Origin: Thecamonas trahens ATCC 50062
Lineage: Eukaryota; Protista; Apusomonadida
Length of the DNA stretch: 64,000 nucleotides
NCBI RefSeq assembly: GCF_000142905.1
Contig: NW_013657664.1
Span: forward strand, 474,445 to 538,444
Direction of reading: 5' to 3'
Positions 1 through 64,000 of this stretch are shown here, in pieces; position 1 is the stretch's first letter, and each line of letters begins with the position of its first letter. The position numbers and the translations under genes were made by a program. The notes beneath the pieces were generated by a model. That model was not told where the DNA came from, made no database searches, and saw nothing but the letters and a program-made list of their open reading frames with translations.

Positions 1-127
1 GGGGGGGGGGGTTCGCGGGATGGGGGGAGGAAGGAGGGAAGGAAGGACCTTGATCAGTTTGTTGAGAGGACAGAGGGAGGAAGGGGGGGGAAGAGGAGGG
101 GGCGATGCTGCCGTTGGCAACAGCGAG

Positions 128-411
128 TTAGAGGAGGGCGCAGCCACCCTTCTTCTTGGTCTTGGGCGCCGGCTCGGAGAGGTTGATCTGGCCGACAACG
201 TCGTCGAAGATCTCGTCGATGTTGTAGCGGGTCTTGGCCGAGCACTCCATAAAGGTGCACGACCACTCCTTGGCCTTGGCGTCACCCTGCTCCTTCTCGA
301 CGATGCGGTCGTCCTCGAGATCGCACTTGTTGCCGACAAGGACCATGGGCACGGTCTCGGCGTCCTTGACGCGGAGGATCTGCTCGTGGATGTCGTTGAG
401 GTCGTTGAAGG
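128..411 (-). other. Partial duplicate of the 3' part of Rap1 exon 2 (paralog/allele fragment or assembly artefact)
   Basis: Matches 424-707 at offset 296 with 6 substitutions, all synonymous; no 5' part of the gene. Confidence 0.85.
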
Positions 412-423
412 AGGGGGGGGCGA

Positions 424-1273
424 TTAGAGGAGGGCGCAGCCGCCCTTCTTCTTGGTCTTGGGCGCCGGCTCAGAGAGGTTGATCTGGCCGACCACGTCGT
501 CGAAGATCTCGTCAATGTTGTAGCGGGTCTTGGCCGAGCACTCCATAAAGGTGCACGACCACTCCTTGGCCTTGGCGTCACCCTGCTCCTTCTCGACGAT
601 GCGGTCGTCCTCGAGATCGCACTTGTTGCCGACGAGAACCATGGGCACGGTCTCGGCGTCCTTGACGCGGAGGATCTGCTCGTGGATGTCGTTGAGGTCG
701 TTGAAGGTGGCCATGGCGGTGATGGAGTAGACGAGGATGAAGCCCTGTCCGTTCTTCATGTACAGGTCACGCATGGCGGTAAACTGCTCGGTACCGGCCG
801 TGTCGAGAATCTCGAGCAGGCACTGCTGGCCGTCGATCTCGGTCTGCTTGCGGTACGAGTCCTCGATGGTCGGGTCGTACTTGTCGACGAACTGTGTGTG
901 GAGGGGGGGGAAGGTGAGTCTGTGCGTTGCAGCAAGCCAAGGGTTTGCACGGCGACGAAAATGCGGTGGCAAAGCGGTGGTGGGCAGGTGGGGAAGAGCG
1001 GGGGCAATACGGAGGGGAGAGGGAGGGAGGGGGGGAGGGAGGGGCATGTGCAGGATGACAGGCAAGGAGTAGTAGGGCGGGTGGGGGCAGAGGAGGGGCA
1101 GGGTTGGAAGGGGCAGGGGGGAGGGTGGCTCTGTTTCAGCCCCCGTTTGGGGGGGAAGGGAGCGGGGGGGAGCTGCCTGGTTCGTAACGTACGATGTTCT
1201 GGACGAACTGAACGGTGAGGGCCGACTTGCCGACACCACCCGAGCCAAGGACCACAAGCTTGTACTCACGCAT
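424..1273 (-). CDS. RAP1: Ras-related GTPase Rap1, 182 aa; exons 1273-1193 and 891-424
   Basis: [27 protein letters not shown]|[20 protein letters not shown] (Rap-type T61), NKCD, CAAX CALL; GTACGT...CAG intron 1192-892 with GACTCAC branch. Confidence 0.96.
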
Positions 1274-1852
1274 TGTATCTATGTGTAGTGTGAGTGGGGA
1301 GTTGGAAGGAGCGACAGAAGAGCCGACTGACTGGCTGGGGAGGGGGGAGGGGGGGCAAAAGGTCGTGGAAGGTGTGGCTTGTGTTCGTATTGATCAATGA
1401 CGGCGGCCACCAAACGCGCGAATTTTGGCAGTCGAGATCGGGAATGGTTGAAAGGGCCCGGGGGGTGCCATGGAGGTTGGAAAAGGGAAGGTGTGGGGGG
1501 AGGTACAGGGAGTAGAGGAAGACACTGTGACGGTGGGGGTGGGGGAGGAGTGGGGAGAGGCTCGTTGGGGTGCGCGGGGATGGCGGTCAAGGCCTTGGCG
1601 TACAAGTGGGAGAGAACTGTGGCGGTTGCTGCGAGTGGGGGAGATGGGCCGAGCGGGGGGGGGGAGGGAAGCGTGCGCCCATTTGGGGAGGCACGGATTG
1701 CAGGTGGCGAGCGAGCCGGCTGGCGTGCTTCGGCAAGGCACGGTCGGTGACGAGAGAGAGGGGCAAGGGGGGGAAAGGATGACGAGAAGACAGGCGGCAA
1801 GAGATGGCATCCAAGTAGCGTTTAGGCGGCGATGGGGGCCAAAAGGGGGTGC

Positions 1853-2965
1853 TTAGCGGTAGCGGCGGAGCGAGAGGGTGTTGTGGCGCTTCCAGACGGC
1901 GTGCTTGGAGGGACCGTTGTGGTTGAAGCGGTGGCCCTTGTGCATGCCACGGGCCTTCTTGCCGGCGGCGGTGAGGCCACGGAGCTCGCGGTGCTTGTGG
2001 ACCGGGTTGCAGATCCAGTTGATGCGCGGGTCGTTGCGGATGACGGTGTGGTGCGGGTCGACAAGGATGACCTCGAAGTACCGGTTGGCAGCGTCCTCGT
2101 TGACCCAGTACGAGTTGAGGACGCGGAGGTTGCCACAGCGGCGGCCGGCGCGCTCCTCGGCGACCGAGCGCTTGGAGCGGCGCTGCTTGATCTTGCGCAC
2201 ACCCTGGTTGGTGGGCTTACCGGTCACGGCACCCTTGCGGACACGGCGCTTGCGGTCACCACGCTTGACGCGGACGCGGTAGACAACGTAGCCCTGCTTG
2301 GCGCGGTAGCCGAGGCGGCGGGCCTTGTCCGGGCGGGTCGGGCGGGTGAGGCGGTGGACCGACGGCAGCTGGCGGTACTCCCAGCACCGGACACGCTGCA
2401 GGAAGCGCAGGGCATCAGACTGCTTCTTCTTCCAGAGCTCTGTTGGTATGAGGAGGGGTATGGCGTGAGCGAGAGGAAAGGAGAGGAGGGGAGGGGAGGG
2501 CGGCTATGGGAGCAACGGAGGAGAGGAGGAGGGGAAGGGGAAGGGGGGAGAAAATCATCACATCCTTGGCCAGGGCAGGGTGTGGGAGGGGGAGGGGGGA
2601 GGATGGAGGAAGTTGGAGGAGGAGGGCAAGGGAGGAGAAGGAGGACATACCCTCGAGGTACTTGTACGCGCCTGTGATGGTTGGAGTAGGGAGGAAGGGA
2701 AAGCGTGAGTGTGGGTGGGAGGTGCAGAGGTGGGGAGGACAGACACAAAATGGGCGGCCATCAACAGGCTGCCCCCGACAGAAGCCAGCCGTGCCCAGCC
2801 CAGCATGAGGAGTGCCAGGATGGGGAAGAGCAAGGCAGAGGCAAGAGCAGGGAGGAGATGCAAGTATCCATGTGGCATGGTGGTAGTGGGGGAGGGACGG
2901 AGGGGGGAAGGGGGGGACCGAGGGAGGGCGGCAGTAGCAGGAGGCAGCCAGGTTGACGTACCCAT
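1853..2965 (-). CDS. RPL15: 60S ribosomal protein L15 (eL15), 203 aa; exons 2965-2962, 2671-2651, 2439-1853
   Basis: Spliced product [17 protein letters not shown]...[10 protein letters not shown]...[10 protein letters not shown]...LRRYR; GT-AG introns 2961-2672 and 2650-2440 keep the frame. Confidence 0.96.
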
Positions 2966-3143
2966 GTTTGATTAGGGTTGAGTGTGGTACCGGTTGGTCA
3001 AGTTAAATCCCCAACAGTTTCGCCTGAGGTGGTTGGGAGTTGGGGAGATGTGGCGGGTGGGGGGTGGAGTGGTAAAAATTGTACATGCGATGTGTAGGTG
3101 CTCGTAGCTTGCTATTCGTCGGTGGACGGCGGTCGGTGGCCGC

Positions 3144-3159
3144 CACTTGGCGCCAAGTG
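3144..3159. promoter_or_regulatory. 16-bp perfect palindrome CACTTGGCGCCAAGTG (E2F-like core) in the divergent RPL15/vasohibin-like promoter
   Basis: Palindrome seen directly; function inferred. Confidence 0.35.
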
Positions 3160-3180
3160 CGAGGGGCGGGCGCGAGCGTG

Positions 3181-5067
3181 ATGGAGAGCAACGACGGCAC
3201 CAGTGGGTACGGTGGGAACAGAGTGGGGCTTGCACCACGGGCAGCAAGCTTTGCAACGTTTACGGGACTCAAAGATGGGAATGGGTCGGCCAGCTTGGCA
3301 AGCGTCGAGTCGACGGCATCGTTGGGCTCAGCGCAGAGCGTTGAGGCCGCGAGCTCGAGATGGCGACAGAGACGGGCGCAGCGACGAGGCGATGACCGCG
3401 ATGGCGTGGGCGGGCGGGGTTCTGAGCGGGTGACGTCTAAGATACGGCGACGGCGGGCTAGCAAGGAGCAGAACGGGTCGTCTGCGAGTCTTGGGCGACG
3501 ATTTGCGCCGCTGGCGTCGGAACCGCCGCCGCCGCCGCCGATGCCAGCGACGGCTGGGGCGAGCGTAGTGCCGCGGCGGACGAGTCGCGGTGTGCCGACG
3601 ACGGCGATGGGCTTGCTGGCGCGGGGCGAGCTGCTGGTGAGCGACACGGATCCGGTGCATCTCAAGGTGCTGGCGTGCCAGCAGCTTGTGGCGCATCTGC
3701 GGTACGACCGGCGGGCCGAGGCGGCGCGTAAGGCGCGGCAGCGACGGACAAGCGCGGCGTCAGGCGGGGCTGAGAGCGTATACTCGGCAGGCGATGAAGG
3801 CGATGTGGGAGGGAGAGAGCGCGCGGCGTCGGTGAGCGCGGGAGCGAGCGTGGCCGAGTTTGTGGCGCAAGGGGCTGCTGTTGCGGCGGCGCCGCGGGCG
3901 ATACTCCCGCTGGACGCGGTGGCGCTCGGGCTGTACCTCACGATGCACCTTGATGCAGTGCTCCGTGTGCCGCTGTCAGTGGATGTGGTGCGGCGGCGGC
4001 GCGAGGAGGAGGCGCGGCGATTTCGGGTCCGTGCGCTTCTTGTGCAGTCGCCGTCGGGCGCATGGGGCCTCATCGGAACGTCTGCGGACGACAATGCGGT
4101 CAACATGGTGAAGCCGGTCCACTTTCCGTCGCTCTGGGACGTGGTGGCGGAGCTTGCGCTGGAGCTCGAGGCGCAGCCCGGGGAGCCGCTGGTTGTCGAG
4201 TCACTCGGCTTTGGGGCGCCAGTCCATCACCTTGCGCGGGAGGCGAGCGCGGTCAAGTGGCGTAAGGCCGTTGTCGACGTCTCGCAGCTCGGATGGCGGT
4301 CTGCAGCGCTGGCAGTGGACAAGTACGAGGCCAAGCTGCGACTGGTGGCACTGACGGTCAAGACGGAGAACGACGTGCGGGCGCGGATGGACGAGCGGGC
4401 GCGGGCGGCGGTGCTCAACATGTGGGCGAATCCGGAGCGGGCGCGGGAGATGGACAACTACGTGTGGGCGCCGCGCGGGCGCCCTGCCTTTTGCACGCAG
4501 GTGGGCCACGGCCTGCGGCGGTCGCAGGCGCAGGCGATTCAGCGGCACGAGCGGGTCCACGAGGCGGTCAAGCCGTCACTCGGCCTTGTCGGCGAGTCGG
4601 CCGAGGTGCAGGAGGCGTATGCGTGGAGCCGCGAGCAGATCCGCGACCTGGGCCGGCTGTTTGTGCGCGAGCCGCAGGTCGATGCTGCGGTGGCGGCGGC
4701 AGCGGCCGGCCTGCCGAACGAAAAGGCCGTTGTCAAGCGGTTGACGACCGAGGCGAGTCGCAAAGCGATGAAGGTGACGGCTGCGGCGCTGCGGACTGAG
4801 CGCATGTCGCAGGCTGAGCACGAGCTGATGCGGCTCAAGGCCGAGCTGCCGCTTGAGAGCGAGCGGCGAGCAGAGCACAACGTGCTTGTGGCCGAGACTT
4901 CGTCTGCCCTGGCCAAATTTGGCAACAGCGTGCCTGGCCAACCGAACGAGTACGACATGGACGTGGCGCGGGCGTTTGACGCGGCTTCGTTGCGGTACGA
5001 GCCGCACGAGCTGCTCTCGGCGGTGCGGCTGACCGAGTTTGCGGCGGTTCATTCGCAGAGCTCGTGA
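3181..5067 (+). CDS. Vasohibin-like protein, catalytic residues apparently lost
   Basis: ILPLDAVALGLYLT ~ VASH IKCLEAVILGIYLT; WGLIGTS ~ YGALGMS; KPVHFPSLWDVV ~ KPPAFRTLSELV; start codon uncertain. Confidence 0.7.
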   Translation: MESNDGTSGYGGNRVGLAPRAASFATFTGLKDGNGSASLASVESTASLGSAQSVEAASSRWRQRRAQRRGDDRDGVGGRGSERVTSKIRRRRASKEQNGSSASLGRRFAPLASEPPPPPPMPATAGASVVPRRTSRGVPTTAMGLLARGELLVSDTDPVHLKVLACQQLVAHLRYDRRAEAARKARQRRTSAASGGAESVYSAGDEGDVGGRERAASVSAGASVAEFVAQGAAVAAAPRAILPLDAVALGLYLTMHLDAVLRVPLSVDVVRRRREEEARRFRVRALLVQSPSGAWGLIGTSADDNAVNMVKPVHFPSLWDVVAELALELEAQPGEPLVVESLGFGAPVHHLAREASAVKWRKAVVDVSQLGWRSAALAVDKYEAKLRLVALTVKTENDVRARMDERARAAVLNMWANPERAREMDNYVWAPRGRPAFCTQVGHGLRRSQAQAIQRHERVHEAVKPSLGLVGESAEVQEAYAWSREQIRDLGRLFVREPQVDAAVAAAAAGLPNEKAVVKRLTTEASRKAMKVTAAALRTERMSQAEHELMRLKAELPLESERRAEHNVLVAETSSALAKFGNSVPGQPNEYDMDVARAFDAASLRYEPHELLSAVRLTEFAAVHSQSS

Positions 5068-5087
5068 GAGAGAGAAAGAGCCGGTAG

Positions 5088-6905
5088 CTACATCCAGGTG
5101 TCCTCGAGGAGGCGGCGCGACTTGACGAGCGACTTGAGCCAGGCCTCGGCGTCAGGCCGGGCAAGGCCGCCGGCCGAAGTGGCGACGTCCACGAGCGCAT
5201 CCTTGACCGCTCCCGGCATTTTCTTGGCCGAGCCGCAGATGTAGACAACGCCGGCGGCGGAGGAGAGCAGGTGCCAGAGAGCAGCCGCGGGCTCGGGCTC
5301 GCGCATCCGATCCTGAACGTACGCCTTGGGCACGCCAGAGACCGGGCGCGACCAGGCGTAGAAGACGGTGATGTAGCCAGCAGCTTCCCAGGCGGCAAGC
5401 TGGGCGCTGTACAGGTTGTCGGCAGCCGGGTCGCGGTTACCAAAGAAGAGCATGTCTGGAAGGTCCGGGGTTGTGCCAGCCGCGGCATGCGCATCGGCGC
5501 GGGCGGCGAGGAAAGCCATAAACGGCGCGATGCCGGTCCCGGGCCCGACGAGGACCATTGGCAGTTGGGGCGGTGGGAGAGAGATGGCGCCGCGCGAGAC
5601 AAAGACCGGGAGCCGTGCGCCCTGCTCAGCTTGAGCGAGGCAGGCCGAGGCCAGGCCGTGACGCGGAGTCTTGATCTTGGTAGTGTACGAGACGACGGCG
5701 AGGGTGATGCTCGCGGTTGTGGCCGGGCTCGCATCCGGCGGCGACGAGATCGAGTAGGCGCGGGGCTGGATGAGCGGCAGCATGTCCAATAGGTAGTGGA
5801 GTGGCGGGCGGAGCGACGGAAAGTCAGTAAAGACCTCGACCGGCCAGCGGGCGTCGCGATAGTTGTAATCGTAGAGCTCGTCTTGACCGCCGGGCGAGGC
5901 AAACTCGGTGAGGCGCTCGACCTCGCGATCATCGGAGGCAAGCCAGGGGGCGAGCTCAAAAAAGTACCGCCGCGGCGAGGCTGTGATGTCAATGACGTGG
6001 GTGAAGAGGTCTCTCAGCGAGACGACGAGGCCGGCGAGCGGAGTGGAGGCCGGAGGCGCATCGGGTGCGGCTTCGATCGAGACGACGGCGTCGAGGTCAA
6101 GGTTGAGAAGCTCGGCAAAAGCATCGACCATGGCAGGCGTGTTCGACGGAAGAATGTTGATGACGTCGCCTGGGACGTAGGCCGCTGGTGGGTCGAGAGC
6201 AAGCTCGATGTGGCGCACGTCCTGCCAGTGGTCGAGAGCGGTGAGGCGGGCATTGGAGACTACCTTGGCGGAGCCGAGATCCGCGATGCGAAGTGCGGCT
6301 CCGCGGACAGCATCGCGCTCGGTGGGCGATGCGCACGGCGCGTCGCGGGGGAGAAGCTCGAGCTGGTAGCGGGGTGGCGGGCAGCCGAGCTCCTGGCGGG
6401 TGAGGACAGTGTGACCGGGCGGTAGCGGGTGGCGGAGGAGAAGATGCTCCCAAAGTAGGTCGAGCCAAGGATGCAAGGCACCATCAAGTCCGTGCGGGTG
6501 CTGATCATCGCCCTCGCCGCGCGGGATGACCGGGTAGGCGCCGAGCTGGCTCAGGCGCTTGAAGAGCTTGCGGCCGGCAGCGTTGTAGAGGCGATAGCCC
6601 GAGTCGCCGAGGGCAAAGACAGCAAACGAGTGACCAGCAAGCGCATTCCGAGGAAGTGACTTGCGAAGCAGTAGGCGCCAGAGCGGTCGGATGCGCGTCG
6701 GCATCTCCCCCTGGCCCGTGGTAGCCACCACCCATACCGTCACCCTCGAGTCGGTGGCCAGGCTCGCCGGCTCGACGCCAGCCACGTCCTCCACACTCGC
6801 CGTGAGGGCATAGCGGCCAGCTTCACGGCCAATGAACTCGCCCACATCCCGAGCAGTCCCTGTCTCTGTCACATAGATGATGCGAATGGCTCGCTCACTC
6901 GCCAT
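5088..6905 (-). CDS. NDOR1: NADPH-dependent diflavin oxidoreductase 1 (Tah18/NDOR1)
   Basis: Flavodoxin YVTETGTA, ATTGQG, FALGDSGY; HWQDVRHI; PRAYSISS; MVLVGPGTGIAPF; YICGSAKKMP; C-terminal EDTW. Confidence 0.9.
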   Translation of the reverse strand: MASERAIRIIYVTETGTARDVGEFIGREAGRYALTASVEDVAGVEPASLATDSRVTVWVVATTGQGEMPTRIRPLWRLLLRKSLPRNALAGHSFAVFALGDSGYRLYNAAGRKLFKRLSQLGAYPVIPRGEGDDQHPHGLDGALHPWLDLLWEHLLLRHPLPPGHTVLTRQELGCPPPRYQLELLPRDAPCASPTERDAVRGAALRIADLGSAKVVSNARLTALDHWQDVRHIELALDPPAAYVPGDVINILPSNTPAMVDAFAELLNLDLDAVVSIEAAPDAPPASTPLAGLVVSLRDLFTHVIDITASPRRYFFELAPWLASDDREVERLTEFASPGGQDELYDYNYRDARWPVEVFTDFPSLRPPLHYLLDMLPLIQPRAYSISSPPDASPATTASITLAVVSYTTKIKTPRHGLASACLAQAEQGARLPVFVSRGAISLPPPQLPMVLVGPGTGIAPFMAFLAARADAHAAAGTTPDLPDMLFFGNRDPAADNLYSAQLAAWEAAGYITVFYAWSRPVSGVPKAYVQDRMREPEPAAALWHLLSSAAGVVYICGSAKKMPGAVKDALVDVATSAGGLARPDAEAWLKSLVKSRRLLEDTWM

Positions 6906-7336
6906 CGGTCTTTCCGTCTCTGCGCCGTTACCGTCTGCTTGAGTTGAGTCTGTGTGCCACACGATCCGCTTGATCGGGTAAGGTTGGGCCCATTTGCGCG
7001 GAGAGGCGGATGATCGGGTCATGTTGGCTATGTCATGCCGATGGGGCCGAGGCCAGTGGGGTTTGTGGAGAGGGACGGGGCTGGGGGGGGGGGGGGGGGG
7101 GGGTGGGGTGGGGGGATGATGGCTGATGGCGGGCTTTTGGGCCTTTATTACTCTGTGTGCGGTGATGTGGTTTGATCGGTGCCTTTGTGATCGTGGTGCT
7201 TGTGTGCCTGTATATGTGTGTGTGGGGCGTTGGGCTTGCTACAGAGATCATCTTTGCACCATGCGTGAATTGGACTGCTATCAGTGTGGTGATGTGGGTT
7301 TGATCGGTGTGATGAGGGGCATTTCCCTGGGATCGT

Positions 7337-7377
7337 GGTGTGTGTGTGTGTGCTTGTGTGTGTGCTTGTGTGTGTGC

Positions 7378-7437
<60 letters not shown>

Positions 7438-7465
7438 ATGCATGTGTGTGTGCGTATGCATGTGC
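7337..7465. repeat. (TG)n microsatellite
   Basis: Long, slightly interrupted TG run. Confidence 0.95.
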
Positions 7466-7526
7466 GCGACCTGGCGACCGTCGTTTGCTGACGAATGCGG
7501 CAGCTACTCAGTCGGCGACTTGGGAG

Positions 7527-8773
7527 ATGAGCAGTCAGACCGAGCAACAGGAGGAGGTTGAGCATCTGACTCTGGTACTTGTTGCGTGGATTAGCGAGTG
7601 TTGGTCATGTCTGCAGACGAGGATGTTGCTGTTCGCGTATGTTGGGCCAGTGGGTGAGCACGGTGGGGGTAGTGGTGGTATGCAGAGCCCCATGTTGGTC
7701 GCTGGGTTTGGTGGAGGTGGTTGTCAAGTGGTCTCATCATGGTGGGCGTGGAAACGATGGATGTGGGCGGTGGGCGTACGATTGGACTGTGCGGTGGCGG
7801 GTGATGGTGGGCATACGATTGGACTGTGCCGTGGCGGGTGATGGTGGGCGTACGATTGGACTGTGCGGTGGCGGGTGATGGTGGGCGTACGATTGGACTG
7901 TGCGGTGGCGGGTGATGGTGGGCATACGATTGGACTGTGCGGTGGCGGGTGATGGTGGGGTGGCGGGTGATGGTGGGCGTACGATTGGACTGTGCGGTGG
8001 CGGACACGGCTACCGCTGCAATCGTACAGTACGAGTTTGCGGTCCAGATGACGTGTGGTGCATGTGTCCAAGCTGTGACAAAGGCGCTGGAGAAGGTGGA
8101 CGGCATCCAGGAGTCCGAGATCGATCTTGAGGGCCAGGGTGTGACCGTTGTGGCCACTGCTCGCCTGCTCGACCTCCTTGCCGCGCTCGAGTCAACCGGT
8201 ATGAAGACTGTGGTGCTGGGCATGGGCGGGACCAAGGGCAATCTCGGCGCCGCGGTCGCCATTCTCAAGTCAGACGACCCGAACGTTCACGGCGTGGTCC
8301 GGTTTATTCAGCTCGCTGAGAAGGCATGCCTCATCGATGCCACCGTGGCTGGCCTCACCCCGGGCAAGCACGGCTTCCACATCCACGAGTTTGGCGACTG
8401 GTCCAACGGCTGCATCAACACCGGCGGGCACTACAACCCGGGCGGGAACGACCACGGCGGGCCCGATGATGACAACCGCCACGCAGGTGACCTCGGAAAC
8501 ATTGAAGCCGGCGCCGATGGCGTCGCCGTCTTCCGCACCGTTGACAGAGTCCTCAATGTGTGGGACATCATCGGCCGTGGTATCGTGGTCCACGCCGGCG
8601 AGGACGACCTCGGCCGCGGCGGCGTGCCCGAGTCCAAGACCACTGGCAACGCCGGCGGCCGCGTCGCGTGCGGCACCATCGCTCGCTCTGCCGGCGTATT
8701 CGAGAACACAAAGCGCATCTGCAAGTGCAACGGGACCACCATCTGGGAGGAGGATGACCTGCGCTTTGCCTGA
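7527..8773 (+). CDS. CCS: Copper chaperone for superoxide dismutase; exons 7527-7574 and 8030-8773
   Basis: HMA domain EFAVQMTCGAC, central Cu/Zn-SOD domain, C-terminal CKC motif; GTACTT...CAG intron in phase 0. Confidence 0.92.
7769..8003. repeat. 37-bp tandem minisatellite (~6 copies) inside the CCS intron
   Basis: Unit GGTGGGCRTACGATTGGACTGTGCSGTGGCGGGTGAT at 7769, 7806, 7843, 7880, 7917, a partial copy, then ~7972. Confidence 0.95.
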
Positions 8774-8830
8774 CCATGCACGAGCCGATGTGCTGCTGTG
8801 TCTGTTTGTTTGCAGAGGCGTAAAGAACGG

Positions 8831-10179
8831 CTACTCGTATCCTGGGTTCGGCGCCGTGAACACGTAGCCTGCGGCAGACGGCTTGTCGCCGACCTCCTGC
8901 CCAGCCGCCACCACATACACCGTCTCCTGCACAACATCGATGTCAACCCAGCCAAAGGCAACCGGGAGCTGCGACGTCGCTTGCAGCGGGCTCGTCACAT
9001 TGATGGCGTCAAAGACAACCAGCGAAGAATCGCTCGTCCCGGAGCCTGGCGCCACGCCCGTCGCCAGCACCGCCCAATTGAGTTCAAACGCAACGCGCGG
9101 CTCCGCAGCGGACGTCGAGTCGGCGCTCGGTGCCTGTGCCCACGTCAGGAACTGCTTGCCTGACAGCATCGAGTAGACGTCAAAGTGCAGCGCAATAACG
9201 TCACCGCTGGACGCGGTCCCACTCCATGCAAGGCCAATGAGGCAGCCGTCCGGTCCGGCCACGCTCCAGGCAGCCATCGCACCGCCGTTGACCGACATCG
9301 CCGCGTCGGCCAGCGACCACGTCACGCCTGCCGTGGCCGGCGCGCTCCACTGCTGCACCACCGCGTAGCTGGTGCCGTTCCACTTGCGCAGCACGGCGGT
9401 CGCATCACCGCTGATGAGAAAGATGCCCATCGGGCAAAGCCGCGCAAAGTTGGAGCCATCGGTAGTGAGAATCGGCGGGACAACAAGCGTCCCGTTGCGG
9501 GCGACGATCCGGATGGCGGTCGGCGTGGCCACCGAGCACCGCGCGCCGTCGCGTGAGCACGACACCGAGTTGATCTCGCCTGCGCCCGGGTAGCTGCTAC
9601 TCCACAGCACCTTTCCGGTTTGCCCTCCCAGTGCCACTGCCGTTGGCGTTCCGTCGGCCGACCAGTAAGCCGCCACCACCGTCGAGCCGTCGTCCGAGAA
9701 CGCCAACAGCGGATCCGCCGCATCGCCGAGCACACATCCCTTGATCTCGTACTTCCACATCGGCTTGTCGCCCTGTCCAAAGCCGCGGAAGGTACAAGTC
9801 TTGGCCCCGCCATCACGCAATCCCTCGATCGTCACCGTCACCACCTTGCCCACCGGCGCCGCGTCATATCGCGCAGCCATGGCAAGCATCAGCGTGGGCG
9901 TGCCTGACTCGAGCCATGTCGACTCGTGAGCCCAATTAATCGATCCCGAAGTAGGAGTCATCTCGTACTCCACATTGATCAAAAGTCGCTCTGCCGGACC
10001 TAGACCGGAAAAACCCACCCATGGCCCTTCCCGCTCGCAGCACGCGAGGTCAGCGTCGCGCCCGTCACCGTGTCGCCCGCCTCCACGAGAGCCACCACAG
10101 GTGTCATTGCTGCATGGGCCACACCGGTGAGGTAAGCACATGCAAGGAGAGCAAGCAGCATACAAGTAGAAGGATACAT
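8831..10179 (-). CDS. Secreted beta-rich (possibly beta-propeller) protein; frame break at ~10011
   Basis: Signal peptide MYPSTCMLLALLACAYLTGVAHA joins ORF 8831-10261 by a -1 shift at a T5 run; FSDDGSTVV, TGKVLWS, CSRDGAR propeller-like motifs. Confidence 0.6.
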
Positions 10180-10241
10180 GGTGCAGGTGGTGGGAGGGGT
10201 GTGGAGTGGTGGGCCATGGTGGGTGTGGGCTGCGGCCGCCT

Positions 10242-10920
10242 CTACCTGCATCCATCTGCACTAGCTGCTGATCATGTCATCGCCCGCATCGGTTGCTGGT
10301 ACTTGGGATCGGCTGCTGTCGCTTGCAGCACCATGCGCCTGCTACCGTTGCCCGCATCGGCCGCCTTCTACCTGCATCCATCCGCACCAGCTGCTGATCA
10401 TGTCATCGCCCGCATCGGTTGCTGGTACTTGGGATCGGCTGCTGTCGCTTGCAGCACCATGCGCCTGCTACCGTTGCCCGCATCGGCCGCCTTCTACCTG
10501 CATCCATCCGCACCAGCTGCTGATCATGTCATCGCCCGCATCGGTTGCTGGTACTTGGGATCGGCTGCTGTCGCTTGCAGCACCATGCGCCTGCTACCGT
10601 TGCCCGCATCGGCCGCCTTCTACCTGCATCCATCCGCACCAGCTGCTGATCATGTCATCGCCCGCATCGGTTGCTGGTACTTTGGATCGGCTGCTGTCGC
10701 TTGCAGCACCATGCGCCTGCTACCGTTGCCCGCATCGGCCGCCTTCTACCTGCATCCATCCGCACCAGCTGCTGATCATGTCATCGCCCGCATCGGTTGC
10801 TGGTACTTGGGATCGGCTGCTGTCGCTTGCAGCACCATGCGCCTGCTACCGTTGCCCGCATCGGCCGCCTTCTACCTGCATCCATCTGCATCAGTTGCAG
10901 ATCATGCCATCACCCGCGTC
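10242..10920. repeat. 126-bp tandem repeat, 5 near-identical copies plus a diverged partial
   Basis: Units start at 10242, 10368, 10494, 10620, 10746, 10872. Confidence 0.97.
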
Positions 10921-11161
10921 GCCTCTGTCCGTCAGCTGTCCACATCAGCTACACAACTTCTGTCGCTCGTATTGACCGTCATCAGCATCAGCCACATCGC
11001 CCGCCTCCAGAGGGGTGCCCCCCCCTCCTCTCCCCGTTGGCGCACCTGTCGGTCATGGCGCACGGTTGCCGCCCGTTGGCTGGCAGAAGAGGACAACGTG
11101 GAGGAGACCACCCCACCACCCAACCACAAGCCATACACCTAGAGGTTGTTTGTGGAGGAGA

Positions 11162-12076
11162 ATGGACGCACTTGACGCGCTGCTCGAAGCGTATGACATC
11201 CCTACCGAGGCCACCACTGACGACGAGCTCGCTGCTGTTGCTGCCGCCAACTCGGAGATGGATTTGACTCGCTTTGCTTCCGTCAGCTCGGCCAAGATCA
11301 GCTACGCGACCGAGTACGGCCAGAGTATCACCAAGCTAGTGGTGGTGGACACCGCGCTGACCGATGCCGATCTGGCCCCACTCATCGACCTGCTGCCGGC
11401 GCTCAAAGAAGTCGATCTGAGTCAATCGGCGAAGCTGACTGATGTGACCCTCATTGCTCTCGCGCAGACCTCGCCAGGCATCACCAAGCTCACCCTCAAC
11501 GCTTGCACAGGCTTCACTGACGCCGGCATCATGGTCGCGGCGCTGACTCTCAACTCGCTCACGGATCTGTCGCTCACAGCCTGCACCAAGCTCACCGATC
11601 AGGCCCTGGAGGCGCTCTCGCAGGCTCCGTGCATCGCGTCGCTTACCTCGCTCTCGCTTGCGTACTCAACAAGCTACACCTCCGACACCCTTGAGGCGCT
11701 GCTGAGCGAGACTGCAGCACTTGAATCGCTCAATCTGGCGCTCGTCGCCTGTGTCCGCAACGAATCGCTCAAGGTGGTGGCCGACCGTGCGCCTCGGCTC
11801 CGCGACCTCAACATCGCTTCATGCCTCTTGATTGACGACGACGGCATTGCCGAGCTCTGCGGCGGCGACGACGATGACGCTGAGGGCATAGGGCCGACGC
11901 TGACGACTCTCAACTGTGCCTCACTCCCGCTCGTCACCGACTTTGGCCTCTCGCTCCTCGCCGACTACTTTCCCGCCCTCCGCGACCTCAATCTCCAGCT
12001 CTGCGAGGGCATCACCCAGCTTGGGGCCGAGAACCTCTACAACTCGGCGCCGCACATCGCCAAGCTCACGTTCTGA
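11162..12076 (+). CDS. Cysteine-containing LRR protein (FBXL/AMN1-like, no F-box seen)
   Basis: Repeated LxxLxLxxCxxLTD motifs. Confidence 0.8.
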   Translation: MDALDALLEAYDIPTEATTDDELAAVAAANSEMDLTRFASVSSAKISYATEYGQSITKLVVVDTALTDADLAPLIDLLPALKEVDLSQSAKLTDVTLIALAQTSPGITKLTLNACTGFTDAGIMVAALTLNSLTDLSLTACTKLTDQALEALSQAPCIASLTSLSLAYSTSYTSDTLEALLSETAALESLNLALVACVRNESLKVVADRAPRLRDLNIASCLLIDDDGIAELCGGDDDDAEGIGPTLTTLNCASLPLVTDFGLSLLADYFPALRDLNLQLCEGITQLGAENLYNSAPHIAKLTF

Positions 12077-12357
12077 GCCAAGTTGCACCCGTCGCCACAC
12101 AGGCCGAGCAGCGCGCCATCTCTAGCCGTCAGCCATCGTGGTCACTCGTCTCTCACGAGTAACACACCCTTCATCCACATCCCTACAGATATCATGCTGT
12201 GCATGGCCGTGGCCATGGCCATCATCACTCCCAATTTGGCTATCACATCGGCCGACGAGTGAGCGAGTGACCAGCCGGGGGCGTCAGTCCCGAGTCGGCG
12301 ACCACCTGTCCCTTCCCGCCCGCCAGCAGCCAGCCACCGTCAGACGACACGGCGTTC

Positions 12358-14026
12358 ATGGGCGAAGCTACGGAGAACCTGTGGGAGAAAATCCTTGCCG
12401 AGTACGCACATGTGTGCATGGGTATAATGATGAGGAAATGTGGTGTGTAGTATGACTCACAACTTGTTCTGTCTTTCTATATGGGTGTGCGGGTGCGGGG
12501 GGCGGGGGGGGCGACGGTCGGGCACCCGTGGCGGTGGTGGTGGGACGGCGGGCGCGGGGCGGGTGGGCGACGACAGCGCACGGAGTGTGGACGGTGGCAG
12601 CGGTGGAGGAAATGGTGCGACAGAGGATGGTGAGAGTGGACGGAGTCTGATTGTGCTGGGCAATGAGCTGTGTGGCAAGACGAGTTTGATTGCTCGGCTG
12701 AAGGCGGTCGACTTTGACCTGCTCCCCAACTGTCTCGCCCTCGACTACACGTACATGGACATGGTGACCGAGGATGAGGACGAGTACGTCCCGCTGGGCA
12801 AGGTCAATGTGTGGCAGTTGTCGGGCAACCCGCACTTTGGCGCACTCCTCGACGTGGCTCTCAAGGCCGCCGGCTCGCTCGAGTCGACTGCGTTTTTCGT
12901 CTGCCTTGCCATGGACACGCCGTGGACCATGGCCGCGGCGCTCGACCGCTGGCTCGGCCTGGTGGCCAAGGTCGTCGAGCGGGCCGAAGAGGCTGAGCTC
13001 AACGCCGAGGGCGCAGTCCGTGCTGCGGTCGAGGCGCGGCATGCCGAGCGGCGGCGCGCGATGGAGGAGTCGTGGCGCCGGTACACCGACGGCGGCGAGG
13101 GCACGAGCGGCGACGGCGGCGACGGCGGCGCAAGCAGCGCAAGTGGGCCTGGCGAGGGCGACGGCGGCGAGGGTGGCGTGGGCGAGGAAGTGCTCATGCC
13201 GCTGACCGAGGGCGCGCTGGAGATCAACCTTGGGGTGCGGATTGTGATTGTGGTGTGCAAGGCCGACATGGTCAACGAGCTGCAGTCTGCGTACGCGTAC
13301 AAAGATGCACACTTTGACTACATCCAGCAGACGCTGCGCAAGCGGGCGCTCGCGCACGGAGCAGCACTCTTCTACACTTCGGCGGCGCAGGAGGGCAACA
13401 CCAAGGAGCTGATGGCGTATCTGGAGCACAGCTTTTACGGCCTGCCGTTTAAGGCGGCGGCGCAGGTGGTGGAGAAGGAGTCGGTGCTGGTGCCGGCTGG
13501 CTGGGACTCGCTGACCAAGATCGATGTGCTCTCTGAGTCTTCGCGAGTCCTCACCCGCAATAAGGTCGACGACGACGGCGCCGAGCCGCCGTTCGAGTCG
13601 GTCATCAAGGAGCCGTTTGCCGTGCTGGCGCCGGTGGGCGGCGCCGTCGACGCGGCCGACGCCGTCGAGGCCGAGGACGACCAGGCCTTCCTGCAACGCT
13701 TCCGCGAGTTTATCGATTCCGACCCGTCGGGCGACGCCGACGCACAGCCGATTGCCAAGGGCATCAACGACTTGCTGGCGGCCGGCAAGAAGAAGACGCC
13801 GGTGGCGGCGCTGGCGGCCGAGCCCGGACCCGGGCGCCGGCCCTCGCTCGAAAACATTCTCGCAGGCGCCAAAGCGGCCAAGGCCGACACGCCGTCCGGC
13901 GGCGACACCGGCAGCGCTGGTTCCGAGGACGTGCTCAACTCGTTCTTCCACTCGCTGCTCAACAAGGGCGGCGCCGCGTCCGCCGACCAGCGCTCCGACG
14001 TCAAGAAGGCGCTCTCCAAAGAGTAG
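12358..14026 (+). CDS. DYNC1LI: Cytoplasmic dynein-1 light intermediate chain; exons 12358-12401 and 12577-14026
   Basis: ENLWEKIL, P-loop GNELCGKT, LDYTY, HFDYIQQTLR, VPAGWDS, VLNSFFHSLL; GTACGC...CAG intron. Confidence 0.9.
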
Positions 14027-14100
14027 CCGGGTGGGCGAGTCTATGTCGAGGACAGCAGTAAAGTGATGATGCTTGTCAGCAAGCAGCTACTCATACTCGT

Positions 14101-14712
14101 CTACTCATACTCGTCGTCGTCGTCGGCCACAAACTCGTACTCGTACGAGTCGTCGAGACCCGACGCATCCTGAGGCACACCGGTGACAAGCTCGCGGCGG
14201 CGGCGGGCTTGGGCGTCTGCAACTGCGCGAGCTTCATCGTCCATCAAGTAGTAGAACAGCCCATGTCCCCGCTTGTAGTCGAGAGCCAGACCGACGGCAA
14301 CAATGGCAGCGATGACCGCGGCGAGCTTCTTGCCCTTCAGATCATAATCGCCGACAAGATCAAACTTGATGAACTTGACCAGAGCCGAGTCCTCCTTGTT
14401 GTACGGGATGTACCACTCCGGCTGCTTGGACGTCACCTCTTTGCTCCTGAGATTGACGTAGATGAATTCGCCTGTCGACTTGTCCACCCTTTGCTGCCAC
14501 TCTTCCACCTGCTTGTTGGCTGCTGCTCCTCCGCTCGCCGCCTGCCCGCCGCCACCCGCCGCCGGCCCACCACCACCAGCTTCACCCGTCCTACCAGCCC
14601 CAGCCCCCGCACCAGAGCTCGAGGACCACCGTCCGCACACCATAGCAAGCCGACTCGCACCATTCATTCCGCCCATGGCTGCACGAGCCACGCCACCCAC
14701 ACTCCGAAGCAT
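14101..14712 (-). CDS. Small protein with mitochondrial-like presequence, WW-like domain and one TM helix
   Basis: MLRSVGGVARAAM...; WQQRVDKSTGEFIYVNLRSKEVTSKQP; LAAVIAAIVAVGLAL. Confidence 0.65.
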   Translation of the reverse strand: MLRSVGGVARAAMGGMNGASRLAMVCGRWSSSSGAGAGAGRTGEAGGGGPAAGGGGQAASGGAAANKQVEEWQQRVDKSTGEFIYVNLRSKEVTSKQPEWYIPYNKEDSALVKFIKFDLVGDYDLKGKKLAAVIAAIVAVGLALDYKRGHGLFYYLMDDEARAVADAQARRRRELVTGVPQDASGLDDSYEYEFVADDDDEYE

Positions 14713-15262
14713 GGCTGGAGTCGAGTGCCCGCGCCGCGCCGGCTTGCCTTCGCTCTCGTGTCGCGTTCCGCCCTCTGATTCACTCGGTCGTGCCGCACCC
14801 CGCGGGCGGGCTGATCTCGACTAGTGCAGCACTCTGTGACCATTGGATCTTGTATCTGCTTGGATTGAGGAGTAGCGGATGGTACACTGGACAGGCTTGG
14901 CTCGCCTTTCGCCTGGTTCCGGTTCTAACTCCGGTCCGTGACGAGCTCATACTGCACTGCGCGGCGTGTTGCCGGCGGACTGTACTGGGCCAGCGTGGCG
15001 ATCGGATGCAGATGCTGTTGCATCAAGAGGTACGCGATGAGTAGTGTTAGCGAGGTAGAGGGAGGCTTAGCAGAGAGATCATCTCGCACGCGCTGCGCGA
15101 CAGCTGGAATCAAGTATCACATCAGATACAGAAGTGTTGATGGCGATGATGGCGCTGATGGCGATGGTGGCGATAGTTGCCTTGGGAAGGACATGGTGAT
15201 CAGAGCGCTGACCGTTTGATCGGGCGAGGCGAGGCACCCCCAATTAACCGAGTCGCCAGCAT

Positions 15263-15345
15263 AGCTGGTCGAGCTACCAGTACATCTGGCCGACCTACCA
15301 CCAGCACAGCTGGCCGACCTACCACCAGCACAGCTGGCCGAGCCA
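15263..15345. repeat. 24-bp tandem repeat, ~3.5 copies
   Basis: Units of about GCTGGCCGACCTACCACCAGCACA. Confidence 0.8.
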
Positions 15346-15458
15346 CTGACAGCCGGAGCCAGAGCCCAGCGACCACTGCACTCTGACTGGACGGAACAGC
15401 TGGGAGTATGTCATATGGTATGTCCAACACGTGGTGTACATGAGGTGTACATGTGACA

Positions 15459-15493
<35 letters not shown>

Positions 15494-15506
15494 TGTGTGT
15501 GTGTGT
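15459..15506. repeat. (TG)n microsatellite
   Basis: Seen directly. Confidence 0.9.
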
Positions 15507-15538
15507 AGCTGGTGTCTTCACGCTGTGTCACGGAGGTG

Positions 15539-15638
15539 NNNNNNNNNNNNNNNNNNNNNNNNNNNNNNNNNNNNNNNNNNNNNNNNNNNNNNNNNNNNNN
15601 NNNNNNNNNNNNNNNNNNNNNNNNNNNNNNNNNNNNNN
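15539..15638. other. Assembly gap (100 N)
   Basis: Run of N. Confidence 1.
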
Positions 15639-15801
15639 CCCCCCCCCCTCCTGTGAAATGCATCTTGGTGACAACGGCTGATCAACAGAGTGCTGGTATG
15701 GGACCATCTCGCTCGTTCGCTCGCACCCATTGCGCTTCCGTCCATCGCTCCCGTTTGCTAGCGATCTGGCTGACCAACTTACGTCTGCCTGCGATGCACA
15801 G

Positions 15802-17444
15802 ACTCGTACAGCTACGGGACCTATAGCGAAGCCGAGGTGAGCGACAAGGTGCGCGGCGCGGGCGTGGCGCTGCTACGACTGCGTCGTCATCGTCCTCGGC
15901 GTCGTCGTCGTCGTCCCGTCCCGTCGCAGTCGTCGTCGTTCTCGTGGGACACGGTGCTGACCAAGGAGCAGATGCGCCGTTTCCCGTCGTTCTGCGACGG
16001 GGCCGAGCGGATCAACACGTACGTCCTTGGATGGTGCGTGGTGACGCTTGTGGCGCCACTTGGTATTGTGCTGCCGTTCCTGCTCTCCAACGACTACTCG
16101 GACGACACATCGCTGACGCTGTGGATTGTGTTCATTGCCTGCATCGTGCTTGGATGTGGGTTCTGCTGCTGGCGGCTCTCGCCGGTCTACTTTGGCGGCC
16201 TCTGCTGCGCGCCGGCAAGCACGCCCAAGACCCATCCGTTTATGAACGACGAGCCGGTTGTCCGAGTCCCGCTCAAGCGGCTTGGCCTCATTGTCAACCC
16301 ACTCTCTGGCAACAAGAAGGGCGTCCGGATTGTCAGCGACATCTTGCGCCCGGTGTTTGAGGACGAGTTTGGCATCGAGGTCAAGGTATTCGAGACCGAG
16401 TACGCCGGCCACGCGGTCGTCCTCGCCGAGACCATCGACACGTCCAAGCTCGACGGCCTGGTGGTCGCCGGCGGAGACGGCTCGTTCCACGAGGTAGTCA
16501 ACGGCATGATGCGCAGGACCGACGGCTCGGCGGTACCCATTGGGCTCATCCCGTCCGGCACCGGCAACGCCGTCGGCCATTCGCTCGGCCTGTTCAAGAC
16601 CCGGCTCGCTCAGGCCGCCCGCCGCATCGCCCGCGGCGAGGTCTACCACATGGATGTCAACCGGGTCAAGTTCAAGCCCAACCCGCATGCCCGCTCCGTC
16701 GTCAAGTTCTCGGCCATGACTATCTGTTGGGGCCTTGTCGGCGACATCGGCGTTGCCGCCGAGCTCCACCGCAACGAGACCATCGGCAAGTACGCCCACG
16801 CCGCGTGGGTCGGCTTTAAGGCCAAGCCCGAAAAGGTGACCATTACCATTTCGGGCGGCGACCTCGACGAGCCCATCACCTTTAACCAGAACCTCATGAC
16901 TGCCTTTATCCAGAACACGCCGCATTTTGGCGAAGGCTACTACGTCGTTCCCTCTGCCAAGCTCGACGATGGGTGCATGGACATCGCCATTCTCGAGCAG
17001 GCTCACCGCGGCGAGCTGCTCAAGACCTTTACCCAGCTCCCGCGCGGTGCCCACACCGGCAACCGCAAGATCCAGACCTACCGCATCCAGAAGGCAGTCA
17101 TTGTTCCGGCCTCCTCGCCGGGTCTCATCAACATCGACGGCGAGGTCATTCCCTTTGACGGCCCCATCACCGTCTCCACCATCCCGCACGCCCTCTCCAT
17201 CTTTGTCGCCTCGGACTCGCACCTCCCCGACGCCGACCTGCCCGAGCCCGGTCCGATCACCGGCAAGTCCAAAGTCAAGGGCAAGGGCAATGGTAAGGGC
17301 AAGGGCAAGGCTGCGAAGGCTATCAAGGCTGCCAAGACCAAGGCCAAGGCGACCAAGGCGACCAAGGCTACCAAGGTCACCAAGGCTGCAAAGGGCAAGA
17401 AGCGGACCGAGCCCGAGAGCTACGACTCGTACTATTCGGCATGA
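15802..17444 (+). CDS. DAG-kinase-catalytic-family lipid kinase (sphingosine/ceramide kinase-like) with two N-terminal TM helices; 5' end unresolved near the gap
   Basis: LIVNPLSG, ETEYAGHA, AGGDGSFHEVVNG, LIPSGTGNA, NIDGE; probable intron 15696-15801 (GTATGG, GCTGAC, CAG). Confidence 0.85.
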
Positions 17445-17492
17445 ACCTCACACACCTTTGTCTCCCTCCGTTCATTGTGATCTTTCGTGCGC

Positions 17493-18767
17493 TCACGGGC
17501 GCAGGACAATCTTACCGATGTTGGCGTTGGCCTCCATGTGCGAGTGGGCGTCGGCGACGTCGTCGAGAGCGTACACCGAGTCGACAATGACCTTGAGAGA
17601 GCGGTTGGCCCAGGCGTCGCCGGCAAGGGCGATGAGGCCGGCCACTAGCTCAGCCTTGTACGCCATGGGACGGGTGCGGAGCGTCGACCCGGTGATGGTG
17701 AGCCGCTTGCGGAGGATGGGCGCGAGCGAGAGCGGGGCGTCGACGACTGCGCCGGAGAGGAAGCCGAGCATGACCATGCGGCCGTCGAGGGCGAGCGCCT
17801 CGAGGTTGCGGGAAAAGTACGCTGAGCCAACGTAGTCGACAACAAGATCGACGCCACGGCCATCGGTTGCAGCCTTGACCTCCTCAACAAAGTCGGTGTC
17901 CTTGTAGTTGATGGCCACGTCGGCGCCGAGCGAGGAGCACGTCGCGAGCTTGTCGGCCGTCGACGCAGTGACAATGACGTTGGCTCCAAGGAGCTTAGCA
18001 AGCTGGATGGCGGCAGTGCCGACGCCCGACGCGCCGCCGTGGATAAGCAGCGTTTCGCCGGCGCCAAGCTTGCCGATGTACGACACGGCCTGGAAGGCGG
18101 TGAGAAAGGCCTCCGGAAAGCCACCAGCCTCCTCCATCGGCACGTCCTCGGGCACCGGGATCAGCAGCTCCAGCGGAGCAGCGACATACTCGGCGTAGCC
18201 ACCCGAACCAAGGAGCGAACACACGCGGTCGCCAACCGACCACGACGACTCGGCGCCGTTGCTGTTGATGGCCACTATCTCTCCGGCAACCTCCAGACCC
18301 AGGACGTTTGACTCGCCCTTGGGCGGCGCATACTTGCCCTTGCGCTGCAGCGTGTCCGCTCGGTTCACACCAGCAAACGCAGTCTTGATCAGGACAGTAC
18401 CAGCCTTCAGCGCGGCCACCTCATCTATCACCGGCGTCATGACCGACGGCTCGCCAAACGGCGGCGACCTGACCAGGCGCATGGTCTGCGGGTAACCTGC
18501 AGGAGCAGAAGCAGCAGCACCACCAGAGCCAGCACCAGCAGCAGCCATGACAATGTTGTTTGTTAGCCCAGACACGTGGAAGAGATGAGTATCCCCAGTC
18601 TCGACTCGGCTATCCGTACCGGCTGATGTCCGTTCAGTGCCTGACGATAGAGACGAGGTCGCTCTCGCTCCTGGCCTTCTGTTCCCATCCCCATCCACAC
18701 AACAGACGACAGCCGCCACCAGCACGGCTACTGTCACAAAGACTGCAGCAGTCGTCATCGTCGTCAT
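17493..18767 (-). CDS. NAD(P)H quinone oxidoreductase, PIG3/TP53I3 family; probable in-frame intron 18619-18497
   Basis: GVNRADTLQRKGKY, LGLEVAG, GGYAEY, IHGGASGVGTAAIQ, ITGSTLR, MEANANIGKIVL; alternative start at 18548. Confidence 0.9.
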   Translation of the reverse strand: MTTMTTAAVFVTVAVLVAAVVCCVDGDGNRRPGARATSSLSSGTERTSAGTDSRVETGDTHLFHVSGLTNNIVMAAAGAGSGGAAASAPAGYPQTMRLVRSPPFGEPSVMTPVIDEVAALKAGTVLIKTAFAGVNRADTLQRKGKYAPPKGESNVLGLEVAGEIVAINSNGAESSWSVGDRVCSLLGSGGYAEYVAAPLELLIPVPEDVPMEEAGGFPEAFLTAFQAVSYIGKLGAGETLLIHGGASGVGTAAIQLAKLLGANVIVTASTADKLATCSSLGADVAINYKDTDFVEEVKAATDGRGVDLVVDYVGSAYFSRNLEALALDGRMVMLGFLSGAVVDAPLSLAPILRKRLTITGSTLRTRPMAYKAELVAGLIALAGDAWANRSLKVIVDSVYALDDVADAHSHMEANANIGKIVLRP

Positions 18768-18854
18768 AGATGTGGAGAGTCGACTGCTGCCGTACTCGAC
18801 CGCTTGTTTCTGCCATGGACCGCAGTCACGATCATGACAACAATGACGACGGGG

Positions 18855-18863
18855 GCGACGATA

Positions 18864-18897
<34 letters not shown>

Positions 18898-18925
18898 TAG
18901 CAACAACAACAGCAACGACGACGAC
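18855..18925. repeat. (ACG)n/(CAA)n microsatellite
   Basis: Seen directly. Confidence 0.85.
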
Positions 18926-19285
18926 AGCCACCACTAGCACTGGCGCTCGCTATGCAGCACCCGCCCAACCACCGATCGCAGCCATCATCGGTGACGATCT
19001 GCAGCCTGGCAGTAGCAGCCACCACATGTTGCCATCACACCGCCTCTTCTGAAGCTGATTACCTTGGCTCTACTCATCAACATTTCCCGTACGAGCCCCG
19101 GCCACAAAGTTTGGGATCTATCCGCCAGTCTCTCATCGAATTCAGTGTGTAGTCGGTCGGCGTCGGCAGTCTGGTCGCTGGCTGGTCGTCGGTTGTCGGG
19201 TCATCGCACTGCAGCAAGTGGTACACTCGACTGCAGCTGGTGCGGGGGCAGAGAGCGAGCAAAGCACACATACACACACCACACA

Positions 19286-20729
19286 ATGGCAGCTCGAGCC
19301 AAAGACAACGCCGAGTACCTGGTGGAGCAGACCATTACCAAGCGAGAGCGAGAGCTCCAGCTAGTCAATATGGGTCTCACTAGCCTTCCTGATGCTATTA
19401 CCGGTCTTACTCGTGTCAAGCGTATTAATCTCGGTCTCAATGGTACGGGTTCCATGACTATACCCCCCCCCCCCTCTCCCTCTCCTGGCGAGAGTTTCGG
19501 TGGTCAGCGGGCCAACGTTCACCCTCTGCCCTTTTTGCAGAGCAATAACAATTGGGAGAAGGGCATAGAGGGCAAAACCAGTGTGACTCATGTGGGGCAT
19601 GGTGTGTGTATGTGTGTGTGTGTGCTTATGTTCTTGTGTGTGCCTGTGTGTGTGTGGTTCGGTCTGTATGGATATGCGCTGTGGTATGCGGGTAGAGCTC
19701 ACGTCGCTGCCGGGAGAGCTCGGCAACCTGACGCAGCTGACAAGGTTTGTGGCGGCCGGCAATCGGCTGAAGAGCTTGCCGTTTGAGTTTGAGAATCTGG
19801 TCAACTTGGTGGAGTTGGACTTGTCGTCAAACGAGTTTACCAAGCTCCCCTCGCAGATTGCCGACATGGGCCAGCTGGAGACGCTCAAGATGGCGGAGAA
19901 CGCGCTGGACTTGACCTCGGCGCGGGTCCTGGTCCCCACCATGCTCGCCCGTCTCGACTTTGCGCGCAACAGGCTCAAGATTGTTCCGCGCGATATCGGC
20001 ACCATCACCACGCTCCGCGAGCTGGTGCTCTCCAACAACGAGCTGAGTGAGTTCCCGGAGGAGGTGCTCGGCCTCAAGAACTTGGAGCGGCTGATGCTCT
20101 CTAACAACACCATCACGGCCGTGCCCGGCGAGATCTCCAAGCTGCGGTCACTGCGGGAGCTCTCGCTCGCGCGGTGCGGCCTCAGCGAGATTCCGGACAC
20201 TGTGGGGAACCTCAAGCGGCTTAAGATCCTCATCCTCCGCAACAACGCGCTCACCGAGCTCCCGGCCACGCTCGGCTTCCTCTCGCGGTGCAAGAAGCTC
20301 GACGTCGAGGGCAACGAGCTGACGCAGCTGCCGCGCCAGCTCTCCGGCATGACTGCACTCGAGGAGCTGTACCTGCAGCACAACGGCCTCACCGAGCTGC
20401 CAGCCGACCTGGGCGCGCTCACATCGCTCGTCACCCTCAACGTCGCCGGCAACGCGCTCACCGCCCTCCCGCCGGCCATGCACGCCTGCGACTCGCTGGC
20501 TGTCCTCAACATGGACGACAACCCGCTGAACCCCAAGTTTGAAAAGGTGTTCAACAAGGGCCTCCTCGCCCTTCTCGCCCACCTCAAGAAGGTCTTTGCC
20601 CGCTCCGGCGCACGCTACCCGTCCGCCACCCGCTCGGCCCTCTCCTCTGGCGGCGGCTCTTCTTCAACCTCGCGCAAGGTCACCTTTGGCTCGGGCGATG
20701 ACAGTGACGCCAGTTCCTCGCGCAGGTAA
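19286..20729 (+). CDS. Leucine-rich repeat protein (RSU1/SHOC2-like 23-aa LRRs); exons 19286-19442 and 19696-20729
   Basis: Tandem LxLxxNxLxxLPxxIxxL repeats; GTACGG...TAG intron in phase 1. Confidence 0.88.
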
Positions 20730-20799
20730 TCCTCTCCCTGTACACGTGGGCACACTCCCCCTCACTCCTCCTCTGCCGTTCTCCCACTGCTCGCGACCT

Positions 20800-23718
20800 A
20801 TGGTAATGAACATGTCGGCACCATCGCCTGCCCCGCCCGCCCGCCTTCTCGAGTGGTTTCCTCCAGCGGCCACGGCCACTCGCCCACCCACCACTACTTC
20901 CCCCCCCCCCCCCCCCCCCCCCCTTATCACCACTATGCCACGGGTGGCCCCTACAACTTGCCCTCCACCCCCACCACTCGTCACCCATGGCCTGTTGCCT
21001 GGCCCGACGTCGTTAGAGGCCGCGGCGCGGACTCAGATCGCCTTTGTTGACGATACCATGAACAACGGCGGCGGGCGGAATAGCGACAGCGACAACAGGG
21101 TACATGCGCTGGATGGCGATGGCAAGGAGGTGGATGGTTTGTCAAGTTTGTCGAGTTCGTCGAGTTCGTCGAGCTCATCGTTGGCTTCGGACGATACTCT
21201 GCTCAACGCGTACCAGCCGCTGCTGGCGGGCGCTTCGGGACACGGACAGATCGGGCTGCAGCGGGCTGATGGCGGCAGAGGTCGTGGCTTGAGAGGAGGC
21301 GTGTCGAGCAAGCAGCGCGCGCCTTCTTCACATAACTCGCTCCTCCCTCTCACACCGCCGTTTGTGAACTCGTCGAGTGGATCACGCGTGGCGCTGACGG
21401 CTGGGCCGGCGAGCCCGAGCACACACACTGTCGGCTCGTGGGCGACGCATGCCGGACTCTCGTCGCTGTATGCGCCGCGCGACCATGGCGACGTGCATTG
21501 GATGTATGCGATTGTGTTGGATGTAGCCAAATGCCAGGCGGCGAGCCGGGCGGCGGCGCGAGGCTCGAGCGGCTCGTCATCGCCGCGGTCGTCGTCGTCA
21601 TCGTCGTCGTCCGACTCTGAGTTTGAGACCCGCAAGGACACGATGGCGCAAGTGGCGACCCGCGACGGATTGGTGAGCGCGCTGCAGCGGGCGGGATGCT
21701 CGGTCAAGTCTGGGATGAGCGAGAACGGGAGCGCTGAGTATGTTGTTGTGGGATGCACCATGTCGATGCTGTTTCCGGTGGCGGAGCGGCTGGGAGTCCA
21801 AATCCGGCTGGCATCGCTAGCATCTGTGCTGCGATGGGAGCGGTTCCAGAGCTGCAATGTGAGCCACTACCGGCGTGGGCCGGGAGGTGATCTGTTTGAG
21901 CCGGCGGAGCAAGTCCGGCTGATGCGAGTGCTGCTCGAGACGACGCCCGAGAGCGGCGGGGCGGGCGTGGATCTCACTTCTGACGAGCGGCCAGACTTTG
22001 TGGTCGACGCCTTTCCTCTCCACGACAGCCGGGCTGTGGACGCGCTGATGCGCGATTGGGTCAAGGCGCCGGTCTCGCACGTGACGGAGCAGCCTCTGGA
22101 GGAAATCAAGGAGTACTTTGGGGCCGAGGTCGGCATGTATTTTGCGTTTTTGGGCCACTACGCGCGGTGGCTGGTGGCACCGGCGGTGGCGTCTGTGTGC
22201 GTGGCGATTGCACAGGCACTGACCTGGCACGACTCGCTTGCGGTCCCGATTTACTGCATTCTGCTCATGCTCTGGGTCACACTCATGCTTGAGTTCTGGA
22301 AGCGCGACCGCAACGCACTGCGGTACATGTGGGGCCTGGAGCACTTTGGCGACCACGAGGAAGAGCGGCTGGCGTACCGCGGGGTGCCGCGGGTCGGCAC
22401 CTACGTAGACGGGCAGTTTATCTCGCTGCACGGGGTGATGGCAACGCTGCGCAGCGAGCTTGAGGCGAGCCAGCAGTTTGAGTCAGCGTACACGGTGCGC
22501 TACTATCCGGTGTGGCGGCGGCGGCTGACGCAGGTGCTCTCGATGCCGATTGTGGCGTTTTTCCTTGCCCTTGTCCTCATCACCACCATATCTGTCCTCA
22601 TTCTTCGGATCATTCTGGGGCGGGTGGGCCTGTGGGGCGGCGGGTATATTGCCGGCGCCATCAACGCGCTCACCATTTTTGTGCTCAACCGGGTGTACGC
22701 CTCGGTGGCGCTTATGCTCAACTCATGGGAGAATCACCGGACCGACGCCGAGTTTGAGCGGCATCTCATCAACAAGGTCTTTGCCTTTCAGTTTGTCAAC
22801 GCGTACGCCTCACTCTTCTACATTGCGTTTTTCAAGACCTCGAACATCTTTGGCAAGTTCCAGGACAATTGCGCGCGCGACGACTGCGTCATCGACCTTG
22901 GTGTGCAGCTCTTTGCCATCATGACTTCACGGCAGCTGCTCGGGGCGATTGTCGAGTTTGCGATGCCGTGGGCGTACGCGCGCGGGCAGCAGGCAAGCGC
23001 ATGGGTGGGCGGGAAGCTTGGCGGGAGCTCGAGCGGGAGCGCGGCAGCAGGAGCAGCGGTCGGCGGGAGCGCGGCAACGCTGCCGCTCTCGGGCGCGGAG
23101 CGGGCGGCGGTCGAGCGCGAGGCGCAGCGGGCGGCGCTGACGCGGACGATCTCACAGTATGCGGAGATTGTGACCCAGCTAGGATATGTGCTGCTCTTTG
23201 CGGCGGCGTTCCCATTGGCGGCGGTCTTTGCGCTTGCCAACAACGTGGTGGAGATCCGGACCGACGCGGTGACGCTGCTCAAGGCGTACCAGCGGCCGCT
23301 GCCGCACGCGACGTCGGCCATCCAGGATCAGTGGTTTTTCCTGCTGCAGGTCCTCGCGGTGGTGGGCGTCCTCACCAACTGCGCCATCATGATGTGGACA
23401 AGTAAGTCGATTGCCGAGGCGACCGGGGCCTCGCGCTACGGCCGGCTCCTTATCATTGTGGTCGTCGAGCACATTGTCCTCGCAATCATGTTTACAGTCC
23501 GATCGCTCATTCCCGACTCACCGGCGTGGGTCACCACTACTGCGCTCCGGTCCCAGTTTGAGCAAGTTCGCGCCTACGAGCGGCTTTGCCATGCTGAACG
23601 CGAGAAGGCTGCGGCTGCGCTCAAGGCGCGCAAGGCGCAGCTGCGGATCAAGTACAAGTCGCGGTATCGCGGCCGCACGCGGGCTGGCCCCGCACAGCCG
23701 GGCGGTGCGCGGTCGTGA
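20800..23718 (+). CDS. Anoctamin/TMEM16 family scramblase or channel
   Basis: FPLHD, QPLEEIKEYFGAEVGMYFAFLGHY, LEFWKR, WENHRT, FQFVNAY, QLGYVLLF, NNVVEIRTDA; start uncertain (20800 or 21058). Confidence 0.93.
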   Translation: MVMNMSAPSPAPPARLLEWFPPAATATRPPTTTSPPPPPPPLITTMPRVAPTTCPPPPPLVTHGLLPGPTSLEAAARTQIAFVDDTMNNGGGRNSDSDNRVHALDGDGKEVDGLSSLSSSSSSSSSSLASDDTLLNAYQPLLAGASGHGQIGLQRADGGRGRGLRGGVSSKQRAPSSHNSLLPLTPPFVNSSSGSRVALTAGPASPSTHTVGSWATHAGLSSLYAPRDHGDVHWMYAIVLDVAKCQAASRAAARGSSGSSSPRSSSSSSSSDSEFETRKDTMAQVATRDGLVSALQRAGCSVKSGMSENGSAEYVVVGCTMSMLFPVAERLGVQIRLASLASVLRWERFQSCNVSHYRRGPGGDLFEPAEQVRLMRVLLETTPESGGAGVDLTSDERPDFVVDAFPLHDSRAVDALMRDWVKAPVSHVTEQPLEEIKEYFGAEVGMYFAFLGHYARWLVAPAVASVCVAIAQALTWHDSLAVPIYCILLMLWVTLMLEFWKRDRNALRYMWGLEHFGDHEEERLAYRGVPRVGTYVDGQFISLHGVMATLRSELEASQQFESAYTVRYYPVWRRRLTQVLSMPIVAFFLALVLITTISVLILRIILGRVGLWGGGYIAGAINALTIFVLNRVYASVALMLNSWENHRTDAEFERHLINKVFAFQFVNAYASLFYIAFFKTSNIFGKFQDNCARDDCVIDLGVQLFAIMTSRQLLGAIVEFAMPWAYARGQQASAWVGGKLGGSSSGSAAAGAAVGGSAATLPLSGAERAAVEREAQRAALTRTISQYAEIVTQLGYVLLFAAAFPLAAVFALANNVVEIRTDAVTLLKAYQRPLPHATSAIQDQWFFLLQVLAVVGVLTNCAIMMWTSKSIAEATGASRYGRLLIIVVVEHIVLAIMFTVRSLIPDSPAWVTTTALRSQFEQVRAYERLCHAEREKAAAALKARKAQLRIKYKSRYRGRTRAGPAQPGGARS

Positions 23719-23873
23719 TCCCAGCCTTGATACACCATTTCATTTTAAAAGGCATCGTCGAGCGTGTGTTGTGCAAGGAGGCGAAGAGCGATGGCAGCCT
23801 CGTCTCGTCGAAAGTGGTGCGATAGTGTGGCTGGCGAGAGAGCTCGCGCAGCTCACTTGACACCGATTGGCTC

Positions 23874-24498
23874 GTGGCAAAGTCGCAGGGCCTTGTAGCG
23901 ATCAGTCACGACACCCCTCTCGCGCGCACACTGGGCATGCCCCTCGAGTTTGGGTTCACCCGCGTCTCATGCCGACCGCACTTGTACTCTGACTCTGTCC
24001 GGTTCAAAGATGACGGGAGTATCGAAATGTGGAAGGACCGGTACGTTAAGTCTGGACCCAGTGTGGGGGAGGGTGTGGGTGTGGGTGTGGGTGTGGGTGT
24101 GGGTGTGGGTGTGGGTGTGGGTGTGGGTGAGTGGCGTCCGACCACGCCCCCCCCCTTTGCCCTGGACCTGCAGCCTACCGCCCACGTTACCCCCTCCCTT
24201 CCTCTCCCTCCCTCCCTCCCTCCCTCCCTCCCTCCCTTCCCTCCACCCATTCCCTTCCTTCCTCTGCTCCCTCTACCCCCGCCTACTCTCTTGTCCTTCT
24301 CCCTTCCCTCCTCTCCCTCCTCCCCCCTCCCCCCCTCCCCCTACCCTCTCCACCTCGGCCATGTCGCCCATGGGCCGGGAGCTGGGGAGTGGGGAAAAAG
24401 GTCGCAGTTGGGCTGTGCATAGCGAGCACTCGAGTATTCTGGCGCGAGTGCGACATGTTGACTGACATGGTTGACATTGTGTGCGTGCGTGTGCGCGC

Positions 24499-24547
<49 letters not shown>

Positions 24548-26170
24548 GCTATGGTTGTGGCGCCATGTCGGACGGGCAGGGCGGCGTTCCCGCGGGTGGA
24601 GATTCGGGCGACTGGGACGACACTGGAGACACTGGCAGAGCACCACTATCTGGTGTGGGATCTGACGTATGCGGACGGCGGACGGGTGAAGCTCTGCAAG
24701 CGGTGCCCGCGGCCGCCGTACGACCATATCATAGCGTTCCGGTTGGGGCATCCGCCGGCGACGGTGGTGGCGCACGGGTCGGCGTGGGACGTGGAGACGA
24801 TGGCGGCCATGGATGCGACCGAGGTGGTGGCCAGCGGCGTGCATCCGCCGATGCGGTACGGGTCGCTGGAGGCCGAGCCTGCAGATGACGACGACTCTGA
24901 TGAGCCGGGCGTGCGGCGGTTCAAGGTCTCGGCCGGATGCAACTCGCACTTTCACGGCAACAAACGGTTCCGCCTCACGGTGACGCTGGTGGAGACGGAC
25001 GAAGGCGGCAAGGTCCTGCGGACCTCGGTCTGCTCCTCGCCGATGATCAAGATTGTGTCCAAATTTCTGGGCAAGAAGAAGAAGAAGTCGTCGTCGGCGA
25101 ACAACTCTGCGAGGTCATCCAAGAAGGAGGGGACGGGGTCAGGGAAGAGCGCCACTGAGGCGAGCTCGGTGAACATCGATGCGGCCCGCAAGCGCGACGC
25201 GGCGGCGGCCGAGCTGACTGTGGAGGAGCGGATTGCCAAGATTCCCAAACTCGCAGTGGGCACGAGCGTGCCGAGCGGGTTTTCGGCGACACCACCGCTG
25301 GTGCCGATGACCCCATTTGACGCGTCGGGGTCAACGATGATGGGAGGACGCGGGACAATTCCGGGGCTCACGCCGCGAATGACGCCCGGCTCGTCGGGCT
25401 CGTCGGGCATGTCCAAGACAGCGACACCGGGCTCTGTCTGCCTCCCGCTCGACGCAAGCATCGACTCGATTGCAGCGATGCCTGCCGGCTCGCTCCTCCT
25501 ACAGGGCATCTCGCTCTTTTCGCCGGCCAAGTCGCCGGTCTCGTTTCCGTCGATGAACAGCGCCATGTCGACGCTGCAGTCGTTCCTCGACAACTCGTCG
25601 AGCTCGTTTGATGTCAACCGGCCTGCGGCACAGTTGCCGCGGACGAGCAACCCATCGGACCCACAGAGCCTGTTCGAAGCGCTCGGTCCGTACAACATCG
25701 ATGCCCCGATTTCCCAGCAGGCGCTGCCGTCGCTGTTCTCCGGGGCGGATCGCACAGTGGAAAATGGCGTGTCGGACTTGGGGTCGTCGCCCGCTCCGCG
25801 CGCGCCGCCCGGCGCTGTGCCGGGCGGCAGCGAGGTGGCGACGTCTGTTGATCGCATTCTCTCGTGCGCGCAACTCTTCCACACCCTCTCGTCGTCGGCG
25901 CAGCGCAAGTTTCTCCGCACCATTTGCGCCTCGTTTCCCGAGTACACGCTTGTGGAGGAGGATCCAGTCCATTCGGTCGTCTGCATCGAGTCGACACCGT
26001 CGACACCGACCTCGGCCGCGCCTACGCCAGCGTCCGCGGCGCCTCTGACGGCTGCGGGTGGCATTGCGCCCAATTCTGCCTTTGGCGAGCCAGTGTCGGC
26101 CTCGACATCGGCGCCGGCGGCGGTGCCTGCGTCGAGCAAGCCAAGGTCGTCGCAGCCGACCACAGCATAA
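23874..26170 (+). CDS. Putative DNA-binding protein (Ig-fold, CudA/velvet-like) with NLS and Ser/Pro-rich tail; intron 24041-24579; 5' end unresolved
   Basis: GTACGT...CAG joins MWKDR|AAFPRVEI; CKRC...GCNSHFH...FRLTVTL...SPMIKIVSK then KKKKK. Confidence 0.6.
24071..24128. repeat. (GGGTGT)n hexamer array in intron
   Basis: About 10 copies. Confidence 0.9.
24481..24545. repeat. (CG)n-(TG)n alternating purine-pyrimidine tract
   Basis: Seen directly. Confidence 0.9.
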
Positions 26171-26297
26171 ACGTTAACGGTACAGTCGCTCGGACGCATT
26201 GCCGCGCGTCTTTAAGTACACAACTCGAAAATGCGATGGGCACATTTGTCCATTGGGTACAGAGGGATGGGATAAATGGTGGTGGTGAAGTGCGGTA

Positions 26298-26326
26298 TTT
26301 TTTGGCGCGGGTGGTGGCGCCAAAAA
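26298..26326. promoter_or_regulatory. Inverted pair of E2F-like sites (TTTGGCGC...GCGCCAAA) upstream of the TRF-like gene
   Basis: Two matches to TTTSSCGC about 150 bp before the ATG. Confidence 0.5.
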
Positions 26327-26469
26327 GGTGCCAGCGGTAGCAACAAGGACGGGCAGCGAGCATCGAGGCGACGACGACCTCTGGCGGACGGGCGAGGGGA
26401 GAGAAGCCGGGAGAGCAAGAGGCACTTCACGTGGACGTACGTGCTGAAGACAGGCTTGTAGCGTCAGAC

Positions 26470-28272
26470 ATGGGCGACGAACACGAGAAGAATGAGATGA
26501 TGACTACCGACCTTGTGCTTGACTGGATTGTCGAGTATGCGGTGGCCTACGGACTCGACGTCCTTGTCCAAGCCGTGCTACCGGCTGGAGGCGAGCCGGA
26601 GCTTGCGGCGAGGGTCACGCCCAAGACCCGCAGCATGCTGCAAGTGCACATTCTGGACAAGATGGTGCGGTCGGGCGAGTGGGCGTCTGCGCTGGAGATG
26701 TTTGACAAGGTTGTGCCCGACGATTGGGACCGGAGCAGCGAGTCGGCCTACGCCGCCTTTCATCTGGAGCTCCGCCTCCAGGCCGTGCTTGCTCCGCTCC
26801 GCTCGCCGCGGTGGTCGCCAAAGAAGGCCAAGGCTACGCTTCGCCAGGTCCTCGATGAAAAGGTAGATGATGCGCTGCGCACGCAGCTGTACGAGCTGAT
26901 GAGGCTCGGATCGAACGCGCCCGAGATGATCGCCTTTCTCGACAACGAGCACCCGGTCGAGGCTGTCCTCAACGGGCTGGCCGACTTCTTCATGCCGATG
27001 ATCAGCGATCGCACCCCGCGGCCGTTCCTGGAGCGCATTGCTGCCGAAGTGGTCGAGGGCTCGGTGAGCCTCGACGACGCCGCGGCCATGGCGTCGGCGG
27101 CGCTGGGTGCGCGGACCGAGGCCGGGTCGTCATCCCAGGCCAAGACGCCCAAGGGCAAGGAGGAGAAGGGCAAGGTAGACAAAGGAAAGACGGCCAAGGG
27201 CAAGGCGGGCAAGGGAAAGACGCCCAAGGGCAAGGAGGAGAAGGGCAAGACGGCCAAGGGCAAGACGCCGAAGAACAAGACGTCCAAGGGTAAGACGTCC
27301 AAGGGCAAGAGCGGCACCACGGGTAAGAAGGCAGTGGCGAGCAAGGTGGCCGACGACGACCTGGTGATTTCGATGGCGGAGCTCGAAGAGCTTGCCGGCG
27401 GCGAGTCCGAGCTGGTGAAGCTGATTGAGGCCGAGGAGCGTGGGCTGGTGCTCACGCCACGGCGGACGGTCGCGGCAGAGATGTCTTCCGACTCGGACTC
27501 GAGCTCGAGCTGGGGCGCGCGGAGTTCGTACGAGAGCAGCTCGTACGACGACGACGACGACGACGAGGCGACGCAGGCACCGACGCGGGGCTTGCGGAGC
27601 AGCGCGCACAAGAAGACCCAGGCAGCGATTTCGCAGCTTGGCAAGGCGTCGGCGGCGTTGCTGTCCAAGGTCGACGACCCGCTCGATGCCATTCTGGCCA
27701 AGAGCAGCGAAGCTTCGCCGGCGCAGGCGACGCGCAAGCGCCGACGCAGCGGCGCCAAGGCGACGGCTGTGGCCAACATGTTCAGCTCATCCGACTCTGA
27801 CTCGAGCAGTGCGGTGGAGACGCCTTCGCGGCGGAAGCCGCGGGCGACGGCCTCGAGCAAGAGCAAGAAGCCGGCGAGGAGCGAGCGGGCCAAGAGCAAG
27901 GGCGTGGTGGTGGCGTGGACCGATTCGGACGACGAGGTCTCCGACGTTGACGACGGCGTCTCGCTCCCGCCGGCCAAGTCGCGCAAGATTGAGATCTCGT
28001 CGACGCCGAGCCGGCGGCCCAGGCGCTTGTCCAAGAGCCAGGCCATTGCCGCGCTCACGCCGCCGAACAAGGGCCGCGTGTCCAAGGCTTCGATCTCGGC
28101 CCGCAAGCGCCGACGCTGGACCGACGACGAGATCAAGTGGCTCATCGAGGGCGTGGCCCAGTTTGGCCACGGCAACTGGGCCGCCATCCTCGCCGCCTTT
28201 CCCTTTACTGGCCGCACCAATGTCAACCTCAAGGACAAGTGGCGGACGCTCGAGAAGCAGCGGAACCTGTAG
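26470..28272 (+). CDS. Telomeric repeat-binding factor (TRF1/2-like): TRFH-like N-terminus and C-terminal telobox Myb
   Basis: RRRWTDDEIKWLIEGVAQFGHGNWAAIL...RTNVNLKDKWRTL telobox; helical N-terminal domain ending PFLERIAAEVV. Confidence 0.88.
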   Translation: MGDEHEKNEMMTTDLVLDWIVEYAVAYGLDVLVQAVLPAGGEPELAARVTPKTRSMLQVHILDKMVRSGEWASALEMFDKVVPDDWDRSSESAYAAFHLELRLQAVLAPLRSPRWSPKKAKATLRQVLDEKVDDALRTQLYELMRLGSNAPEMIAFLDNEHPVEAVLNGLADFFMPMISDRTPRPFLERIAAEVVEGSVSLDDAAAMASAALGARTEAGSSSQAKTPKGKEEKGKVDKGKTAKGKAGKGKTPKGKEEKGKTAKGKTPKNKTSKGKTSKGKSGTTGKKAVASKVADDDLVISMAELEELAGGESELVKLIEAEERGLVLTPRRTVAAEMSSDSDSSSSWGARSSYESSSYDDDDDDEATQAPTRGLRSSAHKKTQAAISQLGKASAALLSKVDDPLDAILAKSSEASPAQATRKRRRSGAKATAVANMFSSSDSDSSSAVETPSRRKPRATASSKSKKPARSERAKSKGVVVAWTDSDDEVSDVDDGVSLPPAKSRKIEISSTPSRRPRRLSKSQAIAALTPPNKGRVSKASISARKRRRWTDDEIKWLIEGVAQFGHGNWAAILAAFPFTGRTNVNLKDKWRTLEKQRNL

Positions 28273-28310
28273 ACCACGCGAGAGTGAGTGTGTTTAAGTA
28301 AAACCCCAGA

Positions 28311-28340
28311 TTTGCGCGCGAAAGTTGGCGCCATTTTTTT
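28311..28340. promoter_or_regulatory. E2F-like elements TTTGCGCGCGAAA / TTGGCGCCA upstream of dynein-2
   Basis: Motif match only. Confidence 0.35.
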
Positions 28341-28572
28341 TGTCATCAAACAACAACATGTTGCTGACTTGGGCTTCGGGTTGACCCGCGCCGGTTTGCG
28401 CCACCGTGTTGAAGGAGCACGGCGAGCGGGGCGAGTATGGCGAGCGGGGTGGCGGTTGAGGCACACTTGTCTAACACTTGCTGCTACACTCGACTCCCAC
28501 GTCCTCCCCTCCGGTACAACCCTTGCTAAGCCCTTCTATCTTGGGGCCAGGTGACAGCAAAGAAGCAGAGAC

Positions 28573-31500
28573 ATGGAGGTGGCGCAAGTGGTGGCAGCGC
28601 TGATCGACGGCGGCAGAGTTGGAAGCAGCAGCGAGCATGGGGCGCGTGTGGCGGAGAGCCTGGCTGCGTCAGCTGCTTTTACGCAGTTTGTCTCGATGCC
28701 AAGTGCTGGTATTGTGCAGGTTGACGTTGATGCCGGCGGGCGGGTGGTCGAGGTGGCGGTAGAGGCTCATCCGCCGGTGAGCGGGACGGCGAAGGTGGTG
28801 GTCGTCTCCAAGGCTGAGGCTGTGGTGGTGACGGCGAGCAACGCGAGCGAGGTGCTCCGGTGCAGCACCTTTGGGGCGGCACTGCTGCCTGCGGTCTACG
28901 CGCACGTCTCGGAAGTTGTCCTGCCGCTGCTGGCAAAGGCGACCGAGTCTGGCGCGCTCTCGCTCCCGGCGCACCTCAAGGTAGGCAAGCTCCTGGCTCA
29001 GCTGCAGAAGCGGCTGGGAGTGGCGCTCCGGGTCGCCGGCCTCGAGAGCGAGGACGGGTTAGCGGGCGGCGGCGATGCGCCGCTGGAAGCGTCGATTTTG
29101 AACCCGGCAGACGAGCTGAAGACATGGAAGCGTGCAGCGAGCAGTGGCGGAGCCAGCTCGGACGGCGGGCGGGTATGGGCGGCGTTTGCGCGTGTGGCCG
29201 GCGATGTGGCCCGGTTCGACGCGGCGTCGCTCGGCGAGCAGATGGACATTCTGGACGTGTTGCAAGAGGTGCTCGACGAGGTGTGGTGCCTGGACCTTGC
29301 GACACCGTTTCCGCAAGAGCGGATGGCGCACTTTATGGAGGTGGTCTCGCACGCGGTGGGGCGTGCGGCCGGGGCGGCCATTGGCGCGGCGCCGGAGCCT
29401 GCCGAGCCGCGGGGCATGCCGCGGCTGTTCAAGATGCACCCGTCCAAGGCGCGGGCGCAGCTTGCGGGCGCGGCGCGACTGGTCTCAAGCTGGAGCGTGG
29501 CGACGCAGCGGCTGACCGGAGTGCTGTGGCGAGGCGCGGCGCACCCGTGGCGTGGCTCGGCGTTTTCGTCCGAGTACCTGGCTGCAGTCCACGCGCGGCT
29601 GTCGGAGCTGAGTTCGATGCTTGCGTCGGTGGCGCAGCTGCTGGAGCTTGCGCCGGCCGACGAGGCTGCGGCTGCGGGAGTGGCAGACCGTGGGGCGCTC
29701 TTTGCGCCGTTTGCCGGCATCTACCTCCTCGAGCTCAACGTGGCCAACCCGAGCGCAACGGCGTTTGCTGAGGCGGCCAAGGTGTTTGCGTCGAGGGTGG
29801 TGCCGCTCGAGGGAGCAGTGGCGGCCGCGCTGGAGGCCTCGCTCTCCAAGCTCGCGGCGTCGCCTGCGCAGCTGCTCCACGCTGTGGAGCGCAACTTGGA
29901 TGCATTGCTGCGGCCGACGGTCTTTGGCGCGCTCGCCACGTTCCGCGGCGTCGTCGCCAGCGCGCTCCTGGAGCTCTCGGCCGAGCTCGAGGGCGAGCTG
30001 AGCGGGCTCAAGGCGAGCCCGCGCAGCGCGTCCAAGCTGACTGGACTCGACTTGCCCGCCTCTGTCGAGAGCATTGTGGAGGCCAAGGGCATCGAGGCAC
30101 GAGCGGAGCACTTGCGGAGCATTGGATCTGCGGTGTGTGGGCGCGAGGAGGGTGGAGCGCGGGCGGTGGGTGCACTCAAGGCCGTGTCCGCTGGCGCGGC
30201 CGAGTTTGTGCACGGCGCGCACGGCGGATGGGTTCGCGACGTTCTCCACGGGGTCGAATCAGCGGAGCTTGTGCTCGAGCTGACCGGCAAGGTGCTCGGC
30301 CTGTCTGCGAGCGACGGCTCGATGGTGGTCTCGTTCTCGCCGCGGCTGGTGGCGCTCCTCCGCGAGGTGCGGGTGCTTTCGGGCCTCGGGCTTCCTGTTC
30401 CGCAAAGCGTGACGAGCGCGTTTGAGGTGGGAACCAAGTACTACCGCTACGGCATGGTGCTGCGGCAGGTGGCGGCGTTCTACAACTCGCTCGGCTCTGA
30501 GATTATTTTCTCGCAGATGCCGATGATGATGGACGCTTCGCGCGAGTTTGAGGCGCTGGTCTCATCGGCTTCGGACAAGCTGTCATGGGAGGCCGAGGCC
30601 GAGCTCTCCGAGTACGTGGACCGTGTACAGGCGAGCGCCAACAAGCTGATGGATCTTAACCGGCGGCTCCGGAGCGTGCACTTTGAGCTTGTGGCCGTGG
30701 TGTTGCGGCTGATGGGCACGTCACTGTTGACGGAGCGTGAGGCGTGGCGCGAGGGTGTAGCGCAGATCAACGGGGCCATTGCGGCGCTTCAAGCCGAGGG
30801 CTTTACCGGCATGGACGGGTGGGTGGCGCACTGGAACCAGCAGCTTTACAAGGCGCTCGAGTACCAGTACCGCGAGGGCCTGGAGACGCTCAACGCGCAG
30901 CTGCCGCCGATCAAGGTGGCGCTGGTGTACAAGCAGGGCGCGCTCGCGTTTGAGCCGGCGTTTGAGGAGCTGCGGCTGCAGTACTACGCGGCGCTCAAGA
31001 AGTTTGTCTCAATTCCGCACAAGTTCAAGGGTGTCGGCGTCCGGGGCTCGAACATTTTTTCATCGATACTTGCCAAGAATGGGCAAGCGCTGGAGCGGGT
31101 GTACATTCTCGCCGAGGCGCTGTTTGGCAAGCTCGAGGCGGCCAAGGCGCCATTTGAGGAGTGGGTGGCGCTGGGGCGAGTCGACGTCCGCAAGTGGATT
31201 GCGGCGACCTTTTCCGAGCTCGCCGACTGGGAGCGCAACTTTCGGGCGCTCAAGAGCCGCGGCAAGGCGTTTGAAAAGGCGTTGCCGGACAGCATCGAGG
31301 TCGAGTGCATGGTGGTGTCGACCATTCCGGTCAAAGCAGCAATCGACGGATTCATGCGGTCGTTTGCCGACGCGCTGGTGACGACGCTCAAGCAGTCGTC
31401 GTCGCACGAGCTCCAGCTCCTCCGTGGCTACATGGACGAGGGCAAGGCGGTGCTGAGCACTCGGCCGCAGTCTGTGCAGGAGATTGGCGAGGCCAAGGGT

Positions 31501-34500
31501 GCACTGGCGGCACTTGTCAAGCGCAAGCGCGAGATGCTCAAAGTCCGCGGCGAGCTCTCTGCCAAGTCCAAGCTGTTGCGGAATGTGGTGGGCGGCGGGA
31601 TCGAGCTTGGTGAGTTTGACGCGGCGTGGGAGCAGTTTGAAATTGGGCTTGACGCGCACGGCATGCTCATCGAGTCGCAGACTGCGGCGCTCAAAAACAA
31701 CCTGCAAAGCCGGCAGGAGGAGCTCAACGCTGAGGCGGCCAAGCTGGCGAGCCACTGGACGGAGGCGCAGCCTTCGGCGGTCACGCTGGCGGATCCTGCG
31801 GCGGCTGAGGCGGCGGCGACGGTTGTGGCCGAGTACAAGGGCGAGCTGGGCGAACTTGTGGCGCGCGGCGCGAGCCTGCGGGCAGACTGCGAGCACTTTG
31901 CACTTCCGCCGCCGGACCTAGAGCCACTCGACAGTCTCGCGGCCGAGATCGAGGGTGTGACCGGGGTGTGGGATGTGTTCTCGGCGTGGTCGGCGGAGCT
32001 CTCCGAACTGGCGAGCGTGGAGTGGTATACGTTCCGAGCACGGCTGTACGTGTTTGAGGAGTTTGTGGCCAAGTGGCGGGCGAAGCTTCTTGGCACGGGC
32101 GGCGAAGCGAGCAAGGACGGCGGCAGTGGCGGTGGCGACGATGACGGGTCTGACGACGGATTCGGGGCCGGAATGGGGGCCGACGACGAGGCCGAGACTG
32201 GAGGGCCACAGCTCGATGGCAACTCGCCAATTGTCAAGCATCTGCAATCTGCTGTGCGGCTGTACTCGCGAGTGTACTCTGTGCTCAAGTACTGCCGCGG
32301 AGACTCGTTTACGGCCGAGCACTGGGCAGCGCTGTTCCGGATTGTGGGCCTTCCGCGCGGGCTCAAGGGCTCACAGCTGACGTTTGGCCATTTTCTGGGC
32401 GTGATGGAGAAGATCGAGGCTGGGGCGAGCGAGCTCAAAGCGCTGCACGACCGGGCCGAAGCCGAGGTGACCGTGCGGCAGGCGCTGGCTGAGATGGACG
32501 CTTGGGGCGCAGAGGCTGTCTTCTCGCTCCTGCCACCGTCAGAGACGCGCGGGGTGGCGCTCATCACCGAGTGGAAGGACTTGCTGACGGAGGTTGGCGA
32601 CAAGCAGTCGCTGCTGCAGTCGCTCAAGGACTCGCGACTGTACTCTGTGTTTGCCAACCAAATCGACGGATGGGAGCGCAAGCTGGGCGCGCTCGACTCT
32701 GCGCTAACGCAGCTGAACTTGATCCAGCGCAAGTGGGTGTACTTGGAGCCAATTTTCTCCAAGGGCGCACTCCCGTCCGAGGCTGCAAGGTTCAAACGGA
32801 TTGACGATGACTTTGTGTCGGTGCTTGCGGCTGTGGCGGCGGATCCGCGGGTGGTCTCGCTGCTGGCATACCCAGGACTTGAAGAGATGCTGCCGATGAC
32901 GCTCGACCAGCTGGAGCGGAGCCAACGGGCTCTGGCAGCGTTTCTGGAGGCAAAGCGATCGGCGTTCCCGCGGTTCTACTTTATCGGCGACGATGATTTG
33001 CTGGAGATTCTGGGCCAGTCGACCAAGCCGGAGGTCATCCAGTCCCACCTCAAGAAGCTGTTTGCCGGGGTGGCGTCTGTGACGTTTGACGGGTCGAAAA
33101 CCTCGATTGTGTCGATCAACTCGTCCAAGGGCGAGCGTGTGGCGCTCCAGCCGCCGCTCACGCTCACACCGCAAGTTGAGGAGTGGCTGAGTCGACTGGT
33201 GAAGGCGATGCGGAGCGCGCTCGCGAGCCAGCTCGACGAGCTGTTGCGGACTGGCGCGTGGGACGACGAGAATGGGCTCTCGGTGGCAGCACTCAACGGG
33301 TACCCGTCGCAGCTTCTCTCGCTGGCGGAAAACATTGGGTTCGCCGCAAGCGTGGAAAAGGTGCTGAGCGGGCGAGGCGAGGGCATCGAGGGCGGGCTGG
33401 AGACAGTGCTCCGGGTGTGCCTCGGCAAGCTCAAGGCGTACACAGGCATTCACTCTCAGCTCGACGCGAGTGCGGCGTCGAAGCTTCTCTCGGCCAAGAT
33501 CAAGAACCTTGTACTGGAGCTCGTGCATAACGCAGACGTGACCTCGATGTTGCTTGCTGCGCGGCAGGGCGGCGGCCTCCGACTGGGGGCGTCGTCGTGG
33601 GAGTGGAGCAAGCAGCTGCGATTTGTTTACGACGGCCTCGGTCGAGTCCGTGGCGTGATGGGCGACGCGGCGTTCGAGTACACGTTCGAGTACCAAGGCA
33701 ATGTGTCCAAGCTTGTCCACACAGCGTTGACGGACAAGTGCTACCTGACTCTGACACAGGGCATGGCACTGGGCTACGGCGGCAATCCGTATGGACCGGC
33801 CGGAACCGGCAAGACCGAGTCGATCAAAGCGCTGGGCGCTTCGCTCGGGCGACAGGTCCTTGTTTTCAATTGCGATGAGGGCATCGATTTTAAGTCGATG
33901 GGACGCATCTTCACGGGGCTGGTCAAGTGTGGGGCGTGGGGCTGCTTTGACGAGTTCAACCGCCTCGACGAGGTGGTTCTCTCTGCGGTCTCGCAGCAAA
34001 TCCAGACGATCCAGAGTGGGATCAAAGCTCGGGCTAGCAGCATTTCGCTGCTGGGCAAGACTGTGGAGCTCGACGCCAACTCGGGCATTTTTGTGACGAT
34101 GAATCCCGCAGGCAAGGGCTACGGCGGACGGTCGAAGCTTCCGGACAACCTCAAGCAGCTGTTCCGACCTGTGGCGATGTCCAAGCCAGACCTGGAGCTC
34201 ATTGCGGAGGTTATTCTCTACGCCGAGGGCTTTAGTGGGGCCAAGGGCCTCGCGAAGAAGCTGGTCTCGATGTACGGGCTCAACGCACAGCTGCTCTCGA
34301 AGCAGCAGCACTACGACTGGGGTCTCCGTGCGCTCAAGGCGGTGCTCTCGCTTGGCGGGAGCCTGCTGGGCCGTGAGCGGAACGCGCGCCGGGCGGCCGG
34401 GGCGAGCGCCGAGCTGAGCGGCGAGGAGGAGACAGCGCTACTGGTGAAGGCGCTGCGGTCGAACACTCTGAGTAAGCTGACGTATGCCGACTCTGTGCTC

Positions 34501-37500
34501 TTTGAGGGCCTCGTGGGCGATCTGTTCCCGGGAGTGACGACCGAGGCGATTTCGTACGCGGAACTGGAGAGCGCGCTTGCCGAGGAGCTGAGCGAGCGAC
34601 GACTGGTGGTTGTGGAGCGGCAGATGACGAAGCTGCTGCAGCTGTACGAGGCGACGAACCAGCGGATGGGGGTTGTGATTGTGGGGCCGTCCGGGTCTGG
34701 CAAGTCGACGCTGTGGCAGGTCCTCGCCGGGGCGCTCAACCGGCTGGGCGGGCGCGGAAGTGTGGTGACTCAGGTGATGAACCCCAAGGCGCTGCCGCGG
34801 CAGCAGCTGCTTGGCTCGCTGGATTTGGACACGCGCGAATGGGCCGATGGTGTGCTGACGGCAGCGGCACGTGAGGTTGTAGCGCGACCGGCCCGGGTGC
34901 GGTCGTGGATTGTGTGCGACGGCGATGTGGACCCCAAGTGGATTGAGTCGCTCAACTCTGTGCTCGACGACAACCGGCTGCTGACGATGCCAAACGGCGA
35001 GCGGATTCAGTTTGGGAGCAACGTCAACTTTGTGTTTGAGACGCACGACCTGAGCTACGCGTCGCCGGCGACAATCTCGCGGATGGGCATGATTTTCCTG
35101 TCCGAGGCCGAGCTGAGCGCGGAGACGCTTGTCGCAGGCTGGGCGAGCCGGAGCGAGGCGAGCAGCAGCGCGCGGGCGTGGATGGGCGAGCTGGGCTCGC
35201 TGCTGGAGGGTGCTGAGCTCGGGGTGCTGCGGACGCTGTTTGCGCTGCTGGAGCAGGCTGGAGCGGGCAGCGAGCTGAGCAAGGAGGCGTTCGCTGTGGC
35301 TGCGGTGCGTGCGCTTGCCGGCGCGGCTGCGTCTGGGGCCAAGGCATCGACGGCCAAGGCGGTCCTTGCTGCGCTTGGGGTGCGTGGGGTGGCGTCGCGC
35401 GAGGCCGGTGCGGTGTACTACGACGAGCGGTCGCGGAACGTGCGGAGCTACGGATATGTGGCGCCGTCGCTGAGCGTGGACGATGTCTCCCGCGGCGTGC
35501 TCGTGGAGACGGTGGGTGTGCAGTCTGTGCTCGGAGCCGTGGTGCCGCTGCTCGAGGCCGGAATGCCGGTAGTTGTGGAGGGACCTCCCGGAGCAGGCAA
35601 GGAGCTTGTGCTCCGAGCTGCGTTTGCGCGGCTCGGCGGCGGTCGGGTGGCGTCTGTGCACTGCTCGTCGCAGACGCGGGCGTCTGACGTGATTCGCAAG
35701 CTGTATGAGAGCTGCATTGCGGTGAACTCGAACAAAGGCCGGGTGCTGCGGCCCAAGGGCGGGCGACTGCTCACGGTGTACCTCAAGAACCTCAACATGG
35801 CGACGCCCGACGAGTACGAGACGTCTGAGCTTGGGGCGCTTCTGCATCAGCTCCTCACATATGGTGGGTTTTACTCGAGCGAGCTCGAGTGGGTTGCGCT
35901 CGAGGGCGTGGTGTTTGCTGGATCGATGAACCCGGCGACGACGCTGGGGCGGTACGCGCTCTCTCCGCGGCTGTCGTCGTTGGTAGCGACGATCCGAATC
36001 GACTACGGGAGCAGCGACGAGCTGAGCGCAGTGGCAGAGGCGTACGTCGAGCCTGTGCTCGGTGCGCTTGGCGGCGGAGCCGGGGCCGGGCGCGCGAGCG
36101 CGCTAGCGGCTGCGCTGGTCCAAGTGTACAACCAGGTTCGGGCCAAGTTTACCGTGGATGAGGCGCGTCACTACCTTTTTACGCCGCGCGAGCTGCTGGG
36201 GTGGGTGAGCTCGCTCCTGCGGTACTCTGTGGGAAGCGACGAGGGCTTTGAAGGCGTGCTGGACGTGGTTGTGGCAGAGGCGCGGGCGCGGTTTGGCGAG
36301 CGGCTTGTTGACGAGCGTGCCTGCGCACGGTTTGACGCGATTTTGGGCTCTGTCTTTCGTGCGTCGTTCAACTATGCACCTGCGGAGCGCGGTCGGTCTG
36401 TGTACACTAGCTGGTCACCGACGGCCGACGGCGAGGGCAAGCTAGGGCTGATGGCGCTGGAAGGCTTTGCCAAGGTTGTGCAGGGAGGCATCAAGGTGTT
36501 TGAACGGGACTGGCAGGAGCTCAAGCTCAAGATTTTCCCCCAGATGCTTGCATTGGCGGCGAGCTACGACCGTGTGCTGTCCGCAAAAGACGGAAGCGGG
36601 CATGTGCTTGCTGTGGGCGCACCCGGGACGGGTAAGTCGTCGCTGCTCAAGGTTGTGGCACACATGCACTCGTACGAGATTGCGGTGATGAGCGTGTCGC
36701 GGCCGCCGTCGATCAAGGAGTTCCGTAACTGGCTCAAGGGCGTACTGTTGAAGGGCGGTGTGGAGGGGACTGGCGTGCTTGTGGTTGTGCGCGACTCGCA
36801 GGTATTTTCGGCCGAGGTGCTCGAGGCGCTCAACGCGCTTCTAGGCTGCGGCGAGGTGCCGGGCCTGTTCACGCCCGAGGAGCTCGATGGGCTCCTTGCG
36901 CCGCTGCGGCCGGTGGTGGCGGAAATAGGCTGGTACGGGAGCGTAGGCGAGCTTTTTGTGTCGCGAGTGCGGGCGAATGTGCACGTGGCGCTTGTCATGG
37001 ATCCGAGCGCCGAAGCGTTTGGCGCGCAGACCGAGTCGAATCCTGCGCTGTTTGCGAGTGCGCAGGTTGTGTGGAGCGCTGCGTGGACAAAGGACTCGCT
37101 GAAGCGGCTCCCGCGTGTGCTGCTCAAGAAGGTGGTGGGCAAAATGGAGGACCGCGACGAGGTGCTCAAGTTGCTGCGCGGAGTGCACAGCAGCGCGCCT
37201 GGCAAGCCGCCACCGCGCAAGTTTACGCTCCTCCTCCACACGTACGCCAAGGTGCTGGCGAAGAAGCGAAAGGCGCAAGAGTCGCAGACGGGCCATCTCC
37301 GTGCTGGGCTGTCGAAGCTTGCGGAGGCGGCCAAGGTTGTGGACGAGCTTGGCGCCGAGGCTGCGGAGCAAGAAGTGCTGCTTGCGGAGAAGGAGGCGAA
37401 AGCGGATGCAGCGCTGAGCGCGATTACCAAGGCTGTGGAGGACGCGTCAAGCCAGCGGGCGGAGATGGAGCGGCTGGAAGAGCGGCTTGCTGTGGAGGAG

Positions 37501-40500
37501 GAGCAGCTGACACGGGAGAAGGCCAAGATCGACGCAGAGACGGCGCAGGTGCAGCCGATGCTCGAGTCTGCCGCGGCGGCTGTGGGCTCGCTGGACCGCA
37601 AGTCGCTGACAGAGGCGCGGACGATGCCGAATCCGCCGACTGCGGTGCGCGACGTGCTTACTGTTGTGCTGCAGATGATGGGGTCGGAAGACACGTCGTG
37701 GAACGCGATGCGTGCGTTCCTTGGGCGCAAGGGGCTTGTGGAGGAGGTGCTCTCGTTTTCTGTGCAGTCGCTCTCTGAGCGGAAGATCAGCAAGCTGGAG
37801 GGCTTGTGGACAAGTATGCCAACTCGTTCGAGGCGTCGACGATCACGCGGGCAAGCCGGACGATTGCGCCGCTTGCGGCGTGGGTGCTGGCGCAGCTCGA
37901 GTACGCGCGTGTTGTGAAGCAGATCCGGCCGCTGATGGACGCGCAGGCGTCGCTGGAGGCATCGCTGGACAAGTCTGCCCGACGGGTGGCGCGACTGCAG
38001 GGCGAGCTGGAAGAGCTCGACGCGCGAGTTGCCAAGCTCAAGAAGGAGTTCAAGAAGCGGACGCGCGATGCCGAGAAGCTGCAGAATTCGCTGGAGGGCG
38101 TGCAGGTGAAGAAGGCGTCGGCGGACAAGCTGTTGTCGCAGCTGGGCGGAGAGCGCGAGCGTTGGGAGCGTCAGCTGGGCGAGTACACAGAGGCCGAGGC
38201 GGCGATGCCGCGCGAGGCTGTGCTTGCGGCGGGCTTTCTGGTATACCTCGGCGGACAGGCCGAGGGCGAGCGGGCGCGTGTGCTGCAGACGTGGAGCGAG
38301 CTTGCTCGACTTCCACGTGGATGGCGTGTGGAGAGCTTCCTCGCGTCGGAAGCGGAGCTGCTGCGGTGGAAGGCGGCGGGGCTGCCGTCGGACTCGCTGA
38401 GCGTGGAAAACGCGGTGGTGATTCTGGAGAGCGAGGCGCCACGGGTGGTGATTGATCCGGGCGGAGCTGCGGTTGCGTGGCTCAAGTCGTGGCTGAGCGA
38501 AGGCGGAGGCGGAGGCGAGAAGAAACGAGGTGGCGACGACGGCAAGAGCGACGACGACGACGACGACGGATCTGACGACGGGCAGAGCGGCGGGTCGCGG
38601 AGCGGGCGGGTTGTGGAAGTGATTGCGTCTTCGGACCCGCGGCTGAACACCAAGCTCGAGCTAGGCGTGCGGTTTGGCAAGACAGTGGTGCTGGAGAACG
38701 TGGACAGTATCGACGAAATGCTGCTGCCGCTGCTACGGCGCGATCTCCGTTTGCAGGGAACGCGGTCTGTGGTGCAGCTCGGCGAGAAGGTTGTGGACTA
38801 CAATCCGGAGTTTGAGCTGTTTGTGACCTCGCGTGACGCGCACCTGCGGGTGCACCCGGACGTGGCGGCGCTTGTGACGGAGGTCAACTTTTCTGTTACG
38901 GCGTCGGGCCTCGAGTCGCAGCTGCTGGGCTACACGCTCCGGCACGAGCAGCCGCAGCTGGAAGAGCAAAAGTCTGCGCTGCTTCGAGAAGAGGAGGAGC
39001 AAAAGGTGGAGCTTGCCGAGCTGGAAAAGTCGCTGCTGGAAACGCTTGCGACGTCTTCGGGTGACTTGCTGGAGAACCAGGAGCTTGTGGCGTCTCTCAA
39101 TGAGACGAAGCGAAAGAGTAAGGTGATTGCAGATGCGCTTGCGCAGAGTCGGGCGAACCAAGCTGTTCTCGACGAGCAGCGCGAGGCGTACGTTCCGATT
39201 GCGCGGACCGGGTCTCAGCTGTACTTTCTCGTTGCCGGGCTGGAGAAGCTCAACGCGATGTACGCGTTCTCGCTGGGCTCGTTTGTGGAGCTCTTCCACG
39301 AGGCGCTTGGCGCCGAGGTGTCTGGCGGAGCGGGGGCTGGGATCGACGGGCGGCTACTGCGGCTGCAGAGCACGCTGCTGCGGCTTGTGCACAAGTATGT
39401 GTCGGCGTCGTTGTTCAAAGAGGACCGGCTCGGATTTGAGCTGCATTTGGTCCACGGGCTGCGACCGGAGCTCTTCCTGGAGGGCGAGTGGGAGCTCCTT
39501 GTGTCTGGCGGGACGGGCATGGGCGGGAGCGGGAGCGGACCTGTGCCGTCGTGGGTGCCGGCGAAGCGGGCGAGCCACTTTGCGGCGCTGCGGGCGAGGG
39601 TGCCAAGCCTTGTGAGCGCTGCGGAGCTGAGCGAGAGCGCGATGTGGTCGCCGTGGAATGCGACGACGGAGGCCGAGGCACGGTGGCCCGAGGTTGTGGC
39701 GCGTGCCGGGCTGTCGTGGGTGCAGAAGCTGCTGCTGCTGCTTGTGTTCCGGCCGGACCGGCTGCTGACGGGGATGCGGGCATTTGTTGACTCTGTGCTG
39801 AGCCTTGGGTCGAGCGATGTGGAGCTGCGGAGCGTGGCGGAGCGTGTGGGCGGGCTGCGACCTGCGCTGCTTGTTGCGACTGCGGGTGCAGACCCATCTG
39901 TAGAGCTCGAGGCGCTTGCGGGCGAGGTTGTGGGCGCGCGGCGGTACTTTCAACTTGCGATGGGCCAGGGCCAGGGTGAGGCAGCGTTGCAGCTTGTGCG
40001 CGAGTGTGCCAAGAGCGGCGGGTGGGTGACGCTCAAGAACCTGCACCTTGTTCTCCCGTGGGTTGCAGAGCTCAATAAGGAGCTGTCTGGGCTTGCGAGT
40101 GGCGAGGTGCACCGCGAGTTCAAGCTCTGGCTGACGACGGAGGCACATGCTGGATTCCCTGCCAGCCTTGCTGCACGGTGCGTGAAGATGACGGTGGAAG
40201 CGCCGCCTGGGCTGAAGCGGAACCTCGCGCGGAGCGTGGAGGCCGTACTTGGGGCAGGCGAGGAGGGCGGGAGCTGCGGGCAGGCGCGGTTTGCACTCGC
40301 GGTCTTTCACTCGCTGGTGCAAGAGCGGCGGTCGTACATGCCGCAGGGCTGGTCCAAGTTCTACGAGTTCTCCGAGGCGGATCTTCGTGTGGGCGCGAGC
40401 GTGGTGACTGCCGAGGTGAGCGGGAAGGGCCCGGGCGAGGTGCAGTGGGACAAGGTTGTGGGCCTGTTTGAGAACGCGATCTACGGCGGGCGTGTCGACA

Positions 40501-41621
40501 ACGAGTTTGACATGCGCGTGCTTGTGACGTATCTCGGTAAGATGTTCAACGGCGGAGTGATTTCCGGGCGCGGTGGCGGCGAGCTAGTGCCCGGAATGCG
40601 GATGCCAGCGAGCGGAAGTTTGGCCGAGGCGCGAGAGGCTGTGGCGCGGCTGCCTGAGGCGGACGAGCCAGGCGTGTTTGGCTTGCCGGCCAACATCTCG
40701 CGCGCGGTGGAGCAGGCGCGGAGCGCCGAGGTGATTGCGCAGCTCAAGGCGCTCGGGACGAGCCAGGGCAGCAGCTCGGGCTTTGACCGGGTGAGGTGGG
40801 CCAAGGGCCTCGAGGCTGTACTGCAGCAGTGGGCGGGCGCGACGAGCTCGTCGGGCGTGCTTGACCTTGTGGCCGGAGGCGGGAGCGGCAGCAGCGGGCG
40901 GTCGCCTGTGGCGGCGTTCCTAGAGCTCGAGTTTGTGCAGGCGATGGAGCTTGTGGAGCTCGTGGACGGCGTGCTTGGCGAGGTTGTGGAGGTGCTTGAG
41001 GAGCGGCGGCTTGTGAGTCCTGCGATTGTGGAGCTCGTGGAGGGCTCGCTGCTCTCGGGGAGCGTGCCCGAACCGTGGTTTGCACGGTGGGAGGGCCCGC
41101 TGGAGCTTGGGGCGTGGCTGGGCGAGGTTGTGCGACGGACGGTTGCGGTGAGCGAGTGGCGGAGCCGTGCGCGGGCGTCGCTGGAGACGCTGCTGCAGGA
41201 TGAGCTTGTGCTCTCCGAGCTCTTCCGGCCGGGCACGTTCCTTAACGCGGTGCGGCAGGAGAGCGCGCGCAAGCTCGGGGTGGCTATGGACAGCCTTGCG
41301 CTGGTCTCGTCTGTCCGGCAGCAGCAGTGGGTCGGCACGATTCGCGTGGGCGGACTCCTGCTGCAGGGCGGAAGCTACTCGGGCGGGCGCGGGGTGCGGC
41401 TTGCAGATGCCACGACACCGTCGTTTGCGGCGCTCGGCTCGTTGTACATGGCGTGGGTGCCCGAGGCCGAGGCCGCCGAGTGGCGGGCGCGGATTGCGGG
41501 CGTGCCGCTGTACGAGGACGGCAGCCGCGACAAGATGGTGGTGGAGGTTGGCGTGGAGGTGGAGGGCGGCGAGGTGTCGGAGTTTGTGCTCGCCGGCCTC
41601 GCGGTCTTCCTTCGCGAGTAA
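28573..41621 (+). CDS. DYNC2H1: Cytoplasmic dynein-2 (IFT) heavy chain, ~4350 aa, intronless, frame break at ~37801
   Basis: LRQVAAFYN, HWNQQLYKALEYQY, FPRFYFIGDDDLLEILGQ, GPAGTGKTES, CFDEFNRL, HYDWGLRA, GPSGSGKS; second ORF carries stalk, AAA5 and AAA6 (LKNLHL, GWSKFYEFS). Confidence 0.95.
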
Positions 41622-41631
41622 AGCAAAACGG

Positions 41632-43437
41632 TCACGGAATGGCGAGGTCGACGATGCGAAGGAGCGAGGAGGAGCGGGCGAGTGTGAAGCGGAGCGGCGA
41701 GCTGGTGAGGGCATCGGCAAGCGGCGGGAGGAGGACGGCGAGGGCCGGTTCGTGCGGTGGGATCCAGCCGAAGAGCTTCTCGATGAGGAGCGGCGAGGAG
41801 AGGAGGAAGGAGATGGTGGGCGCGAGGTTGATGATGATGGGGCGGTACTGGAGGCGGGTGAGCGGAGTTGTGGCTGCGGCGGTGAAGACGCAGCCGAGCG
41901 GACAGGAGACGACGGCGTTGTCGTCAGCGACGACGGCGACGCCGCAGCCAGCACACACACGCTCGGTGACGAGGTGGCGGGCAAGGGCGTCGTCGAGGGT
42001 GAGCGGCGGGGCATCGTGAGCGCTGTGCGGAGGGACGACGGCGATGGAGGAGACTGTGGCGATGAGAGTATAGCTGGTGACGCGCGGGGCAGCGGCGAGA
42101 GATGCGGCGAGGGCGGTGACGCTGGTGATGACGGTGTCCGAGTTCCGGCAGAGAGGCGCGTCTTGGCGGAGCGAGGGAGAAAAGGCGGCAGCGAGTCGGG
42201 AAGCGGCGGCGGCGGCAGAAGATGGTGTGGCAGGGATGATGGAGGTGTGGGCGGTGGTAGAGAGGGACGGCGCGGCGGCGGACCATGCTGCGGACCGCGA
42301 CCAAGTGACGGCACAGCAGGAGGCGGCGACGATGGCGCCGGGAACGAGGAGCGGAGCGAGGGAGGGATGAGCGACGGTGAGCCAGGCGGTGGCGAGGGCA
42401 CCGTCGGCATTCACCGAGCCGTCGATGACTAGGACGCGGAGGAGGGAGGACGGTGATGCATTGACGAGTCGGACGACGCGGATGGCGTCGAGGTGGACGA
42501 GGGTGTCGAGCTGGAGGTGGGCGAGGAGCGGGGTCGCAAGGAACGGGCGCGAGAGCCAGTGAAGGTCGGCCATCCACGGGGCTGTGGCATGAATGGCGAG
42601 CGGGAGAACGGTGACGGCCGAGGATGGAGCGCGTGTGGCGAGGGTGGGCACGCCGCGCCACTCGCCGACGACGAGGGCCTTGAAGCGGGCTGCGGCGCCG
42701 CGCGGGAGGATGTAGACCCAGGAGGCCGCACGGCCCCAGAGAGTGACGCGGGTGGGGCGTAAGGCCGTGGAGGCGTCGACGAGCGAGACGGTGGCACGAT
42801 GGACGGTGGCGCGGCGGGTGGTGGTCTCGATGACGCCCGAGACGGCGACGACAACCCCGCGTACGTTGACAGTGGACGCAAGGGGAGCCGCCGGAGACGC
42901 GAGGGCGGCGAGCGGAGTGAGGGGATGGTCGGGGTGGAGCTCAGTGCACGGTGACGATAAAGGCGGATCGGCGGGCGAGGAGGGCGAGGAGGAGATGGAC
43001 TCAATGGCGTCGTCGTCCGAGTCGAGATCGAGGCGCGAGGGAGGGCGAGACGATGGTGGCGAGGACGGGTCCGGGAGGAGGTGGAAGGAAGGAAAGGAGA
43101 ACTGGGTGAGGCCGGCAAAGGTGTCGGTGATGGAGGTTGTGGCCGGATGCGAGATTGTGGTCGAGACAGAGCCGGCGATGGTTGCCGAGTCATCGACAAG
43201 AACCGTAGGCTGTGGAGAGTGAGTCTCGAGAATGGGGTCGGCAAGGAGCAGCGGCTGGGAGAGCGACGAGAACGGTGTGGCCATGGCGAGGGGGTGGTGC
43301 CGCTTGGGGGACGGCGGTGATGTGATGGGGTCGGTGACGGTGGTAGTGGTGGTAGGGATCATCCATTTGGTGTGGGATGGTGGTGGTGGTGCCTCGCGTG
43401 GTGGCTGCTTGCGCTTGCGGGTGGTCGGGGTGGGCAT
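41632..43437 (-). CDS. SHLD2: SHLD2/FAM35A-like triple OB-fold ssDNA-binding protein
   Basis: ATVSLVDAS...VTLWGRAASW; LAHLQLDTLVH; CAGCG...DDN...CPLGC...YRP...LIEKLF. Confidence 0.7.
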   Translation of the reverse strand: MPTPTTRKRKQPPREAPPPPSHTKWMIPTTTTTVTDPITSPPSPKRHHPLAMATPFSSLSQPLLLADPILETHSPQPTVLVDDSATIAGSVSTTISHPATTSITDTFAGLTQFSFPSFHLLPDPSSPPSSRPPSRLDLDSDDDAIESISSSPSSPADPPLSSPCTELHPDHPLTPLAALASPAAPLASTVNVRGVVVAVSGVIETTTRRATVHRATVSLVDASTALRPTRVTLWGRAASWVYILPRGAAARFKALVVGEWRGVPTLATRAPSSAVTVLPLAIHATAPWMADLHWLSRPFLATPLLAHLQLDTLVHLDAIRVVRLVNASPSSLLRVLVIDGSVNADGALATAWLTVAHPSLAPLLVPGAIVAASCCAVTWSRSAAWSAAAPSLSTTAHTSIIPATPSSAAAAASRLAAAFSPSLRQDAPLCRNSDTVITSVTALAASLAAAPRVTSYTLIATVSSIAVVPPHSAHDAPPLTLDDALARHLVTERVCAGCGVAVVADDNAVVSCPLGCVFTAAATTPLTRLQYRPIIINLAPTISFLLSSPLLIEKLFGWIPPHEPALAVLLPPLADALTSSPLRFTLARSSSLLRIVDLAIP

Positions 43438-43576
43438 CGCCCCCAAAAAAGGTCGTGGTTGGTCCGGCCGAGGGAAAGCAGAGAGTGGCGTGTGCGGGTT
43501 GTGTGTCAGGTTTGATCAAGGGAGGGGAGAGGGGAGGGAGGGGGAGAGGGGTACACTTGGCTTGGGTGTGGATACC

Positions 43577-45525
43577 ATGGCTTCGCTAACAGCGGTGGTG
43601 GGCTTGTTGCAGGAGCGGGATGCTCGGCAGTCTGCACGGTGGGCGCCTCTCATTCATCGGCGTATGTGGAGATGTGAAAGGGAGGCGGGAGGGTGCGGGG
43701 AGAGGGAAGGGGGGGTGTAGGGGTGGGTGGGGGGGGTAGGGGTATGGGGGCGGGGAAAGGGGGGGAAGGGGGGGGGTGGTGGGTGTGTGTGAGAGGTTCT
43801 GTACTCATAGGTATGTGTCGGTGTGGTGGTTGGCTGTGTGTGGTTGGCTGGGTGTGGTTGGCTTGGGTGTGGTTGGCTTGGGTGTGGCGGCTTCACGGGA
43901 GAATAGACTCGGTGCTGGTGGCACAGATGGAGAGGATGCGGACGCGGAATGCACAGCTGGAGCACATGCTGCGAAACGCAGGGAGTGGGTCGCCGGCAGG
44001 GACACCGAGCGGAGGGATGGGGGGCGGCGGGGCAAGCTCGGGGAGCGCGACAGGCGGGCTTAATGGATCAAGCTCGGCGGGCGACGCGATGGCGGTGGCG
44101 CAGCTGCAGGCCAAGGCCAACGAGCTCAACGCAGAGCTCAACGATCGGTACAAGGAGCTACTGAACACGCAGCAGGCGCTGCGGGCGGCTGAGGAGGGCC
44201 TCGCTGGGAAGGAGAGCGAGCTGGAAGCGGCCAAGGCGCGGATTTGCGAGCTGGAAGCGCAGCTCGAGCGCATGGCGCGCGAGAAGGAGACGTCGGACGT
44301 GACGTCGATGGCACTCGGCGACGAGCTGAGGCTGCTGCAGATGGAGCTGATCCGAGTGGAGGAGGCGAACTCGAAGCTGAAGGAGGAGAACGAGGAGCTT
44401 GTCTCGCGGTGGCTGCAGAAGGCCGCCGAGGACGCCGAGAAGCTCAACGAGGCGAACATGTTCTACCAGTCGATGGTGAGCCAGCGCGAGTCGCTCGAGT
44501 TGCAGGCAGCAGCGGTGAGCAACGTGACCGGAACGGTCGACATGTCGGGCTCGGGCGAGTCGCTGCTGGACGCGATGGCCGGAGCGTCGTCGTCAAGCGG
44601 GGCGTACAGCGGGTCGGGCTTTGTTGTGGTCCCCACGCGGGCGCGGCGGACCGTGGCAGCGCATGGGGGCGAGGGTCACTCTGTTGGATACGCGCCCAAC
44701 TCGGACATGCTCGCGACTGGCGGGTCGGACAAGGCCATCAAGCTCTTTGATGCGCGGTCTGGTGAGCACCAGTTCTCGCTCCGCGGCTACTCGGCGGCGG
44801 TCTACTGCACGCGGTTCTCGCCGACGGGAGAGTTTGTACTCGGCGCGTCGGCTGACGAGTCGATCCGGGTCTTTGACGTGGCGACGCAGCGGCCGCGGCA
44901 CACGCTCACGGGCCACACGGCCAAGATCTACGCGGCTGACTTTTCGACCGACGGCTCGCTTGCGGTCTCGGGCTCGCACGACCGAACGCTCAAGGTGTGG
45001 GACCTCGCGCGTGGGTACTGCTCGCGGACCATCATGTGCTACTCGTCGTGCAACGATGTGTCGGTCTCGATTGACTCGGGCGTGGTCGCGTCGGGCCACC
45101 ACAACGGGACGGTGGCGTTCTGGGACACCCGGTCCGGCGACGTCTCGCACATGATCAAGGGCGCGGCGTCGAAGCAGGTGACGTGCGTCGAGTACTCGCC
45201 CGACGGCGACTCGCTGCTCATCAACTCGCGCGATAACTGCCTCACTCTCTTTGACACCCGGACCCACCAGGTGGCTATGACCTACGAGGCGCAGGGCTTT
45301 TCGACCGGACTCAACTACGCGCGGGCGACGTTCTCGCCGGACGGCGCGTTTGTGGCCGCAGGCTCTGCGTCTGGCGAGGTGTACGTGTGGAACGCGGCGT
45401 CGGGCGCACTCACCACTGTGCTCGAGGGCGGGCACACGGCTGCGGTGGCGTGCGTCGCCTGGCGGCCGAGCGGGCGGTCGCTGGCCTCGCTCTCGCGCGA
45501 CGGCGGGCTTGTGGTGTGGGAGTAG
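43577..45525 (+). CDS. ATG16L: Autophagy protein ATG16 (coiled coil + WD40); exons 43577-43661 and 43907-45525
   Basis: N-terminal LQERDARQ helix, LGDEL...LKEENEELVSRWLQKAAEDAEKLNEAN, WD40 repeats including VSGSHDRTLKVWDL. Confidence 0.9.
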
Positions 45526-45552
45526 AGTAAAGACAGGAGGTGCGGTGTCGTA

Positions 45553-48500
45553 TCATGTTTGGGTGAGGGCGGCTAGCGTGGCGGCGGCGACGTCAGCGTC
45601 CGGCGAAACGACGGCGAGGACGGTGGTGACGTCGTGGGCGGCGGCCTCCTCCTCGAGGCGCTCGGCGGCAGAGACCGGATCGGCAAGCAGCTCGTGGCTG
45701 AGCTCGACAAAGCGGACCGAGCCGTGGCGCGGCTCAGCATCCGGATCGGGCGCGCCGGCAGTGGCGTGGACCACAACGTCGACGGTGACGATACTTGCCG
45801 GTGCAGCGTCGAGCGTGTACACCGCTTCCGTGGCCGAGGCCACCGGCGTTGGCGGGCTGCTGCCGATGCGGAGCGCTAGCGAGAGCTGGAAGCCCTCGAG
45901 CTCGAGCTCGTCTCCGGCCCAGACCAGATCTTGGAGGGCGCGGAAGACGAGGCCACGCTGGCCGACCACGCCGTGGAGGGCAAACGACTTGCCGGCGGCC
46001 GGCCCGCCAAAGACAACCACACCGACAGCACGGCCGGTAAGCGCGCTGCGGATGCTCGTCTCGACCGCTGGATATACCGCCACCTGCGGCGTGCCCGGCG
46101 GAAGGAGGGCTGCACACGATAGCGTTGTCCCGCGCCACACTGCAGTCGCCGCTGCCGCATCGAGCAGAAAGTCCGGAAGCTCGGCGCGGGCGAGGAGCAC
46201 GACGTCTGCGCCGATGCGGGAGCCGAGCTGGCGCGGCAGTGGAAGTTCGGCATCGGCGGCAGAGGTCTGCGCGTCCGACTCGGGCAGGAGCAACGCAGCG
46301 ACGATAGAGGCGGTGACAGCCTCGATGTCCGACTTGGCCATTACCGCCAGCGTCTCGGCGTCGCCGCGGAGGCGGGCGTGCTCGCGCGACAGTGCGCCGA
46401 CCTCGGCCTTGAGCGACTCGAGCGCGGCCAGCGTCTGGACAGTGTGCAGCTCGTGCATGCGGAGTCGCGACTCGAGTGTCCGTTCGCGGTGGTTGACATT
46501 GGGAGAGGTGATGGTTGGTGGGTCGAGCTCGGGAGAGGGCTTGCGGGAGTGGCGGCGGCGGCGGCGGCGCTTGTGGGAGGTGAGATCACCATCTGTGGGG
46601 CAGCCGTCGTAGCTTGCGCTGTGGTCGGGGACGGGCTCGGGCTCGGGAGAGGGCTTGTGAGAGTGGCGGCGGCGGCGGCGGCGCTTGTGGGAGGGCGCAT
46701 CATAGGCAGAGTGGCCGTCGTGACTTGCGCTGTGGTCAGGCTCGGGCTCGGGAGAGGGGGAGGGCTCGGGCTCGGGAGAGGGCTTGTGAGAGTGGCGGCG
46801 GCGGCGGCGGGGCTTGCGGGAGGCGAGGGCATCATCGGCAGAGCGACCATTGCGGCTTGCGTTGTACCCGGGATCGGGTTGAGGTTCTGGCTCGTGCTCA
46901 TGCTCGGGCTTGTGCTCGTGCTCGGCCTTGGGCTCGGGTTCAGACTCGGGCTTGCGAGACGGCTTGCGAGAGTGGCGGCGGCGGCGGCGGCGCTTGTGGG
47001 AGGCAGGGTCATCATAGGCAGAGCGGTTGTCGTGGCTTGCGTTGTCCTCGGGCTCGGGTTGTGGCTCGGGTTGTGGCTCGGGCTCGGGATCAGACTCGAG
47101 CTTGCGAGACGGCTTGCGAGAGTGGCGGCGGCGGCGGCGCTTGTGGGAGGCACGGTCATCATAGACAGAGCGGCCGTCGTTACTCTCGTCATGCTCAGGC
47201 TCGGGTTGTGGCTCGGGTTGTGGCTCGGGTTGTGGCTCGGGCTCAGGCTCGGGCTTGGGCTGAGGCTTTCGAGAGCGATGACGGTGCCGCTTGCGTGAAG
47301 GCCGGGTGCTGACTAGCAGCGGGTCAAAGTCGTGTTCCGGCTCAGAGGCAGATGTCTTTTGGCTCTTGCGTCGACGGTGCGACCGCCGGCGCCGCCAGCG
47401 CCCATCAACCAGAACCAAGTTGGGATCCGCCGTCGGGTCTACAGCTGGCAGTGCAGCAGCGGTAGCACTCACACTCTCAGCGTCGGCAAGCCGCTCCAAG
47501 CTGGCGCTGTGCTTTTGCGGCGGCGGCGGCGCTTCTTGGACGCGGACTCGCGCGGGCGGCGCTCCGGCGACGGAGGACGACGATCAAGCTCGTCGAGTAG
47601 CAGATGGCGCCTGGCCGCGGGCGTAACCGGATCAAGTACGCCAAGAACCGCCGCACGGGTCGAGTCGTCCATCGGGGCAAGTAGAGCGTGGTCGTACGCC
47701 CGCATGGCGTCGTTGTCGATGCTTGTTACGTCAGCACCAGCTCGCACAAGTCGCGCGATGCACGCGCCCGAGCCCGCATGTGCCGCCCAGTGCAGCGGCG
47801 TGTGCTTGGAGGTGTCAATCGAGTTGACGTCGGCCGGCGGTGTGGCGGCAAGCAGTGCCGCAACAGCAGCACCAGCACCGGCAAACGCGGCGCAGTGCAG
47901 CGGTGAGGAGCCGACGGCGTCGGCGGCATCAGCATGCGCGCCCGAGGAGAGCAGCTCGGCGAGCGCCGACACGTTGTTGGTCGCAGCTGCAAGATGAATC
48001 GGCTGCCGCATGTTGGCGTCCTGCACCACTGGCGAGGCGCCTGCGTCCAGTAGCGCCCGGAGCATTGGGGCCTCGGCACCGTTTTCCACCGCAATATACA
48101 GCAGCGGGCCACACGAGAACGCATCCGGCAGCGGATTGGCGTGGACAACCGAAGGGCCGCGCCCAGAATGGGCGCCAAGGTAGCAAGCGAGTTGGAGACT
48201 ACAGCGTAGAACGCAACCGAGTTGGCCTCGACATCGGTGGCAAACGGCGAAGCCGCGTGCGCAAGGAGCACCCCGACCAGCGCCGGGTTGGCCTCGCGTG
48301 CGGCCCACATCAGTGGCGTCCGGCCCTCGCTATCCTTGGCATCGACCGGAGAGCCGGCAGCAACCAGCGTGCCGGCTGTTGCCGCCGCACCGTCACCACC
48401 AAACGCCGCCAGATGCAGCGGCAGTGCGCCGCGGACGTCCTTGGCAGCGACAGCCTCCCGAGCGGCCAGCTCGTCGAGGCTCGCCAGAACAACCGCCGCT

Positions 48501-49099
48501 GCCGCCGCCGCACCGCCAGCAGCAGCAAGATGCAGCGGTGTGCAGCCGTCGGCATCGCGGGTGGCAGAATCTGCGCCGGCATCAAGCACCAGCGCCACTA
48601 CATCGGCGGCGTTGTGCAAAGCAGCATAGTGGAGCGGAGTTCGACCGTGGACATCAAGCGAGTCACAGATGGCAGAGACGCCCGAGCGATCACTGAGAAA
48701 AGCCATCAGCGGAGCATTGCCCGACATGGCCGCCCAGTGCGGGAGAGTCTCTGGCAGCGGCAGGAGCTCCGACAAGAGCGCCACCAACTCGACAACCCTG
48801 GCATGCGGTCTCGCAGTTGTTGCCCACATAAAGACGTCATTCCCGGCATGATCCCGAGCATCAGCAAGAGTCTTGACCACGGCATCCATGCCACCATCAC
48901 CAGCAGTTCGCGATGCAGTCGCCAGCACAGCCGCAACCATAGCAGGGTGACCCGATGCAGCAGCGACCATCAGCACGTTCCGCCCGTCGTTGTCCCCGAC
49001 CAGCAACTCGTCCAGCAACTCGACCTTGGCCAGCTCCGCCTGCCCAGTCTCACCCTCCCGCACAGCAGCATGAAGTTCTGCATACTCTCCGCGACCCAT
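45553..49099 (-). CDS. Ankyrin-repeat protein fused to a basic/acidic repeat linker, a coiled coil and a degenerate kinesin-like domain; frame breaks at ~48155 and ~47515
   Basis: GRTPLHYAA, GCTPLHLAA, HTPLHWAA; three ORFs join by -1 shifts at homopolymers; C-terminal SALTG...FGGPAAGKSFALHG...GLVFRA. Confidence 0.7.
46530..47290 (-). repeat. Coding tandem repeat (SHKRRRRRHSRKPS-EPEP-ASHDGRSAYDD), ~5-6 variable-length units
   Basis: Visible in DNA and protein. Confidence 0.9.
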
Positions 49100-49502
49100 A
49101 GGTGGAGAACGAGGAAGAGAGGGGGGGGGGGGTATGTGGGTGGTGGGGAGAGCGGTGGTGGGCCGAGCGGGAAGGGGGAGGGAGAGGGGGGAGGGGGGGT
49201 GACAGTTGGGAGTGCGCATGGGCCGGGGGGGGGGGGGGGGGGGGGGGGGGGGAGCTTGGGCGGCAGGGCGGCAGGGGATCGGCGGCAGGAAAGTGGCAGA
49301 TGGAGTGTATGTGGGGACTATGTGTATGTAGGAAGTGTCGTGGTGGGGTGGTTGACCACAGTCGACGGCTAGCAGCCATGTCTCGGCCTGTGGCCTCCGT
49401 GCTCGCCCCGGATGTGCGACTTGGCATGCGATGGCAACTCGGGCGCGTTGCCTGGGCCACGCGGTGGAGAGCGACAGGGGGAACCTCTTCTCGCCACAAG
49501 TC

Positions 49503-50924
49503 ATGTCAGCCGACCCATGCGGCGAGGGGCAAGAGGGGAAGGTGGATGCGGGCGGAAGTGGCGCGCTGCGGGTGTGGGGTGGGCTGTCGGGGACAAGCGC
49601 GCTGGCGTCAGGCGCGGCAGCGATACCTGAGGTGGGCAAGGAGGTGCTGGAGCTGGCGGATGTGATGCAGGTGGACGAGCTGCGGGTGGACGACATCGAG
49701 TTTGATCTCGAGAGTGCAGAGTCGTTTGAAGAATCGGCCGGCCGGTATGTGCGGCAGGCGTGGATGCTGGCATCTGACGAGGATCGCGTCACCTTTGAGA
49801 TGAAGCGGAAGCGGGCGGCAGTCGAAGCAGAGTACGGCGGCCAGATTGCTGAGATTGAGGAACAGATCGAGGAAGCCAAGAAGCGATTGGAGGATGCGAC
49901 GTCCATCGAGTGGCTGAAAGGGCGAAAGAAGCGGCTGCAAAACGCGCTGGGCGTGCCGACGTTGCCCGACCAAGTCATCGAGGCGCGCCGCCGCGAGCTG
50001 GTCCACGTCCTCGCTGCCATCAGCGAGCACCGCGACCATCCCATGGTTTGGGTGGTTGGTGCGCTGGAAAAGGCGCGCGACTCGCTGCTGCGGTCAACTC
50101 AGCTCGGACCGCTCGACGCGGCCGTCAAGGCCATCCACCGCGCCAAGTCGTCTCACGGCCGGACGGGGCATCGCTTCGAAGCATGGTGTGCTGAGTTTGT
50201 GGCCTCTTGGATCCCGTCGCGCAGAGCCGCGCTTGGCATCGTCCCGGGCACTTGTGGATGGCACATCCTCATCTCAGCCACCATGTACCGTGGCGAGTCA
50301 CCTCCGGAGCGATCCAAGATGGAGTTTGACGTTGTTGTTGTTCGCGAGACGGGCGCGCTCGACGGCGACGGGCCTGACGCGGCGCGGCATGTCGCTGTCG
50401 AGTGGGTGTTTGAGGCCAAGCTCTCCCCGTCGGATTTGCGCGGCGACTTGCCAGGCATGGCACGCGCGCTGACATGGTACACCGGGTGCAGGATGGGCGG
50501 GCGGGGAAAGCCGTTTGCCACTGCGCCTGTGTTTTGCCAGCGGAAGAAGACCCCGTTCTATGTCGACAGCACATCGTTTGACGTTTTCCGTGCTGTGGAG
50601 AGCACACCTGCAGCCGAAGCCGCGCTTGGCATCGACTTTGGCCGGGTCGTCTACCTCACGCTCCCACTCCGGCGAGTCTCCATGATCACACCGCCGGCGC
50701 TGCACATCACCGCCATGGATCTTGCGCTCCGCCACCCGCAGTTCTCGCTCGACGACACCTCGTACCTCCGCGATGTCTACCACACATGGCTCCCTGCGCT
50801 CTCGACCGAATGGGGTCCGCCAAGCGTCACCACAGCCCTCATCGAGAGCATCGTCGGGCGCGGCAACGTGTGGATGTTTGACGAGTCTCTCCTTGTTGTC
50901 ACGCCGGACTCGGTTGTTCAGTAG
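49503..50924 (+). CDS. Coiled coil + PD-(D/E)XK (restriction-endonuclease-fold) nuclease-like protein
   Basis: GHRFEAW...EFDVVVV...VFEAK motif order. Confidence 0.6.
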   Translation: MSADPCGEGQEGKVDAGGSGALRVWGGLSGTSALASGAAAIPEVGKEVLELADVMQVDELRVDDIEFDLESAESFEESAGRYVRQAWMLASDEDRVTFEMKRKRAAVEAEYGGQIAEIEEQIEEAKKRLEDATSIEWLKGRKKRLQNALGVPTLPDQVIEARRRELVHVLAAISEHRDHPMVWVVGALEKARDSLLRSTQLGPLDAAVKAIHRAKSSHGRTGHRFEAWCAEFVASWIPSRRAALGIVPGTCGWHILISATMYRGESPPERSKMEFDVVVVRETGALDGDGPDAARHVAVEWVFEAKLSPSDLRGDLPGMARALTWYTGCRMGGRGKPFATAPVFCQRKKTPFYVDSTSFDVFRAVESTPAAEAALGIDFGRVVYLTLPLRRVSMITPPALHITAMDLALRHPQFSLDDTSYLRDVYHTWLPALSTEWGPPSVTTALIESIVGRGNVWMFDESLLVVTPDSVVQ

Positions 50925-51192
50925 CGGATGTGCGGCGGCCGTGATCTGAACCAGGGGGCGTGGGTTCTGTCGAGCTGTTCGCGAGCCGAGGCGCACGGAC
51001 GATGCATGGCCTTGGCTCGCGTGCGAGTGGCCGAGTTGATTTCCATTTCGTCCCAAAAAAAATTGACCGCGCGAATGGCACCCGAAAAGAAAGGCGGGGA
51101 AAAGGAGCACGGTGGAGGAGGGGGAAGACAAGGAAGGCCGACGGGCAGGGGAAGACATTCCACCCCTCTACAAGCAGAAGCAAGCATTGAAG

Positions 51193-53150
51193 ATGGCGGA
51201 CTACGGGAGTATGAAGGTGGCCGAGCTGCGTGACGAGTGCGCGGCAGCCGGGCTGGAGACCAAGGGCAGGAAGGCACAGCTGGTGGCGCGGCTGGAGGCT
51301 CATGCGGCCGCAGGCGCTGTAAAGAACTGGTCCAAGATGAAGGTCGCCGAGCTGCGTGACGAGTGCGCGGCAGCCGGGCTGGAGACCAAGGGCAGAAAGG
51401 CACAGCTGGTGGCGCGGCTGGAGGCTCATGCGGCCACAGGTGCTGGCAGCAGCAGCGGCAGCGCGAAGGACTGGTCCAAGATGAAGGTCGCCGAACTGCG
51501 TGACGAGTGCGCGGCAGCCGGGCTGGAGACCAAGGGCAAGAAGGCGGAGCTGGTGGCGCGGCTGGAGGCCGGGGCAGGCGGAGCGGCGGCAGCGGCGGCG
51601 CCGAGCAAGAAGCGCAAGCGCGCGGCCGGATCGGGAGGAAGCGCAGCGGCAGCAGCGGCGCCGGCGACCAAGAAGGCGGCCACGCCGGCAGCAAAGGCCA
51701 AGGCTGGCAAGGTGCCCAAGGTCGATGCGTTCGCCAACGTGCCGCCCGGCTCGCGGGTCCTTTCCGTCGACGGTGAGATCTTCTCGGCCATGCTCAACCA
51801 GGTCAACCTCTCTGCGGGCGTGTACGGGAACAACAAGTTCTACGCGCTGCAGGCGATCCAAGGCCCGTCGAGGTACTACGCCTTCTTCCGGTGGGGCCGG
51901 GTTGGCGAGAGCGGCAAGACCAAGCTTGTGTCGTGCTCGACGGCCGAAGCGGCGATCAAGGAGTACCGCGCCAAGTACAAGGCCAAGACCAAGAAGTACA
52001 CAGTGATGGAGATGGCGGACGACGATGGTGATGAGGATGAGCTTGCGGCGGCACTCGACGCGGTTGCCGGTGCGTCGGGCACGGCCAAAAAGTCAAGCCA
52101 TGCACGCTCTCCAAGGCCGTTCGTGACACTGTGGAGCTCATCTTTGACTCGGACATGTTCAAATCGTCGATGACCAAGCTCGGGCTCGATACCAAGCGCA
52201 TGCCGCTGGGCAAGATCTCGACGACGCAGGTGGCCAAGGCACGGGCAGTGCTCGGCAAGCTCAAGGCGGCTATTGACTCGGGTAACCGCAGCGGCATGAC
52301 GTCCCACTCGTCGACCTTCTACACGCTTGTCCCGCACGCCTTCTCGCGCTCGCAGCGGCCGCCGGTCCTCTCGTCGCACGAGGCCGTGACGCAAAAGATG
52401 CAGATGCTCGACGTGCTCGACGACATCCAGTCGGCACAGGCTGCACTCAAGAAGGCGGCCAAGGCCGAGCAGAGTGCTAAGGAGGAGCTTGTCCCGCACC
52501 CGCTCGACGTCAAGTTCAACGGCCTCGACATCGACATGGAGGCGCTCGACAAGAGCTCGGACGACTACAAGCTCCTCGCCAAGTACTTCAACAACACGCT
52601 CGCCTCGAACCGATTCAAGATCGCCGACATTTTTGCTGTCTCGCGCCACTCGGCCGACGAGCGGTTTGCGCAGCACGACGCGCTCGGTGAGCGCCACCTG
52701 CTCTTCCACTCGACCAACGTCGCCGTGGTCGCCGCCATCCTCAAGTCGGGCCTTCGCATCATGCCCTCGGCTGGCGGCCGCGTCGGCAAGTCGCTCTACC
52801 ACGCATCGATGGCTCAGAAGTCGGCCCAGTACATCCGCACCGCTCCGGATGGCGAGGGCTTCTTCTTCCTCGACGAGGTTGTCATGGGCAGGACCTCGGA
52901 GCTTCTTGCCGACGACTGGTCGCTCCGCGCCCCGCCCTCGGGCTACGACTCGATCCGTGCCATGGGCACCATCGAGCCCGACCCCAAGGACGACGTCGTG
53001 CTCGACCTCGACGGCCACAGCGTCCGCGTTCCGGCCGGCAAGCCCAAGTCGACCAAGTACAGCTCGTCGCGGTTCCACCACTCGGAGTACTGTGTCTTTG
53101 ACGAGACCCGTGTCCGCATCCGCTACCTCATCAAGGTCTGCCGCAAGTGA
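51193..53150 (+). CDS. PARP3-like ADP-ribosyltransferase with three SAP domains, WGR, regulatory and catalytic domains; frame break at ~52089
   Basis: 3x MKVAELRDECAAAGLETKG.KA.LVARLE; NNKFY, RWGRVGE; MPLGKIS, FYTLVPH; VAAILKSGLRIMP..GGRVGK, KSAQY, SEY. Confidence 0.92.
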
Positions 53151-53206
53151 TGTCGCTTCGCCCCGCGTAATGAACGCAAACTAAGTGTCAAGACGTGGTG
53201 ACATGT

Positions 53207-56200
53207 TCAATATCTTGTCTTCTTGGTCAGATACCGGTCACCACCGACTGTGGCGTCGGCTGGGTCGCCTCCGTCGCCGTCATCATCATCATCATCGTCG
53301 TCGTCGTCCGCAAAGAACCCATCGGTTGACGACGAGCCACGGGCCTCATCAGTCTCATCCTCCGCGTCATCGTCATCGGTAACCGACTCGAGGACGACGA
53401 CGGTCTTCTTGTGGACGGTCACCTTTTTGGTGGACTCGTTGCGGAGCTCGACCAGGGCGGCGTCAATCTCCTTGTCCTCCTTGGTCCGCCCCCGGCGCAT
53501 TAGGAAGAGGCAGAGAGCAAAGATGCAGAGACAGAGAAGGACTGAGCCAATGGCAGCCAGGATGATGGTCCACGGCGACGCCTTGGACTGCGACGCGCAT
53601 GTGGCCGGCGAGTCTTGTCCGTGCGGGACACAGGCAAAGGCGCAGTTGACGACCTGGCCAAAAGCACACGCCGGAATGACTCGGAACGAGTACGCCACGT
53701 GGTCGACGGCAAACCGGGCGGCAGCGGCGGTGCTTGTCGAGCCACCGTGGCGGGCACGAACAGCGACCCAGCCGACACGGAGGGCGCGCATGGTGAGGCT
53801 AACCGAATCTGCACCAGGCTCGATGCGGGCGTTGGCGACGGCGCGGTGCCCGAGTTCGCGAGCGAGACCTCGCCCGAGCCGGATGTCACGACCTCGACCT
53901 CGAGGAGCTCACCGGTCGGGACAGGCGAGGTGAGGGCGATGGTGATGGTTCGCTCGGTGTCGATGACAAGGTCGCGATCAACCTGCGAGATGTATGTGAT
54001 GCCGTCGTGGTCTAGAACCTCGATCGACGCCAGCAGGGCCTTGGGGTCGGCGTACTGGAGCGCCGCCGACGATGCAGCAGCATCGACGTTGACGTCGAGG
54101 TGAATGGTGCCAGTCCTTGTTGCGCTCGTCGAGGCAAGACCGAAGCTGACCGACTGCGCTGCAGTGGCCAAGGTTAAGCTGGTCGAGCCGCGCAGCTCAA
54201 ACGGTGCGGTCGACTCGGCACGGTCTGACGGCGCAACGTTGACCACGAGCGCCTGCGAGGTTGAGCGCGGAGCATAGGGAAGGCCGAGGACAAAGTCCTT
54301 CGCGGTGGCGCCGACGAGGATCCACCGCGGCGCGGCGATGACAACCAGTGGGTCCGGCTCGCGGACCACCACGGGCTCTGACGTGATGGTTGTCCCTCCA
54401 GCCGACGCGGGCAGAGTGATGCTCACCGGCACACCGGTGTAGTTGACGGTATGAGACGTGACTGCCAGCGCGCCCGCCGGCGAGCCGGCCGCAAAGGTGA
54501 CCGACGCCGACTCGCCGAGGTCAACCGAGATCGGCGCGTTGTCGCCGAGCGGAGCCACCGGAACCGTGAGCGCCGCCGGCGGCTCAAAAGCGAGGAAGAA
54601 CGAGAGCGAGCATGCCTCGCCCACAAACAGCGGCGAGAGTGCACACTCGGCAAATGCAAAGGTCGGGAGGACGCGAGTGAGGTAGGTGCCGGCCAGCGAC
54701 GAGGCGTTGAACTGACCACCCGAGTTGCCGCCCACCACCACATTGCCGTATGCCCAGCCGACGGTGGCACCGGAGAGGTAGAGGCCAAAGCCCGAGACGC
54801 CGTCGACAGCGGTGACCGAGACCGCTGCCGGCGTGGTGGTCACTGAGCCTTGCTCCGCCACTGGGCGGATGGGGTCAACCGCGGCGGCGATTGTGAGTGT
54901 AAGCGTGCCCCTCGGCTGGACCGGCGCCGAGAGGGTAAAGTTGGTGGGGATTGCGGCACGCTGGCCGACGCGAACATACGCCGGGAGCGGTGCCAGGGTG
55001 ATGACAGCGTCGGTTTGCGGAACGACGGTGGTGACAACTTCTGCATACGCAGAGACGTTGAACTGCGCGAGTGCCGTACCCGAGGCGACAAAGCCGAGGG
55101 TGACGTTGCCGTAGACTGGCCCAGCGCCGAGCATAGTGAACGTGGCCTGCAGGGCACCGGCTGGGAAGAGCGCAGGCGTGTCGGCAAAGGTGACCAGACC
55201 CGGCCCGGCCAGGACCTCTGGGCTCAGCTCGAGCTCGGTCCCAAACTGCGGCGGCACAGTAAGCGTGACGGTGACAGTGATGACTGAGGTGGGAAAGGTG
55301 AGGATGAGCGGGCTGACAGAAGCGACGGTGCCCGAGCCGGGCACAACAGTGGTGACCGGGAGCGAGATAGTGGCAAAGTCGTAGTAGCTTGCAGCCGAGC
55401 CTGCAACGCCGGTGACTCTGATGGCAGCCTGCCCAAGCGTCACGCCATAAACCGTGATGTTGGCGGTAGAGGCACCGGCGGCAAAGACAATGACCTCTGT
55501 GCCGGGCGCAAAGGCGATGGAGCCGGCAGCGGCCGGGTCGGTGGCGAGTGTGAGCATGAGCGAGGTGCCGCACGGCACCGGGAGGGTAAGCGCAAAGATG
55601 ATTGGAGGCGAGGCAGCACCGGCGGCAAGCGTGGGCGGCGGATCGTGGACGACTGCGGCAGCCTTTGGCAGCGCAATTGAGAAGGTTTCAAGAGTACGTA
55701 CGCCGGCGTGGGTGGCCTCAACGCGGATTGTGTCCGACGTCGGCGCGGCAACAGCGTTGCGCTTGTAGTAGCCGACGGTGGCAAGTGCGGCGTTGACGTC
55801 GGCGACCGAGCCGTGGATAAGAAACGACGAGTGCGGCGTCAAGCTCGAGCCAACAATGACGTCAACGGCGGCGAGCGCCGCCGAGGCGGCGGATGCGAGG
55901 GTGGCGTTATCGGAGTGGGCAACGATCGGCTCAAAGGCCAGCCGCCCGGCCGAGGTGGAGACCGAGACGAGGATCGAGTCAGCGTCGACGTCAACGACGG
56001 CAAGAGGGTGGAGCGAGACTCGCGAGCCTGCCGGGCCGCCGGCAATGGAAGCGCCTGGCGGGAGGACAATGATCGGTCGGTCATCTACGGCGTAGATGGT
56101 CATGAGCGCAGTCTGCGCGAGCGCGGCAGAGACGCCGTCCGAGACAGTCCACGACCAGCGTTCAGTGCCGGAATAGTGCAGCGGCGGCTGGTACCAGAGC

Positions 56201-57304
56201 TGGGCCAAGCCGCTGGCCGGCAGCGACGGAACGTAAACTGGGTACGTGGTCGGCAGGGCGACTCCGCGGCTTCCGTCGCCGGCGACGTAGTACAAGGTGC
56301 CACCAGCATCGGGCCCGGAGAGGACAGAGTAGAGGTAACGGGAGGGATCGTCAGCCGGATCATGTGCAGTAAGGTTGACGATGGCAAAGGTGTCCTCAAG
56401 GAGGGCAACAGAGGCGTTGCCGGGAATGGGCGCAATGTTGTACGGCCCAACTGCAAGGTTTGCGGCGACTTGAGTGGGCGAGAGTTCCCAGCCGTAGACA
56501 GCGAGAAGGTAGACCGAGCCAAACCAGTTTCGGACGCCGTCGCGGCGGGCGCCGATGGAGATCTGCAGGGTGGAGAGCGCAGCAGACCAGGCTGCGACAA
56601 ACGAGCCCCGATGGGCGAGGCCGAGGGCTGAGCAGCGCAGTTGACGGCGGTGCCGTTGATGGTGAGGGCGAGCGGGCGGGTCTGTTCGCCGGGATAGCTT
56701 GCGACGACGTGGTACAGCTCGCCAGCGACAAGCGAGGCACCAGGCGAGACGCAAGTGACGCACGCTGCGGCTGTCAATGTGTCCTTGTCAAGGACGGTGA
56801 ACTCGAGGGTGTCGCCGCGCTGCAAGATCTGGAAGGCGCGGAAGGTCTGAGCGGTCGGCCCGCAGTCGGCCTCGACCGAGGTCGAGATGCCAGAGGCCTG
56901 GACTGGCGAGGCGAGGACGGCCGAGGTAGCAGCAGGGCGAAACCAGAGCTCGACGGAGAAAGCTGTGCCATTGCCAAAGCTCGGAAGGAGGGTGTCGAAC
57001 GAGGCCGTGGTGATGAGCGGGGCGGAGCAGTTTGACGGCGGGCAGGTGGTGTTGAGGACCACACCGGCCGGCTCCGGGCCAGGGTGGTAGCCGCGCGACC
57101 AGTCGAGGGCAAAGTCCGCAGAGGCCGTGCCGTAGTTGGCAAACGCAGTGGGGCCGGAGCAGTGACGGATGTCGAGGCGTTGAGCGGGAGGAGGACGAGG
57201 GCGCCAGGGGTACGGTCGGAAGGGAGACCGTGGGCCGGAGCCGGACCGAGGCCAGCCGTCACAGCTAGCGCGAGGACAAGTAGCACACGGTGCTCGCGCC
57301 ACAT
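53207..57304 (-). CDS. Large type-I membrane adhesin-like protein (signal peptide, LamG-like, cadherin-like/Ig repeats, TM, acidic tail); frame breaks at ~57152, ~56608, ~53850
   Basis: MWREHRVLLVLALAVTAG; FSVELWFRP, YHVVASY; LLEDT, YQPPLHYSGTERWSWTVSDG, VDDRP; TM WTIILAAIGSVLLCLCIFALCLFL. Confidence 0.75.
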
Positions 57305-57505
57305 GTGTGAGGGAAGGGTGGTAGGCGGCGGAGTGGTAGGGGAGAGGGAGGGGAGTGTGTCGTGGTGCGGGAGTAAGGGAGGCAGGTGGCGGGGTGCGGG
57401 AAGCTGAGAGCGGGGGGAGCGGGGGTGCAAAGGAACACGACAGCAAAGTTGCAAGGCTGGCGGGCAGGAGGGAGAGTAGCCGCCGGGCGAAGTAAGAGCA
57501 GGAAT

Positions 57506-60500
57506 TTACACGCCATCATGATGACGACGACGGGACCGACAAGGCCAGTGACGTTGAAGATGATGGCGTAGATGACGACGATGACGGCGACGATGATGAA
57601 GCTGAGCGCGAGTACGGGGGGCAGAACAGGACGAAACAGAGGCCGACGACGTAGATGATTGCGGCCGTGATTGCACAACAGACGAAGATCCAGGAGTAGT
57701 GTGCATGGATTGACGAGATGGCACGTGGGGAGCGGAATTCGTGAGCGGAGGGTGACGACGAGGAGTGCGCGGGCGGGCATGACCCGACTTGAGCTTCTTG
57801 CTCCTGCCAGAACGAGGGCCATCTGGGCGCGGCAAAACGCGGCGAGCGCTACGGGCGCGAGAGGCCAGACGTGCGGCACGATCGGCACGTTCGCGGAGAT
57901 ATGCCTGGTGCATGGCGGACTTGTCGTCGGCGCGAAGGCGCTCTTGAGAGGATGACGAAATGTTCGGGCCGGAACAGCTCATTGAGGTGACGCCCGAGAC
58001 GTGATGGTCATTGCCGGCAACGGGATCAGCACTGGGACCAGGAGCGTATCCAGCGCGCTCAAGTGCAGCAGTTTCCTCGGCGGAGAGGAACAGCGAATCT
58101 GAACGCATGATGGCGGGAGAAACTTCGGGTGAGGACCGAAATAGTGAGGGTGAATACATCGGCGACGGCGGGGAAGCGAGTCCATGGCGAGGAGGGCCGC
58201 GGGAGCGGACACGTCCACGCTGTCTGGATGATCCTGTGGTCTTGGTGGAAATCGAGAGGTGGCTGGAGGTGGCCCAGCCGAGAGAGATGCCTGATGTAGA
58301 GGCAACGAGCGGCGAATGTGTCTCGCCAGGAGTGGGGATGGGTTGGACGGCGGTCAAGCGCCGGCAGCAGGTCAGACAGGGGAGAGTATCGCGCGGTATG
58401 GAACTGTGCGGCGAGACTATCCACATGATGACGGCAAAGCAGAGGAGTAAAATAACAAAGATGGCATAGGATATGCCATCTACGTGTTCGAGAGCCAAAG
58501 TGGCGACAAAAGCGGTGCCAGCCGCGACGAGTCCAGCACCAAGTGCGGCGGCGGTGGAAACGGCGAGGCGGGACGACGAGAACGGGGCCTTGATGGACAG
58601 AGCGCCACCAAGAAGAATTGTGGTGCCACATACAAGGGAGAACTGGAGCCCGGGATCGGTGGTCAGAAAGACCTCAATGGCGGCTAGGACGAGTAGGAAG
58701 GGCAGAAATGCGACCGAGCCCCACCAAGTAGAAAAGCCCGCGTCCGCAAGGATGACAACGCGGGTAGCTGGCGACGACGAGTCCAAGCTGCTGTCACCAG
58801 CCATGACGCTTGGAAACCAGTAGTAGAGCATAGCGGCGACACAAATGGTTGAAGTTGTGACGTGGACAGTGAGGAGACCAGCGGAAAGTACGAGAATGGT
58901 GGTATGGGCCGCAGAGAAGCAGGTGATCGAGGGTTCTCTGGCCAGCTGAAGCCGAGACGAGAGCTGGGAAGGGACGCAGTGCAATCCTGCAAGGGAGAGT
59001 CGGGCCGACTGGAAGAAGAAAAGGATGATCGACTGGGTTGCGATCTGGCCGGCGCGGCCGGCGTACCAAGACGTGGGCGCAGGCGATCTGACGGTGACAG
59101 AGCAACATGCGGCGAGGGCAATGACCGCCAGGAGAGCGAGTGTACCGCCTACGGCGACAACTGTGTGCCAAACGAGTTGGGACTCGAGCGAAGACGCACC
59201 TAGGCATGCAGGTTGAAGAAAGGAGTTAAAGTCCCCAGCGGAGAGCGCCAGGACGCGGTAGAGTGTGGCTAGAGGCTCGGAGAGAGAAGAGGAGACCGCC
59301 ATCCTGCAGGCGTACACCAGCTGCAGCACACGCGCAGCTAGCATGATGATAGAGAAGCGAGCATCCGAGGCCCATACCGTTGCAAGAAGGGCAGCAGCAG
59401 CGACGAGGACGCAGAAGACAGACAGGGGTACTGCGACGAGCACGGCGTCAGGACAAGTACGACAGATACGCCCAGTGCGGTAGGCACCCGGTGCACAGGA
59501 TGTACACATCGGGCCAACATAGTTGGGGCCACATGGCGAGAAGCGACCGCCTCGGCACCGATCGCGGGCAGGAGCAGGACAAGCGAGAATGATGGCAGAC
59601 GGCTCAGAAGGCGACCAGTACCCAGGAACGGGCCAAACTCGGTCACCGCCAGGACATATACCGTTGGCAGGACATGAGTGGCATTCTCCGTGCGCGGCAT
59701 AGAGGCCGCCCTCTGCGCAGATGCTCGAGTAGTAGATGTCAAAGGTGACGAGGATGCCGTCGGGGTGACGAAGGAGCAGCTGTGCGTAGCCGTCAGCAGG
59801 GCGCGCGGGAGCGGTAAACTTGGCATGATCATGGGAGATTACATGCAGTTGAACAGGAGTGGAGTCGAGAAAAGCAGCCATGGTGTTGGGGAAGTCAGAC
59901 CCCCAAACATGGACATCGACGCCACCGCCGAGGGGGACAAGGTCGGGCACAACGGTGGCGAGCCCAAAACCGCGAGTCCCAAAGCTACCGCGGCCGGGTA
60001 TGTCCGGTTCAGAGAACGATGGTCTGGGTAGCAAGCCTCTGCTTCCCCATTCCACGGTAGCCAGAATGCGCGAGGAGGAGGTAGGTGCGACGGCTGTTGG
60101 GTTGTTGCCGAGGAGTTGTTCGACTCCACCCAGGACGAGGACGAGGCCGGGGTCGGCGGGGGCCGATAGGGTGAGGACATGTGCCGAAGGCTGTGGCATA
60201 GCAACCGGGTGAGGGTCACGACCGAGAGTGACCGCGGGGCATGGCACAGGGAGGAGGGATTGCGAGGTATCGCGGTGACCAACAGCAAGCTCAAAGCATG
60301 CCACGCGGGCCCACACCCTTCCTGACGCAGCAGGAGGAGCTGGTGTGGAGCATCCGACCTGAGGCGGTAGCTGTCAGCCGCGATAAAAACGTGTGAGTGG
60401 TGCGCAAAAAACGGTTGTGTGGAGCGGGAGTGGTGGGTCACAAACGTACCCAAAACGACGGGACGATGTATGGCGACACTCGGGAGGGTGCCTTGGAACA

Positions 60501-60654
60501 CGGTGGGAGCTTGGAGTCTACCACCATGGTCATGCATAAGGTGAGAGTGACCAAGGCCAGCCAATGCAGCATAGCCATGTGAGAGGAGTGGGTGCAAGTG
60601 GCTCTTGAACAAGTAGAGTCGCCCAGATTGCGGGGTTTGCCAAGTTGGCGTCAC
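57506..60654 (-). CDS. IPT/TIG + Cys-rich + multi-pass TM surface protein; 5' part disrupted or unresolved
   Basis: VVPDLVPLGGGVDVHVWGSDF (IPT), CPGG...PGYW...C...GPMCTSC, then many hydrophobic helices and a Ser/Arg-rich tail; ORF firm for 57506-60316. Confidence 0.65.
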
Positions 60655-60682
60655 GCACAGTATATCCTGAGGCCACTACCTT

Positions 60683-61201
60683 TCACAGGTTGGGGTGGGT
60701 GCGGATCACGACCAGGCGAAGGAAAGGCGAAAGCCATGCGCTGCGCAACTGGTGCGGGTAGAAGAAGAGGGCGGCATGGGAAGATAACCATAAAACAGCA
60801 CAGCCCACCACCACCATCCCCGCCATGAGAAGAACAGACGGAAACGCGATTAGATAGGGCAGCTGCGGATCGGTAAATTGGTATAATTGGCTATTGAGGC
60901 GGCCAGTAGCCAAGATGGCAAAACTGACCGCGGGTGGTGCTCGGAGAGCAGCTGCGGAATGGGCCAAGGGGGCTGTGCCGAGCGTAGCGATGGCCAGGAG
61001 AGTACTTGACCACAGCGACGACAGCGACGCCATTGAGACAACCGCGACTTGCGTATCAAGCGCAGACAGCTCATTGGCTGCGTTGCATGCTTCCAGACTC
61101 GCCCACAACGGCAGCAGCACCGCCCGCACCGCCTCGTCGTGTACAGCCACATTGGGCAGCTCGTGTAGAGCGTACACAGCTGCGTCGTGGTTCAACGTCA
61201 T
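60683..61201 (-). pseudogene. Coding-like fragment, possibly the broken upstream part of the 57506-60654 gene
   Basis: Protein-like composition, no ATG start, truncated next to the TPR fragment. Confidence 0.35.
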
Positions 61202-61221
61202 ATTGGTGGCGGTCGAGGCGC

Positions 61222-61415
61222 TAGGACAAGCTCGATGAGGCCGAGGCGACGTACATGAGGGCGCTGGACATCATGCAGGCCAAGCTGAGACTGGATGCAC
61301 TGGACGTGGCGACCACGCTCAACAACCTGGCGGGTGTGTACTGGGCGCAGAACAAGCTGGATGAGGTCGAGGCGACGTGCATGTGGGCGCTGGACATCAG
61401 GCAGGCCAAGGTGGG
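61222..61415 (+). pseudogene. TPR (42-aa, kinesin-light-chain/NPHP3 type) gene fragment
   Basis: *DKLDEAEATYMRALDI...VATTLNNLAGVYWAQNKLDE; 1.5 repeats with 126-bp period and an in-frame TAG. Confidence 0.75.
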
Positions 61416-62869
61416 ATCGGTTTGGATTGCGATGGACGTCGATGGAGACGATGGCTTGGGATTGGAAGAGGAGCCAGACCGCTGCACTCTAGCCCACCCA
61501 CTGCATCGCTTATCGCTCGCCCTTGCCTTCTCTTGTTCTTCCTCGTCCTGGCCAGCTCACAGGCCTCGTCGTCTGGCTCGGTGATCGGCAGCAGCAGCGG
61601 CTGGCGATGAGCAGGCCGGCGGGGGCTGTGATGGGCAAGGCCGGAGGAGGGAGGGGAGAAGTGGGTTGGAGGGCAGACTGGTAGGCATTGCCATTGCTGT
61701 GGCTATCCGCATGCATAGTCTCCAATGCTCTGTCGATAGCTAGCTTGCTCTCGGTGGTGCCGGCGGTGGTCGATGGGCGACGGGCGGCGGTCGGCGGCGA
61801 GTAGCAGACGGCCGGCAGCCATGCTGTTGACGGGATGGCGTCGGCTGATGTGCGTATCGGCGGGCAGGGAGTGGGCGGCTATGTTTTCAGGCATGATAGG
61901 TATGTGTGGTGTGGATGTGGTGGTTGTGGGTGAGGATGGTGGGGAGTGGGGGTCGTAGATGGGCCCAGGGAGGGGGGGTCAGCAGCATCGAAACGACACC
62001 AGGACAACAACTTGGGCCTCGGGTGGCGGAACTCGGATTCCGGAATACTGCAGCTGTGGATTGGATACTGTGCGAGGAGGTAGTGTGTGTATGTATTAGG
62101 GTAGTAGTGAAATCAGATTGGGTATAGCTGGTAATGAGTGTGATGGGGGGCATGTGCGGGGTCGGGCGGTCGAGGGCGTGCTCAACCGCCTTGGCAAAAC
62201 AAGCCGACGCGGAAATGAGCCGAGGTCGATGGGAATCGATGACGGCGATACTGGCACTGGTGCTAGTGTGGGGTGAGTGATAACCTTAGGTGTGGTCGAG
62301 GGTTGTGTAGCTGGTGGTGGGTGGGAGCTAGGTGGTGATGAAGGTGGGCCTGATCGGGCGAGCGGGAGGCGGCTGGCGTCTGGTGAGCGACGAGGCAGGG
62401 GCAGCAGAGGGGGCTGGGTCGGGGCTGGGTGGCTTGAGATTTCTGTTGGTTGGAGGATCGCCAGTATGACTTGTGATGGTTGAGGGATGGCGGTGTCGGG
62501 GTCGGGGGAGAGGATGGGGGTGAGGTAGAGTGGGGAGAGGAGGAGGAGGAGGAAGAAGGGAAGCGGAGTGCGCGATGGGATAGTGGTGGGCATGGCCAAG
62601 GCCTTTGGGTGGGGGCTGTGGCTGTGATGATATTGATTGTGGTGGAGTAGGGAGTGAGGGTGGTGGTTGGTGGTGATAGGGCGTAATGAGTATGGTAGGG
62701 GGGGATGAGGGGGATCGTGACGTGGGAGGCGGGACTGGCGAAGGGGTGGTGGGTATGGCGATTGGGCTTGCAGATTGATGTGGGTGGGTGAGATGAGGAT
62801 GGTGGATGTGTGTGGGGTGTGGACGATACGGGCGGCGGGTACTTGGCCGGCAGAGGGAAGGCGGCGGAC

Positions 62870-63670
62870 GTTAATTGAGTTGAACGTTGAAACAATTGAG
62901 GAAAAGTCGGAACCAGCATCAAACGAGGCAATGACGACCACAACAACAACCAAAGATCATACATGGCTTGCACAGCACACGTATAAGTAAGCCAACAGGG
63001 ACTGGACAAAGCTAGCAGGCAATGGGATGGACTCGGGTGAAAGTTCAGGTCGATAAGGCAGCGCGCGGTTGATTGATCAGATCTGCAGATCAACCATGAC
63101 CACGACACAACAGAGTCAACACGAAATACATTGCATGCACACCTTTTGACCACGACAACCGACAACAAAGTTGAGAATCGATAGTGTAGTGAGCAAGGGC
63201 CGAAGATGGATGTGGAAGTCAAGGTCGAAGAAAACAGGAGAATCAAGAACAATTGAAGCATAACAAATAAAGATACAAAGCAACAACACGAGCGAAAGGA
63301 ATGATGAATAGGAATGAATGTCGATTGTAGTCAACCATCAAAGGCAAGAGCAACCACAGCAGAACATGAAGGCCGACAATAGCAACAACAAAGCATGTAG
63401 AAACATAAACGGCAACGAACAAGGAACATGGATAGCCAACAAGAAAAGAAACGGAAGGAATCGAATGATCAATTGACAATGATCAATGACATTCAATTGA
63501 ACGTCAAACAATCAAACGAATGACGAGTGGCGAATCATGAAAATGTTGAATGACATTCATGTCACCCACCAACCCGCACATGCGACTCAGACGAACGAGT
63601 AACACCGGCAAGTGTCAATGGGGGGATGGGGATTGTGAATCACCATCAAAGAATCAATTCAGGCCCATGA
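62870..63670. other. A-rich, low-GC subtelomeric segment
   Basis: Abrupt compositional shift from the GC-rich surroundings; no credible ORF. Confidence 0.6.
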
Positions 63671-63819
63671 ACAGCCATGCACACGGTGGGGTGGAGGATG
63701 AGTGTGGTGGCGTGGATGGGAATGTGGATGTGGGTCATGCATGGGACGGGAAGGGGTGGCAAGGGGGCAGTGAGTGGCAAGTGGAGTGCGTGGTGGTCGG
63801 TGGGGAGGAATGGAGTGGG

Positions 63820-63868
63820 GCTAGGGTTGACGAGGCATCAGCTAGGGTTGACGAGGCATCAGCTAGGG
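63820..63868 (+). repeat. Telomere-junction 21-bp repeat GCTAGGGTTGACGAGGCATCA x2 plus partial
   Basis: Seen directly. Confidence 0.9.
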
Positions 63869-63927
63869 TTAGGGTTAGGGTTAGGGTTAGGGTTAGGGTT
63901 AGGGTTAGGGTTAGGGTTAGGGTTAGG
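63869..63927 (+). repeat. Telomeric repeat (TTAGGG)9 + TTAGG
   Basis: G-strand runs toward the window end. Confidence 0.93.
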
Positions 63928-64000
63928 TAGGTAGGTAGGTAGGTAGGTAGGTAGGTAGGTAGGTAGGTAGGTAGGTAGGTAGGTAGGTAGGTAGGTAGGT
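63924..64000 (+). repeat. (TAGG)n array distal to TTAGGG
   Basis: About 19 perfect units to the end of the window. Confidence 0.9.

What the first reader, a model, noticed from the sequence alone, without database searches (positions are those of the whole stretch)
41632..43450. Shieldin subunit SHLD2-like gene in a unicellular eukaryote
A disordered N-terminus precedes three OB folds with SHLD2-like motifs in order: ATVSLVDAS..VTLWGRAASW ~ ATVTVIDQS..VFLWRTAAFW; LAHLQLDTLVH ~ LEHLQPDVLVH; LSTTAHTS ~ LHTTPWSS; CAGCG..DDN..C..C..YRP..LIEKLF ~ CAKCG..DEN..C..C..YRP..LIEKIL. An in-frame FLGAMP just before the first ATG resembles the N-terminal F(W/L)GAP motif, so the true start may be upstream. 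Shieldin is usually described as a late animal innovation linked to 53BP1 and class switching. A protist ortholog would point to an ancient end-protection or fill-in role.
Basis: partly seen in the sequence, partly recalled or inferred. Interest (0 to 1): 0.8.

Follow-up and report, generated by a model that had tools for sequence, protein, structure and literature searches.

The report
Divergent RPA70-like OB-fold protein, SHLD2 unproven
[quoted passage not shown] Its resemblance to the animal DNA-repair protein SHLD2 is only a weak, below-threshold signal that could not be confirmed here.

Summary
The window is Thecamonas trahens. The minus-strand ORF 41632-43446 (604 aa, first ATG at 43437) is uninterrupted. 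Its third-codon-position GC content (GC3, 0.80) matches neighbouring genes. It is 28-36% identical along its ordered region to one other protein, P0002, from a marine sequencing run (E 1.9e-25).

Only the first ordered domain could be classified. It matches Pfam REPA_OB_2 (26.5 bits, cut-off 27; P0002 27.9) and aligns to DBD-B of Thecamonas RPA1 (hhalign E 8e-5). SHLD2_OB1 is the second and only other hit (15.8 and 21.1 bits, cut-off 26). Thecamonas RPA1, POT1, CTC1 and a fourth OB protein do not hit SHLD2_OB1.

The second and third domains hit no Pfam family, including OB_SHLD2_2nd and SHLD2_C. A conserved C-2X-C-13X-C-3X-C motif sits where an RPA-type zinc ribbon would. AlphaFold failed (pLDDT 32-33), so no structural test was possible. 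No SHLD2 sequence was available by reference.

REV7 and SHLD1 were not found in the genome. CTC1 and a RIF1-like gene were.

Verdict: a new RPA70-like multi-OB protein. SHLD2 orthology is possible (about 0.3) but not shown. The public gene model AMSG_04109 is truncated.

The parts
41632..43446 (-). Whole ORF, 604 codons plus stop (stop at 41632-41634). First ATG at 43435-43437 (residue 4); further Met at residues 29 and 55.
   Evidence: GC3 of 0.80 matches neighbouring genes. Homologue P0002 at E 1.9e-25.
42880..43446 (-). N-terminal low-complexity, probably disordered tail (res 1-189). 48% Pro+Ser+Thr, a basic RKRK patch at res 10-13, an acidic DLDSDDD patch, and two S/T-Q sites (res 63, 114).
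   Evidence: Composition. No Pfam hit. No homologue covers it, because P0002 is cut off by the end of its contig.
42577..42879 (-). OB-A (res ~190-290), an RPA70 DBD-B-like OB fold with the VTLWG...W motif.
   Evidence: REPA_OB_2 26.5 bits and SHLD2_OB1 15.8 bits. P0002 equivalent: 27.9 and 21.1 bits. hhalign to DBD-B of Thecamonas RPA1: probability 61%, E 7.9e-5. The six-frame genome search gives the same hit.
42172..42576 (-). Second ordered domain (res ~291-425), a candidate OB-B, with conserved L..L.LDT..H, DGS..DG, AVTWSR.A.W and TAHT motifs.
   Evidence: 31% identity to P0002. No Pfam, PDB or RPA1 match. The OB fold here is inferred, not shown.
41635..42171 (-). Third ordered domain (res ~426-604), a candidate OB-C with a 4-Cys insertion and a conserved LLPPL C-terminal segment.
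   Evidence: 28% identity to P0002. No Pfam or PDB match. Only non-significant zinc-ribbon-level alignments to Thecamonas RPA1 and CTC1.
41890..41955 (-). Putative zinc ribbon: Cys498, Cys501, Cys515, Cys519 (C-2X-C-13X-C-3X-C).
   Evidence: All four Cys are invariant between the two family members, with identical spacing. The spacing differs from RPA1 (C-4X-C-13X-C-2X-C) and MEIOB (C-2X-C-10X-C-2X-C) as given in PMC4830875.
42429..42477 (-). A 49-nt GT...AG 'intron' in the public gene model AMSG_04109. It shifts the frame and ends that model at 274 aa.
   Evidence: P0001 equals res 55-323 plus SSTAR and a stop. The stretch is coding in the alignment with P0002, with no gap.
43438..43449 (-).
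   Evidence: It is the only F[WL]GA in all six frames of the window. It precedes the first ATG and lacks the Val7/Ile9-type strand residues described for human SHLD2.

Best explanation
This is a genuine, mis-annotated Thecamonas trahens gene for a highly divergent member of the RPA70-like class of multi-OB single-stranded-DNA-binding proteins. It belongs to none of the named subfamilies by the tests available.

Shown:
- An intact 604-codon ORF conserved along its ordered region with one marine-protist homologue.
- A first ordered domain that is an RPA70 DBD-B-type OB fold.
- Four invariant cysteines in the last domain.

Inferred:
- The second and third ordered domains are also OB folds, the last carrying a zinc ribbon. 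Together the three bind ssDNA in the manner of RPA70 DBD-A/B/C.
- The ~190-residue disordered tail recruits partners or is a site of regulation.
- The genome has a separate canonical RPA1, POT1 and CTC1, so this protein is most likely a specialised ssDNA-binding scaffold. It would act at resected ends, gaps or recombination intermediates rather than as the replicative ssDNA binder.

It works like SHLD2, MEIOB or SPIDR in its build. SHLD2 is the nearest specific family, but only on weak, below-threshold evidence.
For: - ORF, motifs and coding signal.
- Sole homologue P0002, E 1.9e-25, identity 36/31/28% over the three ordered segments.
- OB-A: REPA_OB_2 26.5 bits (ours) and 27.9 bits (P0002, over the cut-off of 27). 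Same hit in the six-frame genome search. hhalign to DBD-B of Thecamonas RPA1, E 7.9e-5.
- Language-model neighbours of both proteins are all multi-OB ssDNA-binding families (POT1, MEIOB, CTC1/SHLD2, CDC24, SPIDR). First-hit scores are 0.96 and 0.95, with 194 and 188 shared features.
- Four invariant Cys with fixed spacing.
- Separate canonical RPA1 (164 bits), POT1 (76 bits) and CTC1 (49-51 bits) exist in the genome.
- No paralogue of this gene in the genome.
Against: - OB-B and OB-C match no Pfam family, no PDB chain and no Thecamonas OB protein.
- Both AlphaFold runs failed (pLDDT 32 and 33), so the fold of two thirds of the ordered region is unverified.
- The window's own OB-A score is 0.5 bits under the Pfam cut-off.
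- The language-model 'recognition' values (2084 and 1933) are below the level at which that tool's scores count as strong evidence.
- 'Belongs to no named subfamily' rests on searches of limited reach. Library-wide E-values over 1.8 billion proteins hide any relative scoring below about 50 bits.
Confidence: 0.5

Rival explanations
1. It is a true orthologue of shieldin subunit SHLD2. Its three C-terminal OB folds would bind the ssDNA of resected breaks, and its N-terminal tail would tether it to upstream factors, in a protist sister to animals and fungi. This would make the subunit far older than the vertebrates to which it is currently assigned.
For: - SHLD2_OB1 is the only Pfam family besides REPA_OB_2 that matches. 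It does so in both family members at matching positions (15.8 bits, E 0.012; 21.1 bits, E 2.6e-4).
- Thecamonas RPA1, POT1, CTC1 and the C10 OB protein do not hit it.
- The build (long disordered tail, ordered domains, 4-Cys motif in the last) is that described for SHLD2 (PMC6003645).
That is a lead, not a tested result.
- CTC1 and a RIF1-like gene are present.
- F[WL]GA occurs once in six frames of the window, at this ORF's start.
Against: - All SHLD2 profiles are below cut-off or silent: OB1 below 26 bits; OB_SHLD2_2nd and SHLD2_C give no hit, by hmmscan or by six-frame search.
- REPA_OB_2 outscores SHLD2_OB1 in both proteins.
- No SHLD2 appeared at E <= 0.001 in 1.84 billion representatives.
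- REV7 was not found: HORMA hits are MAD2 and a HORMAD only.
- The only SHLD1_C hit (13 bits, E 1.7) is on the antisense of a better ORF.
- FLGA lies before the first ATG and lacks the Val7/Ile9 strand residues.
- The literature reports SHLD2 only in vertebrates, and shieldin as absent from yeast, fly, worm, zebrafish and frog. Orthology would therefore need many losses.
Confidence: 0.3
2. It is a MEIOB-like meiotic RPA1 paralogue that binds ssDNA at meiotic recombination intermediates.
For: - MEIOB and hold'em clusters are ranks 2-6 among the language-model neighbours of both proteins.
- MEIOB also has three OB folds with a zinc motif starting C-2X-C.
- The genome has meiotic genes such as a HORMAD.
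- MEIOB is known from Capsaspora and fungi, so it is old within or near this part of the tree.
Against: - No OB_MEIOB_N hit in this protein, in P0002 or anywhere in the genome, whereas Thecamonas RPA1 itself gives a weak one.
- The zinc-motif spacing differs (13X and 3X, against 10X and 2X).
- MEIOB has no N-terminal extension, whereas this protein has about 190 residues.
Confidence: 0.1
3. The ordered region beyond OB-A is not OB-fold DNA-binding protein at all. Under this reading it is a lineage-specific protein with one OB fold and unrelated C-terminal domains, or the spliced 274-aa product of the public model is the real one.
For: - No profile, PDB or structural support for residues 291-604.
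- The public annotation predicts a frame-shifting 49-nt intron.
Against: - Conservation with P0002 runs without a gap through the supposed intron and on to the C-terminus, including four invariant Cys and several Trp.
- GC3 stays at 0.83 across residues 190-604.
- Whole-protein language-model neighbours are multi-OB proteins of similar length.
Confidence: 0.07

Closest known systems
SHLD2 (FAM35A, shieldin subunit 2)
   Same: - Long disordered N-terminal part followed by ordered C-terminal domains, with a 4-Cys motif in the last.
- Weak but specific SHLD2_OB1 match on OB-A in both family members.
- CST and RIF1-like genes are present in the genome.
   Different: - All three SHLD2 Pfam models are below cut-off or silent.
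- The tail is about 190 residues. Human SHLD2 is 904 aa and its OB-fold region was modelled from residue 402.
- Cys spacing is C-2X-C-13X-C-3X-C.
- No REV7 or SHLD1 was found, and there is no demonstrable REV7/SHLD3-binding N-terminal strand.
- It comes from an apusomonad, whereas SHLD2 is reported only from vertebrates.
RPA70 (RPA1), DNA-binding domain B (Pfam REPA_OB_2)
   Same: - Best profile match of OB-A (26.5 and 27.9 bits).
- hhalign E 7.9e-5 to DBD-B of Thecamonas RPA1.
- Shared TLWG motif.
   Different: - No Rep-A_N, no tRNA_anti-codon-type DBD-A and no Rep_fac-A_C match.
- A disordered tail replaces DBD-F.
- The canonical RPA1 is a separate gene on contig 59.
- Zinc-motif spacing differs.
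MEIOB
   Same: Three-domain RPA1-like build of about 430-470 ordered residues, a zinc motif starting C-2X-C, and high language-model similarity.
   Different: No OB_MEIOB_N match, different Cys spacing, and a long N-terminal tail that MEIOB lacks.
CTC1 C-terminal OB folds (CST complex)
   Same: - A local resemblance of the zinc ribbon to Thecamonas CTC1 (C.GCG ... C..GCV; hhalign E 0.09, not significant).
- One Atlas cluster mixes CTC1 and SHLD2 annotations.
   Different: No CTC1 Pfam match. Thecamonas has its own CTC1 on contig 26.
SPIDR
   Same: A disordered N-terminus plus three C-terminal OB folds with a zinc ribbon, as described in PMC11377751. DUF4503 clusters are among the language-model neighbours.
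   Different: No DUF4503 Pfam match.

Membership tests
SHLD2 (shieldin subunit 2) | First OB fold matches Pfam SHLD2_OB1 (PF21669) at or above 26 bits | tested here: inconclusive
   15.8 bits, E 0.012 (window). 21.1 bits, E 2.6e-4 (P0002). Both are below the cut-off and below REPA_OB_2, but four other Thecamonas OB proteins give no hit. The six-frame genome search found none.
SHLD2 (shieldin subunit 2) | Second OB fold matches Pfam OB_SHLD2_2nd (PF22779) | tested here: not met
   No hit at E <= 10 in either protein, whole or cut into pieces, nor in the genome.
SHLD2 (shieldin subunit 2) | C-terminal OB fold with 4-Cys zinc ribbon matches Pfam SHLD2_C (PF15793) | tested here: not met
   No SHLD2_C hit. 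Four invariant Cys are present, but such a ribbon is shared with RPA1, MEIOB and CTC1.
SHLD2 (shieldin subunit 2) | N-terminal strands that bind REV7-SHLD3 (Val7, Ile9, Phe10, Trp11 and others in human; PMC7181697) | tested here: inconclusive
   F-L-G-A is present but lies upstream of the first ATG and is preceded by Pro/Arg rather than Val/Ile. The homologue lacks its N-terminus, so conservation cannot be judged.
SHLD2 (shieldin subunit 2) | Partners REV7, SHLD1 and SHLD3 encoded in the same genome | tested here: inconclusive
   - HORMA hits are MAD2 and a HORMAD only; no REV7.
- SHLD1_C: 13 bits, E 1.7, on an antisense ORF.
- SHLD3: no profile was on hand.
- CTC1 and a RIF1-like gene are present.
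- The six-frame search is exon by exon, so absence is not proven.
SHLD2 (shieldin subunit 2) | Reciprocal best match with vertebrate SHLD2 | not testable with these tools
   Forward searches found no SHLD2. No SHLD2 sequence could be obtained by reference, so neither the reverse search nor a direct alignment was run.
RPA70-like OB-fold ssDNA-binding proteins | At least one OB fold of the RPA DBD type (Pfam REPA_OB_2, cut-off 27 bits) | tested here: met
   P0002 OB-A 27.9 bits. Window OB-A 26.5 bits by hmmscan and 26.3 in six frames. hhalign to RPA1 DBD-B, E 7.9e-5.
RPA70-like OB-fold ssDNA-binding proteins | Tandem OB folds ending in a zinc-ribbon-bearing OB-C | tested here: inconclusive
   The 4-Cys motif is conserved and the language-model neighbours are all multi-OB families. 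There is no profile hit for OB-B or OB-C, and both models failed.
Canonical RPA1 | Rep-A_N, DBD-A, DBD-B and Rep_fac-A_C all present | tested here: not met
   Only REPA_OB_2 matches. The canonical RPA1, with all of these domains, is on contig 59.
MEIOB | OB_MEIOB_N (PF24903) and a C-2X-C-10X-C-2X-C zinc motif | tested here: not met
   No OB_MEIOB_N hit. The spacing here is C-2X-C-13X-C-3X-C.

The most novel reading that the evidence does not exclude
The protein is a genuine SHLD2 orthologue in Apusomonadida. The ssDNA-binding subunit of shieldin would then predate the split of apusomonads from animals and fungi, and would have been lost or diverged beyond recognition many times. It may originally have worked with CST (present here), perhaps without REV7, SHLD1 or SHLD3.
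Probability: 0.3. Interest if true: 0.8.

Novelty: new variant of a known kind. Interest (0 to 1): 0.45.

Why it matters
Shieldin is treated as a late vertebrate addition to the 53BP1-RIF1 pathway. A bona fide SHLD2 in an apusomonad would move the origin of end protection by a dedicated ssDNA binder to before the animal-fungal split. It would also offer a minimal system for asking what SHLD2 does with CST alone.

Even if it is not SHLD2, this is a conserved RPA70-like protein with only one detectable relative among the 1.84 billion cluster representatives searched. It sits in a genome that also keeps RPA1, POT1 and CTC1, so it adds a further specialised ssDNA binder to the known set.

In practical terms, the public gene model AMSG_04109 is truncated to 274 aa and hides two thirds of the ordered region.

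Tried and rejected
- **Word-indexed protein searches** returned only self hits. Ala/Pro-rich words swamped the candidate list; even P0002 was missed.
- **Exhaustive phmmer**: only the gene's own public model and P0002.
- **Metagenome scans** by peptide patterns and by a VTLWG....WVY DNA pattern: only chance matches.
- **PDB sequence searches** with the protein and with profiles of the whole region and of each domain: only linker or chance hits.
- **AlphaFold2** on the two-sequence alignments, with either protein first: mean pLDDT 32 and 33. I did not run fold search, because such models give meaningless matches.
- **hhalign** of OB-B and OB-C against Thecamonas RPA1, CTC1, POT1 and the C10 protein, and against OB-A: nothing significant.
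- **SHLD1 candidate** on contig 10: rejected as antisense noise.
- **REV7 search** by HORMA profile and by MAD2 protein: only MAD2 and a HORMAD.
- **Complex prediction**: not used, because no partner candidate justified a binding claim.
- **Literature**: no report of SHLD2 or MEIOB in Thecamonas.
Full report
**Source and gene.** The window is contig 16 (474445-538444) of Thecamonas trahens ATCC 50062, an apusomonad and sister lineage to animals plus fungi. The identification rests on the public protein AMSG_04109, which is encoded at this locus. On the minus strand there is an uninterrupted ORF at 41632-43446 (604 codons counted from a mechanical TTG). The first ATG is at 43435-43437, and further Met codons are at residues 29 and 55.

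The ORF lies between the 3' end of a dynein heavy chain gene (+ strand, stop at 41621) and an ATG16-like WD40 gene (+ strand). GC at third codon positions is 0.80 in this frame (0.76 in the tail, 0.83 in the ordered part). The two neighbours have 0.80-0.87, and the other two frames of this ORF have 0.60-0.65. The gene is therefore real.

**The observation.** The first ~190 residues are 48% Pro+Ser+Thr and match nothing. The SHLD2 halves of the motif pairs could not be checked. No SHLD2 sequence could be obtained by reference from any tool, and I did not type one. The pairs agree with my own recollection of human SHLD2, but that is a lead, not a test.

**Relatives.**
- An exhaustive phmmer of residues 180-604 against 1.84 billion representatives gave two hits at E <= 0.001. 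One was the gene's own truncated public model. The other was P0002 (463 aa, 32% identity, E 1.9e-25) from a Logan assembly of run ERR868368.
- The P0002 ORF runs off the 5' end of its 1.7-kb contig, so its lack of a tail says nothing. Its locus is also GC-rich.
- Identity between the two proteins is 36%, 31% and 28% over the three ordered segments. Invariant Trp, Gly and four Cys occur throughout.
- Three word-indexed searches, two metagenome scans and a search of the genome itself added no further member and no paralogue.

**Public gene model.** AMSG_04109 (274 aa) equals residues 55-323 followed by SSTAR and a stop. This is produced by a predicted 49-nt GT...AG intron at 42429-42477 that shifts the frame. 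The alignment with P0002 runs through that stretch without a gap and on to the C-terminus. The unspliced 604-codon ORF is therefore the conserved product, and the public model is truncated.

**What the domains are.** Only the first ordered domain can be classified.
- It matches Pfam REPA_OB_2 (RPA DBD-B type) at 26.5 bits in the window protein and 27.9 bits in P0002; the cut-off is 27.
- It matches SHLD2_OB1 at 15.8 bits (E 0.012) and 21.1 bits (E 2.6e-4); the cut-off is 26.
- hhalign aligns it to DBD-B of the Thecamonas RPA1 (probability 61%, E 7.9e-5).
- The second and third domains match no Pfam family in either protein, whole or cut into pieces. That includes OB_SHLD2_2nd, SHLD2_C, Rep_fac-A_C and OB_MEIOB_N.
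- They also match no PDB chain and no Thecamonas OB protein.

Three things suggest that these two domains are OB folds:
- The four invariant cysteines (498, 501, 515, 519; C-2X-C-13X-C-3X-C) sit where RPA-type proteins carry a zinc ribbon.
- The secondary structure in the two models is strand-rich, although those models are unreliable.
- The language-model neighbours of both proteins are all multi-OB ssDNA binders: POT1, MEIOB/hold'em, CTC1/SHLD2, CDC24 and SPIDR. First-hit scores are 0.96 and 0.95. The tool's own 'recognition' value is low for both queries.

Both AlphaFold2 runs on the two-sequence alignment failed (pLDDT 32 and 33). No structural comparison was made.

**SHLD2 or not.**

For SHLD2:
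- SHLD2_OB1 is the only family other than REPA_OB_2 that either protein touches, at matching positions.
- As controls with the same composition, Thecamonas RPA1, POT1, CTC1 and a fourth OB protein on contig 10 do not touch it. RPA1 does pick up weak CDC24 and MEIOB hits.
- The build (disordered tail, ordered domains, 4-Cys motif in the last) is that described for FAM35A/SHLD2.
- CTC1 and a RIF1-like gene are present in the genome.

Against SHLD2:
- Every SHLD2 profile is below cut-off or silent, and REPA_OB_2 outscores SHLD2_OB1.
- The language-model neighbours rank POT1 and MEIOB above the CTC1/SHLD2 cluster.
- No REV7 was found. The HORMA hits are MAD2 on contig 51 and a HORMAD on contig 3.
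- The single SHLD1_C hit (13 bits, E 1.7) lies antisense to a better ORF.
- The literature places SHLD2 in vertebrates only, and reports shieldin as absent from yeast, fly, worm, zebrafish and frog.

**The N-terminal motif.** F-L-G-A is the only F[WL]GA in all six frames of the window, which is curious. However, it precedes the first ATG, and an in-frame stop lies 30 codons upstream with no ATG between them. The residues before it are Pro and Arg. The human SHLD2 strand that binds O-REV7 and SHLD3 uses Val7, Ile9, Phe10 and Trp11. I treat the motif as unsupported.

**Other identities.**
- Canonical RPA1 (contig 59), POT1 (contig 11) and CTC1 (contig 26) are separate genes, so this protein is none of them.
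- MEIOB is the main named rival. There is no OB_MEIOB_N signal here or anywhere in the genome. The zinc spacing differs from MEIOB's C-2X-C-10X-C-2X-C, and MEIOB has no N-terminal tail.

**Conclusion.** The safest reading is a new, very divergent RPA70-like multi-OB protein with a disordered tail. It probably acts as a specialised ssDNA-binding scaffold. I give 0.5 to it belonging to no named subfamily, 0.3 to true SHLD2 orthology, 0.1 to MEIOB-like, and the rest to other readings.

Noticed in passing
window 42429-42477 (-): The public model AMSG_04109 removes a 49-nt GT...AG stretch. This shifts the frame and truncates the protein to 274 aa. Homology with P0002 shows the stretch is coding.
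   Followed up: yes
window 41621-41634: The dynein heavy chain ORF (+ strand, AAA_9 to Dynein_C domains) ends at 41621. That is only 10 bp from the stop codon (41632-41634) of the minus-strand OB gene, so the two convergent genes must share or overlap their 3' untranslated regions.
   Followed up: no
L003:388-2427 (-) = G000 contig 10, about 335.3-337.4 kb: A 679-aa ORF with a below-threshold Rep_fac-A_C match (24.5 bits, res 222-308) and no other family. This is a further unassigned zinc-ribbon OB protein in the genome. It is not related to the window gene by hhalign.
   Followed up: partly
L004 (contig 11), L012 (contig 26), L027 (contig 2), L005 (contig 3), L007 (contig 51): Thecamonas encodes POT1 (76 bits), CTC1 (49-51 bits), a RIF1-like protein (Rif1_N, 27 bits, in a 1392-aa open frame), a HORMAD/Hop1-type protein and MAD2. 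No REV7 turned up in a HORMA-profile search or a MAD2-protein search of the genome.
   Followed up: partly
L007:900-1240 (+), upstream of the MAD2 HORMA exons: An open frame that runs into the MAD2 gene crosses a dinucleotide-type microsatellite (it translates as runs of YT and HI) and a Pro-rich stretch. This is probably 5' UTR or intron rather than coding sequence.
   Followed up: no
window 42001-44000: GC skew on the + strand peaks at 0.45 here. This fits the minus-strand gene being built largely of C-rich codons (Ala, Pro, Ser and Thr make up 49% of residues).
   Followed up: partly
L001:1455-1682 (+): The Logan contig carrying P0002 has a second called ORF 45 nt after the stop. It looks like non-coding 3' sequence called by a prokaryote-style gene finder.
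   Followed up: no
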